Both the position numbers and the translations under genes were made by a program. From positions 33,262 to 97,261 of the forward strand of contig CAYYRC010000006.1 in NCBI GenBank assembly GCA_964474045.1: a stretch of 64,000 bases of DNA. The letters are read 5' to 3'. The stretch is from an uncultured Actinomycetes bacterium (lineage in GTDB: Bacteria; Actinomycetota; Actinomycetes; S36-B12; UBA10799). The notes below the pieces were generated by a model, which was not told where the DNA came from, did not search any database, and saw only the letters and a program-made list of their open reading frames with translations. Positions 1-64,000 of the stretch are shown here, piece after piece (the stretch's first letter is position 1; the number at the start of each line of letters is the position of its first letter).

Positions 1-1786
<1,786 letters not shown>

Positions 1787-1790
<4 letters not shown>

Positions 1791-2293
1791 CCGAGGCCCG
1801 CGAACAACTCGACGCGGCTGGTCCCACCGCCCTGCCGCGGCGGGTCGTCCTCGCCGCCGGAGCCCTGGGCGCGGCCGGCGCCGCCCTGGCCGCCTGCGGC
1901 GGGTCCGGAGCGGGCGGCTCGTCGTCGGGCGCCACCTCGTCGGACGCTACTTCGTCGGGTGCTACTTCGTCGGGTGCCGCCTCTACAGGCGCCGCGCTCA
2001 CCGCGGCCGGCCCCGCGTCCGAGGTGCCCGTCGGCGGGGCCGTGATCGTGCCCGTCGGCGAGACGGCCTACGTAGTCGCCCAGCCCACGGCGGGCAACTA
2101 CGTTGCGCACAGCGCGATCTGCCCGCACCAGGGCTGCCTGTGCAACGCGGTCCAGTCCGGCAAGGCGATCTGCCCCTGTCACGGCAGCGAGTTCAACGTC
2201 CAGACCGGCGCGGTCGAGAAGGGCCCGGCCAAAGAGGGCCTGGCACCGGCGGCGGTGCAGGTGGAGCAAGGCAATCTGCTGTTGCCCTCGTGA
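1787..2293 (+). CDS. Exported Rieske [2Fe-2S] domain lipoprotein
   Basis: N-terminus [26 protein letters not shown] carries an RR motif and a lipobox Cys. Ser/Thr-rich linker follows. Rieske boxes CPHQGC and [12 protein letters not shown] overlap with the uvrA stop. Confidence 0.8.
1922..1981 (+). repeat. 15-nt tandem repeat x4 (tcgtcggNNgcNNcN) encoding (SSGAT)-like units in the Rieske lipoprotein linker
   Basis: Read directly; the protein reads [20 protein letters not shown]. Confidence 0.85.
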
Positions 2294-2312
2294 CCCACGC
2301 CGGGGTGGGCCG

Positions 2313-3863
2313 CTAGTTCGTTGACTGGGCGCGCCGTCGGCTGAGCAGGTAGAGGCCGGCAGTCACGGCGCCCAGTCCTGCGCCGACCCATCCCTGGGCG
2401 CCGATGCCGTCCAGGTAGGCGCGCTGCAACGACGCGCCCACCACCTGCACCTCGGAGGGCGGTACCGCGTACGAGGTTGAGACTTCCTGCACGGAGGCGC
2501 CTGCCCGCAGTTGCTGCGCGATCTGGCTCGCCTCGGCGGCTGGCACGTCGGCGGCGTCCAGCTGGGCGGTGATGGACGTCGAGAAGGCGGCGTAGACGAC
2601 GGTCGAGAACAAGGCGATCCCCGCGACCGACCCCACGCTGATCGCCGCCTGCCGGTAGGCCGACGGACCCCCCTGGGAGGCGGCGCTGGCAGCGTCCATC
2701 AGCGCGTTCGTCATCGGCACCCCTGCCGCTACGGCGGCGTAGCTGTACCCGCACGTCACCAGCAGCGGCCACCACAGTGGCGAGTCCACCCGGAATGTCG
2801 CGCACAGCGCCATCGCGGCCGCGGACAGCAGGAGCAGGGCTGCGCCCGGCGCCGTCAACCCCCAGCGCCGCACGATCGGGCTGGCCGTGCGGGCGCCGAT
2901 GGCCGCACACGCCTGCGCCGGCACCATGAGCAGCGCCGTCTGCAGGATGCTTCGGTCGTAGACGTACTGGTAGGTCAGGGTCATGTAGTACCAGAGCTGG
3001 ATGAAGCACCAGAGCACAATGGCGCCCAGCAGCAGCACCACCCCGGGGCGTCGCAGCATCGTCACGTCCAGCGACGGGTCCCGAGTCCGGCGGAGCACGA
3101 TGACCAGGGCCACGCCCGCCAGGACGGTGATGGCCACGCGCAGCAGCGCCGCGCGCGACATCACGCCGTCCGTTGATGCGTGCGAGATCGCCTGGACGAG
3201 TCCCACGCAGGCCAGGCCCGCCAGCGTCGGCGTCCACCACTCGCCGCCCCTGCCCCCACGCCCGGCGCGCGGCGACGTCGGCAGCGCCCAGCGACCGGCC
3301 AGCAGCGCGATCAGCCCGCCCAGCACCCAGACTCCTGCCACCACCCGCCAGGTCCACCGCTCCATGAGCGCCGCCGTCAGCACCGGCAGCAGCACGAACA
3401 CCAGTGGGCTCACCATCGAGAACATGGCGAAGGCCCGCGTGCGCGCGTCGCGGTCGGCGAACGCCGCCCCGATCGCCGCGAGCGGGACCACCATCAGGAT
3501 GGTGCCGCCCACCGACTGCACCGCCAGCCCCACGGCCGCCGCGGTCACGTCCGGGGACGCTGCCACCAGCGCCGAGCCGAGGGTGAGCAGCAGGGCGCCG
3601 GCGGTGATGATGCGACGGGCTCCGAACCTCGTCGCCAGCAGCGCAGATAGGAAGATGACCAGCAGCGAGGCGATGCTGGGAACCTCGCGCAGGACCGCGC
3701 CGCTGTCCTGGTCCGCGCCGAAAGTGATGAGCATCGGGGTGACGATGTAGCTGATCGTCGCGCCCTGCATGTAGGCCGCACCGGCGGCGACGCAGACGCC
3801 GGCGAGCAGCCGTGATGAGCCGCGACCACCGTCGCTCGCGCCGCGCCCGTCGGAGCCGGCCAT
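2313..3863 (-). CDS. MFS transporter (14-TMS drug/H+ antiporter-like)
   Basis: About 516 aa, almost entirely hydrophobic helices. Start moved to the second ATG (3863) because GGAGG lies 7 nt upstream. The ORF track starts at 3884. Confidence 0.8.
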   Translation of the reverse strand: MAGSDGRGASDGGRGSSRLLAGVCVAAGAAYMQGATISYIVTPMLITFGADQDSGAVLREVPSIASLLVIFLSALLATRFGARRIITAGALLLTLGSALVAASPDVTAAAVGLAVQSVGGTILMVVPLAAIGAAFADRDARTRAFAMFSMVSPLVFVLLPVLTAALMERWTWRVVAGVWVLGGLIALLAGRWALPTSPRAGRGGRGGEWWTPTLAGLACVGLVQAISHASTDGVMSRAALLRVAITVLAGVALVIVLRRTRDPSLDVTMLRRPGVVLLLGAIVLWCFIQLWYYMTLTYQYVYDRSILQTALLMVPAQACAAIGARTASPIVRRWGLTAPGAALLLLSAAAMALCATFRVDSPLWWPLLVTCGYSYAAVAAGVPMTNALMDAASAASQGGPSAYRQAAISVGSVAGIALFSTVVYAAFSTSITAQLDAADVPAAEASQIAQQLRAGASVQEVSTSYAVPPSEVQVVGASLQRAYLDGIGAQGWVGAGLGAVTAGLYLLSRRRAQSTN

Positions 3864-3933
3864 CTGGCACCTCCTCGCCCTCATCCCAGGCTAGAGCCAA
3901 GGGCACTCCGGGCGGCCTGGGTAGGCTCGGAGG

Positions 3934-5850
3934 GTGGCGGACCCGCGCAGCTACCGGCCCGCGGCCGGCTCCATCCCCGACGGACCTGGCGTGTACCGGT
4001 TCCGCGACGGCGAGGGCCGCGTCATCTACGTGGGCAAGGCCAAGAGCCTGCGCAGCCGCCTGAGCAGCTACTTCGCCGACCTGTCGTCTCTGCACACCAG
4101 GACCGCCGCCATGGTCACCACCGCGGCCTCGGTCGACTGGGTCACAGTCGGCACCGAGGTCGAGGCGCTGCAGCTCGAATACTCCTGGATCAAGGAGTAC
4201 GACCCTCGCTTCAACGTGCGCTACCGCGACGACAAGTCCTATCCGTTCCTGGCCGTGACGATGTCCGAGAAGTTCCCGCGGGCCTCGGTCATGCGCGGCG
4301 CCAAGCGCAAGGGCACCCGCTACTTCGGCCCGTTCGCGCACGCCTGGGCGATCCGCGAGACGGTCGACCTGCTGCTGCGGGTCTTCCCGGTGCGCACCTG
4401 CACCAACGGCGTCTTCCGACGCGCCGAACAGGTCGGGCGCCCATGCCTGCTGGGCTACATCGAGCGCTGCAGCGCCCCCTGCGTCGGGCGGGTGGACGAA
4501 CAGGAGTACGCGCTGATCGTCGATGGCTTCGTGGCCTTCATGGCCGGCGGCACGCAGCCGGTCATCGACGACCTGACCGCGCGCATGAGGGCCGCCGCCG
4601 CCGAGCAGGACTACGAGCGCGCGGCCCGGCTGCGGGACGACCTCGGGGCACTCAACCGCGTGCTGGAGCGCAACGCGGTCGTGCTCGGCGACGGCACCGA
4701 CGCGGACATGTTCGCGCTGGCCGCCGACGAGTTGGAGGCCGCCGTACAGGTCTTCCACATCCGGGCCGGCCGGATCCGCGGCCAGCGCGGCTTCATCGTC
4801 GAGCGGGTGGAAGAGGGCGACCAGGCCCAGCTGGTGGCGGCGATGCTGCGGCAGTTCTACGGCGGTGAGAGCGGCGAGGCGGTGCCCCGGCAGGTGCTGG
4901 TGTCGCACGAGCCGGACGACCCCGAGGGCATGCGGGCCTGGCTCAGCGACCATCGTGGGTCGAATGTCGACGTCCGATCCCCGCAGCGCGGGGACAAGGC
5001 CAAGCTGATGGTCGAGCTGAGCCGCAACGCGGAGCAGACCCTGGCCCTGCACAAGACGAAGCGATCCGGCGATCTGACCACCCGCAGTCAGGCCATCGCC
5101 GAGCTGCAGGAGGCCCTCGAGCTGGCCGACGCGCCGCTGCGCATCGAGTGCATCGACGTCTCGAACCTGCAGGGAACTGACGTTGTGGCGTCGCTGGTGG
5201 TGTTCGAGGACGGCCTGCCGCGCAAGTCCGACTACCGTCGGTTCAACATCCGCCAGGCCGGCGACGACACCGCGGCGGTCGCCGAGGTGGTCCGCCGACG
5301 GTTCAAGCGCTACCTCGCCGAGCGGCATGAGGAGACCACGCCCTCGGCGTTCGCGTATTCCCCGGGGCTGCTGGTGATCGACGGCGGCGCCCCGCAGGTG
5401 CGGGCGGCGAAGGCGGCGCTGGACGAGCTGGGTATCGACGACATCGCCGTCTGCGGCCTGGCGAAGCGGCTGGAGGAGGTCTGGCTGCCCGGCGAGGGGG
5501 ACCCGGTGATCCTGGACCGGACCAGCGAGGGCCTGTACCTGCTGCAGCGCGTGCGCGACGAGGCCCACCGGTTCGCCATCGCCGGCCACCGGGCCAAGCG
5601 CGGCGCGCGGATGACGGCCAGCGCGCTTGACGACGTGCCGGGCCTGGGGGACGTTCGGCGGAAGGCGCTGATGCGTCGCTTCTCCTCGCTGAAGAAGCTC
5701 AAGCAGGCCAGCGCCGAGGAGATCGCCGAGGTCCCGGGGATCGGCCCGGCGACCGCGTCGGCGATCATCGCCGCGTTGGCCGGGCAGCCGGCGGCCCAGG
5801 CTGTCAATATGACCACGGGGGAGATCATCGAGCGCATGGGAGAGCAGTGA
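3934..5850 (+). CDS. uvrC: Excinuclease ABC subunit C
   Basis: GIY-YIG N-terminus [26 protein letters not shown]-terminal helix-hairpin-helix [20 protein letters not shown]. 638 aa. Confidence 0.95.
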
Positions 5851-6710
5851 ACGACGACCCGGAACTGCTGCTCGTCACCGGCATGTCCGGGGCGGGCCGC
5901 TCGACGGCGGCCCGGGCGCTGGAGGACCAGGGCTGGTTCGTGGTGGACAACCTCCCGCCCACGCTGCTCGACGCCACCGTGGACCTGGTGGGCCAGCGCG
6001 AGGACGTCGATCGCTTGGCCGTCGTGCTCGATGTCCGCTCGGGACGGTTCTTCGGCGAGCTGCCCGCGCTGGTGTCGCGCATCAGGGCTGACGGCGACGA
6101 CGTCCGGCTGCTGTTCCTGGAGGCCTCGGACGAGATCCTGCTGCACCGTTTCGAGTCCAACCGGCGACCCCATCCGCTGCAGGGCAGCGGCACGCTGCTG
6201 GACGGAATCGAGGCCGAGCGGGCCATCCTCGCGGACCTGCGGGCCCAGTCGGACCTGGTGATCGACACCTCCGAGCTGAACATCCACGACCTGCGGCGCC
6301 GTATCGACGCCGCCTTCGAGCGGGCCGACGACACCCAGCTGCGGGCGACGGTGGTGTCCTTCGGCTTCAAGCACGGCATCCCGGCCGACGCCGACCTGGT
6401 GGCCGACGTGCGGTTCCTGCCCAACCCCTACTGGGTGCCCGAGCTCCGAGACAAGACCGGCCTGGACGCGGACGTCAGCGACTACGTGTTCGAGTCCGAG
6501 GAGGCCCGCGCGTTCCTGGACCAGTACTCCAAGCTGATCGACATCGTCGCCGACGGCTACCTGCGGGAGGGGAAGCGCTTCGTCACGGTCGCCGTGGGCT
6601 GCACCGGCGGCCGGCACCGCAGCGTCGCCATGGCCGAGAACCTGGCGGCGCGCCTGGTGAAGAACGGGGTCGAGAGCATCGTGATGCACCGGGACCTGGG
6701 CCGGGCCTAG
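5847..6710 (+). CDS. rapZ: RNase adapter / P-loop NTPase RapZ (YvcJ family)
   Basis: Walker [11 protein letters not shown]-terminal [10 protein letters not shown] motif. GTGA overlap with the uvrC stop. Confidence 0.9.
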
Positions 6711-6713
6711 CCG

Positions 6714-7718
6714 ATGGGAGTGGGACGCAGCGGTCCGGGCGCCTTCGGCCCGTTCGGACGCGGGCCGAAGGTCGTGGCGATTGGCGGTGGGCACGGGCTG
6801 TCGGCCAGCCTGTCGGCGCTGGGCCGGCTGACGGACAACGTCACAGCCGTGGTGGGGGTGGCCGACGACGGCGGCAGCAGCGGCCGGCTGCGGGGGGAGT
6901 TCGGCATCCCGCCGCCCGGCGATATCCGGATGGCGCTCGCGGCGCTGTGCAGCGACGACCCCGCCGGTCGGACCTGGGCCTCCGTGCTGCAGCACCGCTT
7001 CGGCGGCGAGGGTCCGCTGGCCGGGCACGCGGTGGGCAACTTGCTGCTGGTGGCGCTGTGGGAGCAGGCCGGGGACATCGTCGGGGGCCTGGATTTCGTG
7101 GGCGCGCTGGTCGAGGCGCGCGGGCGCGTCCTGCCGGCCACGACCTCGCCCATGGAGCTCGTGGCCACGGTCCGGCGCGACGGCGTCGAGCAGGTGGTGC
7201 GCGGACAGGCCAGGATCGCCCACAGCGACTCGCGGGTGCGCGACATCTGGCTGGAGCCCGGCGGCGCGCCGGCGTGCCCGGAGTCCCTGGCGGCCATCGC
7301 GGAGGCCGATCTGATCGTGCTGGGCCCCGGCTCGTGGTTCACCTCCGTGCTTCCGCACTTCGTGCTGCCCGGGTTGCGGGCCGCGATCGCGGAGTCCCAG
7401 GCGCAGCGGGTGATGGTTCTCAACCTGCAGGCCGATACCGGCGAGACCAGGGGCTTCCGTGCCGAGACACACCTGCAGGACCTGCGCGAGCGCTACCCCG
7501 AGGTGCGCCTGGACCTGGTCCTGGCCGACCCGCGCGCGGTGGCCGACCACTCCGCGCTGGAGGACGCCGCGTCCAATCTGGGGGCGGCGGTGGCCTACGA
7601 ACCGCTGGCCGCACCCGCGCGCAGCGTGACGCTGCCCGGGCATGCCCACAATCCGGATCTGTTGGCCGCGGCGTTCGCGGCCGTTGTGGAGCGTGGCAGG
7701 ATTCGGCCATGGCGATGA
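6714..7718 (+). CDS. YvcK/CuvA-family (UPF0052, CofD-like) gluconeogenesis/cell-shape factor
   Basis: [30 protein letters not shown] and [11 protein letters not shown]. Conserved position between rapZ and whiA. Confidence 0.85.
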
Positions 7719-8689
7719 CGGCGGCGGTCAAGGACGAGATGAGCCGGGTCGAGGTAACCAAGGTCTGCTGCCGCAGGGCAGAGGCGGTGGCCATGCTGCG
7801 CTACGGCGGGGCGCTGCACCTGGTCGGCAAGAAGATCGTGATCGAGGCGGAGCTGGATACGGCGGCCGCCGCGCGTCGGCTGCGGGCCACGATCAAGGAC
7901 GTCTACGGTCACGAGTCCGAGCTGATCGTGCTGCAGCCCAGCGGCATCCGCAAGGGAACGCGCTATGTCGTCCGGGTGGCCGAGGGCGGTGCTCAGCTGG
8001 CGCGCCAGACGGGGCTGATCGACGGCGCCGGGCGCCCCGTGCGCGGGTTGCCTGCCAGCGTCGTCGGCGGCGGGCTGTGCGATGCCCAGGCCGCCTGGCG
8101 CGGCGCCTTCCTGGCACATGGCTCGCTCACCGAGCCGGGCCGATCCGGCAGTCTGGAGATCACCTGCCCCGGCTCCGAGGCGGCCCTGGCCCTGGTCGGC
8201 GCGGCCCGCAGGATGGGGATGGCGGCCAAGTCCCGCGAGGTGCGAGGCGTGGACCGCGTCGTCATCCGGGACGGCGACACCATCAGCGCGATGCTCACCA
8301 GGCTGGGCGCACACCAGTCGCTGCTCGAGTGGGAGGAGCGGCGCATCCGGCGCGAGGTGCGCGCCACGGCCAACCGGCTGGCCAACTTCGACGACGCCAA
8401 CCAGCGCCGCTCGGCCGATGCCGCGAAGGCGGCCAGCGCCCGCGTGCGCCGGGCGCTGGAGATCCTGGGCGACGACATCCCGCCGCACCTGGCCGAGGCC
8501 GGGCGGCTGCGCATGGAGCACGAGCGCGCCTCGCTGGAGGAGCTCGGGGCGCTGGCCGACCCGCCGCTGACGAAGGACGCGATCGCCGGCCGCATCCGCA
8601 GGTTGCTGGCGATGGCCGACAAGGCGGCCCGGGCCCAGCGCATCGACGATACCGAGGCCGCCCTCAGGGAAGACCTCTACCTCTCCTAG
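7709..8689 (+). CDS. whiA: Sporulation/cell-division transcription regulator WhiA
   Basis: Starts [16 protein letters not shown] at ATG 7709, overlapping the preceding stop by 10 nt. 326 aa. Degenerate LAGLIDADG-like core and a C-terminal HTH region. The upstream part of ORF 6947..8689 is an out-of-frame overlap with yvcK. Confidence 0.9.
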
Positions 8690-8770
8690 CCTCGCGGTCG
8701 CCTCCCGGCGTCACCGTCACCGCCCGTGGAGCGGCGACGCCCGACTGCGTTTCGGTAGGGTAGGGGCTGA

Positions 8771-11043
<2,273 letters not shown>

Positions 11044-11046
11044 CCC

Positions 11047-11832
11047 GTGGCCGAGTCACGCAAACCGCTGATGGCGGGCAACTGGAAGATGAACCTCAAC
11101 CACCTGGAGGCGACCTCGACCATCCAGCGCCTGGCGTTCTCGCTCAAGCCGGACGACTACGAGGCGTGCGAGGTCCTCATCTGCGCGCCGTTCACCGATC
11201 TGCGCTCCATCCAGACGCTGGTGGACGCAGACCGGCTGAAGATCCACTTCGGGGCCCAGGATGTGTCCCAGCACGACAAGGGCGCCTACACCGGCGAGAT
11301 CTCGGGCGCGATGCTGGCCAAGCTCAACTGCACCTACGTCATCGTCGGTCACTCTGAGCGGCGCGAGTACCACCACGAGACCAACCACGACGTCAACGCG
11401 AAGGCCTTTGCGGCGCTGCGCAGCGGGCTCACCCCCATCATCTGCTTCGGCGAGCCGCTGGAGGTGCGGGAGAAGGGCGACCAGGTCCTGCACGCGCTGG
11501 ACCAGGTGTCGCACTGCCTGGCGGAGTTCACCTCCGAGCAGGCTGCAAAGGTCGTTCTGGCCTATGAGCCGATCTGGGCCATCGGCACCGGCTTGACGGC
11601 CTCCCCGACGGACGCGCAGGAGGTGTGCGGCGCAGTGCGAGGCTGGCTCGCCGACCGCTTCGGTGCGGCCGTCGCCGACAAGGTGCGCATCCTGTACGGC
11701 GGCTCGATGAAGGGCAGCAACGTCGACAAGCTCATGGCGCAGCCGGACATCGACGGCGGCCTGGTCGGCGGGGCGGCGCTGGACCCGGACGAGTTCGCCT
11801 CGATGGTGCGCTACCGGCTGATGGAGCAGTGA
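11047..11832 (+). CDS. tpiA: Triosephosphate isomerase
   Basis: AGNWKMN, VIVGHSERR and YEPIWAIGTG. Confidence 0.95.
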   Translation: MAESRKPLMAGNWKMNLNHLEATSTIQRLAFSLKPDDYEACEVLICAPFTDLRSIQTLVDADRLKIHFGAQDVSQHDKGAYTGEISGAMLAKLNCTYVIVGHSERREYHHETNHDVNAKAFAALRSGLTPIICFGEPLEVREKGDQVLHALDQVSHCLAEFTSEQAAKVVLAYEPIWAIGTGLTASPTDAQEVCGAVRGWLADRFGAAVADKVRILYGGSMKGSNVDKLMAQPDIDGGLVGGAALDPDEFASMVRYRLMEQ

Positions 11833-11911
11833 CCGGCTCGGCACGGGTGGCGCTCCCGCAGCAACGGGTATGGTGGGGCCCGGTGGTGCCCACTGACGGA
11901 AGGTCTGCCCC

Positions 11912-12145
11912 GTGATCCTTGCTCTCGAAATCCTGCTGGTGGTGACGAGCATCCTGCTCATCGCCCTGGTGCTGCTGCACAAGGGCAAGGGCGGCGGCCT
12001 GTCGGACATGTTCGGCGGCGGGCTGTCGTCGACGGCCAGCGGTTCCAGTGTGGCCGAGCGCAATCTCGACCGGATCACGGTGGCAGTCTCGCTCATCTGG
12101 GCCGCGACGATCGTCGGCCTGGGCATCATCGTCGCGCGGAGTTGA
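11912..12145 (+). CDS. secG: Preprotein translocase subunit SecG
   Basis: 77 aa with two TM helices flanking LLHKGKGGGLSDMFGGG. Conserved position after tpiA. Confidence 0.9.
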   Translation: MILALEILLVVTSILLIALVLLHKGKGGGLSDMFGGGLSSTASGSSVAERNLDRITVAVSLIWAATIVGLGIIVARS

Positions 12146-12292
12146 GCCGCGGGCCGGGAGCTCGGACAGGGATTCGGGCCGCGTATTTCGGGGTATCGGC
12201 GTTCGGTGCCGGTACCCACAGCATAGAGTCGGGGGAGTAGTCGGCGGAGCCTTAACCTGGTCCGTCGAAGTCACGGCGATAAGGAGTCGAAA

Positions 12293-12625
12293 GTGGCTGG
12301 AGGCAGCGCAATCCGCGGCACGCGGGTCGGCGCCGGTCCGATGGGCGAAGCGGAGCGCGGCGAGGCGGCACCACGCAGGTTCGTGTCGTTCTACTGCGCT
12401 GACGGTCATGAGACGCGGCCGAGCTTCGCCAGCGACGCCGTGATCCCCGACGTGTGGGACTGCCCCAACTGCGGGTACCCCGCCGGCCAGGACCAGGCCA
12501 ATCCGCCGCGCCCGCCGAAGGTGGAGCCCTACAAGACCCACCTGGCCTACGTCAAGGAACGTCGCTCCACAGAGGAGGGCGAGGCCATCCTGGCCGAGGC
12601 CCTCGAGCGCCTGCGAGCCGAGTAG
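12293..12625 (+). CDS. rbpA: RNA polymerase-binding protein RbpA
   Basis: FYCADGHE..CPNCGYPAG zinc-ribbon-like core and HLAYVKERRS sigma-interaction motif. AAGGAG lies 6 nt before the GTG. Confidence 0.88.
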   Translation: MAGGSAIRGTRVGAGPMGEAERGEAAPRRFVSFYCADGHETRPSFASDAVIPDVWDCPNCGYPAGQDQANPPRPPKVEPYKTHLAYVKERRSTEEGEAILAEALERLRAE

Positions 12626-12629
12626 CGCG

Positions 12630-12645
12630 GCGGCGCTAGCGCCGC
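12630..12645. terminator. Perfect 16-nt palindrome GCGGCGCTAGCGCCGC between convergent rbpA and pgl; possible bidirectional terminator stem
   Basis: Read directly. The centre CTAG contains the pgl stop codon on the minus strand. Confidence 0.3.
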
Positions 12646-13403
12646 AGGCCGGACGCGGCGACCTTGTCGATGAGCGCCAGGGTCTGCTCAGTCCCGTGCA
12701 CGAGGCCGGCCGGCACCTTCGACTGGCCGGGCGGCGGGTTGAGCGCCTCGGCCAGCGCCTCGATCTTGGTCTCGCCGTCGGCGACGAGCCACACGGCGCG
12801 GGCGGTGTTGATGGTCGCGAGGGTGAACGAGAGCCGGTTCGGGGGCGGCTTCGGGGAGTCCAGCACGGCGATCACCGTCTGCGGACCGGTCGCGGTCATT
12901 CCGGGGTTTCCAGGGAAGAGCGAGGCCACGTGGCCGTCGTGGCCCATCCCCAGCATCGCCACGTCGAACCGGGGCAGCGTCCCCGTGCCGGGACCTGCCG
13001 CCGCGGCGAGCTCATCGGCGTAACCCTTGGCCGCGGCGTCGATGTCATCGCCGTAGGGTCCGCCGCGCCGGGGCATGGGATGCACCTTTGCGGGATCGAT
13101 CGGCAGGTGGTCGAGCATGACCTGCCGGGCGCCGGTCTCGTTGCGCAGATCGCTGCCCTCGGGCTCGAAGCGCTCGTCGGACCACCAGAAGTCGACCGCC
13201 GTCCAATCGACGGCGCCCACCGCGGGAGAGGCCGGGACGGCGGCCATGGAAGCCGTGCCGATGGTGCCTCCGGTGAGCACTACATGGGCCCCGCCGTGGC
13301 GTGCCTGCGCGTCCAGGATGGCGGTGATGAGCCGCGCGGCCACGGCCGCCGCCAGCGTGTCGGGATCCGGGTGCACGACGACGAGGTCGGGCGGTCGGGT
13401 CAT
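12636..13403 (-). CDS. pgl: 6-phosphogluconolactonase
   Basis: VVLTGGTIG and LGMGHDGHVASLFP motifs. Last gene of the tkt-tal-zwf-opcA-pgl cluster. Confidence 0.9.
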   Translation of the reverse strand: MTRPPDLVVVHPDPDTLAAAVAARLITAILDAQARHGGAHVVLTGGTIGTASMAAVPASPAVGAVDWTAVDFWWSDERFEPEGSDLRNETGARQVMLDHLPIDPAKVHPMPRRGGPYGDDIDAAAKGYADELAAAAGPGTGTLPRFDVAMLGMGHDGHVASLFPGNPGMTATGPQTVIAVLDSPKPPPNRLSFTLATINTARAVWLVADGETKIEALAEALNPPPGQSKVPAGLVHGTEQTLALIDKVAASGLRR

Positions 13404-13416
13404 GGCGGTTTCCTCC

Positions 13417-14474
13417 CTAGTCCTTGCCCACTGGTGCGGAGGCGTTGACCTCGCCGACGGCCGAGTCGCCCATGCCCTCCTGGCTGACGATGGCCGCGTC
13501 CTCCCCGCTGGGCCGCGTGTAGTCCTCGCCGACCTCCGACGGCGTGCTGCCGTCGGAGAGGTCGTCGGGGTCCAGGCGCGCCACGTCCAGCTGGCGCATG
13601 GTGTCCTCGAACGGCTCGTCGGGGTCCAGCCGGCGCAGCTCCTCGCTGATGAGCTCCTTGACCTGGCGGCGCGGCAGGAATAGTTCCTTGACCGCGATCC
13701 CGCCGCGCTCCACGGTCGCCATGTGGCCGTCCGGGCGCGTGATGGTGATGTCGCCGTCCTCCGTGTGCAGCACGATCTGATTGATGGCTGGCCCGCGGCT
13801 GCTCAGGTACTTCACCGGGACGCCCAGGCGCCACTCCAGCCAGGTCCGCATGAGCGGGGCGCTGGGGATGGGCTCGGAGTGGATGGTGGCGCCGGTGATG
13901 GGCGCGTACGGCTGATCCAGCGTCGCAGCCAGGGCTGCCCGCCAGGGGGTCAGGCGCGTCCACGCCAGGTCGGTATCGCCGCTGGCCAGGTTGTCGCGCA
14001 GGGTGCTCAGGGCTGCGGTGAAGTTCTCCTCCGAGGCCGAGTCCACGATCCGACGGCTTGCCAGCCGCCCCAGCGGGTCGTTCGCCAGCGAAGCGGGGTG
14101 GGCGCCGGGCCACCACACCACGCACGGGGTGTCGGACAACAGCAGCGGCAGCACGACTGAGTCGGCGTGCTTGGACAGTGAGCCGCGCAGGCGCATCCGG
14201 ACGAGCTCGCCGGGCCCGTCGGTACTGTCCCCGACGCTGATGTTGGCGTCCAGCCGCGGCTCCTCGCGGCTGGGCCGCGGGATGACGGTCAAGATGCGCA
14301 TCGGATGCTCACCAGCGGAGTACTGCGCGGCGGCGGTGGCGTCGTTCTGATGCTCCTCGTCGGACACGATCACCAGGGTCATGACCATGCCCGACGCCGT
14401 GGCGCCCTTCTGATGTCGCTCCGAGGCGATCGCGCTGGCGATGGCCCCGGCATTGGTGTTCTCCAGTCGCAGGC

Positions 14475-14478
<4 letters not shown>
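13417..14478 (-). CDS. opcA: Glucose-6-phosphate dehydrogenase assembly protein OpcA
   Basis: 353 aa immediately downstream of zwf with a 4-nt overlap, the typical actinobacterial zwf-opcA pair. Confidence 0.85.
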
Positions 14479-16013
<1,535 letters not shown>

Positions 16014-16020
16014 GAGGGGG

Positions 16021-17148
16021 TCAGTCCCGTCCGGCCTCGGCGCGTGCCGAGGCGAGGGCGGCGGTCAGGTTGTCGAGCAGGTTCTGCCAGGCGCTGATGA
16101 ACTTGGCCACGCCGTCGGTCTCGAGCTCGTCGAAGATCGCCGGCAGGTCAACCCCGACGGCAGTCAGGTCGTCGAAGACCTGCTGCGCGGCCGGGCCGGT
16201 GCCGCTGACGGTGTCCCCCTGCACGTCGCCGTGGTCGCGCACGGCGTCCATGGTCTTCTCGGGCATGGTGTTGACGCACCCCGGCGCGGCCAGGTCCACC
16301 ACGTAGCGGTCGTCGGCGTAGTCCGGGTTCTTCACGCCCGTCGAGGCCCACAGCGGCCGCTGCGGGTTGGCGCCCTGGGCGGCGAGCGCCTGCCAGCGGT
16401 CCGAGGCGAGCACCTCGGTGTAGGCGGCCCAGGCCAGCTGAGCGTTGGCGATGCCGGCCTTGCCGAGCAGCGCCAGCGCCTCAGGCGTGCCGATCGCGGT
16501 CAGGGCGGCGTCGATGTTGGAGTCCACCCGGGAGACGAAGAACGAGGCCACCGAGTGGATGCTCGACAAGTCCTTGCCGTTCGCCAGGGCCAGCTCCAGG
16601 CCGGACATGTAGGCGTCCATGACCGCGCGATAGCGCTCGACGGAGAAGATCAGCGTGACGTTGACGCTGATGCCCTCGCCCAGCACCGCTGTGATGGCGG
16701 GCAGGCCCTCCTTGGTGGCGGGGATCTTGACCAGCAGGTTGGGCCGGTCCACCAGCCACCAGAGCGCCTTCGCCTCGGCGATCGTGCCGTCGGTGTCCGG
16801 GGCCAACCGCGGGTCAACCTCGATGGACACCCGGCCGTCGGAGCCCGCCGTGGCCTCGTACACGCCGGTGAACAGGTCGCAGGCCCAGCGCACGTCGAAC
16901 GCGGTGAGGGCGCGCACGGCCTCGCCCACGTCGACCCCGCGGATCGCGAGGTCGCGGATCTGCTCGGCGTAGTCGGCCGCCCCGGTGGTGATGGAATGGT
17001 CGAAGATCGCCGGGTTGGTGGTGACGCCCACGACGTGGGAGCCGTCGATGAGCTCGACCAGACCACCGGAGGTGAGCCGGTTGCGGTCGAGGTCGTCCAG
17101 CCAGATCGACACCCCGATGTCGGAGAGTTCGCCCAGACGGTCGGTCAT
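16021..17148 (-). CDS. tal: Transaldolase (long actinobacterial type)
   Basis: [17 protein letters not shown], and KIPATKEG carrying the Schiff-base Lys. Confidence 0.93.
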
Positions 17149-17153
17149 GGTGG

Positions 17154-19220
<2,067 letters not shown>

Positions 19221-19315
19221 GGGCGGAGTCCCTTCGGCGGCGGGTCGGATTCGTCGGGAAGCCTATAGGCCGCGGACTCAGGAAGGGCGGTCGTCGGACT
19301 ACACTCGGGCGCGAG

Positions 19316-20341
19316 ATGGAACCGGTGCGATCGACGTCGGCGGCCGCGCGCCGCGACCAGGGCGGAAGGTGGGATGTGACAGCCGCCGAATCATCGGGTC
19401 CGCAGGTGGTGGCCCAAACCGCCGCCGAGGTGGGCGCGCCCGCGGCCCGCAGTCGCTTCGGCGCCTATCTGGGGCTGACCAAGCCACGGATCATCGAGCT
19501 GCTGCTCGTCACCACAGTGCCCACCATGTTCCTGGCGGCCGGCGGCTTCCCGCCGGTGTGGACGATGGTCGCGACGCTGGTGGGCGGTGCGCTGGCCGCC
19601 GGTGGCGCGAACACCCTCAACTCCTATATCGACCGCGACATCGACGCCAAGATGGTGCGCACCGGCCGTCGCCCGCTGGTGACCGGGGAAGTGAGCCCGC
19701 GCAACGCGCTGGTGTTCGGCTGGGTGCTGTCGGTGCTGTCGGTGCTGTGGCTGGCGCTCACCACGAACGTCCTCAGCGCGGTGCTGGCTGCGGGGGCGAT
19801 CTTCTTCTACGTCGTGATCTACACCCTGGGGCTCAAGCGCCGCACCCCGCAGAACATCGTCTGGGGTGGCGCTGCCGGGTGCTTCCCGGTGCTCATCGGC
19901 TGGTCGGCGGTGACCGGCACCGTGGGCTGGGCGGCGCTCGTGCTGTTCGGGATCATCTTCTTCTGGACCCCGCCGCACTACTGGCCGCTGTCGCTGCGCT
20001 TCCAGGACGACTACGCGGCGGCGGGCGTGCCGATGCTGCCGGTGGTGGCCTCGCAGCGACGGGTGGCGATCGAGATCATCGTGTACTCGTGGCTCATGGT
20101 CATCACCTCGCTGGTGTTGGTGCCCGTGGCGCCGATGGGGTGGTTCTACACGGCGGTCGCGGCGACACTCGGCGTGCTGTTCCTCTATGAGGCCCACGCG
20201 CTGCTCTTCCGGGTCCGCAAGGCCGCGCACGGCGGGCCGCAGAAGGCCGCCGACGTGAAGGCGATGAGGCTCTTCCACGGGTCGATCAGCTACCTGGCGC
20301 TGCTCTTCCTCGCCATCGCGATCGACCCGTTCCTGCACTGA
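19316..20341 (+). CDS. ctaB: Protoheme IX farnesyltransferase (heme O synthase)
   Basis: UbiA motif [15 protein letters not shown] and multiple TM helices. ATG 19316 chosen because the ORF-track start 19172 would overlap the divergent tkt. Confidence 0.88.
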
Positions 20342-21338
20342 GCGGAGGCGCTGCTGCGCCCGGCTTCACGGCGCCGACGGTGCCGCGCGCGCGCAGCGAC
20401 AGCGGGACGCGCACCAGCGCGATCCACAGCAGGCACGCCGCCAGCATGTGCAGGGCCACCAAGAGCCACGGCACGCCGGTGAAGTACTGCGTATAGCCGA
20501 TGACCCCCTGGGCCATCGAGATGCCGAACACCCACCACACCGCCCGCACGGCGCGGCGCGGGACGTCGGTGACGGACAGGGCGACCAGCAGCCCGACGGT
20601 CAGGCCGACGAACAGCAGCACCACGTCGGCGTGCAGCCACGACACCGTGCGGACGTCGAAGCCGAACCGCGAGGCCGCGTCGGCGTCCCCGGAGTGCGGC
20701 CCGGAACCCGTCACGATCGTCCCCAGCACGAGCACCGCGAAGCCAACCCCCACCAGCACTCCCGCCAGCACCCGCACCGCCGGGGGGGCGAAGCGCACCA
20801 CCGGCTGGTCGCCCGGCTCCCGTGATCGCCACACCAGCACCACCGTGCCGGCCACGATCGCAGCCGACAGCAGGAAGTGCAGCGCGACGGTCACCGGGTT
20901 CAGACCCGTCAGCACCGTGATGCCGCCGAGCACCGCCTGGGCGACCGTGCCGGCCAGCGGGATCACCGACAGCCACAGGATGGGCCGCCGCCGAACTCCG
21001 GAGCGGCGCCGCCAGACGATGGCTCCCACGATCGCAGCGATGGCCAGCAGCCCCAGGACGCCCGTGAGGGTGCGGTTGCCGAACTCGACGTACTTGTGCC
21101 ACGCCTCGGTCTGAGTGGCGGTCGGCACCAACGAGCCCTCAGTGCACTGCGGCCAGGTGGGGCAGCCCAGGCCCGAGCCGGTGACGCGCACCAGGCCGCC
21201 GGTCAGGATGATCGCCGTCTGCGCGACCAGGTTGGCCAGGAAGATCCCGGTCAGCCATCGTGGCGCCGCGCCACTGGGCGGGGTGACGCTGGGGGCGGCT
21301 GACGGGGGCGAGGAGGTGCTGGGCGCGACGGCGGTCAT
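20286..21338 (-). CDS. ctaA: Heme A synthase (COX15/CtaA family)
   Basis: Polytopic membrane protein with [16 protein letters not shown]. Convergent with ctaB, and the 3' ends overlap by 56 nt. Confidence 0.85.
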
Positions 21339-21377
21339 GGCTCGATGGTAGGTCGCCCCGGTGCGGGCGCCGCGGGC

Positions 21378-22169
21378 CTACTCCCACTTGAACGTGCGTG
21401 CCGCCAACACGAAGCCCACCACGGCCCAGACTGCGAGCACGATGCACGGCATCAATGGCAGCGACTGCCCCGCGATGAGCACGTCGCGCAGGCCCCCGGC
21501 GAGCGCCCCGGACGGCAGGTATCCGACGACCGTCGCCCAGACCGAGGGCAGCGAGGACGCGGGCACCACCACGCCGCCGCCGAGCATGAGCAGCACGAAG
21601 ATGCCGTTCGCCACCGCCAGCGTCGCCTCCGCGCGCAGGACGCCGGCGACGAAGGCGCCCCAGGCGGCGAAGGCGAGGGTCCCCAGCACCACCAGCAGCA
21701 CCGCCGCAGCCGGGTTACCCGCCGGCGACCAGCCCAGGGCCAGCGCAATGGCGACGATGAGGACGATCTGCAGGACCTCGATCGCCGCGACGCTGAAGGC
21801 CCTGGCCCAGATCAGCTCGGCCCTGGTCAACGGGGTGGTGCCCAGCAGCTTCAGCGCCCCCGAGCGCCGGTCGAAGCCGGTCGCGATGGCGAGCGAGGTG
21901 AAGGCCGTCGACATCACCGCCAGCGCGATGATGCCGGGCGTCGCCTGATCCACCGCGCTGCTCGACTCCGATCCTGCGCCGAAGGGGTCGAACAGGCTCA
22001 GCGCCAGCAGCAGCGCCAGCGGGATGATGAGGGTGAGCAGCAGCTGCTCGCCGTTACGCAAGGTGCTGCGCAGGTCGAAGCCGGCCTGCGCCAGGATCCG
22101 GCGCGGCCGCTTGGCGGCCCCCGGACGCGGCGTGAACGTGCCGGCGGGATAGGTACGGTTGATGCTCAT
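21378..22169 (-). CDS. ABC-2 type transporter permease
   Basis: Starts MSINRTYPAG at 22169 with an ATGA overlap with the upstream ATPase. Six predicted TM helices. Confidence 0.8.
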   Translation of the reverse strand: MSINRTYPAGTFTPRPGAAKRPRRILAQAGFDLRSTLRNGEQLLLTLIIPLALLLALSLFDPFGAGSESSSAVDQATPGIIALAVMSTAFTSLAIATGFDRRSGALKLLGTTPLTRAELIWARAFSVAAIEVLQIVLIVAIALALGWSPAGNPAAAVLLVVLGTLAFAAWGAFVAGVLRAEATLAVANGIFVLLMLGGGVVVPASSLPSVWATVVGYLPSGALAGGLRDVLIAGQSLPLMPCIVLAVWAVVGFVLAARTFKWE

Positions 22170-23104
22170 GCGGTGGGCTCGGCGCTCTCGGCCTGGTCGG
22201 CAAGCGCCAGGAAGACCTCTTCCAGGGACTTCCGCCCGACCTGCAGCTCGCGCGGGGCGACCCCGTGCTGCGCGCACCAGGCGGTAACCGTGGCAATGGT
22301 CTGCGGGGTGACCTCGCCGGCGATGCGATAGGCCCCGGGCCGGGTCTCCGCCACGTCCACCTCGGCGCCCAGCACCACCTCCAGGGACGTCAGGTCCAGG
22401 TGTAGCGGGCCGCCAAACGTCATCACGTCGCGCTCGTCGCCGACGAGGTCGGCGAGGGTGCCGCTGGCCACCGCCCGGCCGCCCTCGACGATCACCACAT
22501 GGTCGGCGAGGGCCTCGGCCTCGTCCATCTGGTGCGTTGTCATGACCACCGTGACGCCGTCCCGGCGCAGAGCCCGCAGCAGCTCCCACATGCCGCGGCG
22601 CGCGGCCGGGTCGAGGCCGGCGCTGGGCTCGTCGAGGAACACCAGCTGTGGCCGGCCGATGAGGGCCGCGGCGAGCTTCACGCGCTGCTGCTCGCCGCCG
22701 CTGAGGCGGCGGAAGGGGCCGCGCACGTTTCCCAGGCCCAGCCAGTCCAGCAGCTCGGCGGGCTCGCGCGGACGCAGGTAGAAGGCGGCCAGCGTGCGCA
22801 GCAGCTCCGCGGGCCGCGCCATGGCCGGGATACCGCCGTCCTGCAGCATGACGCCGACCCGCGGCCGAAGCGCCTGGGCATCGGCGAAGGGGTCCAGTCC
22901 GAGGACCCGCACCGAGCCCGAGTCCGGCCGGCGGAGCCCCTCACAGACCTCGACCGTGCTGGTCTTGCCCTGGCCATTGCGCCCGACGATCGCCGTGATC
23001 GCGCTCGCGGGGGCGCTCATCGACAGCCCCGCCACAGCATGCACGTCGCCGTACGAGACGTAGAGCTGGTTGACGGTCAGCGCCGCGCCGACGTGGGTGG
23101 CCAC
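22166..23104 (-). CDS. ABC transporter ATP-binding protein
   Basis: GRNGQGKTST, LSGGEQQR and VFLDEPSAGLD. Confidence 0.9.
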   Translation of the reverse strand: MATHVGAALTVNQLYVSYGDVHAVAGLSMSAPASAITAIVGRNGQGKTSTVEVCEGLRRPDSGSVRVLGLDPFADAQALRPRVGVMLQDGGIPAMARPAELLRTLAAFYLRPREPAELLDWLGLGNVRGPFRRLSGGEQQRVKLAAALIGRPQLVFLDEPSAGLDPAARRGMWELLRALRRDGVTVVMTTHQMDEAEALADHVVIVEGGRAVASGTLADLVGDERDVMTFGGPLHLDLTSLEVVLGAEVDVAETRPGAYRIAGEVTPQTIATVTAWCAQHGVAPRELQVGRKSLEEVFLALADQAESAEPTA

Positions 23105-23187
23105 GCGCGGAGTCTATGCGCTCCCCGCGCGGCCAGGCAGGCCCCCGGTGGACACTGGCTGGCGTGGAACCCGACACCCCCCAGCCG

Positions 23188-23775
23188 ATGCCCGCAGACG
23201 AGGCGCGCCAGGTCGTCCTCGCTGCCGCGGCTTCCGGCGACCCTGCCGCCATGTTCAACGCCGGCCTGCTGGCGCGCGAGGCCGGGGACGCGGCGGAGGC
23301 CGCGCGCTGGTGGCGGCGGGCGGCCGAGGCAGGCCAGCCCGACGCGATGGTGGAGATGGGGCTGCAGCACCAGCGCGACGGCGACCACGAGGCTGCCCGC
23401 CAACTGTTCGCCGCTTCCGCCGAGGCCGGTGATGTCGCTGGAATGAACAACCTCGGCATGCTGCTGCGCCAGGAGGGCGACGACGCTGGTGCCAGGGTGT
23501 GGTTGGAGCGGGCGGCCCGGAGCGGGTCAGCCGAGGCCATGAACAACCTGGCCTTCCTGCTGCGCGACGCGGGCGAGGCCGATGCCGGGATCGCCTGGCT
23601 GCGCCGGGCCGCCGGCCACGGCAACAGCGATGCCATGTTCAACCTGGGTGTCATCCACTGGGCCAACGGCGACGAGGACCTGGCCCGGCAGTGGTGGGGC
23701 GCGGCGGCCGCCGACGGACACCTGCTGGCGATCCAGAACCTGGGCCGGTTGTTGCGGGGTGCCGATGACGCGTGA
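23188..23775 (+). CDS. Sel1-like (SLR/TPR) repeat protein
   Basis: Five or more units of the type A..W..AA..G...AM.NLG.L. ATG 23188 preferred; ATG 23116 would leave only 11 nt to the divergent gene. Confidence 0.7.
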   Translation: MPADEARQVVLAAAASGDPAAMFNAGLLAREAGDAAEAARWWRRAAEAGQPDAMVEMGLQHQRDGDHEAARQLFAASAEAGDVAGMNNLGMLLRQEGDDAGARVWLERAARSGSAEAMNNLAFLLRDAGEADAGIAWLRRAAGHGNSDAMFNLGVIHWANGDEDLARQWWGAAAADGHLLAIQNLGRLLRGADDA

Positions 23776-23787
23776 AACGGTCTGGCC

Positions 23788-24645
23788 ATGCGGCTGATTC
23801 CTCGGAGCTGGCACCTGGAGGGTGCCTGGTGCGCCATGAAGGGCCACGTGGCGCCGGGCGCGACGGTGGCCGAGGTGCGGGCGCAGGACGCCCAGCTCGT
23901 GTTGGCCACCGGCCCGGGCGTCCGGTTGAGCCGCTGTCTGCGCTGCGACGGCTGGGTGCGCGGCGCCGATCCCACGACGGCACAGGTCACCTCGCAGCAC
24001 CTGCCGCCGCCTGGCCAGCTGCCGACGCCGCTGCGGGGGAAGGCCCTCAGCGAGCTGGTCGTGGTGCGGATCATCGCCATCGACCGCTGGCTGCATGTGG
24101 TCTTCTTCGTGCTCCTCGCGCTGCTGCTGATCGGGGTCACGATCGGGCTGCCGGCGATCCGCGAGACCGCCCAGCAACTGTTGGACGGCTGGCAGGTGGC
24201 CGCGAACGAGGCCCGTCCGTCATCCAGGCTGCTGGCCCGGATGCTGGCCGAGGTCGCGCATCTGGACCGCTCCCACATCGGGGTGCTCATCGCCGTGTCC
24301 CTCGGCTATGCCGTGCTGGAGGGCGTCGAGGCGTTCTACCTCTGGCGGGGTCGGCGCTGGGCGGAGTACCTGACGGTGCTGGCCACCGGCCTGCTGCTGC
24401 CGTTCGTCGTCAGCGAGCTGATCGACAAGGTGACGATCCCGCGCATCCTGGGGCTCATCGCGGATGTGGCGATACTGGCGTACCTGATCTTCGCCAAGCG
24501 GCTCTTCGGCGTGCGCGGCGGCGACAAGGCCCTGCGCGCCGCGCTCGCGGCCGATGTCAACTGGCCGGAGCTCCACTCCACGGCTCCACTGGCGGGGCCG
24601 GGCCAACTCGGCGAGCGCGCCGAGCCGGAGTCGACTCCCGCCTGA
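23788..24645 (+). CDS. DUF2127-family membrane protein
   Basis: N-terminal RLSRCLRCDGW zinc-ribbon-like segment followed by about 4 TM helices. Confidence 0.6.
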   Translation: MRLIPRSWHLEGAWCAMKGHVAPGATVAEVRAQDAQLVLATGPGVRLSRCLRCDGWVRGADPTTAQVTSQHLPPPGQLPTPLRGKALSELVVVRIIAIDRWLHVVFFVLLALLLIGVTIGLPAIRETAQQLLDGWQVAANEARPSSRLLARMLAEVAHLDRSHIGVLIAVSLGYAVLEGVEAFYLWRGRRWAEYLTVLATGLLLPFVVSELIDKVTIPRILGLIADVAILAYLIFAKRLFGVRGGDKALRAALAADVNWPELHSTAPLAGPGQLGERAEPESTPA

Positions 24646-24663
24646 GCCCAGGTGAGGTTGAGG

Positions 24664-26040
24664 TCAGGTCCGGTAGGCCCCAGCGAGCACATCGGCGGCC
24701 TCGTCCGCACACGCAGGGTCGCCGGGCGGGCGGGTCGTGGCCGCCGATCCGCCCGAGAAGCCGACCAGCACAGGGCGCGACACCAGCGCCGCCAGGTCGT
24801 AGAACTCGGTCCAGCGCTGGGCGGGGGAGTCAGCCACCTGGAGCACCTGAGCGGTCGGCCACCACGGTGCGGGGTATTCCAGGAAGACCTTCTCCAGGTT
24901 GCCGGTGGTCAGTGATCGCAAGGCCGCAACGACCTCACCCGGTGGCTCTGGGAGCTTGGGCGAGTTGGCCTGCAGCAGCGGCAAGGGCACCGCCACGACT
25001 GCCGCCTGCATCGTCAGCGGCCCCGTAGATGTGACCGCCGTGAGGGCGTCCAGCCGCCCGGAAATCTCCTGCACGGTCGTCCCCAGCCGCACGTCCAGCT
25101 CGGCGGCGAGCAGTTGGGGCACCTTGCTGAAGCCGCCCGCTACCAGCGAGTCGCCGCCCTGGTAGTCCTCGCCCTCGCCCAGCGCCTGCGCCCCCAGGCG
25201 GTCGATGTCCAGGCCGTACTCCTGCACGATCTCGGTCGCGGCGGCGAACCGGCGATCGGGGGAGTCTGGAGTCCAGCCCGCGCCAGCGAGCGCGTCCTGG
25301 ACGGACTGCTCGGCGGGCAGGTCCCCGGCCGCGAGTTGGTCGACCAGGTCCAGTAGCTCGGTGGCGGCGGCTTCGGCACCGGGACTCGGCGCGCCGCTGA
25401 CATAGCTGTGCGTCTGGGCGTCGTCGAAGTCCGTGGGAACCAGGGCCAGTCCTGCCTGCGCGACCAGCGGCACGAGCGGGTTGCCGGTGACGCCGTGCAC
25501 CCAGGCGGCGCCGAACTCCAGTGGCACGCCCCACTCGTAGTTGGTGTGGATTCGGCCGCCGAGCCGGTCACGCGCCTCTGCGACGATGACCCGGCAGCCG
25601 GCGTCCTGCAGGTCGCGGGCGGCCGCCAGACCGGCGATGCCGGCGCCGACCACCAGTACCTGCGCGGACGAACCGACCGCGGCGAGCACCCTGCCCGCTG
25701 CCCGGCGGCCGGAGTTGTAGGCGCCGTGGACGGTGCTGGGGTAGTCGGTCGCCGTGTACTCGCCGGCTAGGAGGATGGAGCCTGCGATGGTCGCGTCGGC
25801 CAGCACGCGGCGGGCCGATCCGTCGGCACCTGCCGGCAGCGCGGAGTAGGAGCCGCGGGCCCAGGGGTCGGTGTCCCACCGCGTCACGAGCGAGCGCGAG
25901 AAGGGGACCGGACTCGACTTCTGATTAGCGCTCCGCGCTGGCGACGTCTGCTCGGTGACTCCGCAGGCGCTGGCGACCGCCCCCACGCCCATAGCTGCCA
26001 GCCCGGCGGCCCCGGTCGCCAACAGACGCCTCCGGCTCAT
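24664..26040 (-). CDS. Tat-signal lipoprotein, FAD-dependent (poly)amine oxidase family
   Basis: MSRRRLLATGAAGLAAMGVGAVASACG carries an RR motif and a lipobox. FAD fingerprint VLVVGAGIAGLAAARDL. Start taken at M16 of the ORF-track protein. Confidence 0.8.
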   Translation of the reverse strand: MSRRRLLATGAAGLAAMGVGAVASACGVTEQTSPARSANQKSSPVPFSRSLVTRWDTDPWARGSYSALPAGADGSARRVLADATIAGSILLAGEYTATDYPSTVHGAYNSGRRAAGRVLAAVGSSAQVLVVGAGIAGLAAARDLQDAGCRVIVAEARDRLGGRIHTNYEWGVPLEFGAAWVHGVTGNPLVPLVAQAGLALVPTDFDDAQTHSYVSGAPSPGAEAAATELLDLVDQLAAGDLPAEQSVQDALAGAGWTPDSPDRRFAAATEIVQEYGLDIDRLGAQALGEGEDYQGGDSLVAGGFSKVPQLLAAELDVRLGTTVQEISGRLDALTAVTSTGPLTMQAAVVAVPLPLLQANSPKLPEPPGEVVAALRSLTTGNLEKVFLEYPAPWWPTAQVLQVADSPAQRWTEFYDLAALVSRPVLVGFSGGSAATTRPPGDPACADEAADVLAGAYRT

Positions 26041-26095
26041 TGGTTGGCCCCGGGCCGGGCGCCCCACGTGTTCGCGACCATCCATGACAGCCCCC

Positions 26096-26764
26096 TTACG
26101 AGTCGGCTTGCCCGGAGGCGGTCGGACGAGAACTTGCGGCCCGACCCCGCCGCCTGAGCATCGCGTTCTCGGCCCAGCCGAGGGGGAAGAGGCCGAAGAG
26201 GCCGAAAAGGGCGACCGACGAATCCCAGAGCCCCACCAGGGCCAGCAGCAGCATGTAGACCGCGGTGATACCGGCCCAGAGCGCCTGGCTCCGGCTGGGC
26301 AGCCGGTCTTCCTCGACCAGATCCGGGTGCCGAAACAGATACCAGAGGATCGCCAGCCCCGAGGCAGTGATCGCCGCGAGCGTCAGCAGGTAAAGCGTCG
26401 CCGTGCCGGGAGCCTCCGATCGCCCCAGCATCTCGGTCGGGAACTGCAGGAACACCACCAGCGCCAGCCACACCCCGTTCAGCGCCAGCAGCGCGGGAGT
26501 GAACGACATGAGCCCGTCGAACATGCGGTGGTGGCGCCGCCAGTACAGCAGCGTGATGACGAAGGAGAGACCGAAGGCCAGGAACGAGCCCGAGTTCTCG
26601 TGCATGACGTCCCAGACTGACTCGCCGCCGCTGGGCGGCTCGATATCCACCAGGGGCAGCACCAGCAGCGTGATCGCGATGGCCACGACCGCGTCGGAGA
26701 AGTTCACGAGCCGTGACACCGACTCCGCCGTCGGCGGCTGGTCCCACATCAGGTCCTTGCTCAT
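26096..26764 (-). CDS. TMEM175/DUF1211-family potassium channel
   Basis: Starts MSKDLMW. Signature RLVNFSDAVVAIAITLLVL. Six TM helices. The remaining 5' part of ORF 26096..27637 is antisense to sufR. Confidence 0.75.
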   Translation of the reverse strand: MSKDLMWDQPPTAESVSRLVNFSDAVVAIAITLLVLPLVDIEPPSGGESVWDVMHENSGSFLAFGLSFVITLLYWRRHHRMFDGLMSFTPALLALNGVWLALVVFLQFPTEMLGRSEAPGTATLYLLTLAAITASGLAILWYLFRHPDLVEEDRLPSRSQALWAGITAVYMLLLALVGLWDSSVALFGLFGLFPLGWAENAMLRRRGRAASSRPTASGQADS

Positions 26765-26865
26765 GCCCGCGCCTCCCGGTCGTCTGCTCCTGTCGGCCAC
26801 TGCCGACGCCACGCTAGTGCAGGTGCTGTTCCGGGACCCAGAGGTTGCGCTCGGCTCGAAATACG

Positions 26866-26879
26866 CAACAATGATGTTG
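26866..26879. promoter_or_regulatory. CAAC-N6-GTTG palindrome abutting the sufR start; candidate SufR operator
   Basis: CAACAATGATGTTG read directly. It has the same half-sites and spacing as reported for cyanobacterial SufR operators. Confidence 0.35.
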
Positions 26880-27682
26880 TGAAAACAGCGGACGACACCT
26901 TCGGCGGGGCGACCGACGCCCCGCAGGATGCCGTGTCCGCGGCCCCGACGGCCGCCCTGGGGGAGCCGCGCGGGCTCAGCGAGGCCACGGCTCGGGTGGC
27001 GCGCACCCTGCTGGAAGTCGGCTCCGCCACGGCGACCGATCTCGCTGGTCGGCTCTTCCTCACGCCCACCGCTGTCCGCCGCCACCTCGACACGCTCATC
27101 GAACGTGGGCTGGTGTCGGCATCGGATGAGCCGCAGTTCGGCCCCGCCCGCGGTCGCCGCGGCCGCGGCCGGCCCGCGCGCTACTACGCGGTGACCGCCG
27201 CCGGTCGGGACGCCTTCGAGTCGTCCTACGACGATGTCGCCCTGGCAGCGATCGATTTCCTGGCCGAGCGCCTGGGCGACTCCGCGGTGGACGATTTCGC
27301 GCGGGCGCGGGCAGGCGAGCTCCGCAGCCGCTACGCGGCCGCTGCCGCTCCCGCAGACCCAGCGGAGCGCGTCGCCGTCCTGGCCGAGCTGCTGTCGTCT
27401 GACGGCTACGTCGCCAGCGCCGAGGCAAGCCCACACGGTCTGCAGCTGTGCCAGCACCACTGCCCTATGGCGCACGTCGCCGAGCGCTACGGGCAGTTCT
27501 GCGAGGCTGAGCGCGCCGCCTTCGCAGAGCTGCTGGGCGTGCATGCCACGCGTCTGGCGACCATCGCCGGCGGCTCCGGTGTGTGCACGACGCTGATCTC
27601 GGAACCGCGCCTTCCAACCGACCCCACCAGTCCGCACGACAGCGCCGATTCCGCATCCCCCGCAGAGAGGAACCCCGCATGA
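26879..27682 (+). CDS. sufR: SufR-type winged-helix (ArsR/DeoR-like) Fe-S cluster regulator
   Basis: w[24 protein letters not shown]-terminal Cys cluster CQHHCP..C..C. First gene of the suf operon. The start is uncertain; an in-frame GTG lies about 55 nt downstream. Confidence 0.8.
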
Positions 27683-29088
27683 CCGACCTGCACCCCGAGC
27701 TCGACGGCCTCGGCACCTACGAGTACGGCTGGCACGACCCGGACGTCGCCGGCGCGGCGGCCCAGCGCGGGCTCAGCGAGGCCGTGGTGCGCGACATCAG
27801 CCGCCTGAAGAATGAGCCGGAGTGGATGCTCGACCTGCGGCTCAAGGGCCTGCGGCTGTTCGACCGCAAGCCGATGCCCGCGTGGGGTTCGGACCTGAGC
27901 GGCATCGACTTCGACACCATCAAGTACTTCGTCCGCTCCACCGAGAAGCAGGCGACCACCTGGGACGAGCTGCCCAGCGACATCAAGAACACCTACGACC
28001 GCCTGGGCATCCCCGAGGCCGAGAAGCAGCGCCTGGTGGCGGGAGTGGCCGCGCAGTACGAAAGCGAAGTTGTGTACCATAAAATCCGCGACGACCTGGA
28101 GGAGCAGGGCGTCATCTTCCTGGACACCGACACCGCCCTGCGCGAGCACCCGGACATCTTCCGCGAGCACTTCGGCACCGTCATCCCCGTCGGCGACAAC
28201 AAGTTCGCCGCGCTCAACACCGCGGTGTGGTCGGGAGGATCGTTCATCTATGTTCCGCCGGGCGTGCACGTGGACATCCCGCTGCAGGCCTACTTCCGGA
28301 TCAACACCGAGAACATGGGACAGTTCGAGCGGACCCTCATCATCGTCGACGAGGGCGCCTACGTGCACTACGTCGAGGGCTGCACGGCGCCGATCTACTC
28401 GACGGACTCGCTGCACTCGGCGGTGGTCGAGATCATCGTCAAGAAGGACGCCCGCTGCCGCTACACGACTATCCAGAACTGGTCGAACAACGTGTACAAC
28501 CTGGTGACGAAGCGCGCCGTGGCGCAGCAGGGCGGCACCATGGAGTGGGTGGACGGCAACATCGGCTCCAAGGTGACGATGAAGTACCCGGCCGTCTGGC
28601 TCATGGGTGAGCACGCCAAGGGCGAGACCCTGTCGATCGCCTTCGCCGGCGAGGGCCAGCACCAGGACGCCGGGGCCAAGATGGTGCACGCCGCGCCGCA
28701 CACCTCGTCCTCGATCATCAGCAAGTCCGTGGCCCGCGGCGGCGGCCGCACCTCGTACCGGGGCCTGGTGCAGGTGCAGGAGGGCGCGCATCACTCCGCC
28801 AGCTCGGTGCGCTGCGACGCCCTGCTCATCGACGACATCTCGCGCTCGGACACCTACCCCTATGTCGATGTCCGCGAGGACGACGTGGCAATGGGCCACG
28901 AGGCCACGGTCAGCAAGGTCAGCGAGGACCAATTGTTCTACCTCATGAGCCGGGGCCTGACCGAGGAGGAGGCGATGGCCATGATCGTGCGCGGTTTCGT
29001 CGAGCCCATCGCCCGTGAGCTGCCGATGGAGTACGCGCTGGAGCTCAACCGCCTGATCGAACTTCAGATGGAAGGAGCCGTCGGCTGA
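27679..29088 (+). CDS. sufB: Fe-S cluster assembly protein SufB
   Basis: Starts [10 protein letters not shown] with an ATGA overlap with sufR. 469 aa with the conserved SufB C-terminal beta-helix region. Confidence 0.93.
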
Positions 29089-30260
29089 TGTCGGCCACAA
29101 CCACCGTCCCCGCCAAGGCTGCCAAGTCCGCCACGCCGCCGCCGAGCGACCGCGCGGGCGCACTCGCGGCCGACCGCGCGGCGAGCTTCCCGATCCCCAG
29201 CGGGCGCGAAGAGGCCTGGCGCTTCACCCCGCTGGAGCCGCTGCGGGCGCTGCTCGAGGGCACTCCCGCCAGCGGCCCCGAGCCCTCGCTCGATTGGACC
29301 GCAAGCGGGGATGCCGAGGTCGGCGTGGTGCCGCTCGACGACCCGCGGGTCGGATCGGTGCTCGAGCCGGTCGACCGGATCTCGGCCGTGGTGGCCGAGC
29401 GCGCCGAAGACGCGCTGGCCGTCACGGTCCCGGCCCAGGGCGAGGCCGAGGTGGTCGTCCGGGTGACCGGCGACGGCGGTACCGGCTATGCCTATGCGCT
29501 GATCGACATCGGCGCCGGCGCGACGGCGACGGTGGTCCTCGACCACTCCGGCGCCGCGACCATCGCCGCGGACGTGGAGATCCGCGTCGGCGACGGGGCG
29601 CGTCTGACCTTCGCCAGCGTCCAGGACTGGGCCGACGGGGCGGTGCACGTCAGCCACCATCACACCCGCGTCGGCCGGGACGCCGAGTTCACCTCGGTCG
29701 TGGTCACCCTGGGCGGCGAGCTCGTGCGCATCACGCCCACGGTCAGCTACGACGGCCCCGGCGGCAGCGCGGAGCTGCTGGGCGTGTACTTCGCCGACGC
29801 CGGGCAGCACCTGGAGCACCGGCTTTTCGTCGACCACGCCGAGCCGCACTGCCGCTCCCGCGTGACGTACAAGGGGGCGCTGCAGGGGTCGGGCGCACAC
29901 ACCGTCTGGATCGGCGACGTCCTCATCCGGGCGGCCGCCACCGGCACCGACACCTACGAGCTCAACCGCAACCTCGTGCTGTCCGAGGGCGCCCGCGCCG
30001 ACTCGGTGCCCAACCTCGAGATCGAGACCGGGCAGATCGAGGGTGCCGGCCACGCCAGCGCCACCGGCCGTTTCGACGACGAGCAGCTGTTCTACCTGAT
30101 GTCGCGCGGGATCCCGGCGGCCGAGGCGCGGCGCCTGGTGGTGCTCGGCTTCTTCGGCGAGATCATCGACCAGCTTCCGCTCCCGGCGCTGCGCGAGCGG
30201 CTGCTGCGGGCGGTCGCGGCCGAGCTGGGCTACGAGTACACAGAGGAGGACGACGCATGA
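29088..30260 (+). CDS. sufD: Fe-S cluster assembly protein SufD
   Basis: TGATG overlap with sufB. C-terminal [12 protein letters not shown] motif shared with SufB. Confidence 0.9.
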   Translation: MSATTTVPAKAAKSATPPPSDRAGALAADRAASFPIPSGREEAWRFTPLEPLRALLEGTPASGPEPSLDWTASGDAEVGVVPLDDPRVGSVLEPVDRISAVVAERAEDALAVTVPAQGEAEVVVRVTGDGGTGYAYALIDIGAGATATVVLDHSGAATIAADVEIRVGDGARLTFASVQDWADGAVHVSHHHTRVGRDAEFTSVVVTLGGELVRITPTVSYDGPGGSAELLGVYFADAGQHLEHRLFVDHAEPHCRSRVTYKGALQGSGAHTVWIGDVLIRAAATGTDTYELNRNLVLSEGARADSVPNLEIETGQIEGAGHASATGRFDDEQLFYLMSRGIPAAEARRLVVLGFFGEIIDQLPLPALRERLLRAVAAELGYEYTEEDDA

Positions 30261-30574
30261 CACTGCAGGACGTGTACCGCCTGGGCGACCTGGTCGACGG
30301 CCAGGCGGTCCGGGTGGTGGTGGGGGCGCAGCCGATCGCGCTGGTGCTCACCGACGGCGAGCTCTTCGCCGTGGACGACCGCTGCTCGCACGCGGACGTG
30401 TCGCTGTCCGAGGGCGAGGTGGAGGGCTGCCTGATCGAGTGCTGGCTGCACGGCTCGCAGTTCGACCTGCGCACCGGCCAGCCCACCTGCCTTCCCGCCA
30501 ACGCCCCCGTGGCCACGTTCAGCGTCGCGGTGTCCGGCGAGGGCCCGGACGCCCGAGTCCTCATCGACGTCTGA
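30257..30574 (+). CDS. Rieske-type [2Fe-2S] ferredoxin embedded in the suf operon
   Basis: CSHADVSL and CWLHGSQF ligand boxes. 105 aa. ATGA overlap with sufD. Confidence 0.85.
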   Translation: MTLQDVYRLGDLVDGQAVRVVVGAQPIALVLTDGELFAVDDRCSHADVSLSEGEVEGCLIECWLHGSQFDLRTGQPTCLPANAPVATFSVAVSGEGPDARVLIDV

Positions 30575-30619
30575 CCCTGTCTTCCACCTGACCGCACCCC
30601 TTCCCGACGAGAGAGCGAC

Positions 30620-33208
<2,589 letters not shown>

Positions 33209-33212
<4 letters not shown>

Positions 33213-33538
33213 CTGCTGCGGAAGCCGAGGCGGCGGATCGGGAGGCGGTGTTCGAGGCCATGCGCGACGTGGTCGACCCCGAGCTGGGGATCAACGTCGT
33301 GGACCTGGGCCTGGTGTACGACGTGCACGTCGAGGAGGATGCAACAGTCACCCTCGACATGACGTTGACATCGGCGGCCTGCCCCCTCACGGATGTCATC
33401 GAGGACCAGACCCGGGCTGCGCTGGACGGCGTCGCCCCGGACTACCGGATCAACTGGGTGTGGATGCCGCCCTGGGGCCCCGAGAAGATCACCGACGACG
33501 GTCGGGAGATGTTGCGGGCCCTAGGCTTCAACGTGTGA
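33209..33538 (+). CDS. DUF59 / FeS_assembly_P (SufT-like) protein
   Basis: DPELGINVVDLGLVY and LTSAACPL motifs. 109 aa. Confidence 0.88.
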
Positions 33539-35133
33539 TCAGCGTCCACGATCTCGAGCTGCGCGCCGGTGCCCGGCTGCTGGTGTCGGAGGCCTCGTTC
33601 CGCGTGGCCGCCGGCGACAAGGTGGGTCTGGTCGGGCGCAACGGGGCGGGGAAGACCACGATGATGCGCACGCTGGCGGGCGAGACCCAGCCCGCTGTCG
33701 GCGACATCCGCCGCAGCGGCAGCGTCGGCTACCTGCCCCAGGACCCGCGGACGGCCGATCCCGACCAGCTCGTGCGCGACCGCATCCTCTCCGCGCGGGA
33801 TCTGCACGACGTCGTGCGCCGCATGCGCGCCGCCGAAAAGCGGATGGCCTCTGCCGACGATGGCACCCGCGACGACGCCATGCGCCGCTACACCCGCGCC
33901 GAGGCCGAGTTCACCGCCGCCGGCGGCTACGCGGCCGAGTCTGAGGCTGCTGCGGTGGCGGCGGGCATCGGCATCGATCAGCGGCTGCTGGACCAGCCGT
34001 TGGGCACGCTGTCCGGTGGGCAGCGCCGCCGGGTCGAGCTCGCTCGGCTGCTGTTCGCCGGCGACGACACCCTGCTGCTCGACGAGCCCACCAACCACCT
34101 GGACGCCGACTCGATCGTCTGGCTGCGCCAGTTCCTGCACAACTATCCCGGCGGCGTGATCGTCATCAGCCACGACACCGGGCTGCTGGACGCGACGGTC
34201 AACAAGGTCATGTACCTGGACGCCGCCCGCGCGCACCTCGACGTCTACAGCCTGGGCTGGACGGCGTACCTGGCCGAGCGCGAGGCCACCGAGCGCCGCC
34301 GCCGCCGCACGGCCGCGACTGCGGCCAAGCAGGCTGGTGCCCTGCAACAGCAGGCCGAGAAGATGCGGGCCAAGGCAACCAAGGCGAAGGCCGCACAGAA
34401 CATGTTCCGCCGCGCCGACCAGCTGCTGGCCGCCGCGGCCGCGGAGGGGCCGCACGACAAGGTCGCCCGCCTGCGCTTCCCGGAGCCCGCGCCCTGCGGC
34501 CGGGTGCCGCTGACCGCCCGCGCCCTGAGCAAGTCCTATGGCTCGCAGGAGGTCTTCATGGATGTCGACCTGGCCGTGGACCGGGGCGCGCGCGTTGTGG
34601 TGCTCGGCCTCAACGGCGCCGGCAAGACCACTCTGCTGCGGATCCTGGGCGGCGTCGAGACGTCGGACACCGGGGCGGTCGAGGCCGGGCACGGCGCGCG
34701 CGTCGGCTACTACGCCCAGGAGCACGAGACCCTGGACCCGGACGCCAGCGTGCTGCTCAACCTCGTGCACTCGTCGGCGGCGCTCGGCGAGCAACAGGCC
34801 CGCGACGTGCTGGGCTCGTTCCTCTTCTCGGGCGCCGTGGTCGACCAGCCCGCGGGCACGCTGTCCGGCGGCGAGAAGACGCGCCTGGCGCTGGCGATGC
34901 TGGTCGTCTCAGGGGCGAACGTGCTGTTGCTGGACGAGCCGACGAACAACTTGGACCCGGCCAGCCGGGACGAGGTGCTGTCGGCCCTGGCGAGCTACGA
35001 GGGGGCGGTGGTGCTCGTCACCCACGATCCGGGCGCCGTGGCCGCCCTGGCGCCGGAGCGCGTGCTGCTGCTGCCCGATGGCGATGAGGACCTGTGGCGC
35101 GACGACTACGCAGAACTAGTCGAGCTGGCCTGA
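33535..35133 (+). CDS. ABC-F family ATPase (two cassettes, no TM domain)
   Basis: GRNGAGKTT/LSGGQRRR and GLNGAGKTT/LSGGEKTR separated by an Arg/Ala-rich linker. GTG 33535 overlaps the preceding stop. Confidence 0.9.
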   Translation: MISVHDLELRAGARLLVSEASFRVAAGDKVGLVGRNGAGKTTMMRTLAGETQPAVGDIRRSGSVGYLPQDPRTADPDQLVRDRILSARDLHDVVRRMRAAEKRMASADDGTRDDAMRRYTRAEAEFTAAGGYAAESEAAAVAAGIGIDQRLLDQPLGTLSGGQRRRVELARLLFAGDDTLLLDEPTNHLDADSIVWLRQFLHNYPGGVIVISHDTGLLDATVNKVMYLDAARAHLDVYSLGWTAYLAEREATERRRRRTAATAAKQAGALQQQAEKMRAKATKAKAAQNMFRRADQLLAAAAAEGPHDKVARLRFPEPAPCGRVPLTARALSKSYGSQEVFMDVDLAVDRGARVVVLGLNGAGKTTLLRILGGVETSDTGAVEAGHGARVGYYAQEHETLDPDASVLLNLVHSSAALGEQQARDVLGSFLFSGAVVDQPAGTLSGGEKTRLALAMLVVSGANVLLLDEPTNNLDPASRDEVLSALASYEGAVVLVTHDPGAVAALAPERVLLLPDGDEDLWRDDYAELVELA

Positions 35134-35136
35134 AAC

Positions 35137-35166
35137 GCCTGTGCCGGATACGTGCCGCGCACAGGC
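35137..35166 (+). terminator. Hairpin GCCTGTGC-N14-GCACAGGC 4 nt after the ABC-F stop
   Basis: 8-bp perfect inverted repeat read directly, followed by a T-containing AT-richer stretch. Confidence 0.4.
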
Positions 35167-35302
35167 ATCACTCTGGGTTATCATTCGGTTGTTCAGTTAC
35201 GCCCATGGGTACTCGACGGGTGGCGCGCAAGCCTCGCCCGTCCCCATCGGCATCGTCTGGAAGGACCCTGCGGGGGGTCGTCGCAACTTGGCGGAGGGCT
35301 AC

Positions 35303-35512
35303 ATGGCATCGGATAACTCTGGACGGCGTATCGTTGGCGACGAGCGCCAGTCCCTAGCCGAGCAGTACCAGCAGCAGTACCAGGCCGGACAGAGCATCCG
35401 CGCGATCGCGGAGGCTTCGGGGCGCTCGTATGGATTCGTCCACCGGGTTCTCAGCGAGAATGGCGTCGAGCTTCGTGCGCGCGGTGGCGACACGAAGCGG
35501 AGGACGTCCTGA
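35303..35512 (+). CDS. Small helix-turn-helix protein (69 aa)
   Basis: QSIRAIAEASGRSYGFVHRVLSENGV HTH. GGAGGG lies 5 nt before ATG 35303. The upstream part of ORF 35141.. is unlikely to be coding. Confidence 0.7.
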   Translation: MASDNSGRRIVGDERQSLAEQYQQQYQAGQSIRAIAEASGRSYGFVHRVLSENGVELRARGGDTKRRTS

Positions 35513-35583
35513 CAAGCGCAAACACCCAACACCTGCTCTCGGCGGCCGGGGTAGTCGCCACCGCCGACGGACCCATCCTGCGG

Positions 35584-36306
35584 GTGCGGCTCGACCGTCC
35601 CGACAAGCACAACGCGCAGACGCCGTCCATGTGGGCGGCACTGGCCGCCCTCGGCGACGACCTGCCCGAGGGGATCAGGGTCGTCATCCTCAGCGGGGCC
35701 GGGCAGTCTTTCTCGGCTGGGCTGGATCGCCGCATGTTCGTGGAGGGGCTGCCCGGCGAGGCGTCGCTGGTCGGCCTCGCGGAGAAGCCCGCCTCCGAGG
35801 TGGAGGACATCATCGCCGGCTACCAGCGCGCCTTCACCTGGTGGCGCGAGCGCCCGGTGGTGACGATCGCGGCCGTGCAGGGGCATGCCATCGGCGCCGG
35901 TTTCCAGCTGGCCTTGGCCTGTGACCTGATGATCGTGGAGGCCACGGCGTCGCTGTCGATGAAGGAGATCCAGCTGGGTCTCGTCCCCGACCTCGCCGGT
36001 ACGTTGCCGCTCGTCCGCGCGGTGGGCTATCAGCGCGCCCTGGAGCTCTGCCTGACCGGCCGGGCCATCAGCGGCGACGAGGCGGCGGCCATCGGCTTGG
36101 CGATCACCGCCGTGCCGGAGGGCCAGGCGGCCGCAGCCGCGGACGATTTGGCCGCGGGCATCACGGCCGCCGCCCCGAACGCGACCACGGCGGTGCTCGG
36201 CCTCATCCGCGGCGCGCACGGGCGCGACCTGACCGAGCAGACCGCCGCCGAGCGTGCCGCACAGTACGGCCGGATCACCGAGCTCGCCGCCCTGATGCAG
36301 CGCTAG
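35584..36306 (+). CDS. Enoyl-CoA hydratase/isomerase (crotonase) family protein
   Basis: VILSGAGQSFSAGLD and AVQGHAIGAGFQLALACDL oxyanion-hole motifs. The frame stays open upstream, so the true start may be earlier. Confidence 0.85.
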   Translation: MRLDRPDKHNAQTPSMWAALAALGDDLPEGIRVVILSGAGQSFSAGLDRRMFVEGLPGEASLVGLAEKPASEVEDIIAGYQRAFTWWRERPVVTIAAVQGHAIGAGFQLALACDLMIVEATASLSMKEIQLGLVPDLAGTLPLVRAVGYQRALELCLTGRAISGDEAAAIGLAITAVPEGQAAAAADDLAAGITAAAPNATTAVLGLIRGAHGRDLTEQTAAERAAQYGRITELAALMQR

Positions 36307-36314
36307 GCACCGCC

Positions 36315-38225
36315 GTGTCGATGCACGGCGGGCCGATGTCGACCCTGCGGTCGTTCACGCGCGACTCCTCGGTCACCCAGGTCACGCTGAAGCCGGGCAC
36401 GTGGCGTCGGATCCTCGGCTACGCGCGCCCGTACCGCAGCCTGATCTGGGTGTTCCTGGTTATCCTGGTGATCGACGCCGGGCTGACGGTGGCGCAGCCG
36501 CTGCTGTTCAAGCGGATCATCGACCAGGGCATCACACCGGGCAACAGCGCCGTCGTCACCACCACGGCGATCATCGCCGGTGTGGTCGCCCTCGTCGACG
36601 CCGGCCTCGGCCTGCTCAACCGCTGGTACTCGGCCCGGATCGGCGAGGGGCTGATCTACGACCTGCGCACCGAGGTGTTCGGGCATGTGCAGACGCAGTC
36701 GGTCGCGTTCTTCACCCGGGCCCAGACCGGGGCGTTGGTGTCGCGGCTCAACAGCGACGTCATCGGCGCCCAGCAGGCCTTCACCTCCACCATGTCCGGG
36801 GTGCTGGGAAACCTCATCAGCGTCACCGTCGTGCTCATCACCATGTTCCTGCTGGACTGGCGCATCACCCTGGTGGCGCTCGTGATGCTGCCGCTCTTCC
36901 TGCTACCCGCCCGTTGGATGGGGCGCCGGCTGCAGGCTCTGACCCGCGAGCAGATGACGCTCAACGCCGACATGGCCTCGCAGATGACCGAGCGCTTCAA
37001 CGTCGCGGGAGCGCTGCTGGTCAAGCTCTTCGGCGACCACGACCGGGAGGCCGGCCAGTTCGCCGCGCGAGCCGCCCGGGTACGCGACATCGGCGTGCGC
37101 ATCGCGATGTCCAACCGCTACTTCTTCACCGCTCTGTCCCTGGTCGCGGCGCTGGCCACCGTCATCACCTATGGACTGGGTGGCAACGCGGTGATCGCCG
37201 GCGCGCTCACGCTCGGGACGCTGATCGCCATGACCGGGCTGCTGGCGCAGCTGTACGGGCCGCTCACGGCGCTGTCCAACGTCCGGGTGGACGTCATGAC
37301 CGCCCTCGTCAGCTTCGACCGCGTGTTCGAGGTGCTGGATCTGCCGCCGCTCGTGCGTGACGCCCCCGACGCGCGACCCCTGCCCGAGGGCCCGCTGGCG
37401 ATCCGCTTCGACGATGTGGGGTTCAGGTACCCAGCTGCCGATGAGGTCTCGCTGGCCTCGCTGGAGTCGGTGGCTCGGCTGGAGGCCGCCGCTCCGCACA
37501 CGGTGCTCAAGGGCGTCACGTTCGATGCCCCGGCGGCCGGCATGACCGCGCTGGTCGGCCCCAGCGGCGCCGGCAAGACGACCATCACCGCCCTGGTCGC
37601 GCGGCTGTACGACGCGACCGACGGAGCCGTTTCGGTGGGGGGCATGGACGTGCGCGAGGTGCAGGGCACGTCGCTGCGGGCGGCGGTCGGCTATGTCACG
37701 CAGGAGGCTCACCTTTTTCACGAGTCCATCCGCGAGAACCTGCTCTACGCGCGCAACGACGCGAGCGAGGAAGAGCTGTGGGGCGCCCTGTCTGCGGCGC
37801 AGATCTCGGGCCTCGTGCGCTCGCTTCCCGAGGGTCTGGACACCGTCGTGGGGGACCGGGGACACCGGCTGTCCGGCGGTGAGAAGCAACGGCTGGCGCT
37901 GGCGCGGCTGCTGTTGAAGGGTCCGCGCATCGTCGTGCTGGACGAGGCCACGGCGCACCTGGACAGCGAGAGCGAGGCGGCCGTGCAGCGGGCGCTGGAC
38001 AACGCGTTGGCGGGCCGCACCTCGCTAGTGATCGCTCATCGGCTGTCGACGGTGCGCCAGGCCGACCAGATCCTGGTGGTGGACGACGGTCGGGTGGTCG
38101 AGCGGGGCACGCATACCGAACTGCTGGCCCGCGGCGGGTTGTACGCCGATCTGTACGCGACCCAGTTCGACGAGAGCCGATACCAGGCCGGTGCCGCGCG
38201 GGACGTCGTCGGACCCGCGGACTAA
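36315..38225 (+). CDS. ABC exporter, fused permease/ATPase (MsbA/MdlB-like)
   Basis: Six-TM N-terminal domain. GPSGAGKTT, LSGGEKQR and VVLDEATAHLD. Confidence 0.9.
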   Translation: MSMHGGPMSTLRSFTRDSSVTQVTLKPGTWRRILGYARPYRSLIWVFLVILVIDAGLTVAQPLLFKRIIDQGITPGNSAVVTTTAIIAGVVALVDAGLGLLNRWYSARIGEGLIYDLRTEVFGHVQTQSVAFFTRAQTGALVSRLNSDVIGAQQAFTSTMSGVLGNLISVTVVLITMFLLDWRITLVALVMLPLFLLPARWMGRRLQALTREQMTLNADMASQMTERFNVAGALLVKLFGDHDREAGQFAARAARVRDIGVRIAMSNRYFFTALSLVAALATVITYGLGGNAVIAGALTLGTLIAMTGLLAQLYGPLTALSNVRVDVMTALVSFDRVFEVLDLPPLVRDAPDARPLPEGPLAIRFDDVGFRYPAADEVSLASLESVARLEAAAPHTVLKGVTFDAPAAGMTALVGPSGAGKTTITALVARLYDATDGAVSVGGMDVREVQGTSLRAAVGYVTQEAHLFHESIRENLLYARNDASEEELWGALSAAQISGLVRSLPEGLDTVVGDRGHRLSGGEKQRLALARLLLKGPRIVVLDEATAHLDSESEAAVQRALDNALAGRTSLVIAHRLSTVRQADQILVVDDGRVVERGTHTELLARGGLYADLYATQFDESRYQAGAARDVVGPAD

Positions 38226-39067
38226 CCCGGGCCGAAGGTCGTGCCGCCGTCCACCGGGATGAGCGCCCCGGTGATGTAGCTCGACGCCGGCGACAGCAGG
38301 AACGCCGCAGCCGCGGCGAACTCCGAGGGCTCGCCGTAGCGGCGCAGGGGGATGCGCGACTCGCGCTTGCGCCGCACCGATTCCGGCGGACCGTTGCGGG
38401 CGTCGAGGGCGAAGACCCGGTCGGTGGCGATGTTGGCTGGGGCCAGCCCGTTCACGCGGATTCCCCGCGGCCCCCATTCCCCCGCGAGCTCGTGGACCAG
38501 GTTGGCCAGGCCCGGGCGCAGGCCGTTGCTGAGCGCGAGCTCGGGCAGCGGCTTGTAGATCGACGTGCTCAGGACGAAGACGACCGAGGTGTCCGGCGCG
38601 CGCCGCCCCGGGTGCACGGTGCCACCGGCGGTCGGGGGCGGAGCCGGTTGGTTCGGCGGCGATGGCGGGGCGCTGTGGTGCTCGATGGCGGCCGCGACCG
38701 AGCGGGCCAGCCGCAGCGGGCCGAGGAACACGGTCTCGAAGGCGTCCCGCCAGGCGTCGTCGCCGGTGGCGCTGACGCGGCTCGGGGGAGGGCCGCCGGT
38801 TCCCACCAAGGCGCCGTCCAGGCGGCCGAAGCGGGCGGCCGCGGCGGCGACCGCGCGGGGGGCCAGATCGGGGTCGCGCAGATCGCCGGGGATGGGCACG
38901 CAGCGATCGTTGCCGACGGCGGACATGAGCTCGGCCAGGTGCTGCTCGAACCGGCCGACGGCTACCACCCCGGCGCCGGCGGCGACCAGGGTCTCGACCG
39001 TCGCGCGCCCCAGGCCGCGGGAACCGCCCGACACGACGTACACACGGCCCGCGAGTCCCAGATCCAC
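38222..39067 (-). CDS. Atypical SDR-family protein with Pro-rich insertion
   Basis: Starts VDLGLAGRVYVVSGGSRGLGRA at GTG 39067, giving a Rossmann fold. C-terminal IPVDGG. See the finding on the missing YxxxK motif. Confidence 0.75.
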   Translation of the reverse strand: MDLGLAGRVYVVSGGSRGLGRATVETLVAAGAGVVAVGRFEQHLAELMSAVGNDRCVPIPGDLRDPDLAPRAVAAAAARFGRLDGALVGTGGPPPSRVSATGDDAWRDAFETVFLGPLRLARSVAAAIEHHSAPPSPPNQPAPPPTAGGTVHPGRRAPDTSVVFVLSTSIYKPLPELALSNGLRPGLANLVHELAGEWGPRGIRVNGLAPANIATDRVFALDARNGPPESVRRKRESRIPLRRYGEPSEFAAAAAFLLSPASSYITGALIPVDGGTTFGPG

Positions 39068-39132
39068 ATGCGGATTCTGCCTGAGCACGCAGCGTGATGC
39101 GTCGCGGGATACAGGAAAGCCCGTATTGGCGC

Positions 39133-39903
39133 TCAGGCTCCGCCCGCATGTTCCTCGGCCGCCCGGGACCCGGGGGACTCCTCCCGGCCGGTGCGGACCT
39201 CTCGGCGGACCAGGATCACCCAGCCGATCGGGAGCATGAGGGCGAACGCGAGCCACTGCCAGGCATAGGCCAGGTGCGGCCCCAGCCCGAGTTCGGGCAC
39301 CGGCACGGCCTTGACCCCGGAGTCCGGCGGCGTGCTGGACATCGCGACCAGGTAGGCGGGATAGACGGCGGTGCCGGGGTTGAGCGCCGTGGGGTCGAGC
39401 GCGGTCACCTGGCCCGCGGGCAGGTCCGCGGGCGTCGGCTGGGTTGCGCGCTCGGACTCCTGCAGCCAACCCGTGACCGTCACCGTCCCTGCCGGCGGCG
39501 CCGGGACCGGGGGCGACTGGCGGGCATCGGCGCTCTGCGGGACCCAGCCCCGCAGCACCTCCACGATCGGGCCGGCGTCGGTCCGCAGGGACGCGACCGA
39601 CCAGTAGCCGGCGGAGCCGCCCAGGCTGCGCCGGCGCACAAGGGCGGCGGAGTCGGGCAGGTAGGTGCCGGTCGCCGTCGCTATCCGGTAGCGCCGATCG
39701 GGTGGCAGCGCCGCATCCGCCGAGGTGAGCTCGGACAACGGTGCGGGGGCGGTCGCGGAGTTCGCGCGGATAAGGGCGTCGGCGGCGCTGCGGTGGACGT
39801 GGCGCGAGTACTGCCAGTTGGCGGCCAGCAGGCACAGCGCCACCCCGACCGGCACCAGGAGGGTGAAGGCGATCCACTTGGGCTGGCGCAGGAAGGAGAA
39901 CAC
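39133..39903 (-). CDS. SURF1-family cytochrome oxidase biogenesis protein
   Basis: N- and C-terminal TM helices. LLAANWQYSRH and LAYAWQWLAFAL motifs. Confidence 0.8.
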   Translation of the reverse strand: MFSFLRQPKWIAFTLLVPVGVALCLLAANWQYSRHVHRSAADALIRANSATAPAPLSELTSADAALPPDRRYRIATATGTYLPDSAALVRRRSLGGSAGYWSVASLRTDAGPIVEVLRGWVPQSADARQSPPVPAPPAGTVTVTGWLQESERATQPTPADLPAGQVTALDPTALNPGTAVYPAYLVAMSSTPPDSGVKAVPVPELGLGPHLAYAWQWLAFALMLPIGWVILVRREVRTGREESPGSRAAEEHAGGA

Positions 39904-39928
39904 GGTTCGGGAAGCAGTACCGGCGCCG

Positions 39929-40150
39929 CTAGTCGACCGGTGAGTCCTCGAGCCGGAAGCCCACTTTCAGCGTCACCTGGAAGTGGCGCACGTCGCCGTC
40001 GCGGACGTGGCCGCGGATGTCGGTGACCTCGAACCAGTCCAGATGCCGGATGGTCTGGTGGGCCCGGCTGACGGCGTTGCGGATGGCGTCGTCGATGCTC
40101 TCCGGCGAGGTTCCGACGATCTCTGTGAGGGCGTACGTGCGGTTGGCCAT
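39929..40150 (-). CDS. Dodecin-family flavin-binding protein
   Basis: 73 aa, MANRTYALTEIVGTSPESIDDAIRNAV..FQVTLKVGFRLE. Confidence 0.85.
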   Translation of the reverse strand: MANRTYALTEIVGTSPESIDDAIRNAVSRAHQTIRHLDWFEVTDIRGHVRDGDVRHFQVTLKVGFRLEDSPVD

Positions 40151-40210
40151 GCGAGCCTCCGATGCCTGGGCGGGTCTGCGGTGGTGCATCGACCGGGTCG
40201 GCCTTACGGT

Positions 40211-40528
40211 ATGCCTATGCCGAGCCAGTCCCAGGTGTATCGAATCACAGACGCCCACGTGGGCCTGTCGGAGGACCAGCAGGCGCGCACCCGTAGGTAC
40301 TTGATCTCGATGGCGATCCGCACGGCGTGCTTCCTGGGGGCGGTCTTCACCGAGGGATGGATTCGCTGGACCCTCGTCGCGGGTGCCGTGCTGCTGCCCT
40401 ACGTCGCTGTTGTGATCGCCAACGGCGGCCGGGAGCGCAACCACGACGGCGAGGACGTCCGCGCCATCTACGTGCAGCCGCAGGCACAGCCTGAGCTCCC
40501 CTCCTGGCACCCGGACACGCGGGCCTGA
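40211..40528 (+). CDS. DUF3099 membrane protein
   Basis: About 105 aa with two TM helices. RRYLISMAIRTACF and LPYVAVVIAN. Confidence 0.7.
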   Translation: MPMPSQSQVYRITDAHVGLSEDQQARTRRYLISMAIRTACFLGAVFTEGWIRWTLVAGAVLLPYVAVVIANGGRERNHDGEDVRAIYVQPQAQPELPSWHPDTRA

Positions 40529-40553
40529 GAGCGCGCCCGGGCGGCGCGACCGC

Positions 40554-41972
40554 TCAGATCGCCGCGGAAGGCGTGGACAGCCCGAAGTCGCCTACCACCA
40601 GCGGCGGCATCGAGGTCCGGCTGAAGTAGTCGGCCCACTCGCGCGGCAGGCAGCGGACCGGGTCGCCGGCATCGACGATCCGACCCAGCAGGGCCATCGG
40701 CGAGTCGTTGAAGCGGAAGTTGCCGGCGCCGCCGACGACCCGCCCGTCGCGCACGAGATAGGTCCCGTCGCGGGTGAGCCCGGTGACGAGCATCGCCTGC
40801 GGGTCGACGTCGCGGATGTACCACAGGCTGGTGATGAGCAGCGCGTCGTCGGTACGCGCCACCACGTCGGCCAGGCTGCCCCAGCCGTCCGCGTCGTGCA
40901 GCGCCAGGTTGGCGGCCGAGGGTGCGAACGGCAGGTCGAGGTCCGCGGCCCCCGCGCGGGTGGTCATAAGCGCGGCCAGCTTACCCTCGGCCACCCAGTC
41001 CACGGCGTCGATCGGGGCCCCGGTGTCGAACACCGTGGCGGCGGCGCCGCTGGTGGGGGTCCACAACCGATCGGTTGCCTGGATCCCGGCGGCTTGCGGG
41101 TCTGAGCGCAGCGTCAGCGGTCGCGGCGACAGCGCCTCGCCCAGCATGGTCGGCGCCGCACCGGGGCCGCTGAACGGGCTGCGGCCCTCGGCGGCGTCAC
41201 GCGCCACAGCGGCCCACCAGAACACGATCATCAGGTCCGCGACGGCCGACGGCGTCAGGATGACCGTGCGCGGGGCTGCTGGGACGTCGACGCACTCCGC
41301 CTGCAGCCGCAGGCCCTCGCGCACCTCGGCGATCGCCCGCGGCACGTCGATGTCGGTGAGCAGGTCCGCGGCGGCGCCGCTCCAGGCGGAGCGGCGCCGG
41401 CCCTGTGACTTCGCCGAGACCTCGAAGCGCGCCGAGCGCTCCACCGCCCGCCAGCGCGCCCCGGCAGAGGTGCCGATGTGCTCGGTCAGCACGGACTGCT
41501 CGGCGTAGCCGAAGAACTCAAGGGGTCCCTCGCTGCTGCCGCCGCCGCCGCCGTCGGCGAAGGCGTCGGCGAGGGCAGGCAGTTCGGGCAGCATCGTCGG
41601 GCCGGCCGCGGGAAGGTCGAAGTCGGCGCTCCGGGCGCCCGTCGGCAACTCCGACTCCTCGCCGGCGGTCTGTCCTGCTGCCGCGGCCGCCGCCGCCGCT
41701 GCCTCCGCCTCGGCCAGCACGTGCGGCCAGTCGTCGACGGGGCCGCTGCGGGTGGCGATCGACTTGCCGCTGGTAGTGCTGCCGGGCGCCCCGACCACGT
41801 CTGCGATGGCTGTGATCGTCACCGTGCAGCTGCTTGCGAGGCCGTTCGTCGTGGCCATCGACAGCGCCCAGCGCAGGTTGGCCTCGTGTGCAGTCTCGAC
41901 CGCCACCACCGTGGCCGACCCGCTCGCGGCGGCCAGCACCTGCTCGACGACCGTCGCCGGCGACCCAGTCAT
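40554..41972 (-). CDS. PmbA/TldE-family metallopeptidase partner
   Basis: 472 aa, PmbA_TldD-like, no HExxxH motif. 4-nt overlap with the upstream tldD. Confidence 0.8.
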   Translation of the reverse strand: MTGSPATVVEQVLAAASGSATVVAVETAHEANLRWALSMATTNGLASSCTVTITAIADVVGAPGSTTSGKSIATRSGPVDDWPHVLAEAEAAAAAAAAAGQTAGEESELPTGARSADFDLPAAGPTMLPELPALADAFADGGGGGSSEGPLEFFGYAEQSVLTEHIGTSAGARWRAVERSARFEVSAKSQGRRRSAWSGAAADLLTDIDVPRAIAEVREGLRLQAECVDVPAAPRTVILTPSAVADLMIVFWWAAVARDAAEGRSPFSGPGAAPTMLGEALSPRPLTLRSDPQAAGIQATDRLWTPTSGAAATVFDTGAPIDAVDWVAEGKLAALMTTRAGAADLDLPFAPSAANLALHDADGWGSLADVVARTDDALLITSLWYIRDVDPQAMLVTGLTRDGTYLVRDGRVVGGAGNFRFNDSPMALLGRIVDAGDPVRCLPREWADYFSRTSMPPLVVGDFGLSTPSAAI

Positions 41973-43477
41973 GATGCCTCCCCGGATGCCGTGCGCAGCA
42001 CGTTGACGCCACTGAAGACGGCCGCCGGGCAGCCGTGGCTGACCGCCGCTACCTGCCCGGGCTGGCCCTTGCCGCAGTTGAGCGCCCCGCCCAACTCGTA
42101 GGTCTGCTCGCCGCCCAGGGCCACGAGACCGGCCCAGAAGTCCAGGGTGTCGCTCTGGTACGCGATGTCCTTGACCTGTCCCGCCAGGTGCCCGTTGCGG
42201 ATGCGCAGGAAGCGCTGGGCCGTGAACTGGAAGTTGCGCCTGCTCATGTCGATCGACCAGCTCTTGTCGCCCACGACGAGCAGACCGTCGGTCACCCCGG
42301 CGACGAGGGCTTCCAGGTCGCCGCCCCCGACGGCCGGCTGCAACGACACGTTGGGCATCCGCTGGATCTGGACGTGCCCCGCGTCATCTGCGTAGGCACA
42401 GCCGTTGGACGCCCCTGCGCCCAGCCGCGCGGCCCCCCAGCGGTCCAGCTGGTAGCCCACGAGCACTCCCTCACGCACCAGGTCCCATCGCCCCGCCGCG
42501 ACGCCCTCGTGGTCCCAGGCGACGGTGGACAGCCCCTGCGGCACTGTGCGGTCGCCCGTCACATGCATGAGCTGCGACCCGTAGCGCAGGCCTCCCAGCC
42601 CGTCGGGGGTGGCGAACGAGGTGCCCGCGTAGTTGGCCTCGAAACCGACCGCGCGGTCGTACTCGGTGGCGTGCCCGACGCTCTCGTGGATCGTCAGCCA
42701 CAGGTTCGACGGCGCGATGACCAGGTCGTAGCGGCCAGGCTCCAGCGCGGGGGCGGCGACCCGCTGCGCCAGGTGGTCGCCGAGCCCGGCGACCTCGGCA
42801 TCCCACGCTGGCTCGAGGGCGTACTCCCACCCGGCGCCCCTGGGCGCCAGCGTCGTGCGCATGTCCTCGAAACCGCCGTCGGTCACGGCGATCGCGGTGA
42901 CCTCCGGCTGACAGCGCACCCGCTGCTGCCGGGTCCGCGCCCCGGCCGAGTCGGCGTAGAACAGCTGTTCCTTGGCCGCGCTGAAGGCGGCGGCGGTGTG
43001 GTGGACCGCGGGGTGCCCCGCGCACGTCCCCGACCACTCCGCCAGCCGCGAGAGCACCTGCCCGTCGCCGACCTCCGTGGGGTCGCAGTCGTAGTCGCTC
43101 ACCCAGGTGCCGACATGTGCCGGCTCTGGGGCCAGCTCGACCGCCGGGCCCCCCAGCCTGGCGGTCGACCGGGCGAGGCCGATCGCCCGCACGACGCACG
43201 CCACCGCGGCGTCCGGGGTCAGCTCGGAAGTGGCTGCGAAGCCCCAGGCGCCGTCGGCGATGACCCGTATCCCGATGCCGGCCGAGCGCGAGGTCATGGT
43301 TACCTCGGGGGAGCCGTCGCGCAGCTGCACGTGCCGCTCCGACATCACCTGGACCCGCACATCGCACCAGCTGGCACCACCTTCCGCGGCGCCGGCCCCG
43401 GCCGCGGCCGCCGTCAGGGCGGCGTCGGCGATCGCGTCGAGCGGCAGCGCCGCGAAGGAGTCGTCGATCGGCCTCAT
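41969..43477 (-). CDS. tldD: TldD-family metalloprotease
   Basis: HESVGHATE (HExxxH) and the C-terminal GxC motif NCGKGQPG. Confidence 0.85.
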   Translation of the reverse strand: MRPIDDSFAALPLDAIADAALTAAAAGAGAAEGGASWCDVRVQVMSERHVQLRDGSPEVTMTSRSAGIGIRVIADGAWGFAATSELTPDAAVACVVRAIGLARSTARLGGPAVELAPEPAHVGTWVSDYDCDPTEVGDGQVLSRLAEWSGTCAGHPAVHHTAAAFSAAKEQLFYADSAGARTRQQRVRCQPEVTAIAVTDGGFEDMRTTLAPRGAGWEYALEPAWDAEVAGLGDHLAQRVAAPALEPGRYDLVIAPSNLWLTIHESVGHATEYDRAVGFEANYAGTSFATPDGLGGLRYGSQLMHVTGDRTVPQGLSTVAWDHEGVAAGRWDLVREGVLVGYQLDRWGAARLGAGASNGCAYADDAGHVQIQRMPNVSLQPAVGGGDLEALVAGVTDGLLVVGDKSWSIDMSRRNFQFTAQRFLRIRNGHLAGQVKDIAYQSDTLDFWAGLVALGGEQTYELGGALNCGKGQPGQVAAVSHGCPAAVFSGVNVLRTASGEAS

Positions 43478-43531
43478 GCGGCGAGCCTAGTCAACACCCA
43501 TGGGGGTCGCCTTTCCGTCTACTCTGCGGCC

Positions 43532-44038
43532 ATGCCGACACTCGTCCTGCTGCGTCACGCCAAGTCCGCCTGGCCGCCCGGGGTGCCGGACGACCAGCGG
43601 CCGCTGAACGTCCGCGGGCGCCGCGACGCGGTCGCGGCCGGATTGGTGCTGGCGGCACGGGAGTCGATCGACCTGGCCCTTGTGTCCCCAGCCCAGCGGG
43701 CGCGCGAGACCTATGCGCTGCTCGCGCCCACGTTGGGCGACGCGCCCGCCCCGACGTACGACGAGCGCATCTACGAGGCTGACCCCGCTGACCTGTTGGA
43801 CGTCCTGGGGGAGGTCCCGGCCGGCATCCGGCGGGTGCTGATGGTCGGGCACAACCCGGGGATCGAGATGCTCGCGCTCCGGCTGTCGCAGCCCCAGGAG
43901 ACGCCGGACTTCCTGCAGATGGTGACCAAGTACCCCACGTCGGGGATCGCCGAGATCGAACTGACGGGGGACTGGTCGCAGATCTCCACCTCGGCCGGCC
44001 AGGGCGAGCTGGTCAGCTTCGCGGTGCCGCGCGGCTGA
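43532..44038 (+). CDS. SixA-like histidine phosphatase
   Basis: LVLLRHAKSAW (RHA) and MVGHNPG motifs. 168 aa. Confidence 0.8.
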   Translation: MPTLVLLRHAKSAWPPGVPDDQRPLNVRGRRDAVAAGLVLAARESIDLALVSPAQRARETYALLAPTLGDAPAPTYDERIYEADPADLLDVLGEVPAGIRRVLMVGHNPGIEMLALRLSQPQETPDFLQMVTKYPTSGIAEIELTGDWSQISTSAGQGELVSFAVPRG

Positions 44039-44050
44039 CGCCTACCCGGG

Positions 44051-45223
44051 TTAGCGTCCGTCAGCCTCGTCGATCTCCTCGCGGGTGATGCCCAGGACGT
44101 AGAGCACAGCGTCCAGGTAGGGCACGTTCACCGTGGTGTCCGCCGCCGCGCGCAGGGCCGGTTTGGCGTTGAACGCGATCCCCAGCCCTGCCAGGCTGAT
44201 CATGTCCAGGTCGTTGGCGCCGTCGCCGATGGCCACGGTCTGCTCCAGCGGGATGCCGGCATCGGCCGCGAAGCGGCGCAGGGCCTCGGCCTTGGCCCGC
44301 CGGTCCACCACCTCGCCCAGGACGTTGCCGGTCAGGACGCCGTCGCGCACCTCCAGGGTGTTGGCGAGCGCGTAGTCGACCCCCAGCTCCGCGGCCAGCG
44401 GCTCCACCACGTCGGTGAAGCCCCCACTCACGACGGCGATCCGGTAGCCCAGCCGCTTGAGCGTCCGGCACAGGGTGCGGGCGCCGGGGGTGAGCCGCAC
44501 CGTGTCGCGCACCTGGTCAAGGGCGCTCGTCGGCACGCCGGCCAGCAGCGCCACCCGCGCTCGCAGGCTTTGCTCGAAGTCCAGCTCGCCGCGCATGGCG
44601 GCCTCGGTGACCTCGCGCACCTCCTCCTCGCAGCCGGCGTGCGCGGCGATCAGCTCGATCACCTCCTGCTGGATCAACGTCGAGTCGACGTCCATCACCA
44701 CCAGATGCGTTCCGCGCATGGCGAGGGCCAACGGCTGGACGGCCACGTCCAGGCCGCTGGCGGCGGACTCTGCGGCCAGGGCTTCGCGCAGATCCCGCTC
44801 CTCGGCCCCGGACACGGTCAGGCGCAGCACCACCAGCGGGTAGCCGGCCACCCGCTCGATCCGGTCGATGTTCCCGCCCAGGCCCGCGATCCGGCGGGTG
44901 ACGCTGCCCAGGGCTGCTGTTCCCAGCGGCTCGCCCATGACGGTGACGAGGATCCGCCCGCGCCGCCGTGCGTCCTGCAACGACGGTTCCTCGTCCACCG
45001 ACATCGTCATGTCGTGCTCCGCCGCGGTGCGCTGCACCGCCGCGACCGCCGTCGCGGGATCGTCGGCGTCCAGCAGCAGGCACAGCACCAGCTCGCCGCG
45101 GATGACGATCTGCTCGGCGTCGAGCACCTCGGTCCGGGTGGCGCGCAGGGACTCCAGCAGGTCGGCGGTGACGCCGGGGTGGTCGCGGCCGGAGAGGGTG
45201 AGGAGTACGGGGTTCATCGACAT
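44051..45223 (-). CDS. serB: Phosphoserine phosphatase with N-terminal ACT domains
   Basis: HAD motifs VMDVDSTLIQQE and AIGDGANDL. Two ACT-like repeats at the N-terminus. Confidence 0.88.
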   Translation of the reverse strand: MSMNPVLLTLSGRDHPGVTADLLESLRATRTEVLDAEQIVIRGELVLCLLLDADDPATAVAAVQRTAAEHDMTMSVDEEPSLQDARRRGRILVTVMGEPLGTAALGSVTRRIAGLGGNIDRIERVAGYPLVVLRLTVSGAEERDLREALAAESAASGLDVAVQPLALAMRGTHLVVMDVDSTLIQQEVIELIAAHAGCEEEVREVTEAAMRGELDFEQSLRARVALLAGVPTSALDQVRDTVRLTPGARTLCRTLKRLGYRIAVVSGGFTDVVEPLAAELGVDYALANTLEVRDGVLTGNVLGEVVDRRAKAEALRRFAADAGIPLEQTVAIGDGANDLDMISLAGLGIAFNAKPALRAAADTTVNVPYLDAVLYVLGITREEIDEADGR

Positions 45224-45284
45224 CGCAGCCTAGTGGCCGCCCAAGGCATCGCCGACGGTCGCGGTGCTGGGTTAGCCTCGCCGC

Positions 45285-46904
45285 ATGTCCGATGTGAGGC
45301 CACCGGGACGCTGGCCGCTGGTGCTCGCCGCGGTGGTCGCCCTGGTCGTGGCGGCCGGCCTGCTCGGCTACCGGCTGGTCGCAGGCGGCAGCGGCGGCAA
45401 CGGCGGCGACGAGGTGTCCAGGTCAGCCGGGGGACCTGCGCCAGCCGGACTCGACTGGCAGGCCTGCGCGGACGCGCCCGATCAGCAATGTGCCTTCTTG
45501 GTGGTTCCCGCGTCCTGGTCCGACCCGTCGGGCCGCACCTTCCGACTTCATGTGCGGCGGTTGCCGGCGCAGCCGACCTCGACCGCGGAGCCGGTGCTGG
45601 GGAGTCTGGTGATCAACACCGGCGGTCCCGGGATTCCGTCGAGCGCGTACGCGTTGGGGTCGCTGTCCGCGGCCGCGTCGCCGTTGCGCGCCAAGTTCGA
45701 CCTCGTCTGGCCGGACCCGCGCGGGACCGGACTGTCGGAGCCGACGTTGGTCACCTGCCCGCAGGAGCCGCTGCTCACTCGGCAGGAGCCGGCCGCCGGG
45801 GCGTTCACCTGGCCGCAGGTCACGGGTTTCCGGATCGGGCAGGAGGCGCCGCTCGGGGCGGAGTGCATGCGCCGCAACGCGGTCGACGGAAAGCTGTTGG
45901 GCACCCGGGAAGTGGTGCGTGACCTCGACGCCTTGCGGCAGGCGCTCGGCGACGACCAGTTGACCTTCCTCGGCTATAGCTACGGCACCCGCATCGGCAC
46001 CCAGTACGCGCAGGCGTTCCCCGATCGCGTGCGAGCCATGGTCCTCGACGGCAGCGTGGACCCCAGCGGCACGGTCATGGGCCTCGGGTCGACGTTGGCG
46101 GCCGGGGGTGTCGAGTCGTCGCAGTTCGTCCGGTCGTCGTTGCCGCCGGGCATGCAGGGCGTGTACGACGAGGTCGTGCAGCGGCTGCGCACCGAGGTGA
46201 TCGACGTCGACGGCGCGGTCACCACGCGGTGGACCTTCGGCTGGGACCTGGCCGCCCTGGCCGGCGGCCAGCCCAGTGCGGCGGCGAATGAGCAGATCTC
46301 CCAATTGCTGTGCGACCTTGCCCGCGCCGCGTCCTCGCCCCCCGGCCCATGCGCCGAACGCGGGCCCGTCGTCGAATCGTCGGCCGGCGCCTCGGATCCG
46401 CCGGTGTCGCTCAGCGACGTGGACGAAGTGTCCGGCGCCGGCGGCACCATGACCGGTGCGCCAGCAGAGCCCATGGCGCTCTCGCCGGCCAAGCAGTTGA
46501 TCAACTGCGCGGACCTCGCCGGGCGCCCCGACGCCGCGGCGCTGGCGTCGTTGATGCCGCCGGCCGATCAGCCCGACACCCCGCTGCCAGCCTCGGTGGT
46601 GCTCATGTACGTGCCGATGTGTTCGGGCTACCCCGAGGCCTGGGCCCCCATCGGGCCCATGACCCCGGCGGTGGACGGTCCTCCTCCGCTGTTCGTCAAC
46701 GGCACCGCCGACCCGGCCACCCCCATCGATGGCGCCCGGGCGATGCAGGCGTTCTTCCCCGGTGCCCGGATGGTCGCCCTGCCCACCGCGCAGCACGGGG
46801 TGTTCCCGGCCGCGGGATCGACGTGCGTCAACGCTGCTGTGACGAGCTACCTGCTGACGGCGGTGTCGCCCCAGGCGGACGTGAACTGCCCCGCGACCCC
46901 CTGA
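45285..46904 (+). CDS. Secreted alpha/beta hydrolase (tripeptidyl aminopeptidase / TAP-like)
   Basis: N-terminal TM/signal segment. Nucleophile elbow GYSYG. C-terminal LFVNGTADPATP. Confidence 0.75.
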   Translation: MSDVRPPGRWPLVLAAVVALVVAAGLLGYRLVAGGSGGNGGDEVSRSAGGPAPAGLDWQACADAPDQQCAFLVVPASWSDPSGRTFRLHVRRLPAQPTSTAEPVLGSLVINTGGPGIPSSAYALGSLSAAASPLRAKFDLVWPDPRGTGLSEPTLVTCPQEPLLTRQEPAAGAFTWPQVTGFRIGQEAPLGAECMRRNAVDGKLLGTREVVRDLDALRQALGDDQLTFLGYSYGTRIGTQYAQAFPDRVRAMVLDGSVDPSGTVMGLGSTLAAGGVESSQFVRSSLPPGMQGVYDEVVQRLRTEVIDVDGAVTTRWTFGWDLAALAGGQPSAAANEQISQLLCDLARAASSPPGPCAERGPVVESSAGASDPPVSLSDVDEVSGAGGTMTGAPAEPMALSPAKQLINCADLAGRPDAAALASLMPPADQPDTPLPASVVLMYVPMCSGYPEAWAPIGPMTPAVDGPPPLFVNGTADPATPIDGARAMQAFFPGARMVALPTAQHGVFPAAGSTCVNAAVTSYLLTAVSPQADVNCPATP

Positions 46905-46955
46905 CCCACCGTTCACTTGGGGGTTCAGGGGATGGCGGGGACGGATCAGCGCGGA

Positions 46956-47576
46956 TCAGCTCCAGCCCTTGGTCATGTGGAGCTCGAAGTTTTTGAAGTA
47001 GTCCGAGTCGCCGTGGCGCTTGCCGGTGAACGCCGCGCCCGCGATGGGGGACACGTAGTGGTGCACGGTGCCGACCCAGTAGGACTTCGACTGGTAGCTC
47101 ACCGACAGCCAGGGACAGCCCCAGGCCGGGTTCTCGCCGTCCACCTCGATGGCCTTGAAGACGCTGTTCTCCTTCGCGTCCTCGGCGCTGCGGAAGACGC
47201 GCAGCTGCACGTCGTCCACGCCGGCGAAGTTGCCCGTGTAGGCCTTGGACTGGCCGGGCTGCAGGGCGGTGGCGCTGAACCAGCTGGTGAAGACCTCGTG
47301 TTCGCGCACCCAGACCGTGCTGCCGGTGTCGTTGCGGAAGGTCACTCGGGTCCCCTTCGTGAACGAGGCGTCCGACTCCGTCTCGGCCGCGGGCGTCGCC
47401 GGTGCGGGCGCCGTGGCCGCTGGTGCCGGAGCGGGCGCCGTGGCCGCTGGCGCCGGAGCGGGCGCAGCTGGCGCGGCGAAGGCCGGGACGCTGGCGAGGC
47501 CGGCGATGGAGCCCGCGGCGAGCAGGGCCGCAGCTGCACGGCGTGCGAATCGCGTGGTCGTGGTGGTGGTTGCCAT
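46956..47576 (-). CDS. Secreted protein of unknown function, paralog A (signal peptide, Pro/Ala linker, 135-aa C-terminal domain)
   Basis: MATTTTTTRFARRAAAALLAAGSIAGLASVPAFA signal. GAGGAG RBS. 98/135 residues identical to 53611..54240 by hand alignment. Confidence 0.8.
   Translation of the reverse strand: MATTTTTTRFARRAAAALLAAGSIAGLASVPAFAAPAAPAPAPAATAPAPAPAATAPAPATPAAETESDASFTKGTRVTFRNDTGSTVWVREHEVFTSWFSATALQPGQSKAYTGNFAGVDDVQLRVFRSAEDAKENSVFKAIEVDGENPAWGCPWLSVSYQSKSYWVGTVHHYVSPIAGAAFTGKRHGDSDYFKNFELHMTKGWS
47398..47475 (-). repeat. 27-nt tandem repeat (about 2.7 units) encoding APAPAPAAT units in the paralog A linker
   Basis: gccggtgcgggcgccgtggccgctggt followed by gccggagcgggcgccgtggccgctggc, read directly. 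Confidence 0.85.
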
Positions 47577-47599
47577 GGGGTACTCCTCGTTGGTCGCTT

Positions 47600-47622
47600 C
47601 AGTGGTTGCTGCGTCCAATGTG
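47600..47622 (-). promoter_or_regulatory. 23-nt block identical to 54264..54286, 24 nt upstream of the paralog A start (5' UTR or core promoter)
   Basis: cagtggttgctgcgtccaatgtg on the plus strand in both copies, at the same distance from the ATG. Confidence 0.6.
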
Positions 47623-47657
47623 AGGGCGCCCCGAACCGACTTCAATGCCGTGCGAAC

Positions 47658-47693
47658 CGAAACCGTTTTCGACTCTGGTGGAAACCGATTTCA
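47658..47693. promoter_or_regulatory. Two 14-bp palindromic boxes, CGAAACCGTTTTCG (47658-47671) and GGAAACCGATTTCA (47680-47693), 22 bp centre to centre
   Basis: Read directly. The same pair occurs at 54322..54357 upstream of paralog B. Confidence 0.6.
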
Positions 47694-47959
47694 CGCTCGG
47701 GAGCCCCTCCTGACCACCGGACATGACGTCGGTCGATCCTCGGCCGGCAGGGCTTGACGGGATTGCTGTCCGTTCGGCTGACACCGGAGTCCCCTCCCCG
47801 GCCGGCGATGCGAACGAGAGCTGCGCGGGGACATCTACCCCGGGGTAGGTGCGGATCGTGGGTGCCAGGTCCGAATCCTCTTGGGGCAAGGCGAGACCTA
47901 CCCGGTGCTGGACCAGAATGGAGGTGTTGGACCAGGTTGGAGTTGCTGTCGGCCGCTGA

Positions 47960-47980
47960 GAACTCGTCAGCGACGAGTTC
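47960..47980. promoter_or_regulatory. Perfect inverted repeat GAACTCGTC-AGC-GACGAGTTC, 31 nt upstream of the deaminase-lipoprotein start
   Basis: Read directly. It could be an operator or a 5' UTR hairpin. Confidence 0.4.
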
Positions 47981-48010
47981 GATGTCAGTGTCGTGAGGTT
48001 GGAGCAGGCC

Positions 48011-49408
48011 ATGGAGCATGGTCACGCGGTATCGCGCCGGTCGGCGCTCAAGCTTGGGCTGGGCGCCGCGGGGGCCACGCTCTTGCCGGGGGTCGCCGGC
48101 TGCGCCACTGCCGCGATGCCTGGTGGGGCCGCCTCGTCCGGGGCGTCCGGGTCGTCGGCAACCGGCGTGGCCTCCCAGGGCGGTGAACCCGCGGTCCCGG
48201 GATCGGTCCACGACGCCGAGCAGGCGGCCCAGGTCGCGCTCGCCATGGCTCGGCTGGCGGCGAGCGCCCAGACCTTCGCGGTCGGCGGGGCCATCATCGA
48301 GAACAGCAGCGGGCGGGTCATCCACGCGCTGCAGAACCGCGTGCTGCAGGATCTCGGCACCGGCCTGGGGCCCCTCTCGGACACCCCCTACACCCAGGAC
48401 CCGACGGCGCACGGCGAGCGCCAGCTCGTCTACTGGTACTTCGCCAATCGCGAGTCCGGCCTGTTGCCGCCGCCGCAGGAGCTGACGGTGGTCACGTCGC
48501 TGGATCCCTGCGCCATGTGCGCCGGCTCGTTGACGTCGGCGGGCTTCCACACCGCGGTGGTGGCCCTGGACGACTTCGCCGGCGTGAACTTCAACGGCAA
48601 GACGGACTTCGCCGGGTATCCCACCGGAGTCGGCGACGCGCTGCGCGGCACCTTCGGGTACTACGGCGTCGACGGCGGGCGAGCCTTCGCCGGCGCGCCC
48701 AACACGCTGTTCGCGAGCACGGCCGTCACCGCAACGACGGCAGCGGCCTGCGGCGACGTCTTCGGCTCGACCGCGGATGGCGTCCGGGCCGCGAGCAGCG
48801 GATCGGGCCTGGACCCCGCCAACCCTGACAACAACATGTCCGATCCGGCCAACTCGTCGATCAGGGGGCCGTACTCGCTGAGCTTTCCCGACGCGTTCAC
48901 CATCCGCCTCGCCGACTACCGACGGCCCGACGCGGTCCTGCGCGATTACCTGACCGGGCTGGTGGAGCGCACGCCTGGCGCCCGCAACGCCGTTGCGCTG
49001 ATCGACTTCTACGGCAACCTGCTGATGGCCTCGGCGGACCGCTTCGACATCAATCCCATCGCCACCGCCTTCATGACCACCACGCAGGAGTACGCCCGCC
49101 TGCGCTTCGCGCTGGTCGACGATCCGGTCACCAGCGCGGTCGCGCAACGCACGCTCACCAGTCCGGCGCACGGCACGTTCGTGTTGCTGCACGCCCTCGA
49201 CGGCGTGAGCACGCTGGGATTGAAGGATCTGGGGGCCTACGGCTCGAGCATGGAGGGCAAGATCCCGGTCACGCAGCCGAGCAACTTCCAGTACTTCGAG
49301 GGCCCGCTGCAGGGGACCGTCGCCGACCTGACCGCCCTGATCGCCGCGATGCCGCCGTTCTACACGAAGCTTGTCGGCATCGACCCGCAGCAGGTGGTCC
49401 TGGACTGA
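48011..49408 (+). CDS. Tat-signal lipoprotein with N-terminal TadA/CDA-fold deaminase domain and unknown C-terminal domain
   Basis: SRRSALKLGLGAAGATLLPGVAGC carries a twin-Arg motif and a lipobox. DPTAHGE ..29 aa.. LDPCAMCAGS forms an HxE/PCxxC zinc site. ATG 48011 follows GGAG by 6 nt; the ORF track starts at 47993. Confidence 0.75.
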   Translation: MEHGHAVSRRSALKLGLGAAGATLLPGVAGCATAAMPGGAASSGASGSSATGVASQGGEPAVPGSVHDAEQAAQVALAMARLAASAQTFAVGGAIIENSSGRVIHALQNRVLQDLGTGLGPLSDTPYTQDPTAHGERQLVYWYFANRESGLLPPPQELTVVTSLDPCAMCAGSLTSAGFHTAVVALDDFAGVNFNGKTDFAGYPTGVGDALRGTFGYYGVDGGRAFAGAPNTLFASTAVTATTAAACGDVFGSTADGVRAASSGSGLDPANPDNNMSDPANSSIRGPYSLSFPDAFTIRLADYRRPDAVLRDYLTGLVERTPGARNAVALIDFYGNLLMASADRFDINPIATAFMTTTQEYARLRFALVDDPVTSAVAQRTLTSPAHGTFVLLHALDGVSTLGLKDLGAYGSSMEGKIPVTQPSNFQYFEGPLQGTVADLTALIAAMPPFYTKLVGIDPQQVVLD

Positions 49409-49435
49409 GCGCTGGCCGGCTTGGCCCGGCCGTGA

Positions 49436-49488
49436 CAGGTTTGTGCCCGAAAACGGCCCGCCGGTGGTGGTTTTCGGGCACAAACCTG
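49436..49488. repeat. Long-hairpin repeat copy A: 19-bp perfect arms CAGGTTTGTGCCCGAAAAC / GTTTTCGGGCACAAACCTG with a 15-nt loop
   Basis: Read directly. It lies between the convergent stops at 49408 (+) and 49511 (-). Confidence 0.85.
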
Positions 49489-49510
49489 ACGCGAGAGGCT
49501 GCAACCGGCA

Positions 49511-52048
49511 TTAGCTGCGATGCTCGACACCCGGTGTCTTTCGCCAACGCGCCGCCGCGGCGATGGCTTCGTCTCGCCCGCTCACGTCCAGCTTGCGGTA
49601 CAGGCGTCGCAGCCGGGTCTTGATGGTGTTGGTGGAGACGCCGAGCTCCGCGGCCATCTGGGCCTGTGTTGCGCGACTGGGCAACCGTGCCAGCAGCTCG
49701 ACCTCACCTGGGCTCAGCCGCGGCCCATCCGGGTCTCGCGGCGCGGCGAGCGGTCGCAACGACAGGGGATCGCCGTCCTCGCCGGGTCGCTCCGCCCCGT
49801 CCCTCGCACTAGTCGCCGCCGGCAGAACCACCCCTTGGTCGACCGCCAACTGCCGGAATCCCGGATGCTCTGCGAACACCCCGGCCAGACCGTGCCGCCG
49901 CGCGATCTCGACGGCCCCACGCACGTGCGCCGCATCATCCTGACTCGCGGCTGCCAGGCTGCTTGCCTGAGCCAGCAGGATGCGGCGCTCCAGGGCGCTG
50001 CGCGGTTGCCCGGTGGACAGCGCCCCCAGCGCTCGCGCCACCTGCGTCGGTCGTCGTTCCAGGAACGACCAGGCTGCCAACAGGGTCCTGTCCGCCGACG
50101 GCGGCAGCTGCCTGATCACCGCCTCGGCGGACTCGGCATCGCCTGCGACGAGCAGAGTCCGCGCGTGCGCTCGGTTGACCTCCGGCCACAGGCCGCTTTC
50201 GGGGTTGACCGCCCGTAACTGCGCTCGGGTCCGATGCAGGATGTCGAAGGCGGAGTCGATCTGTCCGGCGCGCACGTCGACCGCGCACCTTTGGAGTCGG
50301 GCATGCGTCAGGCCCCCCGTCGACGCGCGTCCCGAAGCCACCGCCTCGGCCCGCAGCAGCAGGTCCCGCGCCTGCGCGAGCTCGCCCTGTTCGAGCAGCA
50401 CCCCGGCCTGCGCCACCACGAGCGTCAGGTGAGAAAGGGCCGTCGTCGTCGCGCCGCGCGACTCGAGGAAACGGCGCGCGCCTTCGAGGTCTGCGGCGGC
50501 CTCATGCATGTGTCCCTGCCGTGCCGCTGCGCCCGCCCGTACCGCCCGGAAGGACACCTCCCGGATCATGTCGTTGGGCATGTCTCCGACCCGAAGCCGG
50601 GCCAACTCCGCAGCAGCCTCCTCGGTTCGGCCCTCCCACAGGAGTCCGCGTGCGACGACGACGGGCGCGAGCTGGTGGGAGTTGGCCGTGTAGTCGTCGC
50701 CGAAGGCGGCTACCGCGGACCGGGCGGCGGCGATCATCCCGGCGGTGTCCGCCATCGCCCCGGCCAGGCACGCCGACAGCAGCTGGACCTCGCCCCGCAC
50801 GGCGGCGCGCTGGGCGGCCTCCAGTTCCGCCGCGATGGACGACACCAGCCAGGCTTCCAGGCGCGCGAGGCACTGTCGGACCATCGTGGTGTCCCCGCCC
50901 CACAGGGAGGCCCAACCTATCCGCAGCTCGTGCTCTGTGGAGCTGGCCCACGTGGTGGGGGGAAGGTCGGAGTACCAGGTGAGCGCCAACTCGGCCTGGC
51001 CCGTGGTGATGAGGTGTACCTCGACGTCTCGCAGCTGCTCGCCAGCCTCCTGGTATCGACCGGCCTCGATCAGGTGGAAGATCGCGGATTCGACCTCGCC
51101 GCGCTCGACGTAGTGCTCGGCCACGCGCTGATGGGCCTCGAGCCTCTCGCTGCGGCTGCCCCCGCCGCCTCGCGACGCCAGCGCCGCCGTCAGCAGTCGG
51201 TGCCTACGCCAGCGCGGTGTGGCGTCGGTCGTGACGTCGCGGCAGAGCAGGCCCTCGCTGCGGGTGATGCTGCGCAACAACTGCTGAGAGTCATCGGCGT
51301 CGCGGACGACGTCGCACGCGGGCGCATCGAGCCGATCCAGCATGGCGGTCTCGCGCAGGAAGGCCTGCTGCGCCGACGTCAGCGATCTCCACCACGGCGC
51401 GACCGCGACCTCGGCGCCGTGCTGCCCCAACCATCGGGCCACCGCCTCGGTCCGCGCGGGCCCTTCGGACACCCGACGCAGCCGGGACGCCGCAAGCACC
51501 AGCGGCGCCACCCAGCCCTCGCTCAGATCGATGATGCGTGCCACCTCCGGCGCCTGCGGTGATCCCGGGGCGAGCAGCTCCAGCACGGCATGGGCCTCCT
51601 CGTCGGTGAAGGCCAGGTCGGATCGGTCGAGCAGGATCGATCCCGGGAAGCGCAGCGTGACCTCGTCCAGCGACTCCTGCGAGCTCATGATCAGCCCCGA
51701 CCAGATGGCGACGTCCTCAATCAGCGCGGCGCGCGCTTCCTCGGCTTCCGAGCTCGACGCCACACCGTCGCAGTCCACCAGCACGTAGCGGATCCGGCCT
51801 TCGCCCCGGGCATCCTCCAGGCGCCGCCGCAGTCGGACCCACGCGCCCGGGTCGTCGGCCGCGACGCTCACCAGCTGCGCCGACTCCGGGCCGGCCCTGG
51901 CCGCGGCCTGCCGGAGCGCTGTCGTGCGGCCGAATCCCGTCGGTGCGCTCAGCAGGCACGGCGCGTGGGGCGCCGCCGCCAGCATTAAGTCGGCCAGCCT
52001 CGACCGCACCAGGGTGGTGGGGCCGAGGACGGCCGACTCTGCGTTCAC
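49511..52048 (-). CDS. LAL-type (MalT-like STAND NTPase + TPR-like + LuxR/GerE HTH) transcriptional regulator
   Basis: N-terminal P-loop LLSAPTGFGRTTAL (MalT has SAPAGYGKTT). Long helical-repeat middle region. C-terminal QAQMAAELGVSTNTIKTRLRRLYRKLDV. GTGA overlap with the upstream gene. Confidence 0.85.
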   Translation of the reverse strand: MNAESAVLGPTTLVRSRLADLMLAAAPHAPCLLSAPTGFGRTTALRQAAARAGPESAQLVSVAADDPGAWVRLRRRLEDARGEGRIRYVLVDCDGVASSSEAEEARAALIEDVAIWSGLIMSSQESLDEVTLRFPGSILLDRSDLAFTDEEAHAVLELLAPGSPQAPEVARIIDLSEGWVAPLVLAASRLRRVSEGPARTEAVARWLGQHGAEVAVAPWWRSLTSAQQAFLRETAMLDRLDAPACDVVRDADDSQQLLRSITRSEGLLCRDVTTDATPRWRRHRLLTAALASRGGGGSRSERLEAHQRVAEHYVERGEVESAIFHLIEAGRYQEAGEQLRDVEVHLITTGQAELALTWYSDLPPTTWASSTEHELRIGWASLWGGDTTMVRQCLARLEAWLVSSIAAELEAAQRAAVRGEVQLLSACLAGAMADTAGMIAAARSAVAAFGDDYTANSHQLAPVVVARGLLWEGRTEEAAAELARLRVGDMPNDMIREVSFRAVRAGAAARQGHMHEAAADLEGARRFLESRGATTTALSHLTLVVAQAGVLLEQGELAQARDLLLRAEAVASGRASTGGLTHARLQRCAVDVRAGQIDSAFDILHRTRAQLRAVNPESGLWPEVNRAHARTLLVAGDAESAEAVIRQLPPSADRTLLAAWSFLERRPTQVARALGALSTGQPRSALERRILLAQASSLAAASQDDAAHVRGAVEIARRHGLAGVFAEHPGFRQLAVDQGVVLPAATSARDGAERPGEDGDPLSLRPLAAPRDPDGPRLSPGEVELLARLPSRATQAQMAAELGVSTNTIKTRLRRLYRKLDVSGRDEAIAAAARWRKTPGVEHRS

Positions 52049-53478
52049 GTGCGGTGCGCCTCCGCCACCAGGTCGTAGTCGTGGTTGTTGATCTGACGGT
52101 ACGCCATGGCGAACTGCGCGATCGCCTCGTCGAACTCGTCACCGCTGCCCAGGTAGCCGCCGATGAGGCTGGCATCGCCGGTGCGGGCGTGCGCCCTGGC
52201 CAGCACCGCGCCACAGACCCGGCCGTATCCGCGCAGGGCGCTGGCGTCGAGCATCTCCGGCTCGATCGCACCCTTGAAGTCCTTCAGCTGCCGTAGGAAG
52301 TACTCGTGGTCGCGACCGCTGGACCAGCCCAGGAACGGGTCGCCGCTGGCCTGCATTGCCTGCGTCCCCAGCACCACCCGCTGGCCGTGGTGGTCCAGCG
52401 GCGACTTGCCCAGGTAGCGCTCGAGCACCGACTCGCTGGCCTGCTTGATCTGCAGCAGCAGCGGCTCGCCGTCGCCGGACTCCAGCAGCACCACGAGCGC
52501 CCGCGTGCCCACGCTCCCGACGCCCACCACCTTGTGCGCGACGTCCACGAACGAGTAGCGCGCCAGCAGCGCCAGGCGGTCCGGGGCGAGCGTGGCCAGG
52601 TACTCGGCGTACAACGCGCGCAGTCGGGCCACGACGTCATCGCGATGGTCCTCGGGAACCCGCACCAGCACGGGTGGCTCGTCGCGGAAGATCCGCCCTG
52701 ACGGCGTCATCGTCGTCATCTTCATGGTGGCGGTGTTGGCGGTGCGGCCGAGGGCCTTCTTGCGGGCTTTCTTCGTGGCCTTCGCCAGCGATGACTTGCC
52801 CTCGGCGTCCACCAGGTTGTCCACGTCCAGGCGCGCGTACCAGACGTCCAGGGTGGGCATCTCGGCCAGCTCGGCGATGGTCTCGCGGTAGGCGGCCGCC
52901 GCGCCTTGCGCGGCCCTGCGACCCACCTTGTCCGGAAGCTCGAGCGCCGTGGCGGCCACCGCGAGGCTTGCGGCGAGGCGCTTGACGTCCCACTCGAACG
53001 GCCCGGGCAGCGTCTCGTCGAAGTCGTTCAGGTCGAACATGAGGCCGCGGTCGGGGGCGGCGAACATTCCGAAGTTGGACAGATGCGCATCCCCGCAGAG
53101 CTGAGTCCGGATGCCGGTGGCCGGGATCAGGGAGAGGTCGCTGGCCATCACCGCCGCCGCACCGCGCAGGAACGTGAACGGGCTGGCAGTCATCCGCTCG
53201 TAGCGCAGGGGCACGAGTGCCTGCTCGCGGTTGGCGTCCTGTTCGGCGAGGAGAGCCACGGGGTCCCGACGGGCGTCCGGAACGGGTACGTCCGCGTGCG
53301 TCGCGAGCGGGACCGCGTCCCGCACTGACTCGCCCTGGGCGGCCCTCTCGGCGCGGCTGCGGCGGGGACTGCTGAAGAACGACTGGGCAGTGATCGGGGA
53401 GGTGGGGGGCTCTGTGGTTGGTGTCTCGGTCACGTGGCCATGGTGACCTCCGGTTGGGGCGCGCGCCAGAGACGTCAC
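52045..53478 (-). CDS. DUF2252-family protein (protein-kinase-like fold predicted)
   Basis: PFTFLRGAAAVMASDL, LCGDAHLSNFG and MFDLNDFDE, which are HGDxHxxN-like and DFD-like motifs. Confidence 0.75.
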   Translation of the reverse strand: MTSLARAPTGGHHGHVTETPTTEPPTSPITAQSFFSSPRRSRAERAAQGESVRDAVPLATHADVPVPDARRDPVALLAEQDANREQALVPLRYERMTASPFTFLRGAAAVMASDLSLIPATGIRTQLCGDAHLSNFGMFAAPDRGLMFDLNDFDETLPGPFEWDVKRLAASLAVAATALELPDKVGRRAAQGAAAAYRETIAELAEMPTLDVWYARLDVDNLVDAEGKSSLAKATKKARKKALGRTANTATMKMTTMTPSGRIFRDEPPVLVRVPEDHRDDVVARLRALYAEYLATLAPDRLALLARYSFVDVAHKVVGVGSVGTRALVVLLESGDGEPLLLQIKQASESVLERYLGKSPLDHHGQRVVLGTQAMQASGDPFLGWSSGRDHEYFLRQLKDFKGAIEPEMLDASALRGYGRVCGAVLARAHARTGDASLIGGYLGSGDEFDEAIAQFAMAYRQINNHDYDLVAEAHRT

Positions 53479-53539
53479 CCTCGGCGGGTGACAAGCGGCG
53501 GCGCCTGAGCCGGGACCGGCGTCGCCCGCACGGCCGGGA

Positions 53540-53592
53540 AAGGTTCGTACCCGAAGACGGTCCGCCGGGTGGCGTCTTCGGGCACAAACCTT
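53540..53592. repeat. Long-hairpin repeat copy B (20-bp arms, 2 mismatches that become G-U pairs in the minus-strand RNA)
   Basis: AAGGTTCGTACCCGAAGACG / CGTCTTCGGGCACAAACCTT. It starts 19 nt downstream of the paralog B stop on the minus strand. Confidence 0.8.
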
Positions 53593-53610
53593 GACCGGGT
53601 CGGCCTCAGG

Positions 53611-54240
53611 TCAGCTCCAGCCCTTGGTCATGGTCAGCTCGAACTGCTTGTAGTGCGACGTGTCGCCGTGGCGCTTGCCGGTGAAGTGGGCGCCGGCGAT
53701 GGGGGACACGTAGTAGTGCTGGGTGCCCACGCTGTAGTACTTGGACTGATAGCTGACCGAGAGCCAGGGGCTGGACCAGGCGGGGTTCTCGGCGTCGACC
53801 TCGATGGCCTTGAAGACGCTGTTCTCGCGGGCGTCCTCGGCGCTGCGGAAGACGCGCAGCTGTACGTCGTCCACGCCGCCGTAGTTGCCGTGGTAGGACC
53901 TGGTCTCGCCCGGCTGCAAGACGTCGGAGGCCCACCAGTCGGTGAAGGCCTTGTGCTCGCGCACCCAGATAGCGCCGCCGCTCGCGTTGCGGAAGTACAC
54001 GGACGTCCCCTTCGTGAACGAGTTGTCGCTATCTGCAGCGGGCGCGGGCGCCGCGGGAACGGCGCCGACCTCGGTGGCCGGGGCGGGGGCTGCCGGGGCG
54101 GGGGCTGCCGGGGCGGGGGCCGCCGGCGCCGGGGCCGCCGGCGCAGCGAGGGACGGCACGGCGGTGAGGCTCGCGATGGAGCCGGCGGCCAGCAGCGCCG
54201 CCGCTGCGCGGGCCGCGAGTCGGGTCGTCTTGGTGGTCAT
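53611..54240 (-). CDS. Secreted protein of unknown function, paralog B
   Basis: MTTKTTRLAARAAAALLAAGSIASLTAVPSLA signal, (AAPAP)n linker, and a C-terminal domain about 73% identical to paralog A. Confidence 0.8.
   Translation of the reverse strand: MTTKTTRLAARAAAALLAAGSIASLTAVPSLAAPAAPAPAAPAPAAPAPAAPAPATEVGAVPAAPAPAADSDNSFTKGTSVYFRNASGGAIWVREHKAFTDWWASDVLQPGETRSYHGNYGGVDDVQLRVFRSAEDARENSVFKAIEVDAENPAWSSPWLSVSYQSKYYSVGTQHYYVSPIAGAHFTGKRHGDTSHYKQFELTMTKGWS
54077..54141 (-). repeat. 15-nt tandem repeat (about 4.3 units) encoding (AAPAP)n in the paralog B linker
   Basis: gccggggcgggggct x3 followed by degenerate units, read directly. Confidence 0.85.
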
Positions 54241-54263
54241 GGGGTGCTCCTCTTCGGTTGCAT

Positions 54264-54286
54264 CAGTGGTTGCTGCGTCCAATGTG
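54264..54286 (-). promoter_or_regulatory. 23-nt block identical to 47600..47622, 24 nt upstream of the paralog B start
   Basis: Read directly. Confidence 0.6.
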
Positions 54287-54321
54287 CGGGTGCCGCGATG
54301 GGAGTTCAATGCCCCTCGAGC

Positions 54322-54357
54322 CGAAACCGATTTCGACCTGACCCGAAACCGTTTTCG
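54322..54357. promoter_or_regulatory. Two palindromic boxes, CGAAACCGATTTCG (54322-54335) and CGAAACCGTTTTCG (54344-54357), 22 bp centre to centre
   Basis: Read directly. They lie in the 217-bp divergent region between paralog B and the MDR dehydrogenase. Confidence 0.6.
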
Positions 54358-54457
54358 GACGTCGGGTGGCGACGCAGCTCGGGGTCGGGACCTGTCGCGG
54401 CGCCAGTGAAAAGTGGATTCGGAGTTCGGCTGTGGTGAGTCCTCGTAACCTGCTGTC

Positions 54458-55423
54458 ATGAGAACCAGTCACCGTCCCGGCTACGGGCCGCCGAGCGTGC
54501 TTCGCGTTCGCGATGCGCCGGTTCCGAGGCCGGCCGTCGGCGAGGTGCTCGTGCGGGTGCACGCGGCCTCGGTGAACCGAACGGACAGCGGCATCCTGCG
54601 CGGCAAACCCTTCATCTTCCGCTTCTTCGCCGGGTTCCCACGACCGCGCTTCAGCGCCACCGGCTGCGACTTCGCGGGCGAGGTGGAGGCCGTCGGCGAC
54701 GGGGTCTCCGGGTTCGCTGTCGGTGATCGGGTCTACGGGCTCGACGACACTGGGCTCGGCTCTCACACGCAGTTTGTGGTCGTGCCGGTGGCGAAAGCCG
54801 TGCTGCACATGCCAGCGGGGTTGACGTTCGCCGACGCTGTGGGCTGCACCGAGGGCGCGTTCTACGCGGTCAACTTCCTCAACAAGGTCGATCTCTCCCC
54901 GGGCCAGAGGGTGCTCGTGATCGGCGGCACGGGGGCCATCGGATCAGCGGCGATCCAGCTGCTCGCCGCCCGCGGCATCGAGGTGGATGCCGTCTGCCCG
55001 GCAGAGCATGCGGACTTGGTGCGCTCGCTCGGCGCCGCCGCCGTATTCGATGCTGACCGCCGTGATCACCTGGTGCCGAGCGAGCCTTACGACTTCGTGT
55101 TCGACGCCGTCGGCAAGAGTCGGTTCTCGCTCTGCCGGCCGATCCTGACCAGTCGTGGGGTCTACGTCTCGTCCGAACTCGGACCGCGTGGAGAGAACTT
55201 GGCACTGCCCTTGGTCACCGCCGTCGGCAAAGGACGGCGAGTCGTCTTCCCCATCCCGCGCGACCCGGCGGGGTCGTTGCGCATCGTCCGCGATCTGGTG
55301 GCCCGAGGCGCCTTCCGAGCCGTCATCGACCGCAGCTACGCCCTCGACGACATCGTTGCGGCGTTCGAGTACATGGAGAGCGGCCAGAAGATCGGCACCG
55401 TGGTGCTCGACCCCTGGGCCTGA
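54458..55423 (+). CDS. Medium-chain dehydrogenase/reductase (quinone oxidoreductase / zeta-crystallin-like)
   Basis: GEVLVRVHAASVNRTD and VLVIGGTGAIGSAAIQL Rossmann motif. 321 aa. Confidence 0.85.
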   Translation: MRTSHRPGYGPPSVLRVRDAPVPRPAVGEVLVRVHAASVNRTDSGILRGKPFIFRFFAGFPRPRFSATGCDFAGEVEAVGDGVSGFAVGDRVYGLDDTGLGSHTQFVVVPVAKAVLHMPAGLTFADAVGCTEGAFYAVNFLNKVDLSPGQRVLVIGGTGAIGSAAIQLLAARGIEVDAVCPAEHADLVRSLGAAAVFDADRRDHLVPSEPYDFVFDAVGKSRFSLCRPILTSRGVYVSSELGPRGENLALPLVTAVGKGRRVVFPIPRDPAGSLRIVRDLVARGAFRAVIDRSYALDDIVAAFEYMESGQKIGTVVLDPWA

Positions 55424-55544
55424 GGGTGCAGTCCGGTCCGAGCTGATGGAGGAGGCGTTTGACAGCGCCGCCACGTATCCTGCGCAGTTCCGGGGCATCG
55501 TCGGCGCAGCTGCGACGGCCCTCGGCCGCCGGACCCTGACGAGG

Positions 55545-57041
55545 ATGGACACCATGGACTTGGCGAGTACGTCTGCCGACGGCGAGGACACGGACGGAGT
55601 GCGGCCCGACCCGCACGGTTCGTCACCATCCGGGAGCGGGACGATCCCCGGGGTCAGCACGGATCGGCGCAGGTGGAGCTGGCGGAAAGCCGCGGGGACT
55701 GCCGTGGCCGCGCTGCCGCTGTTGGCGTTGACGGCCTGCGGAGTCGACGGTAACGCTGCGTCGGCGAGCACCGCGCCGGCCGCGGCCTCATCAGCGCCGC
55801 CCGCCGCCACCGCCGCCGCTGCCGCGGCGTCCAAAGGCGCCCAGGCGGCCCAGTACGCCTGGGTCCAGCTCATCGACGGCGGCCGGGTGTCGGTCCGGGC
55901 GGTCTCGTCGGGAGCCTCGTGCCCGACCATCACGGTCAACGGCTCCGCATCGGCCATGCCGGTCAGGGCCGCAGCAGGGGGCGCCGACTTCCCGGTCGCG
56001 GTGTGCGAGCAGGTGCTGACAGCGCCGGCCACCTCCATCGACGTCGCCGGCATCAAGCTGCCGATTCCGCTGGCCAAAGGTGCCCCGCTGGATCGGCTGG
56101 CGATCCTCGGCGACTCCGGTTGCCGACTCGAACCCCCCAAGCCGATGCAGGATTGCAACAACTCGAACGGCTGGCCGGCCCATGAGGTGTCGGCGGAGGT
56201 GGCCACGCGCAACCCGGCGCTGATCATCCACACCGGCGACTACTACTACCGAATGGTCCAGTGCCCGGCGGCCGACCAGGCCAAGTGCGGCGGCAGCCCC
56301 CACGGACCCACGTGGGACACGCTGGAGGCCGACTTCTTCGAGCCCTATAAGTCGTCGTTGGGAGTGGCTCCCTGGATCTTCTTGCGCGGCAACCACGAGA
56401 CCTGCCAGATGGCGGGCGACGCCTTCCTCAGGCTCTTCGCCGCCGGACCCTACACGCCCGGTGCCTGCAGCAACTTCCTGCCGCCCTACGCGGTGGACGC
56501 CGGCGACCAGCGCTTCGTGGTGTTCGACGACTCCGACGCCGCGGACGACAAGGTCGACGCGGCCCAGGTGAGCACGTATACGCCGCTGATGCAGTCGGCG
56601 CTGGCGCTAGCCGCGGCCGGACCGCAGCCGACCTCGTTTCTGCTGCTGCACCGTCCGATCTGGCTGGAGGAACCTGCCGGGAAGAACACCGAGACGATCA
56701 ACCTGACCATGCAGGAGGTGGCCAACAAGGTGGGTGACACCCTTCCCGGGGTCGAGATGGTGGTGTCCGGGCATATCCACGGACTGGGCTACTTCTCGTT
56801 CGCCCACCGGCCCACTCAGGTTATCTCCGGCGGCGGCGGCGCGGAGAAACTGAGCAAGGACGCCGACTTCGCGGGAACCTCGATCGCCGGCGCCCAGGTT
56901 GCGCAGGGCCTGCTCAAGTCGGACTACGGCTACACGATGGTCAAGAAGCAGCAGCAGGGCTGGTCGGTGGACTTCGAGACGGTCGGCGGCGGTGCGACGC
57001 TGAAGTGCACCGAGGTCAACCGGTTCCTGAAGTGCTTGTGA
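55545..57041 (+). CDS. Lipoprotein metallophosphoesterase (calcineurin-like)
   Basis: RRWSWRKAAGTAVAALPLLALTACG signal and lipobox. ILGDSG, IIHTGDYYY, LRGNHE and SGHIHG motifs. The start is uncertain: 55446, 55545, 55554 or GTG 55599. Confidence 0.75.
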   Translation: MDTMDLASTSADGEDTDGVRPDPHGSSPSGSGTIPGVSTDRRRWSWRKAAGTAVAALPLLALTACGVDGNAASASTAPAAASSAPPAATAAAAAASKGAQAAQYAWVQLIDGGRVSVRAVSSGASCPTITVNGSASAMPVRAAAGGADFPVAVCEQVLTAPATSIDVAGIKLPIPLAKGAPLDRLAILGDSGCRLEPPKPMQDCNNSNGWPAHEVSAEVATRNPALIIHTGDYYYRMVQCPAADQAKCGGSPHGPTWDTLEADFFEPYKSSLGVAPWIFLRGNHETCQMAGDAFLRLFAAGPYTPGACSNFLPPYAVDAGDQRFVVFDDSDAADDKVDAAQVSTYTPLMQSALALAAAGPQPTSFLLLHRPIWLEEPAGKNTETINLTMQEVANKVGDTLPGVEMVVSGHIHGLGYFSFAHRPTQVISGGGGAEKLSKDADFAGTSIAGAQVAQGLLKSDYGYTMVKKQQQGWSVDFETVGGGATLKCTEVNRFLKCL

Positions 57042-58473
57042 TGAACACCTCGGCGAGTTCGTCGGCGCTCAGCGGCGCGTAGCCGGCGAGTTGCCCGGCC
57101 AGCACCGTGAGGTCGGCCTCGGAGGCGTCCGGACCCCGGGTGCGAATCCGCCGTTGGAGCTCCGACAACGGGGCCTGGCAGTGCAGGATGCGAAAGTCGG
57201 CGCCGGCGCGCTGAGCAACGGCCCGCATCAGGTCGCGCTGCCCGGGTTCCAGGAAGGTGGCATCCGCCACGACCGACCACCCCGACGCCAGCAGCACCTC
57301 CGACATCTGCGCCAGCCGCCAGTAGGTGTCGGCGGTGGCGGACTCCGAGTAGATGCCCTGATGATGCGGCGAACGGCTGTCCTCGTGCGGGTTCAGGCCG
57401 TGCAGCCGCTTGCGCTCGACATCCGAACGCAGCATCACGGTCGCCGCGCGGGGGTCCGCGAGGATCAGCTGTCTGGCGGCCGTGGACTTCCCCGACCCGG
57501 AGAGCCCGTGAGTGATGACGAGTCGCCGACGCACCGGCGCAGCCAGGTCGGCGGCGATGGCGAGGTAGCGCTCGGCGTCGGAGGCACGATGCTCGAAGCC
57601 GGACACCATCGCGCGGACCAGCGCCCGGTAGCAGCCGTAATAGCGCACGAGCGACACCGCCTCGGCATCGCCGCGCAGGGTGAGCCACTCATCGATCAAG
57701 GTGCTGGCTAGCGCCGGCTGGCCGTGGTCGAGCAGGCCGATGTAGGGGAACGCGAGCTCGTTGGCCACATCCAGCCAGCGCAGCTCGTCGCTGAACTCGA
57801 TGCCGTCAAAGGGGGTGACGACGCCGTCGAGCAGCAGCAGATTGGCCAGGTGCAGGTCGCCGTGGCCCTCCCGGATCAAGCCCGACTCCAGCCGTCGCTG
57901 CAGCAGCGGGGCCAGCCGGTCGTGCTCGCGCGTCAGCCAGGCCGCGATCGGGGGGAGCCTCGGGTCATCGGCTGCCCCTGACTCCGCGGCCGTAGCCAGG
58001 GTGGTCGCCACCCGGCGACCGATCGTGGCGGGGGAGCCCAATGGGCCGTCGGGCGCCGCGGATGGCGCATGCTCGTGCAGCGCGACGACGGTCGACACCA
58101 AGTCGGCGATGTGGGCCGGGCGAAGGTCGCCCCGCCGGCAGACATGGTCGAGCCGATCCGCCTCGTCGAACCGGTTCATCACCACGGCCGGTTCGTCGGT
58201 CGGACCGAACGTGCCCACCTCCCGGTAGAGCGCCGGGGCGAAGCGGGAGTTCAGCCGCAGTTCCTCCTCGCAGAAGTACCGGCGCCGGGCCTCAGTGCTG
58301 TAGTCCAGGAACTCGAAGCGCACCGGCCGCTTGAACTTGTAGACGGTGTCCTCGGTCAGCAGCAGCCACGAGATGTTCGTCTCGATGAACTCGGCGGACC
58401 ACTGGGCGCGCAGCTCGGTCAGCCAAAGCGGCAGCCGGGCCTCGTCTGGGGTTGCCTGCTGCTGACGGGTCAC
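57016..58473 (-). CDS. Fusion of APH/ChoK-like kinase domain and P-loop (AAA_33-like) kinase domain
   Basis: GHGDLHLANLLLL and FDGIEF in the N-terminal half. ITHGLSGSGKST Walker A in the C-terminal half. Confidence 0.8.
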   Translation of the reverse strand: MTRQQQATPDEARLPLWLTELRAQWSAEFIETNISWLLLTEDTVYKFKRPVRFEFLDYSTEARRRYFCEEELRLNSRFAPALYREVGTFGPTDEPAVVMNRFDEADRLDHVCRRGDLRPAHIADLVSTVVALHEHAPSAAPDGPLGSPATIGRRVATTLATAAESGAADDPRLPPIAAWLTREHDRLAPLLQRRLESGLIREGHGDLHLANLLLLDGVVTPFDGIEFSDELRWLDVANELAFPYIGLLDHGQPALASTLIDEWLTLRGDAEAVSLVRYYGCYRALVRAMVSGFEHRASDAERYLAIAADLAAPVRRRLVITHGLSGSGKSTAARQLILADPRAATVMLRSDVERKRLHGLNPHEDSRSPHHQGIYSESATADTYWRLAQMSEVLLASGWSVVADATFLEPGQRDLMRAVAQRAGADFRILHCQAPLSELQRRIRTRGPDASEADLTVLAGQLAGYAPLSADELAEVFITSTSGTG

Positions 58474-58663
58474 CCCTCCATCTCACCACCGGGGTGTGGC
58501 CCCGGGTGCGCGGGCCCGATCCCGCTGTTGTGCGGGGCGGGGGCGAACCGCGGGCGGCTGGAACCCCTGCCCGCTTCGGTGGTGGCGGACTCACCGGCGG
58601 CCTCTGTGGTCGCAGGTCCAGGCCACGCTTGGGCAGGTGCTTCCGGCGTCGATCGCTAGGCGG

Positions 58664-58722
58664 GACAGGCTTGTGCCCAAAGACCGTCTGCCGGTGGTTG
58701 TTTTCGGGCACAAACTCGACGC
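58664..58722. repeat. Long-hairpin repeat copy C (sequence-similar to copy A including flanks gacagg..gacgcg)
   Basis: GCTTGTGCCCAAAGAC / GTTTTCGGGCACAAAC arms. It starts 8 nt after the NERD gene stop on the minus strand. Confidence 0.8.
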
Positions 58723-58729
58723 GGGGCGT

Positions 58730-59419
58730 CTACCGGGCCGATGGCCCCGGCGGCGGCAGGTCCACCGGCTGAGCATCGGGGAACCACGACCGCGCGTAGC
58801 GAAGGCACTCGTGCAACAACTCGACCTCGGCTGCGCTGTAGATCGGGTGCAGCTGCGCGAAGTACGCGGGCACGTCCTCGCCGGCGAGCACCGTCACGCC
58901 GGGCGGGCGGCTCTTGATCCTCAGCCGGCCGTCGGGACCGACCAGGATGACGATCACCGGCAGCACCGTGACGTGCAGGCCGGAGGCGAACCGCAGCCGG
59001 TTGGTCGCCGTGTGCGCCTCTTCCTTGGCCTGGTGCGCGTAGTCCTTGGGATATCGACCGACCCAGATCGTGTCGGCTTTGACGTCCACCCGCTGCCCGG
59101 CGTGGTGCTTGGTGTTGATCGTGAAGACCCCCGGCGGACCGACGAGGACATGGTCGATGTCGCCGCCGTACTCGGTCACCTGGACGGAGTTCAGGACGCG
59201 CCAGGCAGTCCGGGTGAGCGGCTCCAGGCGGGCGGCGACGTCCTGCTCGCCAAGGATGCCCTTGGCGTAGGAGTTCGGTTGGGGCGGTTCGGCCGGGTCG
59301 GCAGGGTCGCCCCACTTCGCGAGCTGGCGCAGGCCCTGCCCGGCCTCGTGGGCGGCGAGGTCCTCGTCGGGATCTACCGGCTTGCGGTAGGGCCGCCACG
59401 TCCCCTTGCCTCGTGCCAT
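58730..59419 (-). CDS. NERD-domain protein (stand-alone)
   Basis: GGDIDHVLVGPPGVFTINTKHHAG core. Start taken at MARGKGTW (59419). Confidence 0.75.
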   Translation of the reverse strand: MARGKGTWRPYRKPVDPDEDLAAHEAGQGLRQLAKWGDPADPAEPPQPNSYAKGILGEQDVAARLEPLTRTAWRVLNSVQVTEYGGDIDHVLVGPPGVFTINTKHHAGQRVDVKADTIWVGRYPKDYAHQAKEEAHTATNRLRFASGLHVTVLPVIVILVGPDGRLRIKSRPPGVTVLAGEDVPAYFAQLHPIYSAAEVELLHECLRYARSWFPDAQPVDLPPPGPSAR

Positions 59420-59742
59420 TGGAACCCCTCCCCACGTGCCGGTGCCGCAGCCATCGGACTCGCGTCGGAGCCTGCCTGCGGTGGAACTCGGCTGAGGATC
59501 GTCACTTCGTGAGTCGGCCTGGGGGCGGTTGCGCCAATTGGGTGAGCGACTTCGATCGGACCGGGTCGCGTCCAACATCCACCTCGTCCAGATTCCAGCC
59601 GGCTACCGAGGCAGGCGGCGGCGCGAGGCTTGGCGCGGCACTCGTTGGACGCCCAGCGGCACTTGCCGGACGACCGTCGGAAGCACATCGTCAGGCGCCT
59701 GGGCAGGTGTGGACGACGCTGGGACGGGCACGAAGTTCGACG

Positions 59743-59748
59743 TAGCAT
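59743..59748 (+). promoter_or_regulatory. Possible -10 hexamer TAGCAT, 6 nt upstream of ATG 59755 (leaderless transcript?)
   Basis: TANNNT pattern, with no RBS between it and the ATG. Confidence 0.3.
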
Positions 59749-59754
59749 GACGCC

Positions 59755-60048
59755 ATGACCACCGACTTCGTCGCCTACGACGATCTGCCGCGGGCCGACG
59801 AGGAGTCGCTCCGAGCTCGCGCTTCCGAGTTGATCGCACTTGCCGAGGGCTTGGGTTTGACGAACCTGCGATATGCGTCGAGCAACCGCATCGTCGTGAC
59901 GCTCACCGAGCACGTGGAGACCTTGGGGGAGTATCGCTTCGCCGAGAAGGCGAGCTACCTTCTGGGACTTCAGGTCCGCGTCTACGATGACGCGGTGCTG
60001 AGAAACCCGGGCGTCAGCCCGGACCTGCTGGCGGCAACGCCGCTGTAG
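59755..60048 (+). CDS. MNT-like (minimal nucleotidyltransferase-related) putative antitoxin lacking the GS..DxD catalytic signature
   Basis: 97 aa, 10 nt upstream of a DUF86 gene. The C-terminal LLGLQVRVYDDAVL resembles the MNT C-terminus. No GS..DxD motif was found. Confidence 0.5.
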   Translation: MTTDFVAYDDLPRADEESLRARASELIALAEGLGLTNLRYASSNRIVVTLTEHVETLGEYRFAEKASYLLGLQVRVYDDAVLRNPGVSPDLLAATPL

Positions 60049-60058
60049 GCCTGGGCGG

Positions 60059-60409
60059 ATGGATCGCGAGTACACGCGCCAGGAGTTGCTGGTCGAGGTC
60101 GTCGCCGCAGCCAGCAGGCTGCGCGAGCTCGGCGCCCGCGGGGACCTGCGGCGCTTCACCGATGACGAGGTCTTCCGCTTCGCACTGGCGTACCTGTGGT
60201 TGCGGCTTGCGGAACCCGCGTGTCAACTCGTCACGCGGCGCCTGGTCGGTGAGATGTCGATGGCCGTCTGGTCTGGCCTATGCCCCATCCGAAACGCCCT
60301 CGCGCACGAACGAGACGAGGACATCAACTACCAGCGGCTGTGGGTCAATGTGCCCGCCGCGGTCGAGGCGTCGCTTGGCGAGGCGGATCGGCTGCTGGCT
60401 TCGACCTGA
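60059..60409 (+). CDS. HEPN-domain protein (DUF86/HepT-like) putative toxin
   Basis: Rx4H motif in CPIRNALAHERDEDINYQRLW. 116 aa. Confidence 0.7.
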   Translation: MDREYTRQELLVEVVAAASRLRELGARGDLRRFTDDEVFRFALAYLWLRLAEPACQLVTRRLVGEMSMAVWSGLCPIRNALAHERDEDINYQRLWVNVPAAVEASLGEADRLLAST

Positions 60410-60432
60410 GGGTGTCAGGCGAAGGTCGGCTC

Positions 60433-60462
60433 GGCCAGCGGCGATCTGACTGCCCGCTGGCC
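60433..60462 (+). terminator. Hairpin GGCCAGCGG-N12-CCGCTGGCC, 24 nt after the HEPN gene stop
   Basis: 9-bp perfect inverted repeat read directly. Confidence 0.45.
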
Positions 60463-60600
60463 AAGGAACTTGCAGCCACCCAGCCCAGCCAAGTTGAGCC
60501 GAGTTGCCGACGCTCGCCCGACCTGTGCGACAGGCGATCCTGCCCTTCGCATCGTCGTTCCGGCGCCTGAGGCCGGCGCAACCCCCACTCGGGTCACCCC

Positions 60601-61794
60601 ATGGCGATACTGAATCCCGTGACGCGCCGGCTGATCTTCCTGACGTGCTCAGTGCTGCTGCTGGAGTCGTTCTTCTCGGCTGTGCTCACCCCGATGGTGC
60701 CGGCGTTCCGGCAGGAGCTGGGACTGTCTGAGGGGGCCACCGGAATCCTCGTGGCCGCCTATGCCGCCGGGTCGCTGATCTTCTCGATGCCCGCGGGGTG
60801 GTTCGCGTCGCGCTACAACCCGCGGACGGCGGTCGTCGTGGGGCTGCTTGGCGTCGGGTTGTCCAGCGTCGCCTTCGGCTGGGCCGGGCACGCCACCATG
60901 CTCGAGGCGAGCCGGTTCCTCCTGGGTGCCTTCGGTGCCTTGATGTGGGCCGGCGGTATGAGTTGGACCATCTCGGCGGCCGGGGTGGACGGCCGGGGAC
61001 AGGTCATGGGGACGCTGCTGGCCGCCGCGGTAGCCGGCGAACTGATCGGCTCACCCGTCGGGGCGGTGGCCGACCATCTCGGCACGGAGTATGTGTTCAC
61101 CGGGCTGTTGGTGCTGTCGATCCTGCTGGCCGGTCTGGCCCGGACCGTACCGCCCGTCGCCGAGGAGGCCGGCCAGACCGCGCGCGAGGCGCTGTCGGCC
61201 GTGCGGGAGGCGGGGGTGACGCGGTGGGTCTTCGCCCTCGTGGCCGTTGTGGGGCCGTCAATCGCGCTCGGATCAGTGCTCGTGATCGTGCCGCTGCGGG
61301 TGGAGGCGCTTGGCCTGTCGTCGTGGATTCTGGCCGCCGGTCTACTGGGGATGTCCGTGGTGGAGATGGTCACGGGTCCCCTGGCCGGGCGCTGGAGCGA
61401 TCGCGTGGGGCGCAAGACGCCGTTCCTCATCGGGCTGGCGATCATGGCGCCTTGTGTCGTGGCGTTCGCGGTGATCCCCGCCTTCGCCGGGATCGCCGCG
61501 GTCTTGGCTGTCTACGCGGTGGGGTCGGCGTTCGCGTTCACCACCTCGATGACCTCTCTGGCCGACCTGGCTACTCGCGCCGGACTCAACCAGGGGTACT
61601 CATCAGCCACGTCGTCCATCGGCTGGGCGGGGGGTTTGATCGTTGGCGCCCTCGTCGGCGGCGCCATCGTGGGGCGCGTCGGGTACCTGGCGGGGGGACT
61701 GGCGGTGGCGGGGCTGCTGGGGGCCGTGGGGGTGGTGACCTATCGGGTGGCTGCAGGCGACAGGAACGTGGGGGCGGTGGCGCGGGAGGGGTGA
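60601..61794 (+). CDS. MFS transporter (12-TMS)
   Basis: 397 aa polytopic protein. The GRWSDRVGRK loop motif is typical of MFS proteins. Confidence 0.85.
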   Translation: MAILNPVTRRLIFLTCSVLLLESFFSAVLTPMVPAFRQELGLSEGATGILVAAYAAGSLIFSMPAGWFASRYNPRTAVVVGLLGVGLSSVAFGWAGHATMLEASRFLLGAFGALMWAGGMSWTISAAGVDGRGQVMGTLLAAAVAGELIGSPVGAVADHLGTEYVFTGLLVLSILLAGLARTVPPVAEEAGQTAREALSAVREAGVTRWVFALVAVVGPSIALGSVLVIVPLRVEALGLSSWILAAGLLGMSVVEMVTGPLAGRWSDRVGRKTPFLIGLAIMAPCVVAFAVIPAFAGIAAVLAVYAVGSAFAFTTSMTSLADLATRAGLNQGYSSATSSIGWAGGLIVGALVGGAIVGRVGYLAGGLAVAGLLGAVGVVTYRVAAGDRNVGAVAREG

Positions 61795-62047
61795 TCGTGC
61801 TGGGCCGGATTGGCTTCGGCCGTGCCTCGACTCCGCCCGACTCGTCATCCTCGCGTATCCCACCATCGCGAGAGGTGAGCCGCACTCCGCGGGTAGCTCG
61901 TACTCGGCGGAGGACCGCGCCAAACCCCCAACCCACAATTGGCCGGGTCGCGGCGCTGGGAAATTCGCGGCTGCGGCCGCAACCGGCTCAGGTTTCGGTA
62001 GATTCGCCCGTAGCCGCCTCGCACCTTTCACGGAGAGGATTCCGGCC

Positions 62048-63736
62048 TTGGCCCGCATGATTCCGCCGGTTGTGGATGGCGATGCCCCGCCTGGTGAGAG
62101 GCGGCTATACGAACTCCTGGCGACAGCTTCCGATACAGACGACTGGATTGCCATTCACGGGCTTCACCTTGCGGACCATCCCAACCAGCAGCGTGGCGAG
62201 ACCGACTTCGTCGTGATCGCCCCAGAGCGCGGGGTGCTGGTGATCGAGGTCAAATCGCATCGGTCGGTACGACGTGACAAACGAGGAATGTGGTTGCTCG
62301 GATCCCAGGCACCCACTGATCGCAGCCCGTTTGACCAGGCTGACGACGAGATGTTCGCGATCAAGACGTACCTTGCACAGAGGATGGGGCTCAGTACGAC
62401 CCACATCGAATCCTGCGTTTGGTTCACCCACGCGCCAGCCAGGCGTGAGTTCGTCGACGCGATCGAGTGGAGCCCGTGGCGCCTGCTCGATTCGGGGGAT
62501 CTGGTGGACGTGCCGGGGAGGATCGCGCACGTGCTTGCCGAGGGGCGTGAGCATCGGGCCAAGGCCGGACATTCCTGGCCTGCCGTGGTCGGCCCGGACA
62601 GGGCCACTGCGGAGAAGATCGTCTCGGTGCTGAAGCCTGCCATGCATGCTCAGCCCAGGCCCGCGGACCTCCGGCGGGAACGGGCCAACGAGCTCGCCCG
62701 ACTGCTTGAGGAGCAGGCGGAGGTCCTCGATGGTCTGTTGGAGAACGACCAGGTCCTGGTCACGGGTCCGGCCGGCTGTGGGAAGACCTTCCTGGCACTG
62801 GCCGCAGCGCGAAGGGAAGCTGAGAACGGCAAGCGTGGTCTGCTGGTCTGCTACAACCATGCGATTTGTGACTTCCTCGAGGAACAGGCTGATGGTATCT
62901 CCGGCCTCAGGGTGGCGACCCTCCATGAACTGATGCGCGAAGTTGCGGATGTCCCAGCGGGTGAGATCACGGATCGCGACTTCTGGGAGCAGGAGTTGCC
63001 CGCAGCGGCGTTGGAGGCGCTGCTGTATTCGGACGACGAACCGGTGGACTACCTGATAGTCGACGAGGCACAGGACATTTGCCGACCGAACTATCTCGAT
63101 GTACTCGACCTGGCGGTCAAGGGGGGACTTGCTCAGGGACGCTGCATGTTTTTTGGGGACCTCGATGACCAGGCTGTGTACATCGACTCGCCAAGGACAC
63201 ATCTGGAAGACGCCGCGGGTCGCGTTGCGAAGTACAAGCTGAAAGTCAACTGCCGGAACAATCCCGGTATCGCCCGCGCCGCTTCGGAATTCGGTGATGC
63301 CGTCAACCACTACTCGCGGTGTAGCCGCAGCGAAGGCGGCAGCACCCCGGCGGTCTTCGAGTACGCCACCATGCCGGAGCAACAGGAACTGCTCCTGAAC
63401 TCCGTCCAGGGTCTGCGCGAGGAGGGCTTTGACCTGCACGAGATTGTCGTTCTCAGCCGCTACCGCGAGCGCGCGGCCGCCGCGCAGGCGACGGATCCCT
63501 GGCTGAGGCAAGTATTGGTGGATTTCAGGCGTGGTGGCCAGATTCCCAAGGGACGCATCCGCTACTCGACGATACATTCATTCAAGGGTCTGGAAGCGCC
63601 CGCGATCATCCTGACGGACGTGACGGCGTCCGGGCGTGGTCCCTACTTCGATCTGCTGAACGTGGGCATCACCAGGGCTCGAGACCGCCTGGTGATTTTC
63701 GGGACGGCCGACGGCCTGCGGCAGCACCGAGGGTGA
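62048..63736 (+). CDS. NERD nuclease-like domain fused to SF1 (UvrD/PcrA-like) helicase/ATPase
   Basis: GETDFVVIAPERGVLVIEVKSH (D..ExK). Walker A TGPAGCGKT. YLIVDEAQDI. C-terminal STIHSFKGLEAPAIIL and NVGITRARDRLVIF. TTG start lies 9 nt after GGAGAGG. Confidence 0.8.
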   Translation: MARMIPPVVDGDAPPGERRLYELLATASDTDDWIAIHGLHLADHPNQQRGETDFVVIAPERGVLVIEVKSHRSVRRDKRGMWLLGSQAPTDRSPFDQADDEMFAIKTYLAQRMGLSTTHIESCVWFTHAPARREFVDAIEWSPWRLLDSGDLVDVPGRIAHVLAEGREHRAKAGHSWPAVVGPDRATAEKIVSVLKPAMHAQPRPADLRRERANELARLLEEQAEVLDGLLENDQVLVTGPAGCGKTFLALAAARREAENGKRGLLVCYNHAICDFLEEQADGISGLRVATLHELMREVADVPAGEITDRDFWEQELPAAALEALLYSDDEPVDYLIVDEAQDICRPNYLDVLDLAVKGGLAQGRCMFFGDLDDQAVYIDSPRTHLEDAAGRVAKYKLKVNCRNNPGIARAASEFGDAVNHYSRCSRSEGGSTPAVFEYATMPEQQELLLNSVQGLREEGFDLHEIVVLSRYRERAAAAQATDPWLRQVLVDFRRGGQIPKGRIRYSTIHSFKGLEAPAIILTDVTASGRGPYFDLLNVGITRARDRLVIFGTADGLRQHRG

Positions 63737-63887
63737 AGACCGCACATCGAAGTGCGCGAATGTAGTCGGTGGCGAACCAACCATCCGTAGGCTGCCCGGG
63801 TCAGGCGTAGATCCCCGGAATTGGTCTGATCCCGAGCCGCCAGACTGATGACGTGGCCGTTCTTGGCAGCCTGTGCGAAAGAGCCTC

Positions 63888-64000
63888 TCACCCCAGCTCG
63901 TCGCTCGGGTCCTGCAGCACGCGTCCCAGCTCCGGGTGCTCCACCGCGTCGTAGCCGTGGTCGTCGAGCCAGGCCAGCACGGCGTCCACCCGGTCCCCGG
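63888..64000 (-). CDS. 3' end of an unidentified CDS that starts beyond the window
   Basis: Minus-strand frame reads ..GDRVDAVLAWLDDHGYDAVEHPELGRVLQDPSDELG-stop and is open to the window edge. Confidence 0.3.
   Translation of the reverse strand, partial: GDRVDAVLAWLDDHGYDAVEHPELGRVLQDPSDELG

Follow-up and report, generated by a model that had tools for sequence, protein, structure and literature searches.

Organization of the locus

The locus lies in a window of 64 kb, the whole stretch of DNA that was analysed, and contains five genes: parA (46956-47576, minus strand), coding for a predicted secreted protein; a putative Tat-lipoprotein deaminase gene (48011-49408, plus strand); a MalT-like LAL regulator gene (49511-52048, minus strand); a gene for a protein-kinase-like DUF2252 protein (52045-53478, minus strand); and parB (53611-54240, minus strand), a second copy of the secreted beta-sandwich gene. 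A hairpin repeat is present twice, between the convergent deaminase and LAL genes (copy A, 49431-49493) and between parB and the DUF2252 gene (copy B, 53534-53598). The two intergenic control regions, of 434 bp between parA and the deaminase gene and 217 bp upstream of parB, have the lengths given in an earlier note on this DNA, and the sequence features listed there (paralogs, upstream signature, deaminase, LAL, DUF2252 and two hairpins) are all real.

A duplicated gene for a predicted secreted protein and its promoter

ParA is predicted to comprise a Sec-type signal peptide, a Pro/Ala-rich linker and a 135-aa beta-sandwich domain. The two proteins are 67% identical over their full length (E 7e-80) and, as counted previously, share exactly 98 of 135 residues across the last 135 codons. 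The duplicated unit, about 80% identical between its copies, extends from the distal promoter box through the stop codon (~47695 to 46956 and ~54357 to 53611), and the gene was probably duplicated together with its own promoter. No match to the domain of either paralog was found in Pfam or NCBIfam at E <= 0.01, and a PDB profile search returned nothing significant. The family amounts to 14 clusters in 5.8e9 proteins and 32 cluster representatives among 1.84e9 (1.84 billion), and is present in 3 of 185,579 species genomes; the domain thus belongs to a tiny, very rare and undescribed actinobacterial family. In a Foldseek comparison with the PDB, the AF2 paralog model (pLDDT 91.8) best matched ostreolysin A and the actinoporins (TM 0.48-0.58, probability 1.0), the matches to 6myk, 9eyp, 4tsy and 3lim being borderline (rmsd 5-8 Å, E 2e-3 to 1e-2). 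The predicted beta-sandwich thus weakly resembles those of aegerolysins and actinoporins, and the proteins, once outside the cell, may attach to a membrane or glycan ligand.

Both copies have the same promoter architecture, in which two invariant boxes, GAAAnCGGTTTC, lie 22 bp apart upstream of a conserved -35/-10 pair; each box spans 14 bp (CGAAAnCGGTTTCG). In the parA promoter (47617-47693, minus strand), the distal box is at 47680-47693, the proximal box at 47658-47671, the putative -35 element TTGAAG at 47640-47645 and the putative -10 element CACATT at 47617-47622. The corresponding positions in the parB promoter (54281-54357, minus strand) are 54344-54357, 54322-54335, 54304-54309 (TTGAAC) and 54281-54286 (CACATT). 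These -35 and -10 elements were assigned from conservation and their 17-nt spacing, and a generic promoter scan detected nothing. The shared upstream signature reported earlier, an identical block together with the paired boxes, was recovered with a block of 24 nt. Within the 64 kb, boxes and block occur only at the parA and parB promoters, the box count being 3 observed against 0.33 expected. The block itself is unexceptional in a unit of about 80% identity with other identical runs of up to 32 nt (32, 29, 24 and 22 nt in all), and, given this level of identity and a synonymous p-distance of 0.26 between parA and parB, promoter identity inside the window genome alone shows no constraint. What does point to constraint is conservation across genomes: six promoter sequences, which come from at least four organisms, all keep the double box together with the -35 (TTGAAs) and -10 (CACAkT) elements, and their box cores are invariant in 12 of 12 instances although the spacers between the boxes vary. 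The proposal that parA and parB are co-regulated is upheld by this comparison, and the two genes almost certainly share regulation. On the promoter assignment above, the box centres would fall near -54 and -76, a geometry that would allow an activator, or some other dimeric factor, to occupy two sites on one face of the DNA.

A predicted Tat-exported lipoprotein deaminase

The 466-aa deaminase matches PF00383 (7.6e-08, 32.6 bits against a cut-off of 25) and is made up of an N-terminal zinc domain of the CDA fold and a conserved, uncharacterised C-terminal half. Tat-lipoproteins were recognised by S/T-R-R-x-F-L-K, a hydrophobic stretch and a lipobox [LVI][ASTVI][GAS]C; the deaminase was assigned to this class with a putative Tat motif, SRRSALK, followed by LLPGVAGC with the lipobox VAGC, in agreement with its earlier description as a Tat-lipoprotein with a deaminase domain. 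The prediction that the paralogs and the deaminase are all exported is therefore retained, through a Sec-type signal peptide in the former and the Tat motif and lipobox in the latter. The HGE and PCAMC motifs are intact, and H135, E137, P167, C168 and C171 are invariant in 36 homologs. Across a family of more than 340 matches from different phyla, HxE and PCxxC are invariant and most members possess the RR motif and lipobox. Foldseek searches with the AF2 model (pLDDT 89.8) retrieved Msd/Msmeg3575, TadA, ADAT2, guanosine deaminase and yeast cytosine deaminase. Sequence comparison gave neither an NCBIfam equivalog nor a relative in the PDB. The protein is accordingly classed as a predicted CDA-superfamily zinc deaminase (PF00383) in a widespread family of putative Tat-exported lipoprotein zinc deaminases, and would act on a free base or nucleoside-like compound at the cell surface.

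Two more specific identities were rejected. TadA, a cytoplasmic homodimer of ~150-170 aa acting on tRNA, does not fit the putative Tat signal and lipobox, the length of 466 aa, the extra conserved half and the lack of an NCBIfam match. A polymorphic-toxin deaminase (MafB19-like or DddA-like) is ruled out by a MafB19-deam score of 23 bits against a cut-off of 27 and by an N-terminus that is a Tat-lipoprotein signal. No small conserved gene that could encode an immunity protein was found downstream of the deaminase, either in the window or at homolog loci.

A self-contained DUF2252-LAL cassette

The DUF2252 protein matches PF10009 at 449.7 bits (gathering score 22.3, E 1.2e-134) over profile positions 1-388 of 392. 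In public assemblies its annotated start is the equivalent of position 53433. DUF2252 has been grouped with the protein-kinase-like folds, with N and C lobes suggested to be permuted (preprint, 10.64898/2026.09.18.752743). The LAL protein has a precomputed PF25873 WHD_MalT match and a C-terminal LuxR/GerE HTH (9.5e-07, 28.8 bits against a cut-off of 23.5); an HTH of the LuxR type acting from upstream of a -35 would fit such a regulator. Its match to the MalT equivalog model NF003420 is partial (1e-30) and, at 106.7 bits, falls far below the cut-off of 537. The degenerate P-loop described previously was confirmed, with a Walker A of APTGFGRTT that has no lysine; neither the GxxxxGK[ST] pattern nor an AAA_16 or AAA_22 Pfam match was found. 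All six members of the subfamily have R, A or V in place of the lysine (GRTT, GRST, GATT or GVTT among relatives), whereas distant LALs have GTGKT or GAGKT.

The coupling of the two genes is borne out by their 4-nt overlap and their adjacency in five of five loci (the window, L018/19, L020, L021 and L023), and the pair is a genuine, conserved and self-contained cassette. Other DUF2252 homologs (44-46% identity), carried on plasmids of Streptomyces and Caballeronia, have no LAL gene beside them, and the pairing is specific to a small actinobacterial clade. Upstream of the DUF2252 gene lies the palindrome GTCACCC-N5-GGGTGAC (53474-53492), a candidate operator of the cassette, which is present once per DUF2252-LAL locus and nowhere else in 26 loci or the window. 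It is unlike the paralog boxes, and neither the paralog promoters nor the deaminase promoter contains it; equally, no boxes of the paralog type were found at the cassette loci. In relatives, no paralog or deaminase gene adjoins the cassette, and FUSC_2 membrane-protein orthologs do so in L018, L021 and L023. The cassette would thus be an autonomous unit in which translational coupling joins a kinase-like protein to a MalT-type regulator whose Walker-A lysine has been lost. Being autonomous, with its own palindrome and with other contexts in relatives, it would not be the dedicated local regulator of the exported proteins. Of the sensory and regulatory pair that the earlier note saw as governing those proteins, the pair itself stands and the governing role is not supported, given the separate palindrome and the lack of co-localisation with paralog or deaminase elsewhere.

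Hairpin repeats at the cassette junctions

The two hairpins, called repeats beforehand, are real, with folding energies of -47 to -53 kcal/mol (z -4.6 to -5.7), and no T-run follows them. They belong to a dispersed repeat, of which the window has a third copy (58668-58716) and a 1.65-kb contig from a relative contains another two. Locus L016 lacks the cassette: there a hairpin is followed by the boxes, a parB-like gene, another hairpin and the 3' end of the deaminase gene. The deaminase-hairpin-parB order there, set beside the hairpin-flanked cassette of the window, suggests insertion or loss at the hairpin; the simplest account is that the cassette was inserted at a hairpin or, conversely, was lost from the relative through hairpin-hairpin recombination. 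In the window genome, the cassette sits between the deaminase gene and parB with one hairpin copy on each side.

A probable mosaic of independent units

Gene neighbourhoods were compared by tblastn over 23 loci for the paralog, deaminase, LAL and DUF2252 families. At no locus outside the window genome do the four families occur together, which argues against the single extracytoplasmic module proposed before. The DUF2252-LAL pair holds in five of five loci, paralog and deaminase are paired in close relatives only, and none of the other genes is found near the deaminase homologs of Mycolicibacterium and of a 6.7-Mb genome. Since the DUF2252-LAL pair is found at unrelated sites elsewhere, the stretch is better seen as a patchwork than as a single conserved module with one function. 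We place a probability of roughly 0.6 on its being a mosaic of three independent units, namely the paralog gene, the deaminase and the DUF2252-LAL cassette. An old duplication plus an unrelated insertion, the scenario that the earlier note had set against its own proposal, is essentially what the comparison points to.

It is possible, if doubtful, that the paralog protein and the exported deaminase form a functional pair at the cell envelope, to which the LAL cassette is an unrelated passenger. Their genes lie 0.1-5 kb apart in three different arrangements: divergent and 434 bp apart for window parA, convergent across the hairpin in L016 (and for window parB if the cassette is removed), and on the same strand 5 kb apart in L005. 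In close relatives, the deaminase gene is found near the paralog gene time and again. However, these arrangements recur only among close relatives (deaminases 77-88% identical), whose kinship makes inherited synteny enough to explain the proximity. Moreover, at the more distant paralog loci (L006-L010) a deaminase gene is missing over distances of up to 10 kb, the upstream gene in L017 is a Uma2 gene instead, the deaminase homologs L013 and L014 have no paralog, and the paralog family is much less widespread than that of the deaminase.

It is unlikely that all five genes work as one module, with DUF2252 and LAL as sensors of a signal and LAL as an activator, through the twin boxes, of both paralog promoters and possibly that of the deaminase. 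The five genes are adjacent in the window genome, the regulator has a LuxR-type HTH, and the boxes are placed like activator sites, on the upstream side of the inferred -35. Both rare families, paralog and DUF2252-LAL, also occur in the same assemblies: the window genome, ERZ25038477 (where L005 and L018 have equal coverage), sample SRR24765301 and MAG JAUPKO01, a shared sample not being proof of a shared genome. LAL may therefore regulate the paralogs in trans. Against a local module, the four-family adjacency is unique to the window genome, the cassette has a conserved palindrome of its own and FUSC_2 as its usual neighbour, and L016 lacks the cassette at the exact same junction. In addition, the promoter is found with or without a regulator nearby, the boxes being conserved at L005, L016, L017 and L027 with no adjacent LAL; L027 keeps the parA-abhydrolase synteny, and the cassette from the same sample is in another context.

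Similarly improbable is a reading in which the twin boxes serve as operators for a LacI-type factor, or another that is not an LAL, whose gene lies elsewhere, with the paralogs in a sugar or nutrient regulon. LacI-family operators are even palindromes with a central CG and an AAnCGnTT core; the box fits this core, nGnAAnCGnTTnCn. More distant paralog genes have single palindromes (CCGGAACGTTTCGG in L007 and L008, CCGAAACGATTCGG in L010), a LacI gene directly follows the paralog in L006-L009, and the divergent neighbour in L010 carries a CBM60 carbohydrate-binding module. Nevertheless, an adjacent LacI gene is found only in L006-L009 and has no homolog in the 64-kb window, half-site spacing differs between the double-box and single-box versions, and a repressor would not usually bind where these boxes are, which is upstream of the inferred -35 instead of over the promoter.

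We consider it very unlikely that the Walker-A-less LAL and the kinase-like DUF2252 protein constitute a new two-protein switch, the kinase-like partner replacing the lost STAND ATPase cycle, that was recruited here to control a new secreted actinoporin/aegerolysin-like family and a surface deaminase. If this were true, DUF2252-LAL would be a new kind of signalling switch and the stretch a genuine, newly assembled extracytoplasmic module. Hardly any credence attaches to the conserved upstream block and boxes acting as RNA (a leader or riboswitch-like element) rather than as DNA operators: each box can form a 5-bp stem and conservation of the 5' region reaches as far as the ribosome-binding site, but Rfam has no match, the boxes show no covariation because their arms are invariant, the 5' UTR sequence itself varies among orthologs and the boxes are followed downstream by a conserved -35/-10 pair spaced by 17 nt.

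Comparison with known systems

The hairpins are like the REP-like dispersed intergenic hairpins or U-tract-less terminators of high-GC bacteria, with stable 19-20 bp stems at gene 3' ends repeated in the genome and in a relative, but differ in that the loop sequence is also conserved and two copies flank a two-gene cassette. In common with the aegerolysins and actinoporins (ostreolysin A, FraC and sticholysin II) and the fungal fruit-body lectins, the paralogs are small, secreted beta-sandwiches of ~135 aa with a similar predicted topology. Unlike them, they have no sequence similarity (9-14% identity), no Pfam aegerolysin match and no partner pore-forming protein nearby. Because E is about 2e-3, any likeness is one of fold only; membership of the aegerolysin/actinoporin sequence family is ruled out, with no Pfam or NCBIfam match. 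The family has invariant motifs of its own, DDV(E/Q)LR, D-x-ENP and R-x-x-D-x4-K-x-F, with conserved acidic and polar residues. The DUF2252 protein is a full-length match to its family (PF10009). The LAL protein has the MalT-type winged helix, helical repeat region, C-terminal LuxR/GerE HTH and size (about 800-850 aa) of the MalT/LAL STAND regulators. It lacks the AAA_16/AAA_22 matches and Walker-A lysine of more distant LALs and, unlike MalT/LAL proteins, its type is always preceded by a DUF2252 gene, often overlapping. Finally, the deaminase shares its N-terminal fold and zinc-binding HxE and PCxxC motifs with the free-base and tRNA deaminases of the CDA superfamily (Msd/Msmeg3575, TadA, guanine/guanosine deaminase and yeast cytosine deaminase), whilst its own family is set apart by a putative Tat signal and lipobox, a length of about 450 aa and an extra conserved C-terminal half.

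Gene content of the region

The region is of high GC content (about 70%), and its near-identical copies are found only in metagenome assemblies labelled Actinomycetota or Actinobacteria. An open reading frame (ORF) map coupled with domain searches (Pfam and NCBIfam) establishes five genes, with the content and order proposed in the earlier note. These comprise parA (46956-47576, minus strand), the first of two paralogous genes encoding a secreted protein; a plus-strand gene (48011-49408) whose product carries a Tat motif (SRRSALK), a lipobox (VAGC) and a dCMP_cyt_deam_1 deaminase domain; a minus-strand gene (49511-52048) for a MalT-like regulator of the large ATP-binding LuxR family (LAL) with a GerE HTH; a DUF2252 gene (52045-53478, minus strand) that overlaps the LAL gene by 4 nt; and the second paralog, parB (53611-54240, minus strand). 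The note regarded these genes as a single extracytoplasmic module, in which the LAL and DUF2252 proteins act as a sensory and regulatory pair. The evidence does not support a single conserved module controlled locally by LAL, since the cassette formed by the DUF2252 and LAL genes is found in relatives at loci that possess no paralog, deaminase or paralog promoter boxes. A check of co-localisation in other genomes likewise found none of the other families at the cassette loci or near the deaminase homologs of a Mycolicibacterium (L013) and of a 6.7-Mb genome (L014).

The DUF2252-LAL cassette

The proposed association of the LAL and DUF2252 genes with one another is borne out. Close relatives of the LAL regulator form six clusters, and DUF2252 directly precedes LAL in every one with usable flanking DNA (loci L018/L019, L020, L021 and L023), an adjacency that marks the two as a real pair. 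This pairing is clade-specific, because a more distant LAL (28% identity) occurs without DUF2252, and DUF2252 homologs carried by plasmids of Streptomyces and Caballeronia occur without LAL. The degenerate P-loop remarked upon in the window regulator, where Walker A reads GFGRTT, is also genuine, and the Walker-A lysine is missing in all six members.

Each cassette locus harbours exactly one copy of a perfect palindrome, GTCACCC-N5-GGGTGAC, located 40-85 nt upstream of DUF2252 (window 53474-53492; L018 8559-8575; L020 149-165; L021 985-1001; L023 6371-6387). Its arms are invariant, its loop is variable, and no further copy was found elsewhere in the window or in 26 loci. The palindrome is a candidate autoregulatory operator or 5′ stem-loop. 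Together, the kinase-like DUF2252, a MalT-type regulator devoid of the P-loop lysine and this candidate operator would provide a testable route to a first DUF2252 function. Orthologs of a fusaric-acid-resistance-like (FUSC_2) membrane protein, 55-91% identical, adjoin the cassette in L018 (12495-13457), L021 (4925-5896) and L023 (5287-6240), with the gene following the cassette on the same strand in two of these loci and diverging from it in the third.

Hairpin repeats and the assembly of the locus

Hairpins A and B, the hairpin repeats described on either side of the cassette, are real and very stable (-47 to -53 kcal/mol), and are arranged in direct orientation. They belong to a dispersed repeat, with a third, degenerate copy in another intergenic region of the window (58668-58716) and two further copies on a 1.65-kb contig of a relative. 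Conservation of the loop in addition to the stem suggests a family of REP-like elements in this lineage. In Rfam searches covering the region and six sources, the only matches were chance miRNA-like ones to the hairpin and two tRNAs from relatives.

A locus in a close relative, L016, has the arrangement of the window minus the cassette: a hairpin, a double-box promoter, a parB-like gene, a hairpin and the 3′ end of a convergent deaminase gene. The flanks of the single hairpin between the last two genes match the outer flanks of the hairpin pair in the window. Most simply, the two arrangements would be explained by insertion of the cassette at the deaminase/parB hairpin in the window lineage. 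An alternative scenario for the same pair of arrangements is that the cassette was lost from the L016 lineage through hairpin-hairpin recombination. A third proposal, that FUSC_2 recombination joined cassette and deaminase, arose from the presence of FUSC_2 after the deaminase in L005 and after LAL in L018, and was rejected because these two FUSC_2 proteins share only ~25% identity and no FUSC_2 gene is present in the window. L005 and L018 derive from one assembly and are of equal coverage, with paralog and deaminase on one contig and the cassette on another. Similarly, the synteny of parA with an abhydrolase gene is kept in L027, and the cassette of the same sample (L021) is located in a FUSC_2 context.

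Should the locus indeed be a mosaic, it would serve chiefly as a warning: a paralog bracket around a regulator can come from duplication and cassette insertion at a repeat, without a functional link. The most useful leads are the cassette, with its P-loop-less LAL, kinase-like partner and candidate operator, and the predicted family of exported deaminases.

Duplication and promoters of the paralogs

Full-length ParA and ParB share 67% identity, and a recount over the C-terminal domain gives exactly the 98 of 135 identical residues that had been counted by hand. The duplicated unit spans from the distal promoter box to the stop codon, with similarity ending on both sides, and is ~80% identical, including identical runs of 32, 29, 24, 24 and 22 nt. 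Purifying selection acts on both copies (omega 0.2-0.6). Of the two, ParA evolves faster, with omega against other copies of 0.37-0.62 compared with 0.27-0.41 for ParB, and it is not nearer than ParB to L027, its syntenic counterpart. The Pro/Ala-rich linker of ParA (47393-47470) includes a 27-nt periodic repeat in three copies, and linker length differs between the paralogs.

The common upstream signature noted at both genes is present, as a 24-nt identical block and two palindromic boxes 22 bp apart, and within the 64 kb it is confined to these two promoters. The 24-nt block was rejected as a special element, as identical runs of equal length occur in the coding part. With a synonymous p-distance of only 0.26 between the copies, neutral divergence would account for roughly the promoter identity seen within the genome. 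It is conservation of the promoter across genomes that supplies the evidence for a regulatory element. At parA the pair of CGAAAnCGGTTTCG boxes occupies 47658-47693. In all six promoter instances (both window copies, L005, L016, L017 and L027) the two boxes are kept with an invariant core, GAAAnCGGTTTC, and 22 bp spacing, followed by TTGAAs, 17 nt and CACAkT; the spacers and 5′ UTR vary. TTGAAs and CACAkT would represent the -35 and -10 elements, respectively, and this assignment would place the box centres near -54 and -76, an activator-like position. Conservation of the double-box promoter supports the earlier proposal of co-regulation, and the twin paralogs are almost certainly co-regulated. 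Distant members possess a single related palindrome, and a LacI gene directly follows the paralog in L006-L009. A generic promoter and terminator scan of the region found nothing, and a literature search for the box sequences retrieved unrelated primers only.

Regulation of the paralogs by LAL in trans is possible, because assemblies with one of these two rare families also contain the other. Between paralog and deaminase, L005 contains (4119-7612) genes for an aldo-keto reductase, a NarL-type response regulator and two PspC-domain proteins, one of them a histidine kinase; this set is reminiscent of a cell-envelope stress system. In L010, too, a NarL-type regulator is found, at a distance of 3-4 kb from the paralog.

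The putative exported deaminase

Paralog and deaminase are found in proximity in three arrangements: divergent (window), convergent (L016) and in the same direction with 5 kb between them (L005). A functional link is possible; the genomes concerned are all close relatives, and more distant paralog loci have no deaminase within up to 10 kb. The deaminase family itself is large, with >340 matches of ~450 aa from sources whose names include Chitinophagaceae, Polynucleobacter and Mycolicibacterium. HxE and PCxxC are invariant, and most members carry the RR motif and lipobox. In the structure model (pLDDT 89.8), the N-terminal domain matches Msd/Msmeg3575, TadA, ADAT2, guanosine and guanine deaminases and yeast cytosine deaminase. 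For the C-terminal half, the model gives secondary-structure elements in a CDA-like order (alpha-beta-beta-alpha-beta-alpha-beta), suggesting a candidate second, zinc-less CDA-like domain; profile-profile comparison of the two halves gave no signal (probability 0.1).

Rfam detected no riboswitch upstream of the window gene. Unusually long non-coding stretches (1.0-1.4 kb) adjoin the homologs in L013 (9338-10731, containing a tRNA gene at 10403-10485) and L014 (6937-8001), and no riboswitch was detected in these either. A literature search on exported deaminases yielded nothing useful. The members of this widespread family, predicted lipoproteins exported by Tat, keep their catalytic residues intact, and no characterisation of them was found in the literature; such putative extracellular zinc deaminases represent a real gap.

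The paralog family and its fold

The paralogs belong to an extremely rare family: 14 clusters among 5.8 billion proteins, 32 representatives among 1.84 billion, and 3 of 185,579 species genomes. One of the 32, P0018, a 3393-aa HYR-repeat protein, was rejected as a spurious match of the profile search. All taxonomically labelled matches are uncultured Actinomycetes or Actinomycetota. In a typical member (~180-210 aa) the domain follows a signal peptide and a low-complexity linker. In distant members, the domain occurs as a tandem pair (P0019), fused C-terminal of an SBP_bac_3 solute-binding domain (P0031) or after a weak Calx-beta match (P0027). In L012 (4741-5052; MAG JAUPKO01) only the 3′ part of the gene remains (residues ~104-207), directly behind an unrelated ORF, and is probably a pseudogene remnant.

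Pfam and NCBIfam contain no match to the paralogs, and a sequence-profile search of the PDB returned nothing significant. An AlphaFold model built from 34 sequences (pLDDT 91.8) predicts an all-beta sandwich containing a single short helix. The sharply conserved candidate double operator of this undescribed family of secreted beta-sandwich proteins would offer a clean entry point to its regulator. The best PDB structure matches of the model are to ostreolysin A, actinoporins and fungal fruit-body lectins, with borderline scores (TM 0.48-0.58, E ~2e-3), and the predicted likeness to these proteins is one of fold, not of family membership.

Follow-up and report, generated by a model that had tools for sequence, protein, structure and literature searches.

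Much work on CDA-fold deaminases has dealt with nucleotide salvage, the editing of tRNA and mRNA, immunity, toxins and base editors, and to our knowledge the bacterial ones are either cytoplasmic enzymes or injected toxins. A 64,000-nucleotide stretch of DNA from an uncultured Actinomycetes bacterium (the window) contains a gene for which an original prediction, made from the sequence, had proposed a Tat-exported lipoprotein carrying a TadA-like zinc deaminase domain. Is the encoded protein a zinc deaminase at all, is it likely to be exported, and what would such an enzyme do on the outer side of the membrane?

Results

The gene and its setting

48011-49408, plus strand: complete coding sequence of a two-domain deaminase with a predicted export signal, 465 amino acids plus stop codon, from the ORF listing
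48001-48004, plus strand: Shine-Dalgarno sequence GGAG, 6 nt upstream of the ATG at 48011, read from the sequence

The coding sequence lies within an ORF at 47993-49408 (plus strand) of the program-made ORF listing, and translation from the ATG at 48011 is strongly supported. Public records of the identical protein start at the same ATG, and the twin-arginine motif is located downstream of all candidate starts of the ORF. A start downstream of the signal sequence had been raised as a possible objection in the original prediction; the signal proves to be conserved in orthologs. The identical protein (P0267) is found on 42 contigs in public collections, and a near-identical protein from an Actinomycetota MAG is recorded as a "nucleoside deaminase" (TXH40268.1).

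The gene is flanked by a gene for a secreted protein without known function and by a MalT/LuxR-type regulator gene. A 365-bp divergent intergenic region lies on its 5' side, and the convergent regulator gene follows after about 100 bp on its 3' side. A tblastn search with PLD-like, UshA-like and Excalibur proteins found no nuclease, nucleotidase or Excalibur neighbor in the window. PADLOC gave no hit to the deaminase or its window neighbors, its DrmC hits being confined to the PLD-like neighbors of other loci. Rfam returned no match at the gathering threshold across the whole window and none at E <= 1 on 47500-48150, and across 11 diverse family loci it returned tRNA only, with no riboswitch or other clue to a ligand. 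A promoter and terminator scan of 47600-49600 yielded nothing, the sigma-70 consensus being a poor fit to an actinobacterium of 70% GC.

A predicted Tat lipoprotein signal

48011-48100, plus strand: predicted Tat-type lipoprotein signal peptide, residues 1-30, from the sequence
48032-48052, plus strand: twin-arginine motif SRRSALK, residues 8-14
48092-48103, plus strand: lipobox V28-A29-G30-C31, fitting [LVI][ASTVI][GAS]C at the end of the signal
48104-48208, plus strand: Ala/Gly/Ser/Pro low-complexity tether, residues 32-66, predicted to be disordered

The N terminus bears out the twin-arginine consensus and lipobox that had been proposed for it. The segment S8-R9-R10-S11-A12-L13-K14 corresponds to the Tat consensus (S/T-R-R-x-F-L-K) except for alanine in place of phenylalanine, and is followed by a 13-residue hydrophobic stretch, LGLGAAGATLLPG; the canonical RRxFLKF is present in proteobacterial homologs. 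Orthologs from Actinomycetota and Proteobacteria keep both the RR motif and the lipobox, the cysteine of which is aligned across homologs from the two phyla. C31 is predicted to carry the lipid and to begin the mature protein, and the deaminase is likewise predicted to depend on Tat for its export. Among full-length family members, 83 of 174 possess the RR motif, and 68 of these 83 have the lipobox too. The tether that follows varies in sequence and length in the homolog alignment, and pLDDT falls below 50 at residues 21-56 of the AlphaFold2 model. The mature protein is acidic, with a pI of 4.68 and a net charge of -15 (family median pI, 5.2).

The N-terminal domain is a predicted catalytic zinc deaminase

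48209-48715, plus strand: CDA-fold zinc deaminase domain, predicted to be catalytic, residues ~67-235
48335-48337, plus strand: N109, invariant in the family alignment
48410-48418, plus strand: H134-G-E136, the HxE motif
48506-48520, plus strand: P166-C-A-M-C170, the PCxxC motif

Pfam PF00383 matches residues 69-184 with 32.6 bits (E 7.6e-8), above its gathering cut-off of 25. The HxE/PCxxC site and its spacing are as originally described, with motifs D130-P-T-A-H134-G-E136 and L164-D-P166-C167-A-M-C170 and 29 residues between E136 and P166. In an alignment of 38 homologs with 41-67% identity to the window protein, N109, D130, P131, T132, H134, E136, P166, C167 and C170 are invariant, and PCxxC is present in every full-length match of the homolog search. 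Because the Pfam score exceeds the gathering cut-off and these residues are invariant in the 38 homologs, the site is not a chance motif. H134, C167 and C170 are predicted to be the zinc ligands and E136 the proton shuttle.

Structure prediction agrees with the proposed CDA fold. The AlphaFold2 model of the full-length protein (pLDDT 91.2, pTM 0.85) has a three-layer alpha/beta/alpha deaminase fold in its N-terminal domain, which Foldseek matched to Msd, TadA, ADAT2, guanosine deaminase (GSDA), yeast cytosine deaminase (yCD) and NE0047 (E 4e-6 to 3e-4, probability 1.00). Comparison of this domain with the PDB gave 81 matches at E <= 1e-3, with deaminases only among the matches listed, and the similarity to Msd is no greater than that to TadA, ADAT2 or yCD (TM 0.6-0.7 for all). 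Searching the PDB with the single protein sequence gave E values of about 0.1-2 only; a PDB-sequence profile search placed yCD on top (E 6e-7) and aligned N109 with its Asn51, which strongly supports the assignment of N109 to the position of the substrate-binding asparagine of the yeast enzyme. A 17-residue insert separates N109 from D130. After strand 5, a family-specific linker and a further domain replace the C-terminal lid or tail, and no alignable equivalent was found for the specificity residues of that element, such as D155 in yCD. Fold and motifs cannot distinguish among cytosine, guanine, adenine, their nucleosides and non-nucleobase amidines as substrates.

The zinc deaminase domain of the original prediction stands, and the epithet "TadA-like" does not: it is too specific, because DPTAH(A/G)E is common to the whole TadA/GuaD/Msd/yCD clade, and the best profile match of known structure is yCD. 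The NCBIfam equivalog for TadA, NF008113, reaches 12.5 bits against a cut-off of 150 and covers residues 157-184 only. TadA is a single-domain cytoplasmic protein of about 150-170 aa; a protein of 465 aa with two domains, a conserved Tat/lipobox signal and an acidic mature form does not answer to that identity. Other deaminase families were also searched with HMMs, as had been suggested, and the toxin models remained below their cut-offs (MafB19-deam, 23.0 bits against 27; Bd3614-deam, 15.2 against 38.5).

A probable pseudo-deaminase domain at the C terminus

48716-48907, plus strand: helical linker or insert, residues 236-299, family-conserved, within alignment A2
48908-49405, plus strand: probable degenerate second CDA-fold ("pseudo-deaminase") domain, residues ~300-465

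The C-terminal portion had been described as a domain of roughly 230 aa that could not be assigned. Residues ~190-465 match no Pfam or NCBIfam model, as that description implied; the Foldseek matches nevertheless make it most likely that the region contains a degenerate second CDA fold. The linker contains helices at 241-263 and 285-291 (pLDDT >90 in the full-length AlphaFold2 model). A model of the isolated C-terminal domain (pLDDT 91) has its secondary structure in the order alpha-beta-beta-alpha-beta-alpha-beta-alpha, and PDB ranks 1-31 of its Foldseek search are occupied exclusively by CDA-fold proteins, including Msd, dCMP deaminases, TadA, ADAT2, RibD, GSDA, FdhD and APOBEC3C. The values are marginal (E 1e-2 to 1, probability up to 1.00, TM up to 0.61), with Msd the best match (E 1.2e-2, probability 0.99). 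His and Cys zinc ligands are absent from the N termini of helices 353-369 and 401-414, where T352/A/F and A395 are conserved, and the domain lacks the catalytic Glu as well. The domain has its own family-specific invariant residues, N326, D332, G335, N336, Y361, R365, G388 and T389, and its profile recovers only 155 clusters among 1.84 billion (1.84e9) representatives. An internal duplication was not detected by hhalign of the N-half against the C-half (probability 0.1%), and the likeness of the halves is at the fold level only.

What is new here is the reading of this region: judged from the models, it most likely adopts the deaminase fold once more, in a degenerate form devoid of zinc ligands, as a pseudo-partner fused to the catalytic domain. 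The whole-chain pTM of 0.85 suggests that the two domains have a defined arrangement.

Distribution of the family and gene neighborhoods

The family was found in about 240 reference species, and the window gene is not a one-off. Signals are present in 72 of 73 and 27 of 30 members of two sub-clades (RR motif in 54 of 73 and 27 of 30), compared with 1 of 32 in a third, signal-less sub-clade from Pseudomonas and cyanobacteria. Members of the first two sub-clades are predicted to be almost always exported, mostly as Tat lipoproteins, and predicted export is a clade-level trait. The carriers are often small-genome freshwater Actinomycetota (Nanopelagicales; one contig of about 1 Mb), Limnohabitans and Polynucleobacter, and members also occur in soil Mycobacterium, Mycolicibacterium and Pseudomonas. 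One member carries a fused DctP/TRAP solute-binding domain, and some carry extracellular DUF4214/DUF4114 modules. An association with mobile elements was considered and rejected, the only homologs on plasmid-type records being on three Sinorhizobium megaplasmid/chromid records. Hundreds of database entries bear the automatic names "TadA" and "cytosine deaminase", which are misleading for this family. No characterised bacterial counterpart or exoenzyme family, a prospect for which the original prediction had allowed, was found in record names or literature, and our literature search for a periplasmic, extracellular or Tat-exported bacterial CDA-type deaminase returned fish SNAD proteins and toxin papers only.

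In 24 actinobacterial loci the gene directly adjoins one to three genes for exported two-HKD PLDc_2 lipoproteins, and in L020 and L027 stop and start codons overlap. These PLD-like neighbors are nearest to the Nuc/NucT/DrmC nuclease branch and match models of DrmC, from the DISARM defence system (E 4e-11). Three proteobacterial loci (L091, L011 and L015) have genes for UshA-type 5'-nucleotidases no more than 3 kb away, a Metallophos gene is near a cyanobacterial copy (L051), and a phosphoribosyltransferase gene is immediately upstream in L003/L004. The divergent neighbor of the closest ortholog encodes an Excalibur-domain secreted protein. At most loci the neighborhood is not conserved and the gene is monocistronic, outside any conserved metabolic operon. 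All-against-all clustering of the flanking ORFs of 80 loci recovered lineage-restricted partners only and no conserved small partner or immunity gene; none is present in the window either, as had been noted.

Discussion

Our reading, held with moderate confidence, is that the product of the gene is a zinc deaminase tethered to the membrane outside the cytoplasm, a fused pair of active and dead CDA-fold domains, for the scavenging of nucleic acids. The deaminase would fold and bind zinc in the cytoplasm and then be exported folded by Tat and lipidated at C31, which would place the mature enzyme on the external side of the cytoplasmic membrane, the side that borders the periplasm in the proteobacterial homologs. 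TadA-, GuaD- and yCD-type enzymes need a second subunit as homodimers; the dead domain may take the part of that subunit and make the protein a self-contained monomeric pseudo-dimer. The substrate of the enzyme would be a small aminated nucleobase or nucleoside, possibly a nucleotide, of the cytosine/cytidine, guanine/guanosine or adenine/adenosine class. Exported nucleases and 5'-nucleotidases would first free nucleotides and nucleosides outside the cell, and the deaminase would perform the last step, releasing ammonia and converting the base to an uptake-ready form of the uracil, xanthine or hypoxanthine type, to be salvaged.

We infer extracytoplasmic deamination of nucleosides or bases from the company that the relatives of the gene keep. 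Of the three roles originally suggested, the gene neighborhoods of relatives favor extracellular nucleoside or base salvage. A small-molecule substrate is indicated by the acidic mature protein, the existence of a signal-less sub-clade and the DctP/TRAP fusion. The frequency of the family in small-genome freshwater Actinomycetota, Limnohabitans and Polynucleobacter also speaks for the scavenging role. That role is weakened by the window gene itself, which has no nuclease or nucleotidase neighbors.

It is unlikely that the enzyme instead serves in detoxification, inactivating toxic aminated analogues of nucleobases or nucleosides ahead of their entry into the cell, as a counterpart, on the outer side of the membrane, of blasticidin-S deaminase or mycobacterial Msd. 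Candidate compounds would be blasticidin S-type cytosine nucleoside antibiotics, 5-azacytosine, isoguanine and 8-azaguanine-like mutagenic bases. This would fit with the top structural matches, which are Msd (Msmeg3575) with bound 5-azacytosine or ammeline, and Msd is described as selective for mutagenic bases (PMC11963756); it would also fit with the monocistronic gene and with those soil carriers, Mycobacterium, Mycolicibacterium and Pseudomonas, that meet such compounds. However, the family is frequent among freshwater plankton with small genomes, where the linked genes encode nucleases or nucleotidases and not resistance or efflux functions, it is not plasmid-borne, and the structural likeness to Msd is matched by that to TadA, ADAT2 and yCD. 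Alternatively, the fold could act as a generic cell-surface hydrolytic deaminase that scavenges nitrogen from a non-nucleobase amine or amidine, such as pterins, s-triazines (ammeline), heterocycles of the creatinine-like or guanidino kind, or some as yet unknown compound of the dissolved organic nitrogen. CDA-type guanine deaminases and Msd accept ammeline and other s-triazines as substrates too (the 5xkq and NE0047 entries are among the hits), the 17-residue insert and Y361/R365 of the pseudo-domain could shape a pocket unlike that of characterised relatives, and some members are fused to DctP solute-binding or DUF4214/DUF4114 modules. We nevertheless regard this as improbable, since any exoenzymes in the neighborhood are phosphoesterases of nucleic acids or nucleotides, a phosphoribosyltransferase is also among the neighbors, and the substrate-binding asparagine characteristic of nucleobase deaminases is invariant in the family.

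Deamination of polynucleotides, either as a toxin against neighboring cells or as an envelope defence against phage or transforming DNA, would require action on extracellular or incoming DNA or RNA, in some lineages jointly with the adjacent PLD/DrmC-like nucleases. The Foldseek likeness to TadA and ADAT2, the weak, sub-threshold MafB19-deaminase match (23 bits) and the DrmC matches of the PLD-like neighbors point in this direction. Against it are the strongly acidic mature protein, the N-terminal position of a deaminase that is not a C-terminal cassette, a predicted membrane anchor in place of release, and a sequence that is conserved rather than polymorphic. No immunity gene, toxin-delivery domain, secretion-system context or PADLOC hit was found, and the signal-less Pseudomonas sub-clade has no immunity partner of the kind that a DNA mutator would need. 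We consider such a role highly unlikely. It is formally conceivable, and scarcely credible, that the signal peptide is an annotation artefact, that translation begins at the in-frame ATG of residue 36, and that the protein is an ordinary cytoplasmic nucleoside deaminase, as one whole sub-clade is. The GGAG precedes the ATG at 48011, M36 is not conserved, and the catalytic domain does not begin before about residue 67. Across phyla, the protein sequence preserves the RR motif, the hydrophobic region and the cysteine of the lipobox, which would not be expected of untranslated sequence.

If the scavenging reading is correct, a conserved and widespread exported lipoprotein form would place nucleobase deamination outside the cell, and models of extracellular DNA and nucleotide recycling and of nitrogen regeneration in nutrient-poor waters would change. 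The family is widespread but unstudied and probably serves to obtain nitrogen from extracellular breakdown products of nucleic acids. We put forward tentatively, at somewhat less than even odds, that this family is the first in the CDA superfamily of bacteria to provide a metabolic deaminase outside the cytoplasm, as a Tat-exported, lipid-anchored and self-contained active/pseudo tandem in which invariant Tyr, Arg, Asn and Asp residues of the pseudo-domain contribute to the substrate pocket. It would bring a new ammonia-releasing step into the breakdown of dissolved DNA, RNA and nucleotides at the surface of very abundant freshwater bacterioplankton (Nanopelagicales, Limnohabitans, Polynucleobacter). 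The pseudo-deaminase module would be an unannotated protein domain with no Pfam entry, and the protein a natural single-chain deaminase with no need to dimerise, possibly of interest to enzyme and base-editor engineers. The automatic names of hundreds of entries would be corrected.

Comparison with known systems

The polymorphic-toxin deaminases (MafB19, DddA/SsdA-type and Bd3614-like) likewise combine the CDA fold with export from the producer cell. They are C-terminal cassettes placed after trafficking domains, usually with immunity genes, and have nucleic-acid targets (Iyer et al. 2011, PMC3239186). In the window protein the deaminase domain directly follows the signal and tether, the mature protein is acidic (pI 4.7), and neither an immunity gene nor a secretion-system context accompanies it; we rejected assignment to this group. 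The UshA/CpdB 5'-nucleotidases and Nuc-type PLD nucleases, which are neighbors of family members, have the same predicted compartment as the deaminase and are phosphoesterases of unrelated folds. The proposed role would lengthen their pathway by a deamination; we know of no deaminase step in this extracytoplasmic route, and our literature searches brought none to light.

The pairing of a catalytic CDA-fold domain with a second CDA-fold domain of broken zinc site is found in E. coli-type cytidine deaminase, plant CDA and the double-domain APOBEC3 proteins. The C-terminal domain of plant CDA is described as inactive (PMC3239186). These cytosolic or nuclear proteins are members of the CDD/CDA or APOBEC clades, and their halves can be recognised as related in sequence, whereas the halves of the window protein have no detectable sequence similarity and its catalytic half belongs to the TadA/GuaD/yCD clade. 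ADAT2/ADAT3 provides a precedent for a pair of active and inactive deaminase-fold subunits, and TadA and ADAT2-ADAT3 have the DPTAH(A/G)E and (L/E)PCxMC motifs and the fold in common with the window protein (TM 0.69-0.71, target-normalised). In contrast to TadA, which is cytoplasmic and binds tRNA, the window protein is acidic, is predicted to be exported and has two domains per chain.

Among solved structures, yeast cytosine deaminase (Fcy1/yCD; PDB 1uaq, 1p6o) gives the best match to the sequence profile, and its first helix/strand block and PCxxC block align with those of the window protein. The yeast enzyme has 158 aa, is a homodimer in the cytosol and closes its active site with a C-terminal helix; the linker and pseudo-domain stand in the place of that element in the window protein. 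Msd (Msmeg3575; PDB 5xko, 5xkp, 5xkq, 8wlw), the top Foldseek match of the catalytic domain (E 3.7e-6), shares the HxE/PCxxC zinc site with the window protein and takes free bases as substrates. It is a protein of about 157 aa lacking a signal peptide, with only 15-21% identity to the window protein, which has in addition the predicted Tat lipoprotein signal, the tether, the insert after N109 and the fused pseudo-domain. The nearest solved relatives of this deaminase, Msd and yeast cytosine deaminase, are free-base or nucleoside deaminases.

A probable exported zinc deaminase

The gene at 48011-49408 (+) very probably encodes an exported two-domain zinc deaminase in which a catalytic domain is joined to a pseudo-deaminase partner. 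Window GC is about 70%, and the open reading frame extends from 47993 to 49408 (+). The ATG at 48011 lies 6 nt downstream of a GGAG sequence and is also the start of an identical public protein, P0267, present on 42 contigs; the near-identical TXH40268.1, from an Actinomycetota MAG, is named "nucleoside deaminase". The elements on which the original prediction was built, a twin-arginine motif, a lipobox and two deaminase motifs, are all present in the product:

residues 8-14, SRRSALK, twin-arginine consensus with a single deviation (A for F), followed by a hydrophobic stretch
residues 28-31, lipobox V28-A29-G30-C31
residues 130-136, first deaminase motif, D130-PTAH134-G-E136
residues 164-170, second deaminase motif, L164-DP166-C167-AM-C170

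Residues 69-184 score 32.6 bits with Pfam PF00383 (dCMP_cyt_deam_1), whose curated cut-off is 25, and in the same search the toxin-type models MafB19 and Bd3614 remained under their cut-offs. From 5.8 billion proteins searched, 8,000 candidates were scored and 396 matched the window protein, most of them with the same two-part architecture and a length of 410-500 aa. Across 38 aligned members (41-67% identity to the window protein), H134, E136, P166, C167, C170, N109 and D130-P131-T132 are invariant. The AlphaFold2 model based on this alignment (pLDDT 91.2, pTM 0.85) predicts disorder only in residues 1-4 and 21-56, corresponding to signal and tether. Foldseek comparison of the N-terminal domain with the PDB returned several deaminases (E 4e-6 to 3e-4, probability 1.00), namely M. 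smegmatis Msd (which deaminates 5-azacytosine, ammeline and bases like them), TadA, ADAT2, Arabidopsis guanosine deaminase, yeast cytosine deaminase (yCD) and the Nitrosomonas guanine deaminase NE0047. When PDB sequences were searched with the family profile, yCD was the top match (E 6e-7), its substrate-binding Asn51 aligning with the invariant N109. Because of these profile and structural matches, the N-terminal domain is a member of the TadA/GuaD/yCD/Msd clade, and the predicted "TadA-like" label is therefore too narrow, although the deaminase assignment itself stands. Identity with TadA is ruled out on score, size and location, the window protein reaching 12.5 bits with the NCBIfam TadA equivalog model against a cut-off of 150.

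The export signal is conserved across phyla. An RR motif is found in the N-terminal extension of 83 of 174 full-length family members, 68 of which have a lipobox as well; approximately 21 lack RR but have a hydrophobic or lipobox signal, and 62 have no extension. Clustering of the mature regions gave three main sub-clades: that of the window protein (73 sequences, 72 with signals), an actinobacterial one (30 sequences, RR in 27) and a signal-less one (32 sequences, 31 without extension). Proteobacterial members have the canonical RRxFLKF...C. A mis-called start of the window gene is excluded, since the RR, the hydrophobic region and the Cys are conserved at the protein level across phyla. Tat substrates are folded before they cross the membrane, and this route would suit a protein that has to fold and take up zinc beforehand. 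The signal-less form is about 410 aa, as in the Pseudomonas and cyanobacterial genome matches, and the P. migulae copy begins MSTLNSAQEAVD, right at the first helix. Upstream of the signal-less Pseudomonas homolog (L085 4468-5697 (+) and homologous loci) there is consistently a Methyltransf_32 gene along with an ABC transporter operon of the His/Arg type, which may be plain genus synteny and not a functional link. The window protein is 52-58% identical to Limnohabitans/Polynucleobacter-type sequences versus 41-47% to most actinobacterial ones, a possible trace of horizontal exchange between freshwater bacteria.

A probable degenerate second deaminase domain

The C-terminal domain had been considered unassignable, and indeed no Pfam or NCBIfam model matches residues ~190-465. 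In the model, the secondary-structure order from residue ~300 (helix, strand, strand, helix, strand, helix, strand, helix) is that of the deaminase fold. Profile-profile comparison detected no sequence similarity between the two halves of the protein, and residues 236-465 were for that reason modeled alone (alignment A2, pLDDT 91.1) and compared with the PDB. Ranks 1-31 were all CDA-fold proteins, among them Msd, phage and human dCMP deaminases, TadA, ADAT2, RibD, guanosine deaminase, plant CDA, FdhD and APOBEC3C, with probability up to 1.00 and TM up to 0.61 but E values of just 1e-2 to 1. There is no His or Cys at the helix starts equivalent to HxE and PCxxC of active domains. From the modeled fold and the missing zinc ligands, we conclude that the domain can be assigned as a degenerate pseudo-deaminase. 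It keeps invariant residues of its own in the 38-member alignment (N326, D332, G335, N336, Y361, R365, G388 and T389), a pattern indicating selection for something other than catalysis. Its profile matches only 155 clusters (50% identity) among 1.84 billion representatives, nearly always 170-230 residues from the N-terminus, i.e., behind a deaminase domain. Since TadA, GuaD and yCD-type enzymes act as homodimers, the simplest reading would be that the dead domain takes the place of the second subunit; active/inactive pairs of the ADAT2/ADAT3 type occur among the structural matches.

Genomic context and the toxin alternative

The following genes surround the deaminase gene in the window:

45285-46904 (+), TAP-like alpha/beta hydrolase (Abhydrolase_1 and Abhydrolase_4, tripeptidyl-aminopeptidase type), ~1 kb upstream
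46956-47645 (-), secreted paralog 1, divergent neighbor
49511-52048 (-), MalT/LAL-type LuxR regulator, 845 aa, convergent
52045-53478 (-), DUF2252 gene, its end overlapping the regulator start by 4 bp
53611-54459 (-), secreted paralog 2, 66% identical to paralog 1

The original prediction saw no obvious immunity gene, and there is no room for one, because a 365-bp divergent intergenic region and the convergent regulator ~100 bp downstream flank the deaminase gene. Nor did a small conserved partner emerge when the flanking ORFs of 80 genome loci were all clustered. The deaminase is unmatched by PADLOC and essentially absent from plasmids, and with a pI of 4.68 (median for the family, 5.2) and a net charge of about -15 its mature form is strongly acidic, which argues against DNA or RNA binding. 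All of this weighs against a toxin, a reading disfavored also by homologs that have neither signal nor immunity partner, and the window protein does not look like one.

Both secreted paralogs have an Ala/Pro-rich linker and a conserved ~150-aa domain with no match in Pfam, NCBIfam or PADLOC; translation probably begins at internal ATGs (47576 and 54240). Palindrome-like GAAA(A/T)CGGTTTC boxes, two per paralog, lie at:

47659-47670 and 47681-47692
54323-54334 and 54345-54356

Each pair is spaced 22 bp within a nearly identical leader of ~125 nt 5' of the paralogs, and the pair at 47659-47692 falls between paralog 1 and the deaminase gene. The eight strand-matches, versus 0.22 expected, have no counterpart elsewhere in the window; the boxes are probably operator sites of a regulator. 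The TAP-like hydrolase, with its N-terminal hydrophobic segment, is probably an exoenzyme too and recalls the secreted sedolisin-like peptidases encoded close to homologs in loci L020, L024, L025 and L027. GC falls to 0.637 at 62001-64000 from 0.69-0.74 elsewhere, a possible boundary of a foreign or RNA-coding segment.

A possible role in nucleic-acid scavenging

Most family loci lack a conserved operon; three independent lineage-specific neighbor links all point in the same direction. One to three tandem PLDc_2 lipoprotein genes directly adjoin the deaminase gene in 24 of ~61 non-Pseudomonas loci; the 24 are all from Actinomycetota, mostly from freshwater MAGs, and stop and start codons overlap in two of them, L020 and L027. 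In three proteobacterial loci, a UshA/CpdB-type 5'-nucleotidase (Metallophos and 5_nucleotid_C) is encoded no more than 3 kb from the deaminase gene. The regions are:

L017 2443-5939, L016 1833-4651, L020 3512-5974, L027 1840-5851 and 20 further loci, PLDc_2 lipoproteins
L091 5614-7554 (-), L011 9719-11557 (+), L015 1326-1820 (-), 5'-nucleotidases
L051 4316-4891 (+), Metallophos gene near a cyanobacterial deaminase copy

Each lipoprotein, ~380 aa long, has a pair of HKD motifs and matches PLDc_2 twice (E 1e-20 to 1e-27); the nearest named relatives, Nuc (PDB 1byr), NucT and DrmC, make up the nuclease branch within the PLD superfamily. Several of these loci encode a secreted sedolisin-like peptidase close by. 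Lipoproteins and deaminase together look like an uncharacterized surface phosphodiesterase-deaminase module. For the nucleotidase neighbors, chance would give ~0.2 cases among ~40 loci, a rough estimate that assumes ten or so neighboring genes at each locus and one or two such genes in each genome. A phosphoribosyltransferase gene is directly 5' of the deaminase gene of P0040 (L003/L004), from a Gram-negative-type metagenomic lineage, and the divergent neighbor of the closest ortholog, P0003 (68% identity), encodes a 700-aa secreted Excalibur-domain protein. An AbiEi/AbiEii toxin-antitoxin pair (L089 4947-6370; L090 4713-6136) ~0.7 kb 3' of the P0003 gene suggests a variable genomic region around that copy.

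Long family members (P0155, P0129, P0158, P0132, P0142 and P0167) fuse the deaminase and pseudo-deaminase unit to other domains. P0155 (1289 aa) has an N-terminal DctP/TRAP solute-binding domain and shares with P0129 (845 aa) and P0158 (895 aa) a C-terminal extension of ~430 aa beginning DSG(P/E)GSLR; others have extracellular DUF4214 or DUF4114 modules. The neighbor links, the fusions, the acidic surface and the free-base or nucleoside deaminase relatives suggest a surface enzyme that would deaminate nucleosides or bases freed from extracellular nucleic acids, yielding ammonia and a salvageable base. We consider such scavenging moderately likely and, as the linked neighbors of relatives, nuclease, nucleotidase or other, are not present beside the window gene, applicable to the window copy by homology only.

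Comparison with known deaminases

The original interpretation is supported, with corrections: the deaminase is not specifically TadA-like, an assignment can now be given for its C-terminal domain, and the family, which is widespread, has a sister clade that is cytoplasmic. Automatic names of its members ("nucleoside deaminase", "cytosine deaminase", "TadA") are generic or wrong. Where it deals with secreted deaminases, the deaminase-fold survey of Iyer et al. (PMC3239186) treats them only as toxins, and a term search of that survey returned no mention of the two-domain exported architecture. The full-text literature searched yielded nothing relevant on periplasmic, extracellular or Tat-exported bacterial CDA-type deaminases, which is not proof of absence. 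Both the fold and the enzyme chemistry are familiar; the novelty lies in three features occurring together, namely Tat-lipoprotein export that is conserved, a pseudo-deaminase domain that is fused and specific to the family, and a link to extracytoplasmic nucleic-acid phosphoesterases.

Follow-up and report, generated by a model that had tools for sequence, protein, structure and literature searches.

Two NERD genes, an MNT-fold/HepT-like pair and an MFS transporter of an uncultured actinomycete: a probable gathering of independent accessory modules

The proteins Nhi and Hna each combine a nuclease domain with an SF1-type helicase in a single polypeptide. Both have been named as single-protein nuclease-helicase immunity proteins (PMC10732053), and a NERD-helicase associated with the UG34 reverse transcriptase has been described as 'cluster 485' (Mestre et al. 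2022, PMC9226505). The NERD domain is also found in ZwsA (Zowangsin), an RNA endonuclease directed against RNA phages (bioRxiv 10.64898/2026.04.06.716636). Class I HEPN/MNT pairs are recognized by an RX4H motif, an acceptor Tyr in RX4HXY, an antitoxin with GSX10DXD, growth arrest by the toxin and its neutralization by AMPylation (PMC7641770). Examples of these HepT/MntA type VII toxin-antitoxin (TA) systems are Shewanella oneidensis SO_3166/SO_3165 (PMC7641770; PDB 5yep, 6m6u, 7bxo), and the Aphanizomenon HEPN/MNT pair (PDB 7ae2-7ae9) is a further comparator.

In a 64-kb stretch of DNA from an uncultured actinomycete (the window), a stand-alone NERD gene, an MNT-fold/HepT-like pair (ORF A and ORF B), an MFS transporter and a NERD-SF1 helicase fusion (NERD-helicase) lie side by side at 58.7-63.7 kb, with the pair and the transporter between the stand-alone NERD on the left and the NERD-helicase on the right. 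We consider it likely that four transcription units, each independent, have come together loosely in this species, and that they are not one system. Each module occurs alone in related genomes; therefore, the units are ordinary accessory modules that met by chance, and not a new defence machine. The same gene order, with identical DNA, was present in every same-species contig, and the arrangement was found in no other species. A lineage-specific region that is not syntenic with genus relatives ends, on its right, with this segment. Synteny begins only at ~64.5 kb, with an Rv1486c_N-like gene and an ABC transporter; to the left of this block none was detected in a comparison with genus relatives that included no close sister species. 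The 58.7-63.7 kb segment lies on the margin of a mosaic chromosome region without such synteny. The same-species contigs compared showed no variability.

The NERD-helicase (UvrD-like, forward strand, 62048-63736; 562 aa, or 559 aa from the ATG at 62057) matched Pfam NERD PF08378 above the cut-off (E 1.7e-13) and, in addition, UvrD_C_2/AAA_30/AAA_19. Its motifs are intact, including the NERD D/E-x-K site (D-x13-E-V-K), Walker A (GPAGCGKT) and DEAQ. Such a single polypeptide would be expected to load onto DNA, move along it and cut it. PADLOC matched the full length of the protein (residues 1-555) to RTasNERD-Hel (E 3.1e-31), the UG34-associated family, and also matched C3a187 'NERD+UvrD' (5.2e-20); an N-terminal NERD domain and a C-terminal SF1 helicase in one protein are common to all of these. 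However, the reverse transcriptase is absent here: no match to PF00078 was found beside the gene or anywhere in this 96%-complete genome, and the NERD-helicase gene stands alone, with the MFS transporter and a small gene, u160, as neighbors. Nhi and Hna offer a plausible working analogy, in that the NERD-helicase likewise joins a nuclease to an SF1-type helicase. Nhi gave a weak partial PADLOC match (E 4e-6) to the helicase part, but its nuclease domain belongs to a different family.

Alternatively, the NERD-helicase might serve the genus in chromosomal DNA repair or recombination and have no role in immunity, in which case its neighbors would be irrelevant. The gene has one copy in 8 of the 11 genus genomes searched (orthologues in 7/10 relatives, 56-64% identity), the identities fall within the core-gene range (45-73%) with the same ranking of relatives, and in three genomes (G008-G010) it has housekeeping neighbors, being located between citrate synthase and dapD. 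However, its place varies by lineage. Even the citrate synthase-dapD site varies and holds other genes in the genome studied here, the neighbors in G001, G007 and G005 are HipA, Fic and a ResIII helicase, and the gene was not found in three genus genomes (82-97% complete). Its GC content is atypically low (63.2% versus 70.3% for the genome, within the lowest 1.4% of windows), and its full-length match is to a defence-associated helicase model. On balance, a repair enzyme appears somewhat unlikely. The reading that we prefer, an accessory module, would have the NERD-helicase carried as one copy by most genomes of the genus, at differing places and with an atypical composition in this one. The loci of its orthologues lack both the pair and the stand-alone NERD.

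The earlier note had described the segment as a defence-island-like cluster. The co-localization and the lineage-specific setting stand, and elsewhere homologues of the modules often adjoin TA, defence or mobile genes, such as ThsB-like TIR, type IV restriction enzyme, TrwC relaxase, HEC-09, DndB/QueC (Dnd/Dpd-like), HipA and Fic; the whole segment as one system does not stand. A true defence island, whose separate systems are held together by selection for synergy against phages or plasmids, could account for these neighborhoods and for the fit of the NERD-helicase to PADLOC models, and a published study reports an enrichment of NERD domains in defence islands (PMC9226505). NERD genes also cluster in a nominally non-random way: the whole genome has only three, two of which lie within ~3.1 kb, with a nominal chance of ~0.007 by our own post-hoc estimate that assumes uniform placement. 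This closeness could hint at functional cooperation, which a comparison covering only ~10 distant, fragmented MAGs may fail to reveal. As in known defence and TA islands, unrelated nuclease, TA-like and helicase modules adjoin in a lineage-specific segment and one of them is compositionally atypical. The segment is, however, very small, is interrupted midway by a transporter and has no strain-level variation in the available data. In place of several recognized systems clustered together, PADLOC yielded a single match, the NERD-helicase, which corresponds to a system component lacking its reverse transcriptase and to a candidate model; the seven other tested genes, including the tested flanking genes, had no match, and no complete known system was detected. 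Features of a mobile element or an integron cassette array were likewise missing: no integrase or transposase domain occurred among the Pfam-checked genes in or beside the segment, and no tRNA that could serve as a target, no Rfam RNA and no att-like or otherwise convincing direct repeats were found. Together with the housekeeping surroundings of the NERD-helicase in G008-G010, these data make a selected island quite improbable.

The gene u160 codes for a 160-aa acidic protein on the reverse strand, and its 3' part lies in the window (63888-64000; the public gene call reaches 64370). It had no match in Pfam or PADLOC. Homologues turned up in just three relatives: in G001 and G007 the gene lies immediately 5' of the NERD-helicase, and in G010 it immediately precedes an ORF A-ORF B pair. 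Because u160 adjoins the NERD-helicase in three genomes and the pair in a fourth, the NERD-helicase and pair modules may share more than a landing site. One could also imagine u160 and the NERD-helicase as a two-gene system, with u160 acting as a regulator, inhibitor or immunity partner, given that u160 occurs in only four genus genomes and is directly beside the NERD-helicase in three of them. However, the orientations differ (u160 is upstream and co-directional in G001 and G007, convergent in the present genome), and there are only two independent cases, since G001 and G007 are close relatives. Five genomes with a NERD-helicase lack an adjacent u160, namely G010, whose copy is beside the pair, and G005, G006, G008 and G009, in which none was found. 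A two-gene system of this kind is decidedly improbable, and we treat the NERD-helicase as an independent unit.

The pair itself is composed of ORF A (forward strand, 59755-60048, 97 aa), a presumed antitoxin, and ORF B (forward strand, 60059-60409, 116 aa), a presumed RNase toxin. Neither had a match in Pfam, NCBIfam or PADLOC. The AlphaFold model of ORF A (pLDDT 92) had the minimal nucleotidyltransferase 1wot as its top PDB fold match (E 1e-3, TM 0.65, prob 1.0), followed by MntA chains, and that of ORF B (pLDDT 93) matched HepT toxins best (prob 0.99-1.0, TM up to 0.71). These models and the family profile bear out the suggestion of a HEPN toxin-antitoxin-like pair. ORF B did not reach the gathering threshold of PF01934 (HepT-like), and no match appeared even at E 10. 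Its homology to PF01934 is shown only through profile search and hhalign: a profile of the ORF B family (59 proteins among 1.84 billion) found 37 distant full-length matches, 32 of which were PF01934, canonical HepT-like proteins, and hhalign related the ORF B family to HepT-like with 99.6%.

As in HepT/MntA systems, a small MNT-fold gene directly precedes a small HEPN gene, the two being tightly spaced or overlapping. The HepT fold, the MNT fold and the RX4H motif for RNase activity are also shared. The RX4H motif is kept in 24/25 members of the ORF B family (RNALAH in the window copy), with R78, N79 and H83 conserved at ≥90%. In contrast, the acceptor Tyr is missing: RX4HXY is present in 31/37 of the distant canonical HepT-like proteins and in 0/25 ORF B members, in which the Tyr position is mostly Arg (H-E-R or H-D-R). 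Similarly, GSX10DXD is present in 0/16 members of the ORF A family, and in the ORF A model strands 1 and 2 are connected by a 4-residue turn, the GS helix being absent. Further differences are that the pair falls below every Pfam threshold, is confined to one genus and is tandem-amplified. ORF B would thus be a divergent HEPN RNase toxin that kept RX4H and lost the acceptor Tyr, and ORF A a partner with the MNT fold that lost the nucleotidyltransferase motif, both derived from HepT/MntA. As both AMPylation motifs are lost, we infer a type II-like neutralization in which the partners bind directly, instead of the AMPylation of type VII. It would probably be stoichiometric rather than enzymatic.

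The distribution of the pair is narrow. ORF B is present in 1-10 copies in 6/10 genus genomes and in none of 26 other genera of the order; across 185,579 species genomes it was found in only 5 MAGs, all of uncultured Actinomycetes. ORF A immediately precedes ORF B in all copies. In relatives, the pair forms arrays that are plain tandem duplications without inverted repeats, for example four units with a 940-bp period and 70-80% DNA identity in G006, and 5-6 units at another locus (L056). Within this one genus the pair module would multiply through tandem duplication. The promoter/operator region (forward strand, 59707-59748) contains a GTGTGGAC box at 59707-59714 and a -10-like hexamer, TAGCAT, at 59743-59748. 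In other genomes, 23 ORF A copies are preceded, at the same distances as here, by a [C/G]TGTGGA[C/T] box and a TANNNT hexamer, and the upstream box is conserved as CTGTGGAC. The hexamer ends 6 nt before the ATG of ORF A, which suggests a leaderless transcript or a very short leader. We take the pair to be an autonomous two-gene module that brings its own conserved box upstream. A broader scenario, which we consider rather unlikely, is a HepT/MntA lineage that jointly lost AMPylation chemistry, regained neutralization by binding only and expanded in tandem within one genus as diverged, CTGTGGAC-boxed paralogues, with u160 as a shared accessory factor linking the pair and the NERD-helicase.

The stand-alone NERD (reverse strand, 58730-59419) is 229 aa long, also in public gene calls, has an ATG start with a GGAGG ribosome-binding site, and scores above the PF08378 gathering cut-off (E 3.6e-15). 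It thus passes PF08378 like the fusion, with whose NERD domain it shares 28% identity over 75 residues; this low identity argues against a recent duplication and for two independent NERD genes, as had been proposed. The earlier reading of an altered site was also correct: the sequence is D-I-D-H...I-N-T-K, with Asn in place of Glu, so that the last acidic residue of the E...D...(D/E)-x-K site is missing and the rest is present. The subfamily, which is actinobacterial and sporadic, has a conserved GDIDHV...INTKHH (N-x-K), and E58, D87, D89, K104 and the Asn are all kept in its alignment. Because this variant is conserved, the stand-alone NERD, of PD-(D/E)xK type, is probably functional. ZwsA is an example of a stand-alone defence protein whose catalytic effector is a NERD domain, there with an E/D/E-x-K site. 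However, ZwsA has this site where the stand-alone NERD has N-x-K, and it is a large multidomain protein (VHS, DUF647, NERD, S4), an architecture different from both NERD proteins described here. Elsewhere, members of the subfamily have relaxase, TIR or type IV restriction genes in their vicinity. Among the genus genomes searched, G005 has the closest homologue (38% identity).

The stand-alone NERD and ORF A are transcribed divergently from a 335-bp spacer, which could allow their co-regulation in this species. That the stand-alone NERD and the pair form one three-gene system (e.g., a NERD sensor or second effector with the pair as a regulated RNase) is highly improbable and largely refuted by distribution: this adjacency is fixed across all same-species contigs, and one metagenome contig (L053) has a 67-aa NERD-like fragment 2.4 kb from the pair, but apart from that fragment none of ~23 other pair-bearing loci, many of them arrays, has a NERD gene, 4/6 pair-carrying genus genomes lack a homologue of the stand-alone NERD, no ORF A or ORF B was found at the loci of its homologues, and the pair has its own promoter box. 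The NERD, pair and NERD-helicase modules are distributed independently in other genomes with no conserved linkage, which is the first half of what the earlier note had named as refuting its reading; therefore, the single NERD plus HEPN/MNT unit envisaged in that note is not supported.

Downstream of the stand-alone NERD is a terminator-like hairpin, repeat C (reverse strand, 58661-58723; stem TTTGTGCCCGAA...TTCGGGCACAAA), which had been taken as the left boundary of the cluster. The repeat is real, with three copies genome-wide, all inside the window (49431-49493, 53516-53589 and 58661-58723), and an RNA fold of about -28 to -32 kcal/mol. The hairpin starts 7 nt downstream of the NERD stop codon and reads as the terminator of the stand-alone NERD itself rather than as the edge of a mobile element. 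The fourth unit, the MFS transporter (forward strand, 60601-61794, 397 aa; Pfam MFS_1, E 1.3e-47), bears no relation to the other units and is a passenger or a housekeeping gene. G008-G010 yielded no close orthologue, and orthologues with 66-68% identity are present in G001 and G003, at other places.

Between 58.7 and 63.7 kb of the window lies a small accretion of accessory modules that is specific to this species. The earlier note had read it as a defence-island-like cluster in which a stand-alone NERD gene and a HEPN/MNT pair might work as one unit. All the sequence features it described were present, and the island reading is valid in a weak sense only: the relatives of these modules tend to occur in surroundings of mobile or defence type, but their independent distribution leaves no coordinated system. 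Guilt by association is the chief route to new defence systems, and it is therefore worth knowing when a suggestive cluster is mere accretion. The comparative test splits this cluster into independent parts, which spares the cloning of a "trio", and moves attention to two better-defined objects, a genus-restricted HepT/MntA derivative and a NERD-SF1 helicase without a reverse-transcriptase partner. Both belong to an uncultured actinomycete lineage known from sequence alone.

The window covers positions 33262–97261 of contig 6 (G000:C6) in a genome of 2.85 Mb in 52 contigs (70.3% GC), and related sequences were exclusively MAGs labelled uncultured Actinomycetes or Actinomycetota. Gene positions are based on public gene calls on identical contigs, ORF/GC3 analysis and domain searches. 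An APH-like/AAA_33 kinase fusion (57016–58473) and the stand-alone NERD gene (229 aa, 58730–59419) lie on the minus strand; they are followed on the plus strand by ORF A (97 aa, 59755–60048) and ORF B (116 aa, 60059–60409), the presumed antitoxin and toxin of the pair, an MFS transporter (60601–61794) and the NERD-helicase (562 aa, 62048–63736). Two minus-strand genes come next: u160, which encodes an acidic 160-aa protein with no known domain (63888–64370, the window ending at 64000), and a gene for a 264-aa protein (64489–65283), whose public call has a precomputed Pfam Rv1486c_N match; a separate Pfam scan in this analysis gave no match for it. To its right is a block of ABC transporter, SpoU, His_Phos_1, Cu-monooxygenase and Abhydrolase_9 genes. 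The hairpin at the left edge (58661–58723) is real and occurs three times in the genome, each time within the window. It starts 7 nt past the stop codon of the stand-alone NERD gene, and we thus read it as a terminator between the NERD and kinase genes. Its role as an island or element boundary was ruled out, as it is a local terminator-type hairpin whose three copies are located after gene ends.

The description of two independent NERD genes, one catalytic-looking and helicase-fused and one with an altered site, was borne out. Both passed the Pfam NERD model (E = 3.6e-15 for the stand-alone protein and 1.7e-13 for the fusion), and across 75 residues the two domains are just 28% identical. In Pfam the fusion shows complete SF1 helicase matches; it also matches the PADLOC models RTasNERD-Hel (whole length, 3.1e-31) and C3a187 "NERD+UvrD" (5.2e-20), and by sequence reading has intact motifs (GE...D-x13-E-V-K, Walker A GPAGCGKT and DEAQ). 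In the stand-alone protein, the site reads GDIDHVLVGPPGVFTINTKHH. Nearly all members of its subfamily have INTK or INSK in the alignment, in which E58, D87, D89 and K104 are invariant or near-invariant. The subfamily-wide retention of the Asn site together with these residues argues that N-x-K is a variant but functional site, not the result of decay or a private defect. The genome has three NERD genes, two of which are 3.1 kb apart; our post hoc estimate of the chance of such proximity, which is nominal and assumes uniform placement, is ~0.007. A perfect 18-nt inverted repeat (59179–59196/63393–63410) links the stand-alone NERD and NERD-helicase coding sequences. It encodes LNSVQ on both sides at non-homologous positions and is probably due to chance (we estimate an expected count of roughly 0.02–0.03 in 8.4 kb).

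Linkage of the stand-alone NERD subfamily to the pair was not observed elsewhere. When all fetched loci were surveyed by tblastn, no NERD gene was detected beside any pair, except for a 67-aa NERD-like fragment 2.4 kb away (locus L053), and no pair beside any NERD homologue. Of the six genus genomes with the pair, four had no homologue of the stand-alone NERD, and none of the NERD-helicase orthologue loci contained either the pair or a stand-alone NERD. This independent distribution of all parts contradicts the idea of a trio, or of any coordinated system.

Same-species copies of the stand-alone NERD (P0056 and P0057) are 86–97% identical to it, the latter on a long-read contig whose DNA is 97% identical to the window. 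One metagenome protein on a 1.2-kb contig is 73% identical, and all remaining homologues show at most 38% identity. We inspected three contexts of such homologues: a conjugative-element type (TrwC relaxase/WhiB/YAcAr), a ThsB-like TIR protein (PADLOC, 7.8e-74) with an SRA/type IV restriction-like protein, and Prim-Pol in a Streptomyces genome. By these contexts the NERD subfamily is accessory, lies near mobile or defence genes and is independent of the pair.

In the mapping of the variable region, synteny on the right extends from the Rv1486c_N-like gene through Abhydrolase_9 in the genus relatives G008 and G009, and from the ABC transporter onward in G001 and G003, whereas leftward from u160 to at least the kinase gene no syntenic counterpart was found in relatives. 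The kinase gene is conserved, but its neighbours differ elsewhere; the MFS gene has 66–68% identical orthologues on other contigs of G001 and G003 and no close orthologue in G008–G010. Within the species, no variation of the stretch was seen across contigs. Gene order and DNA were the same in every contig with an identical ORF B, 10 contigs from different samples were identical across the NERD-helicase region with a common gene order, and a 1.67-Mb long-read contig was 97% identical throughout. Searches for tRNAs, Rfam families, sigma-70 promoters and att-like repeats were negative, as were those for integrase/transposase domains in the genes checked with Pfam. PADLOC likewise gave no match for the kinase, u160, the 264-aa protein, the metallophosphatase or the dehydrogenase.

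Orthologues of the NERD-helicase are single-copy in 7 of the 10 genus genomes (56–64% identity); outside the genus, best matches do not exceed 34%, and a scan of a genome-contig collection with the protein found no relatives. The identities are within the range of core genes (kinase, 45–53%; SpoU, 62–71%; ABC, 62–72%; Abhydrolase_9, 70–72%), with the relatives ranked in the same order. In G008, G009 and G010 the gene is in a common block from citrate synthase to dapD, next to DJ-1/PfpI, Na/H exchanger or LGFP amidase, FUSC, DUF1707 and esterase genes and no defence genes; in our genome this site (contig 7, about 21–24 kb) has other genes instead. Its neighbours are HipA and Fic in G001 and G007, a ResIII helicase in G005 and an RNase_T exonuclease in G006. 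The citrate synthase–dapD interval (L071–L073, on G010:C9, G008:C4 and G009:C10; G000:C7:21000-24400 in our genome) is a variable hotspot in the genus, with content differing among G008, G009 and G010 (Na/H exchanger versus LGFP amidase, FUSC, DUF1707); one of the genes there in our genome was ethanolamine ammonia-lyase-like by eye.

The GC content of the NERD-helicase gene in this genome is 63.2% (GC3 0.75), which places it among the lowest 1.4% of 1.7-kb windows, whereas in lower-GC relatives it is like the surroundings. This fits either relocation or within-genus transfer, neither of which is proven. Far stronger low-GC outliers occur on contig 46 (1–5.7 kb, GC down to 41%), contig 32 (1–25 kb, to 57%) and contig 10 (63.6–72.3 kb, to 56%); foreign DNA, rRNA operons and binning contamination are possible explanations for them. 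The RTasNERD-Hel model of PADLOC represents the NERD-helicase found next to some UG34 reverse transcriptases (PMC9226505). No reverse transcriptase adjoins our gene, and none was detected with PF00078 in the genome, which is 96% complete, so the NERD-helicase does not belong to the UG34 system. On identical DNA, public callers give proteins of 461, 480 or 559 aa, depending on the start (62048–62057). In the short calls the NERD domain is lost, and database copies may therefore pass for plain helicases; this truncation is a difference in start-codon choice only.

Homologues of u160 were found in four genus genomes only, among 61 genomes searched (63888–64000 in the window, with the gene extending to 64370; L030, 4087–4551; L074, 10401–10892; L076, 7452–7943). 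The gene directly adjoins the NERD-helicase, convergent in our genome and upstream on the same strand in G001 and G007, and in G010 is directly upstream of an ORF A–ORF B pair. With two or three independent observations, it is possible that u160 is an accessory factor, or that it simply travels along in one shared pool of accessory genes.

Of all the parts of the stretch, the pair is of greatest interest; it is multi-copy, forms tandem arrays and lacks AMPylation motifs. Neither ORF had a Pfam (to E = 10), NCBIfam or PADLOC match, or anything relevant in sequence-profile searches of PDB, and their identity came solely from structure prediction and exhaustive profile search. With family alignments as input, AlphaFold gave pLDDT 93.3 and pTM 0.86 for ORF B and 92.1 and 0.81 for ORF A. 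The top PDB matches of ORF B were the HepT toxins 6m6u, 7ae6, 7bxo and 7ae8 (probability 0.99–1.0, TM up to 0.71); Foldseek E-values were weak (0.07–0.4), as is usual with small helical bundles. ORF A best matched 1wot, a 98-residue minimal nucleotidyltransferase (E = 1.1e-3, probability 1.0, TM 0.65), followed by MntA chains (0.96–0.98). The exhaustive search with the ORF B family yielded 59 proteins in 1.84 billion representatives, in five strong clusters plus weak full-length matches, 32 of 37 of the latter being labelled PF01934 (HepT-like). In hhalign the family and the distant set matched at 99.6% probability, with RN-LAH-eRdqDIdY aligned to RN-laH-Y--ID; there is some circularity in this comparison, from which the Pfam labels are free. 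With the same tool, the ORF A profile did not align with a genuine neighbouring MNT protein.

Type VII HepT/MntA systems are defined by the motifs RX4HXY and GSX10DXD (PMC7641770). The RX4H RNase motif is kept in 24 of 25 ORF B family members, whereas RX4HXY occurs in none of them, compared with 31 of 37 in the canonical distant set, and GSX10DXD is absent from all 16 ORF A family members. Judged by these motifs, the pair appears to be a HepT/MntA derivative that has retained the RNase site and abandoned the AMPylation chemistry on both the toxin and the antitoxin side.

Of 10 genomes from the same genus, 6 have homologues of ORF B, with up to 10 copies each, whereas 26 other genera of the order have none; among 185,579 species genomes the family was confined to five MAGs, the rest being metagenome contigs. 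ORF A immediately precedes ORF B in every copy, often with a 4-nt overlap. In all 23 upstream regions inspected, a [C/G]TGTGGA[C/T] box is located ~40–50 nt upstream of ORF A and a TANNNT hexamer 6–7 nt before its ATG (CTGTGGAC at 59707–59714 and the hexamer at 59743–59748 in the window). The box was seen in the window and in L056, L028, L029, L030, L032–L034, L017–L026, L052 and L054; it is kept even among paralogues of just 25–40% protein identity, and in some copies lies within a CTGTG...CACAG or GTGG-N4-CCAC palindrome. Together these elements look like a conserved operator and leaderless-type promoter, and their conservation suggests that the pair module brings its own predicted regulatory region.

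Arrays of 2 to 6 ORF A–ORF B units were observed at L028, L056, L031–L033 and L029, along with truncated and solo ORF A copies. An array in G006 (contig 96; L028 = G006:C96:5000-11333, at 2900–6334) has four units with a 924–960-bp period and 70–80% DNA identity, a metagenome contig (L056, 1600–9200) has 5–6 units with other small genes interspersed, and further arrays are in G005 and G010. Integron-like cassettes were rejected, as the units look like simple tandem duplications, 70–80% identical and with no inverted repeats. In one metagenome lineage (L052, 1–3022 and 8403–11021), the pair is flanked on one side by a DndB/QueC/radical-SAM/PTPS cluster, apparently a gene set for 7-deazaguanine modification of DNA, and on the other by a DUF4417/Peptidase_M78 plus HTH block, a setting that resembles a mobile-element or defence context.

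What the first reader, a model, noticed from the sequence alone, without database searches (positions are those of the whole stretch)
59755..60409. HEPN/MNT-like pair in which both the AMPylation enzyme motif and its target Tyr appear to be missing
In characterised HepT/MntA (type VII) modules, the MNT antitoxin (GS..DxD nucleotidyltransferase motif) poly-AMPylates a Tyr in the HepT Rx4HxY motif. Here the DUF86 protein has R-NALA-H-E-R, so the Tyr position is Arg. The 97-aa upstream partner aligns by eye to MNT proteins at both ends but lacks about 10 residues where GS..DxD should be. Loss on both sides suggests a switch to purely stoichiometric (type II-like) neutralisation, or a new mode. 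The pair may be transcribed leaderless from a TAGCAT box 6 nt upstream of the ATG.
Basis: partly seen in the sequence, partly recalled or inferred. Interest (0 to 1): 0.6.

Follow-up and report, generated by a model that had tools for sequence, protein, structure and literature searches.

The report
Enzyme-dead MNT paired with tyrosine-less HEPN
This two-gene toxin-antitoxin-like module descends from the HepT/MntA family, but the antidote has lost its enzyme site and the RNase has lost the tyrosine that enzyme modifies, so the RNase is most likely held in check by plain binding.

Summary
Window 59755-60048 encodes a 97-aa protein with a minimal-nucleotidyltransferase (MNT) fold. Against eight bona fide actinobacterial MNTs it shows a 10-residue deletion of the G-loop, and it has no DxD and no third Asp. 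Window 60059-60409 encodes a 116-aa HepT-like HEPN protein that keeps the RNase residues R78-x4-H83 and E52. At the AMP-acceptor position it has Arg85 instead of Tyr.

Both losses are fixed across a small clade found mostly in uncultured Actinomycetes. Arg sits at the Tyr site in 25 of 27 close homologues and in all six distant pairs examined. All 25 canonical HepT loci sampled from the same class keep the Tyr.

Both genes are under purifying selection. They always occur together, move between genomic contexts, and form arrays with extra partner copies and decayed fragments.

A TANNNT box lies 6-7 nt before the start codon in most copies, which supports leaderless transcription. The genome has no stand-alone MNT.

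The most likely mechanism is AMPylation-independent, stoichiometric inhibition by a pseudo-enzyme antitoxin. This is inferred, not shown. I rate it a new variant of a known kind, of moderate interest. Another reader of this scan noted the same family on another genome.

The parts
59708..59714 (+). Conserved upstream element TGTGGAC. The family consensus is CTGTGGAYA, whose reverse complement xTxTCCACA resembles a DnaA box. It lies 47 nt before the ATG and may be an operator or regulator site.
   Evidence: TGTGGA is invariant in all 9 aligned tier-1 upstream regions, although the coding dS exceeds 1. It is also present upstream of the divergent copy L060. The window's own copy is the weakest match: it was not among the hits at 1 mismatch or fewer.
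59743..59748 (+). -10-like box TAGCAT (TANNNT). It lies 6 nt upstream of the ATG, so the A of the start codon would be the transcription start (leaderless mRNA).
   Evidence: Read from the sequence. The spacing is gap-free, the final T is invariant and TANNNT is exact in 6 of 9 tier-1 copies. TANNNT lies 6-7 nt before the start codon in 7 of 9 further family loci whose upstream DNA is otherwise unalignable. There is no Shine-Dalgarno sequence. The sigma-70 consensus scan found nothing. No expression data were available.
59755..60048 (+). Partner gene: a 97-aa MNT-derived pseudo-nucleotidyltransferase and putative antitoxin. Residues 1-16 form a conserved acidic tail (Y-D-D-L-P-x-A-D-E). Beta1 (35-41) and beta2 (45-50) are joined by a 3-residue turn where the G-loop should be. 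The alpha2 helix spans 58-70. The C-terminal motif GVSPDLLAATPL is conserved.
   Evidence: AlphaFold2 gave pLDDT 78.7 for the best model, but the other four models were poor. The top Foldseek hit is 1WOT, a minimal nucleotidyltransferase (probability 1.00, TM 0.65), and MntA chains follow. hhalign to canonical MNTs gave 95.6%. The family HMM finds canonical MNTs next to canonical HepT genes at 1e-5 to 1e-7. There is no Pfam, NCBIfam or PADLOC hit. dN/dS is 0.07-0.22.
59878..59889 (+). Codons S42-S43-N44-R45: the site of the roughly 10-residue G-loop deletion. The A41-S42 pair stands for the GS motif. There is no DxD, and the invariant R45 sits where the second Asp should be.
   Evidence: hhalign gap placement. 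A direct comparison with canonical sequences shows high-confidence alignment downstream of the gap. R45 is invariant in the 19 close homologues.
60059..60409 (+). HEPN gene: a 116-aa divergent HepT-like RNase and putative toxin. It probably is translationally coupled to the partner gene through a 10-nt spacer.
   Evidence: AlphaFold2 gave pLDDT 91.9. The top Foldseek hits are HEPN toxins of HEPN/MNT systems: 7AE6, 7AE8, 7BXO and 6M6W (probability 0.99-1.00, TM up to 0.71). hhalign to canonical HepT gave 95.2%. 24 of 27 homologues hit PF01934 weakly. dN/dS is 0.16-0.36.
60290..60313 (+). Codons R78-N-A-L-A-H83-E-R85. The Rx4H RNase motif is intact, and the AMPylation-acceptor Tyr is replaced by Arg85.
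   Evidence: Read from the sequence. Column counts among 27 homologues are R78 26, H83 26, E52 27, and position 85 R 25, G 1, A 1, Y 0.
60430..60465 (+). Inverted repeat with 12-nt arms, 20 nt after the HEPN stop codon. It may be a terminator hairpin, but the evidence is weak.
   Evidence: Found as an inverted repeat. It folds at -29.1 kcal/mol, but the z-score is only -1.0 against shuffled sequences. There is no T-run.

Best explanation
This is a two-gene, toxin-antitoxin-like module that descends from the HepT/MntA (HEPN/MNT, type VII) family.

The downstream gene encodes a HepT-like HEPN RNase that still has its catalytic residues (R78-x4-H83 and E52). The tyrosine that MntA enzymes AMPylate is replaced by a conserved arginine.

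The upstream gene encodes an MNT-fold protein that has lost the nucleotide-binding G-loop and all three metal-binding aspartates. It is therefore a pseudo-enzyme and cannot AMPylate anything.

The RNase is most likely silenced by stable, stoichiometric binding of the pseudo-MNT. The binding would use the retained alpha2 helix and C-terminal interface, and probably also a family-specific, acidic, disordered N-terminal tail.

The pair is probably transcribed as a leaderless mRNA from a conserved TANNNT box, with the HEPN gene translationally coupled.

Shown here: homology, fold, loss of both motifs, conservation, linkage, mobility and the promoter footprint. Inferred: RNase toxicity, neutralisation by binding, the role of the tail, and leaderless transcription.
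For: Fold and homology
- HEPN: Foldseek puts HEPN toxins on top, hhalign gives 95.2%, and homologues give weak PF01934 hits.
- Partner: the top Foldseek hit is 1WOT, followed by MntA chains. hhalign gives 95.6% with a 10-residue gap at the G-loop. The family HMM retrieves canonical MNTs that sit next to canonical HepT genes.

Loss of both motifs
- The DxD position falls on S43-N44-R45 and the third Asp on R75.
- The Tyr position falls on R85.
- Arg is also present at that site in six distant (tier-2) pairs. All 25 canonical HepT loci sampled from the same class keep the Tyr.

Signs of function
- dN/dS is below 0.4 for both genes.
- R78, H83 and E52 are conserved.

Linkage and mobility
- In all 8 sampled genomes with a clear hit to this HEPN clade, a partner-family gene sits next to it.
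- A same-genus genome has a different genomic context, a partner-HEPN-partner arrangement and decayed copies.

No enzyme available in trans
- The genome has no PF01934 or PF18765 hit, and PF01909 matches only inside an 884-aa frame.

Published structures
- The G-loop carrying GSX10DXD lies between the antiparallel strands beta1 and beta2, and the MNT alpha2 helix is the common HEPN interface (PMC11586414).
- D39, D41 and D71 bind the Mg2+ ions, and Y104 is the acceptor (PMC7641770).

Other
- The AlphaFold2 model shows a tight beta1-beta2 hairpin and a low-confidence N-terminal tail (residues 1-12) that is conserved in sequence.
- TANNNT lies 6-7 nt before the start codon in most copies.
Against:
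- In Shewanella, catalytically dead MntA still binds HepT but neutralises it poorly (PMC7641770). Binding through the ancestral interface alone may therefore not be enough, so this family would need an added inhibitory element.
- The partner evolves more slowly than the HEPN protein. This is unlike many type II antitoxins.
- No DNA-binding domain was detected in the partner that could provide the autoregulation typical of type II systems.
- Only one of the five AlphaFold2 models of the partner was confident.
- No complex could be modelled here.
Confidence: 0.6

Rival explanations
1. The pair is not a toxin-antitoxin module. It is a domesticated heteromeric RNase, in which the pseudo-MNT is a permanent regulatory or substrate-targeting subunit of a HEPN RNase with a cellular RNA-processing or defence-effector role.
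For: The partner is more strongly conserved than the HEPN protein (dN/dS 0.07-0.22 against 0.16-0.36). HEPN/MNT complexes have been exapted as regulatory enzymes elsewhere (PMC3710099). The window's neighbours are defence-like: a NERD gene and a NERD-helicase gene.
Against: The distribution is patchy: 13 of 401 genomes sampled from the class and 1 of 400 in a second, phylum-wide sample. Contexts vary, one MAG carries multiple copies, and there are orphan partner copies and decayed HEPN fragments. All of these are typical of selfish or addiction-type modules and not of housekeeping genes.
Confidence: 0.15
2. A third component takes part. The pseudo-MNT would be an adaptor or sensor, and another protein would do the neutralising or activating. 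That protein could be a second partner copy as in the partner-HEPN-partner arrays, a protease, or a phage trigger.
For: A same-genus genome has a partner-HEPN-partner arrangement, and another MAG has three partner copies for one intact HEPN gene.
Against: The window's genome has exactly one partner gene and one HEPN gene. The minimal conserved unit everywhere is the pair.
Confidence: 0.1
3. Covalent modification is retained by non-canonical means. The partner would use a rebuilt active site, for example the conserved acidic residue at position 52 (D/E) and D79, and would modify another residue on the HEPN protein, for example Y5 or T6.
For: An A-S pair remains at the GS position. T51 and D79 are invariant and position 52 is always acidic in the close family. 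Y5 is present in 23 of 27 HEPN homologues and T6 in 26 of 27. Tier-2 partners carry a DRD triplet exactly 10 residues after the A-S pair.
Against: The whole triphosphate-binding G-loop is deleted. The three Asp positions are occupied by Ser/Asn, Arg and Arg. The tier-2 DRD aligns with high confidence to the loop after beta2 and not to the catalytic DxD, and it is not kept in the window's subfamily, which reads E-H-V-E there. Tier-2 HEPN proteins have no Tyr at the N-terminus.
Confidence: 0.05
4. The pair is a decaying remnant of a HepT/MntA module, and neither protein is still functional.
For: Both hallmark motifs are lost. Fragments and truncated copies exist in related genomes.
Against: The reading frames are intact. 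dN/dS is well below 1 over dS greater than 1. The RNase residues and many partner residues are invariant. The same two losses are shared by subfamilies whose partner proteins are only about 40% identical. The promoter is conserved.
Confidence: 0.05

Closest known systems
HepT/MntA (class I HEPN/MNT) type VII toxin-antitoxin systems: Shewanella oneidensis SO_3166/SO_3165 (PDB 5YEP, 6M6V, 7BXO), Aphanizomenon flos-aquae HEPN/MNT (7AE2, 7AE6-9), Legionella pneumophila HEPN/MNT (8XEO)
   Same: The gene order is MNT-like first and HEPN second, both genes are small and the spacer is short. The toxin has the HepT-like HEPN fold with Rx4H and the conserved Glu of alpha2. The partner has the MNT (pol-beta-like) fold of the short type that lacks the alpha4 helix, like 1WOT and the Legionella MNT. 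The alpha2 helix and the C-terminal sequence (LG..V......L.NP.V...L..A.PL) are retained.
   Different: There is no G-loop and no GSX10DXD or third Asp in the partner. There is no Tyr in Rx4HxY, where a conserved Arg sits instead. Neutralisation by oligo-AMPylation, which defines type VII, is therefore not possible. The partner also carries a family-specific acidic N-terminal tail. Neither protein is recognised by the Pfam, NCBIfam or PADLOC models.
Type II toxin-antitoxin systems with HEPN RNase toxins (RnlA/RnlB, LsoA/LsoB)
   Same: This is the proposed mode of action: a HEPN RNase inhibited by direct binding of a small protein antitoxin.
   Different: The antitoxins RnlB and LsoB are unrelated to MNT, and the RnlA/LsoA toxins are large multi-domain HEPN proteins. 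No homology to them was found or claimed here.
Class II HEPN/MNT modules (PF05168 HEPN plus PF01909 MNT; for example HI0073/HI0074, TTHA), and the degenerate MNT-HEPN pairs noted elsewhere in this scan
   Same: They are two-gene MNT-HEPN cassettes in which one or both catalytic motifs can be missing.
   Different: In class II it is the HEPN protein that lacks Rx4H, while the MNT is active (PMC11586414). Here the HEPN protein keeps Rx4H and the MNT is dead. There is no PF05168 hit.

Membership tests
HepT/MntA type VII TA (class I HEPN/MNT) | The toxin is a HepT-like (DUF86, PF01934) HEPN-fold protein. | tested here: met
   The window protein itself has no PF01934 hit at E<=10. However, 24 of 27 close homologues hit PF01934 (best E 1.2e-4). 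hhalign to 12 canonical HepT proteins gives 95.2%, E 2.6e-8. The top Foldseek hits are HEPN toxins 7AE6, 7AE8, 7BXO and 6M6W.
HepT/MntA type VII TA (class I HEPN/MNT) | The toxin carries the Rx4H RNase motif. | tested here: met
   The motif is R78-NALA-H83. R78 and H83 are each present in 26 of 27 homologues, and E52 in 27 of 27.
HepT/MntA type VII TA (class I HEPN/MNT) | An acceptor Tyr lies two residues after the His (Rx4HxY). | tested here: not met
   The residue is Arg85. Among 27 homologues the column reads R 25, G 1, A 1 and Y 0. The distant subfamilies also have Arg, and one copy has Leu. No other Tyr is conserved across the clade.
HepT/MntA type VII TA (class I HEPN/MNT) | The antitoxin has the MNT (pol-beta-like minimal nucleotidyltransferase) fold and is encoded directly upstream. 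| tested here: met
   The top Foldseek hit is 1WOT (TM 0.65, probability 1.00), followed by MntA chains. hhalign gives 95.6%. The gene order and the 10-nt spacer are seen. Caveats: no PF01909 or PF18765 hit for any of 36 family members, and the AlphaFold2 model has only moderate confidence.
HepT/MntA type VII TA (class I HEPN/MNT) | The antitoxin carries GSX10DXD plus a third Asp (D39, D41 and D71 in Shewanella MntA). | tested here: not met
   There is a 10-residue gap at the G-loop. The DxD position falls on S43-N44-R45 and the third Asp on R75. R45 and R75 are invariant in the close family.
HepT/MntA type VII TA (class I HEPN/MNT) | The toxin is neutralised by oligo-AMPylation. | not testable with these tools
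   This needs mass spectrometry or biochemistry. The sequence makes it very unlikely, because both the enzyme site and the acceptor residue are absent.
Type II toxin-antitoxin systems | The protein antitoxin neutralises the toxin by direct, stoichiometric binding. | not testable with these tools
   The evidence is only indirect. The alpha2 interface helix is retained, and the N-terminal tail is conserved, acidic and of low model confidence. No complex prediction was available.
Type II toxin-antitoxin systems | The antitoxin carries a DNA-binding domain and autoregulates the operon. | tested here: inconclusive
   No DNA-binding domain was detected in the partner. Canonical actinobacterial MNTs often carry an N-terminal HTH domain that this family lacks. 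A conserved CTGTGGAYA element upstream points to some regulator.
Type II toxin-antitoxin systems | The module is a small, mobile two-gene cassette with a patchy distribution, several copies and decayed copies. | tested here: met
   The partner family occurs in 13 of 401 sampled class genomes, spread over many families. One MAG has four loci. There are arrays and fragments. A same-genus genome has different neighbours.
Class II HEPN/MNT (PF05168 + PF01909) | The HEPN protein belongs to the PF05168 type and lacks Rx4H, and it is paired with an active MNT. | tested here: not met
   There is no PF05168 hit. Rx4H is present, and the MNT active site is absent.

The most novel reading that the evidence does not exclude
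This clade would be a natural example of a type VII toxin-antitoxin system that turned into a type II-like one. The MNT enzyme became a pseudo-enzyme, and its newly acquired acidic, disordered N-terminal tail (Y-D-D-L-P-x-A-D-E) occupies the positively charged RNase cleft of HepT in place of the oligo-AMP chain. The Arg that replaced the acceptor Tyr helps to clamp the tail. Expression may in addition be tied to DnaA through the conserved DnaA-box-like element in the promoter.
Probability: 0.25. Interest if true: 0.7.

Novelty: new variant of a known kind. Interest (0 to 1): 0.55.

Why it matters

A conserved clade that has lost both the enzyme site and the acceptor residue, while remaining under selection, shows that the family can change its mode of neutralisation. 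It offers a natural system for three questions:
- How does an enzymatic antitoxin become a binding antitoxin?
- What must be added to the ancestral, weak MNT-HEPN interface to make binding sufficient?
- Does losing ATP-dependent control change what the module senses?

There is also a practical point. Neither protein is recognised by the Pfam, NCBIfam or PADLOC models, so such modules are currently annotated as hypothetical proteins and are missed in TA and defence censuses.

Tried and rejected
- Direct family scans. Pfam, NCBIfam and PADLOC gave no meaningful hit for either window protein.
- Sequence-profile searches of the PDB. Both families returned nothing relevant. Only the fold search and profile-profile comparison linked them to HepT and MNT.
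- The search for related loci. It could not use the wide alignment, so I used the close alignment instead.
- Alternative ungapped alignment. I considered aligning the tier-2 motif FAS-x10-DRD to GS-x10-DxD, which would make distant relatives active enzymes. I rejected it for three reasons. The segment after the gap aligns with high confidence and puts DRD in the loop after beta2. That alignment would delete the central beta2 strand, whereas the model shows a beta1-beta2 hairpin. The window's subfamily does not keep the triplet.
- Alternative acceptor Tyr. Y5, Y45 and Y91 are not conserved across the clade.
- Enzyme in trans. The genome has no stand-alone MNT.
- Promoter and terminator scans. 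The sigma-70 consensus scan and the intrinsic-terminator scan found nothing. The hairpin after the HEPN gene is not better than shuffled sequences.
- Charge and pI comparison. It did not discriminate between this family and canonical pairs.
- Long 'homologues'. P0080 and P0100 hit the partner profile through multiple short stretches. P0100, which I inspected, is an unrelated repeat protein. P0080 shows the same multi-stretch pattern and was set aside without inspection.
- RNA-seq check of the leaderless start.
- Literature. Searches found no description of a Tyr-less HepT paired with a dead MNT.

Full report
**The genes.** Two same-strand ORFs lie at 59755-60048 (97 aa) and 60059-60409 (116 aa), separated by 10 nt. 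They sit between a divergently oriented NERD-domain gene (58730-59578, minus strand) and an MFS transporter gene (60601-61794). A NERD-UvrD-type helicase gene follows at 62048-63736. The window comes from a 2.85-Mb assembly in 52 contigs, 96% complete. Its closest relatives are MAGs of uncultured Actinomycetes.

**The HEPN protein.**
- The motif reads R78-N-A-L-A-H83-E-R85.
- Pfam does not recognise the window protein as HepT-like, even at E<=10. But 24 of 27 close homologues give weak PF01934 hits (best E 1.2e-4), and JGI labels several of them as HEPN-domain proteins.
- The AlphaFold2 model is confident (pLDDT 91.9). Its best PDB matches are the HEPN toxins of the characterised HEPN/MNT systems: 7AE6, 7AE8, 7BXO and 6M6W (probability 0.99-1.00, TM up to 0.71).
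- Profile-profile alignment against 12 canonical actinobacterial HepT proteins gives 95.2% probability (E 2.6e-8). It aligns R78 and H83 with Rx4H, and R85 with the Tyr of Rx4HxY.
- Among 27 homologues the column counts are R78 26, H83 26, E52 27 (the Glu of the 'GEA' helix), and position 85 R 25, G 1, A 1, Y 0. No other Tyr is conserved across the clade.

**The partner.**
- It has no hit in Pfam, NCBIfam or PADLOC. Nor does any of 36 wider family members in Pfam.
- An exhaustive profile search of 1.84 billion representative proteins found only 58 relatives.
- The AlphaFold2 model is of moderate quality: pLDDT 78.7, with only one of five models confident. Its best PDB match is 1WOT, a minimal nucleotidyltransferase (TM 0.65, probability 1.00), followed by Shewanella MntA chains.
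- I took eight MNT proteins encoded next to canonical HepT genes in genomes of the same class. All eight score above the PF01909/PF18765 cut-offs.
- hhalign of the partner family against these eight gives 95.6% probability (E 1.1e-8). The alignment has a single 10-residue gap directly after the FGS position. The DxD falls on S43-N44-R45, and the third catalytic Asp (VDLV) falls on R75.
- Independently, the family HMM finds canonical MNT genes that sit next to canonical HepT genes, at E of 1e-5 to 1e-7.
- The Legionella structure paper states that GSX10DXD lies in a long G-loop between the antiparallel strands beta1 and beta2 (PMC11586414). The model here has beta1 (35-41) joined to beta2 (45-50) by a 3-residue turn. 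That is what a G-loop deletion would give.
- In Shewanella MntA, D39, D41 and D71 hold the two Mg2+ ions and G27/S28 bind the phosphates (PMC7641770). None of these groups is left here except an Ala-Ser pair.
- An alternative ungapped alignment for distant relatives (FAS-x10-DRD) was considered and rejected. See Tried and rejected.

**The losses are old, linked and selected.** The family has several layers.
- The window's subfamily (tier 1) has partner LRYASSNRIVV and HEPN RNxLAH[ED]R.
- A distant subfamily (tier 2) has partner LRFASPGRLVGHVAEDRD and HEPN RN.LAH[VRT]R, again with Arg at the Tyr site.
- One divergent copy has Leu at that site.
- A still more distant layer has a HEPN-like neighbour that appears to have lost the His as well, but the evidence is weak.

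In contrast, all 25 canonical PF01934 loci sampled from the same class keep the Tyr, even the four in which the Arg or His of Rx4H is replaced.

In 401 genomes of the class, clear hits to this HEPN clade occurred in 8 genomes, and in all 8 a partner-family gene sits next to the HEPN gene. No transitional pair was seen.

Pairwise dN/dS is 0.07-0.22 for the partner and 0.16-0.36 for the HEPN protein. dS is often saturated, so these values are rough.

**Behaviour as a mobile module.**
- The partner family (E<1e-9) was found in 13 of 401 sampled class genomes, spread over many families, and in 1 of 400 genomes of a second, phylum-wide sample.
- One MAG has four loci.
- A same-genus genome carries a partner-HEPN-partner arrangement plus truncated copies, among unrelated neighbours that include a PLD-helicase with DUF3427.
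- Another MAG contig has three partner genes, one intact HEPN gene and a HEPN remnant.
- The window's genome has a single pair. It has no stand-alone MNT that could act in trans.

**Expression signals.**
- TAGCAT (59743-59748) lies 6 nt before the ATG, and there is no Shine-Dalgarno sequence.
- In nine tier-1 copies the spacing is gap-free, the last T is invariant and TANNNT is exact in six.
- In further loci whose upstream DNA cannot otherwise be aligned, TANNNT lies 6-7 nt before the start codon in seven of nine.
- With about 16% A and 16% T, such a box at a fixed place is expected in under 1% of loci. That figure is my own estimate.
- This supports the leaderless reading by phylogenetic footprint only.
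- A second conserved element, CTGTGGAYA, lies 47-50 nt before the ATG in all tier-1 copies and in the divergent copy L060. Its reverse complement resembles a DnaA box. Another reader of this scan made the same observation on another genome.

**Mechanism.** The RNase residues are intact and conserved, so the HEPN protein is probably an active RNase. Covalent control is excluded on both sides, so control must come through protein-protein contact. Three features fit this:
- The alpha2 helix, which is the common HEPN-binding element of all three solved MNTs (PMC11586414), is retained and conserved (residues 58-70).
- The C-terminal sequence is shared with canonical short MNTs.
- The first 16 residues form a conserved acidic motif that has no counterpart in the canonical MNT alignment, and residues 1-12 have very low model confidence. 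This is the usual signature of an antitoxin segment that folds on its toxin.

The main caution is that dead MntA mutants in Shewanella still bind HepT but neutralise it poorly (PMC7641770). The ancestral interface alone is probably not sufficient, and the N-terminal tail is my candidate for the added inhibitor. All of this is inference.

**Comparison and novelty.** The module is a descendant of class I HEPN/MNT (HepT/MntA), but it fails the two features that define type VII neutralisation. It is not class II HEPN/MNT, in which the HEPN protein lacks Rx4H and the MNT is active. Literature searches and readings of the main papers found no description of a Tyr-less HepT with a dead MNT. Other degenerate MNT-HEPN pairs from different families have been noted by this scan. 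I rate it a new variant of a known kind, of moderate interest.

Noticed in passing
window 59708-59714; L002, L003, L004, L005, L006 upstream regions; L060: A conserved CTGTGGAYA element lies 47-50 nt upstream of the partner ATG in every tier-1 copy and in a divergent paralogue. Its reverse complement, xTxTCCACA, resembles a DnaA box. In some copies it forms a GGATATCC palindrome. It may be an operator or a DnaA site.
   Followed up: partly
L061 (same-genus genome) 7695-8703; L005 223-1804; L002 4238-5911: Relatives carry partner-HEPN-partner arrangements, orphan partner copies and truncated HEPN and partner fragments in tandem. This suggests repeated duplication and decay, and possibly selection for spare antitoxin copies.
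   Followed up: partly
L041 1471-2126; L044 1076-1701 (minus strand): A more distant layer of the partner family (LRQAGHGAVVADVAPGRTYLD) is followed by a HEPN-like ORF whose motif reads RMRDKLAYQS. The His of Rx4H appears to be replaced by Tyr. The alignment is weak (hhalign probability 8%), so this needs checking.
   Followed up: partly
L019, L021, L020, L009 (canonical PF01934 loci of the same class): Some canonical HepT proteins have lost the Arg or His of the RNase motif (RNNVVQRY, RNVVVQEY, RNVLVREY, HNVLVHEY) but keep the Tyr. In canonical pairs the AMP-acceptor residue therefore looks more strictly conserved than the RNase motif.
   Followed up: no
L022, L023, L024, L030, L031, L032: Many canonical actinobacterial MNT antitoxins carry an N-terminal helix-turn-helix domain fused to the MNT domain. 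The dead-MNT family lacks it.
   Followed up: no
window 58730-59578 (minus strand) and 62048-63736 (plus strand): Two NERD-domain genes flank the pair. One stands alone and one is fused to a UvrD-like helicase. An MFS transporter gene lies between the pair and the helicase gene. The neighbourhood looks like a defence island, as other notes of this scan also say.
   Followed up: no
L033 upstream of the partner gene: A direct repeat GTGCAACAT(ac)GTGCAACAT lies about 40 nt upstream of the tier-2 partner start codon. It may be an operator that differs from the tier-1 CTGTGGAYA element.
   Followed up: no
protein P0032 (179 aa, metagenome): This is a chimeric ORF. A canonical HepT with RNRIAHGY is joined to a fragment of this family's HEPN protein (RRFTDD...LWLRLAEPACQL). 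It is either an assembly chimera or a recombination product.
   Followed up: no

Follow-up and report, generated by a model that had tools for sequence, protein, structure and literature searches.

What does a nuclease fused to a helicase do when it is encoded by a single gene with no evident partners? The window analysed here, a 64-kb stretch of DNA (64,000 nucleotides) from an actinobacterial chromosome, raises this question, as it contains a gene for a 562-aa protein in which an N-terminal NERD domain precedes a superfamily 1 (SF1) helicase. The 5' neighbour of this gene was an MFS transporter gene, and the 3' neighbour, a 160-aa gene on the minus strand, was convergent to it and followed by a gene encoding an Rv1486c_N domain. 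The immediate surroundings in the window were housekeeping genes, with no defence island. A preliminary description of the locus had proposed a horizontally acquired, single-gene defence nuclease-helicase comparable to Nhi.

Domain architecture and predicted structure

The fusion of NERD and helicase was intact, as had been described, and the protein is a predicted nuclease-helicase on account of its Pfam domains and conserved catalytic motifs (Table 1). The motifs quoted previously (GETDFVV...VIEVKSH, GPAGCGKT, YLIVDEAQDI, STIHSFKGLEAP and NVGITRARDRLVIF) were all present in the open reading frame, and the flanking gaps of 253 and 151 bp were right. The Pfam NERD match (residues 16-127) scored 51.5 bits vs. 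a cutoff of 22.1, AAA_19 and AAA_30 spanned residues 219-412 and UvrD_C_2 residues 506-550 (all over the Pfam cutoffs), while NCBIfam gave no match near any curated cutoff. The SF1 motifs (Q, I, Ia, II, III, IV, V and VI) were complete and in order, and neither these nor the putative nuclease residues varied across 101 homologues. The helicase polarity would be 3'-5', by analogy with SF1A enzymes.

Table 1. Features of the NERD-helicase locus (positions are those of the window)
Feature	Position	Strand	Details
NERD-SF1 helicase gene	62048..63736	+	562 aa plus stop, TTG start; ORF list, Pfam and PADLOC matches
Shine-Dalgarno-like sequence GGAGAGGA	62032..62039	+	8 nt before TTG; read from sequence
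Upstream non-coding spacer, 253 bp	61795..62047	.	between MFS gene and NERD-helicase gene
Downstream non-coding spacer, 151 bp	63737..63887	.	GC 0.61; then convergent 160-aa gene
NERD PD-(D/E)xK nuclease domain, aa 16-127	62093..62428	+	PF08378, 1.7e-13
Putative catalytic E17	62096-62098	+	invariant in 101 sequences
Putative catalytic D53	62204-62206	+	invariant in 101 sequences
Putative catalytic E67-V-K69	62246-62254	+	E67 and K69 invariant in 101 sequences
Helical linker, aa 128-218	62429..62701	+	invariant W141, D148, P197 (alignments)
Compact UvrD-type SF1 helicase core, aa 219-555	62702..63712	+	Pfam matches, invariant columns
Helicase Q motif	Q223	+	alignment
Motif I, GPAGCGKT (Walker A)	62765-62788	+	coordinates script-checked
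Motif Ia, LVCYNHA	62843-62863	+	coordinates script-checked
Motif II, DEAQD	63062-63076	+	coordinates script-checked
Motif III, FGDLDDQ	63152-63172	+	coordinates script-checked
Motif IV, NCRN	63248-63259	+	coordinates script-checked
Motif V, YSTIHSFKGLE	63563-63595	+	coordinates script-checked
Motif VI, NVGITRARDRL	63659-63691	+	coordinates script-checked

TTG at 62048 was preferred as the start codon over ATG at 62057, since the homologues start with M-A-R-M-I-P. No sigma-70 consensus promoter was found in the 253-bp upstream spacer and no intrinsic terminator downstream of the gene; the RNA fold of the downstream spacer was not significant (z = -1.47), and neither tRNAs nor convincing flanking direct or inverted repeats were found around the gene.

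The AF2 model (pLDDT 87.4) comprised a PD-(D/E)xK fold and two RecA-like domains. In the NERD domain, strands 51-58 (with D53) and 62-69 (with E67 and K69) came between helices 15-26 and 94-113, which is the canonical PD-(D/E)xK topology, and E17, D53, E67 and K69 all lay on the helix and strands where they were expected. The linker was modelled as three helices (149-172, 185-195 and 205-222), with the lowest pLDDT at residues 190-220.

A profile search of PDB sequences retrieved HelD, UvrD, Rep and GajB first. Foldseek with the AF2 model retrieved SLFN11/14, Upf1-like helicases, Dna2 and UvrD, with human SLFN11 and SLFN14 at the top (E 9e-18 over about 560 aligned columns) and IGHMBP2, Upf1 and Sen1 next. 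These structural matches, together with ZwsA, in which the NERD domain acts as an RNA endonuclease (bioRxiv 10.64898/2026.04.06.716636), make an RNA substrate possible: the motor would then act on RNA, or on hybrids of RNA and DNA, and RNA cleavage would fall to the NERD domain, as in Schlafen group III or ZwsA. The score against the Pfam SLFN-g3_helicase profile (PF09848), which at 23.8 bits was just below the cutoff of 24, points the same way. Nevertheless, we consider an RNA-directed enzyme very unlikely: the helicase motifs were of the UvrD/Rep type (GDxxQ, NxRx, TIHxxKGLE, VGxTRA), the sequence profiles gave precedence to DNA helicases, the TM-scores of the structural matches were only about 0.48, and DrmAB and the C5 DNA methyltransferase, which accompany the relatives described below, have DNA as their substrate (Bravo et al. 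2022, PMC9142583).

Composition, conservation and selection

The gene had been described as less GC-rich than the backbone, and this difference was strong: GC 0.632 vs. 0.706±0.022 in 25 backbone ORFs, CAI 0.44 vs. 0.71±0.07, and GC3 0.75 vs. 0.911±0.030 (z = -5.4, a score somewhat inflated since these 25 window ORFs were picked with a GC3 filter). Among the credible genes of the window, this one alone had so low a GC3. The GC of the gene was close to the locus GC of its relatives in the solo clade described below (0.63-0.65), unlike that of the host (0.708). This foreign composition is consistent with horizontal acquisition, as the preliminary description had suggested.

A metagenome scan for relatives of the neighbouring MFS gene yielded no clean empty site, but three short contigs of which only L106 was informative: its MFS gene was 85% identical in nucleotides, and the alignment to the window stopped at 61800, synteny breaking about 6 nt past the MFS stop codon, with unrelated DNA beyond. 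An exact look-up of the MFS protein returned only occupied, syntenic contigs. Nucleotide homology to L085, which carries an 85%-identical homologue, started at 62030 and spanned the ribosome-binding site and the ORF alone, so that the cassette boundaries are not definable.

Against the proposed defence role, presence did not vary among strains: the gene was fixed, and each of the 10 same-species contigs inspected carried it intact and in synteny. An identical protein was encoded on 4 metagenome contigs, and the same-species variants showed 6-8 amino-acid differences, which left the putative nuclease residues, Walker A and DEAQD untouched; one of these differences was a conservative F369L in motif III. 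Apparent N-terminal truncations in same-species contigs (gene calls of 461 and 480 aa) had identical DNA and were start choices of the gene caller, not pseudogenes.

The dN/dS ratio was 0.08 vs. the L085 homologue (dS about 1.1) and 0.08-0.23 inside the solo clade; the gene is under purifying selection. A decaying orphan, that is, a DISARM gene left over without current function, would fit the missing partners and the low codon adaptation (CAI 0.44), but this explanation is largely refuted and highly improbable in view of the dN/dS at this divergence, the invariance of all catalytic residues, the reading frame intact in every strain examined (with differences sparing the putative nuclease residues, Walker A and DEAQD) and the well-placed Shine-Dalgarno sequence.

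DISARM-type operons of the relatives and the solo clade

Eighty-one loci were compared: the window, two contigs from metagenomes, and all but two of the 80 species-level genome loci (78). In 59 of them, a homologue with 33-45% identity was located within a conserved operon in the order unknown gene, DrmE_C-like gene, NERD-helicase, DrmA, DrmB. DrmA (PADLOC, 1e-209) and DrmB (PADLOC, 1.5e-73; Pfam MZB) were clearly identified, the DrmE_C-domain protein scored 31.6 bits vs. a cutoff of 27, and the reading frames overlapped by 4-13 nt (ORF coordinates from several loci). A C5 methyltransferase was usually found near these operons, with Vsr and, in 6 loci, NaeI alongside it. The PLD nuclease DrmC was absent from the DISARM-type loci, and no conserved gene followed DrmB. 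Our literature search found no paper describing the NERD-SF1 family. The operon-type proteins are named “nuclease-related domain-containing DEAD/DEAH box helicase” by NCBI.

The operons of the relatives are thus like DISARM in their bona fide separate DrmA and DrmB, their DrmE_C-domain protein and their C5 methyltransferase, and unlike canonical DISARM in having a NERD-SF1 helicase and lacking DrmC. Canonical DISARM comprises DrmA, DrmB and the PLD nuclease DrmC with DrmMII and DrmE (Ofir et al. 2018, as summarised in bioRxiv 10.1101/2021.12.28.474362; Bravo et al. 2022, PMC9142583). Its DrmC was dispensable in the tested systems (bioRxiv 10.1101/2021.12.28.474362). As the widespread operon variant carries a NERD-SF1 protein and no DrmC, this protein is a candidate effector for the DISARM killing step, and presumably takes the effector-nuclease role in the DrmC-less operons. 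The family is normally part of a five-gene system, to which the single-gene state in the window is an exception. The operon-type proteins had the same length as the window protein (about 560-570 aa), the same NERD and compact SF1 domains, 33-45% full-length identity to it and all motifs in common with it; their genes were placed between the DrmE_C-like gene and DrmA-DrmB with overlapping frames, whereas the window gene had its own ribosome-binding site and spacers.

The window protein fell in a small clade with 100/100 bootstrap, separate from the operon members (the solo clade). Midpoint rooting put this clade inside the DISARM-linked diversity and suggests a direction from operon to solo, though the root and a derivation from DISARM are not proven by a tree without an outgroup. 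After clustering at 50%, only P0007 (64%) among the library representatives exceeded 50% identity to the window protein, which confines the solo clade to very few clusters. DrmA, DrmB, DrmE_C and C5 methyltransferase were not found in the 64 kb of the window (tblastn, 6 representatives each), nor were DrmA, DrmB, DrmE or C5 methyltransferase found within ±10 kb of any of 10 solo-clade loci. There was no shared partner either, the neighbours differing in every lineage: DUF1707, FUSC, amidase-LGFP, RNase_T, AdnAB-like and ResIII proteins, and a 644-aa protein without matches. Some of the contexts were defence islands. L085 adjoined an IS21 element and a cluster encoding a C5 methyltransferase, Z1, an ATPase and a weakly Mrr-like protein, and another homologue was located between Fic/GmrSD_C and Macro genes. 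A possible DarG beside a DarT-like gene in the sister clade was discarded, as this 314-aa neighbour had no macrodomain match.

It is improbable that the window protein acts in trans, as the unlinked nuclease-helicase effector of a DrmA and DrmB (and a methyltransferase) encoded elsewhere in the genome. The overwhelming operon linkage of the family to DrmA and DrmB, the retention of every motif common to the operon-embedded members and the purifying selection on the window protein would all suit such a subunit, but no DrmA, DrmB, DrmE or C5 methyltransferase homologue was found in the window or within ±10 kb in the 10 solo-clade loci, and the distinctness of the solo clade (100% bootstrap, only 33-45% identity to operon members) makes a long independent evolution likelier than a recent relocation.

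Housekeeping neighbours, in the window and in the solo-clade loci L005-7, L089 and L102, count against a defence role, and in L010 the solo-clade gene was directly upstream of AdnA/AdnB-like genes. Together with fixation and synteny within the species, and with Dna2 and UvrD among the Foldseek matches, these contexts would fit a housekeeping helicase-nuclease of DNA repair or recombination, recruited by the lineage for end processing, in functional analogy to Dna2, AddAB or AdnAB. We regard a repair enzyme as unlikely: the distribution was patchy (very few 50% clusters for the solo clade), the genomic location varied in every lineage, the composition in the window was foreign, the closest homologue was located in an IS/R-M island and the remainder of the family was embedded in defence operons.

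The explanation that best fits these data, to which we give about an even chance, is a functional, self-contained nuclease-helicase, a horizontally acquired offshoot of the DISARM family that acts alone on invading or aberrant DNA. The UvrD-type SF1 motor would translocate on, or unwind, nucleic acid at the expense of ATP and would pass it on to the NERD PD-(D/E)xK nuclease at the N-terminus. In DISARM class-2-like operons, typical members of this large family serve as the nuclease-helicase subunit; the solo clade would have lost, or never possessed, the partners encoded there. Horizontal transfer would have brought the gene from a donor of about 63% GC into this high-GC actinobacterial chromosome, where purifying selection would since have preserved it. 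Most likely it would work by itself, as do single-protein nuclease-helicases such as Nhi, and break down DNA that is invading or aberrant (an anti-phage or anti-plasmid function). Counting against this explanation, the 64 kb of the window showed no modification enzyme and no other partner for self-protection. The window protein would be a translocating nuclease, autonomous or acting in trans, and probably one of defence; we infer its enzymatic activities, its DNA substrate, its role in defence and its mode of self/non-self discrimination. A defence role for the window gene is plausible.

A broader reading, which we put forward tentatively and which is rather doubtful, is that the NERD-SF1 family may constitute an undescribed DISARM class, common in Actinomycetota and with members in Chloroflexota, Planctomycetota, Deinococcota and Bacillota as well, whose effector is the nuclease-helicase in place of DrmC; the window gene would be an effector freed from DrmAB and the methyltransferase and turned into an autonomous single-gene immune nuclease. 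If true, this would be a natural experiment on which part of DISARM kills, and on triggering without a sensor. With the partner-less clade, which includes the window gene, the candidate effector could be studied alone in a construct reduced to one gene. What is new here is the family context, i.e. the linkage of the homologues to DISARM-type operons. For annotation, linkage to DISARM should be considered for proteins of about 565 aa carrying the NCBI name given above or that of “NERD domain-containing protein”, and solo copies should not be named defence systems on sequence alone.

Comparison with known defence and helicase systems

The anti-phage link made in the preliminary description was upheld by PADLOC models and by the homologues in DISARM-type operons, while the likeness to Nhi did not hold beyond a partial match, an analogy and not homology. 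The best PADLOC model was that of the reverse transcriptase-associated NERD-helicase (RTasNERD-Hel, PDLC03813; 3.1e-31, residues 1-555 vs. profile positions 1-514 of 519), followed by the “NERD+UvrD” candidate model (5e-20). The former corresponds to cluster 485, associated with the UG34 (DRT) reverse transcriptase on bioinformatic grounds only (Mestre et al. 2022, PMC9226505). The UG34 NERD-helicase has the same layout as the window protein (NERD N-terminal, helicase C-terminal), but is defined by its co-location with the UG34 reverse transcriptase, and no reverse transcriptase was found beside the window gene or in the solo-clade loci.

Nhi of Staphylococcus is a single-gene defence for which phage-DNA degradation has been proposed (Bari et al. 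2022, as cited in PMC10732053), and has in common with the window protein a nuclease and an SF1-type helicase on one polypeptide. The PADLOC Nhi profile (PDLC02372) matched residues 331-417 only (23.7 bits, E 4e-6), with no stretch passing alone; judged by these scores, the window protein falls outside the Nhi family and resembles it in architecture only. The trigger of Nhi is phage SSB or the replication complex.

Other defence systems were matched at the level of single domains. GajB, the helicase of the Gabija defence system, is likewise of the UvrD type of SF1, but the best of its partial profile matches was 6e-8 (residues 335-476), and the window gene had no adjacent GajA. MkoA, which has an N-terminal NERD domain as does the window protein, matched the NERD region (1e-12) at the domain level only, and a NERD nuclease is also found in TALON, as the partner of a YprA helicase (bioRxiv 10.1101/2025.09.15.676423); none of the partner genes MkoB, TPR-CSD or TBP was present with the window gene.

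The AF2 model was structurally closest to SLFN11/SLFN14 and Dna2, which likewise combine a nuclease at the N-terminus with a compact SF1 helicase after it. They are eukaryotic, however, and their nuclease fold is unrelated to NERD (Schlafen) or differently arranged (Dna2); with TM-scores of about 0.4-0.5 (SLFN TMq 0.48) and 14-18% sequence identity, the resemblance is an architectural analogy, not membership.

Architecture of the NERD-SF1 helicase

In the protein of the window gene, a PD-(D/E)xK nuclease and an SF1 motor, both intact, were fused, a conserved and selected combination. The motif strings quoted for it in the preliminary description were all found in the translation, and Pfam matches covered both parts of the fusion. 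Across 101 aligned homologues there was no variation at E17, D53, E67 and K69 of the nuclease, nor at the helicase residues Q223, G240/G243/G245-K246-T247, N270, D339-E340-x-Q342-D343, D371...Q375, N401-C-R-N404, K513-G514 and R543. The helicase motifs GDxxQ, NxRN, TIHxFKGLE and VGxTRA had a UvrD/Rep-like spelling, and the inserts making UvrD domains 1B and 2B were short. An AlphaFold2 model built from the same alignment was confident (mean pLDDT 87.4) and predicted a PD-(D/E)xK core (alpha-beta-beta-beta-alpha-beta) in which neighbouring strands carry D53 and E67/K69; a helical linker and two RecA-like domains come after this core.

Homologue N-termini (M-A-R-M-I-P) agreed with the TTG start and not with the ATG at 62057, the start picked by some gene callers. 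Public calls on identical DNA (loci L092-L096) placed the helicase start at three positions, giving proteins of 461, 480 and 559 aa; the NERD domain was absent from the first two, so that the fusion would be hidden in automated annotation. These shorter calls, found on some same-species contigs, were rejected as start-choice artefacts, the underlying DNA being identical. A perfect 15-nt inverted repeat with its first arm at the start codon is probably due to chance.

Features of the window gene, its surroundings and one related locus
Feature	Position	Strand	Remarks
NERD-SF1 helicase gene	62048..63736	+	562 aa, TTG start
Shine-Dalgarno GGAGAGGA	62032-62039	+	8 nt 5' of TTG start
Inverted repeat, arm 1 TCCGGCCTTGGCCCG	62041-62055		across start codon
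Inverted repeat, arm 2 CGGGCCAAGGCCGGA	62555-62569		inside ORF, 499 nt downstream
NERD domain	residues 16-127		Pfam 51.5 bits, cutoff 22.1
AAA_19/AAA_30	residues 219-412		Pfam, above cutoffs
UvrD_C_2	residues 506-550		Pfam, above cutoff
NERD-only protein	58730-59578	-	Pfam 3.6e-15; 229 aa in metagenome annotations
97-aa protein	59755-60048	+	
116-aa protein	60059-60409	+	
IS21 and Mrr-like/ATPase/Z1/C5 methyltransferase region	L085:4679-13022		also in L086, L088

Acquisition and fixation in the host chromosome

The presence of uvrA, uvrC, whiA, pgk, zwf and tkt shows the window to be chromosomal core DNA. Its UvrC was 100% identical to that of an NCBI “Actinobacteria bacterium” MAG, with the next relative at 79% and Nanopelagicales/Frankiales-type sequences at 67-69%, which identifies the host as an uncultured actinobacterium without close sequenced relatives.

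The window gene was compositionally foreign: compared with 25 backbone ORFs, GC was 0.632 vs. 0.706±0.022, GC3 0.75 vs. 0.911±0.030 (z = -5.4, somewhat generous given that the backbone ORFs were chosen with a GC3 filter, though certain in direction) and CAI 0.44 vs. 0.71±0.07. The lower GC content given in the preliminary description was borne out, the composition is consistent with the horizontal acquisition suggested there, and the flanking non-coding gaps were of 253 and 151 bp as described. Since its GC equals the locus GC of its closest relatives (0.63-0.65; the solo clade described below), unlike that of the host (0.708), transfer from a donor resembling them fits. The nucleotide homology between the window and L085, the contig carrying the closest of these relatives, was limited to 62030-63734, i.e. 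the ribosome-binding site and ORF. In L106, a short contig of a more distant relative (nucleotide identity of its MFS gene, 85%), alignment to the window extended only to 61800 (6 nt beyond the MFS stop) and was followed, where the window has the helicase, by a degraded 97/116-aa gene pair (L106:766-1161, internal deletions), which hints at a left boundary of the acquired segment just past the MFS stop. No tRNA, flanking repeats, consensus promoter or terminator marked a segment around the window gene.

In ten same-species metagenome contigs with an identical MFS protein, gene order was the same throughout: ADH, Metallophos, AAA_33, NERD-only protein, 97 aa, 116 aa, MFS and NERD-helicase, followed by 160 aa (minus), Rv1486c_N (minus), ABC, SpoU and His_Phos. 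The helicase ORF was intact in 10/10 (0-24 nucleotide and 0-8 amino-acid differences), and the differences spared the putative nuclease residues, Walker A and DEAQD; one was a conservative F369L change in motif III. The gene is therefore fixed rather than strain-variable, and behaves within the species as a stable chromosomal gene.

The NERD-only protein, 2.5 kb upstream of the helicase, was distant from the helicase NERD domain (28% over 75 aa) and had I-N-T-K vs. I-E-V-K, the usual acidic residue being replaced. The 97- and 116-aa proteins had no Pfam or PADLOC match; the latter contains RNALAH, which by eye fits an Rx4H HEPN-like motif.

DISARM-type operons and the solo clade

The family comprised 883 clusters (50% identity, E ≤ 1e-30) in a 1.84-billion-protein library, and a single cluster representative exceeded 50% identity to the window protein; named members were labelled only “NERD domain-containing protein” or “nuclease-related domain-containing DEAD/DEAH box helicase”. 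Eighty species-level genomic loci were fetched, and all flanking ORFs were clustered and confirmed by tblastn with several representatives per cluster. The census covered 81 loci (the window, 78 of the 80 genome loci and metagenome contigs L085 and L089).

Of these 81, 59 had the homologue (identity to the window protein, 33-45%) in a conserved five-gene operon; they came from Actinomycetota, Chloroflexota, Planctomycetota, Deinococcota, Bacillota and Desulfobacterota (L012-L084; e.g. L053:7570-17040, L018:7597-17090). Neighbouring frames overlapped by 4-13 nt in the loci inspected. The operon encoded, in order, a protein of ~334 aa without a family match, a ~506-aa protein with a DrmE_C domain (PF24957, 31.6 bits, cutoff 27), the NERD-helicase, DrmA (PADLOC 1e-209) and DrmB (PADLOC 1.5e-73; Pfam MrfA Zn-binding/DUF1998). 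The operon usually had a C5 cytosine methyltransferase no more than a few kb away, often accompanied by Vsr and, in 6 loci, by NaeI. No PLD (DrmC) gene was found in the DISARM-type loci, and nothing else was conserved after DrmB. Separate DrmA and DrmB genes are a DISARM hallmark (bioRxiv 10.1101/2025.09.15.676423), and the operon is class-2-like by its C5 methyltransferase and DrmE (bioRxiv 10.1101/2021.12.28.474362). No account of a NERD-SF1 helicase in DISARM was found in the literature searched, of which the original DISARM description was not part, and the operon is provisionally considered undescribed. A ~1,140-aa protein within a few kb of the operon in 10 loci (including L013 (2467-5883), L020, L021, L029, L032, L037 and L084) resembles, by eye, a TraA/MobF-type relaxase-helicase, suggesting that conjugative elements carry some of these operons.

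Ten loci formed a solo clade: the window, L085 (85% identity), L089 and L005-7 (64-65%) and L008-11 (56-57%). No DISARM genes were found by tblastn within ±10 kb of the solo loci or in the 64 kb window. That the window protein serves in trans, as a subunit of a DISARM whose genes lie in another part of the genome, is improbable. In a neighbour-joining tree (100 bootstraps), support was 100% for the solo clade, 100% for a Microbacteriaceae clade adjoining a DarT-like gene, 77% for both together and 98% for the separation of a non-actinobacterial DISARM-linked group. The midpoint root, placed with no outgroup, nested the solo clade inside DISARM-linked diversity, which suggests that it derived from an operon gene. 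dN/dS was 0.08 between the window and L085 (dS ~1.1) and 0.11-0.23 for deeper solo pairs, where dS was saturated. The solo genes are under purifying selection, which contradicts the very remote alternative of a dead remnant.

Neighbours of the solo genes varied by lineage. L085-88 had a conserved 644-aa protein upstream (no Pfam or PADLOC match) and, downstream, IS21 (IstA/IstB), a weakly Mrr-like protein (Pfam E 0.083 beside the 85%-identical homologue, below threshold), a PD-Lambda-5_A-like ATPase, a Z1 protein and a C5 methyltransferase. L104 had Fic, GmrSD_C and small HTH genes upstream and Macro downstream, and L005-7, L089, L102 and the window had housekeeping neighbours. In L010 (5730-11374), AdnA/AdnB-like genes (PDDEXK_1; UvrD-helicase) directly followed the NERD-helicase with a 10-nt overlap; AdnA/AdnB is a mycobacterial-type double-strand-break resection machine. 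In the Microbacteriaceae sister clade (L061-L063, L066, L067, L069, L072, L078, L080), a DarT-like ADP-ribosyltransferase (PF14487, 5e-16) and a conserved 314-aa protein without a macrodomain match lay upstream of the NERD-helicase, at a distance of 0.1-3.5 kb; an Eco57I-type RM fusion was nearby in L080.

Proposed role and comparison with known systems

The window gene was acquired horizontally, is under selection and stands without the partners that accompany most of its nuclease-helicase family in DISARM-type operons. The motor would use ATP hydrolysis to move along DNA or to unwind it, feeding a strand to the NERD domain for cutting. In operons, the NERD-helicase may be the effector nuclease replacing DrmC; in the solo state it may act alone, by analogy with single-protein nuclease-helicases such as Nhi. 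In the operons, the relatives sit in tight linkage (overlapping frames) with a DNA methyltransferase and with DrmAB, a helicase complex that senses DNA, and a defence role of the window gene is plausible by association. The defence reading of the preliminary description is partly supported: the family link to DISARM-type operons favours it, and the stability and fixation of the gene in its species count against it. We give about even chances to an autonomous nuclease-helicase acting in defence, and consider a recruited DNA-repair enzyme unlikely. An RNA-directed enzyme, as the best Foldseek matches (human SLFN11/14 and Upf1-like helicases; E 9e-18, TMq ~0.48) and the NERD RNase ZwsA might indicate, is quite improbable; sequence motifs and PDB profile matches to HelD, UvrD, Rep and GajB favour DNA.

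Nhi-type nuclease-helicases respond to phage replication intermediates or SSB (PMC10732053). The window protein is not one of them (partial match to the PADLOC Nhi model, 23.7 bits), and “Nhi-like” holds as an architectural analogy only. In the same scan it matched full length (3.1e-31) the NERD-helicase model of the UG34 DRT system, an association which is computational only (PMC9226505); that system has an adjacent reverse transcriptase, whereas none adjoins the window gene. GajB, MkoA and others gave domain-level matches, and none of their partner genes were present. With DISARM the window protein shares the family of the operon nuclease-helicase, but the window lacks the adjacent DrmA/DrmB and methyltransferase which define the system. 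Single-protein nuclease-helicase candidates and DISARM accessories are already known and the window gene is a variant of these; the main value of the finding lies in the family-level link to DISARM and in the opportunity to study the effector on its own.
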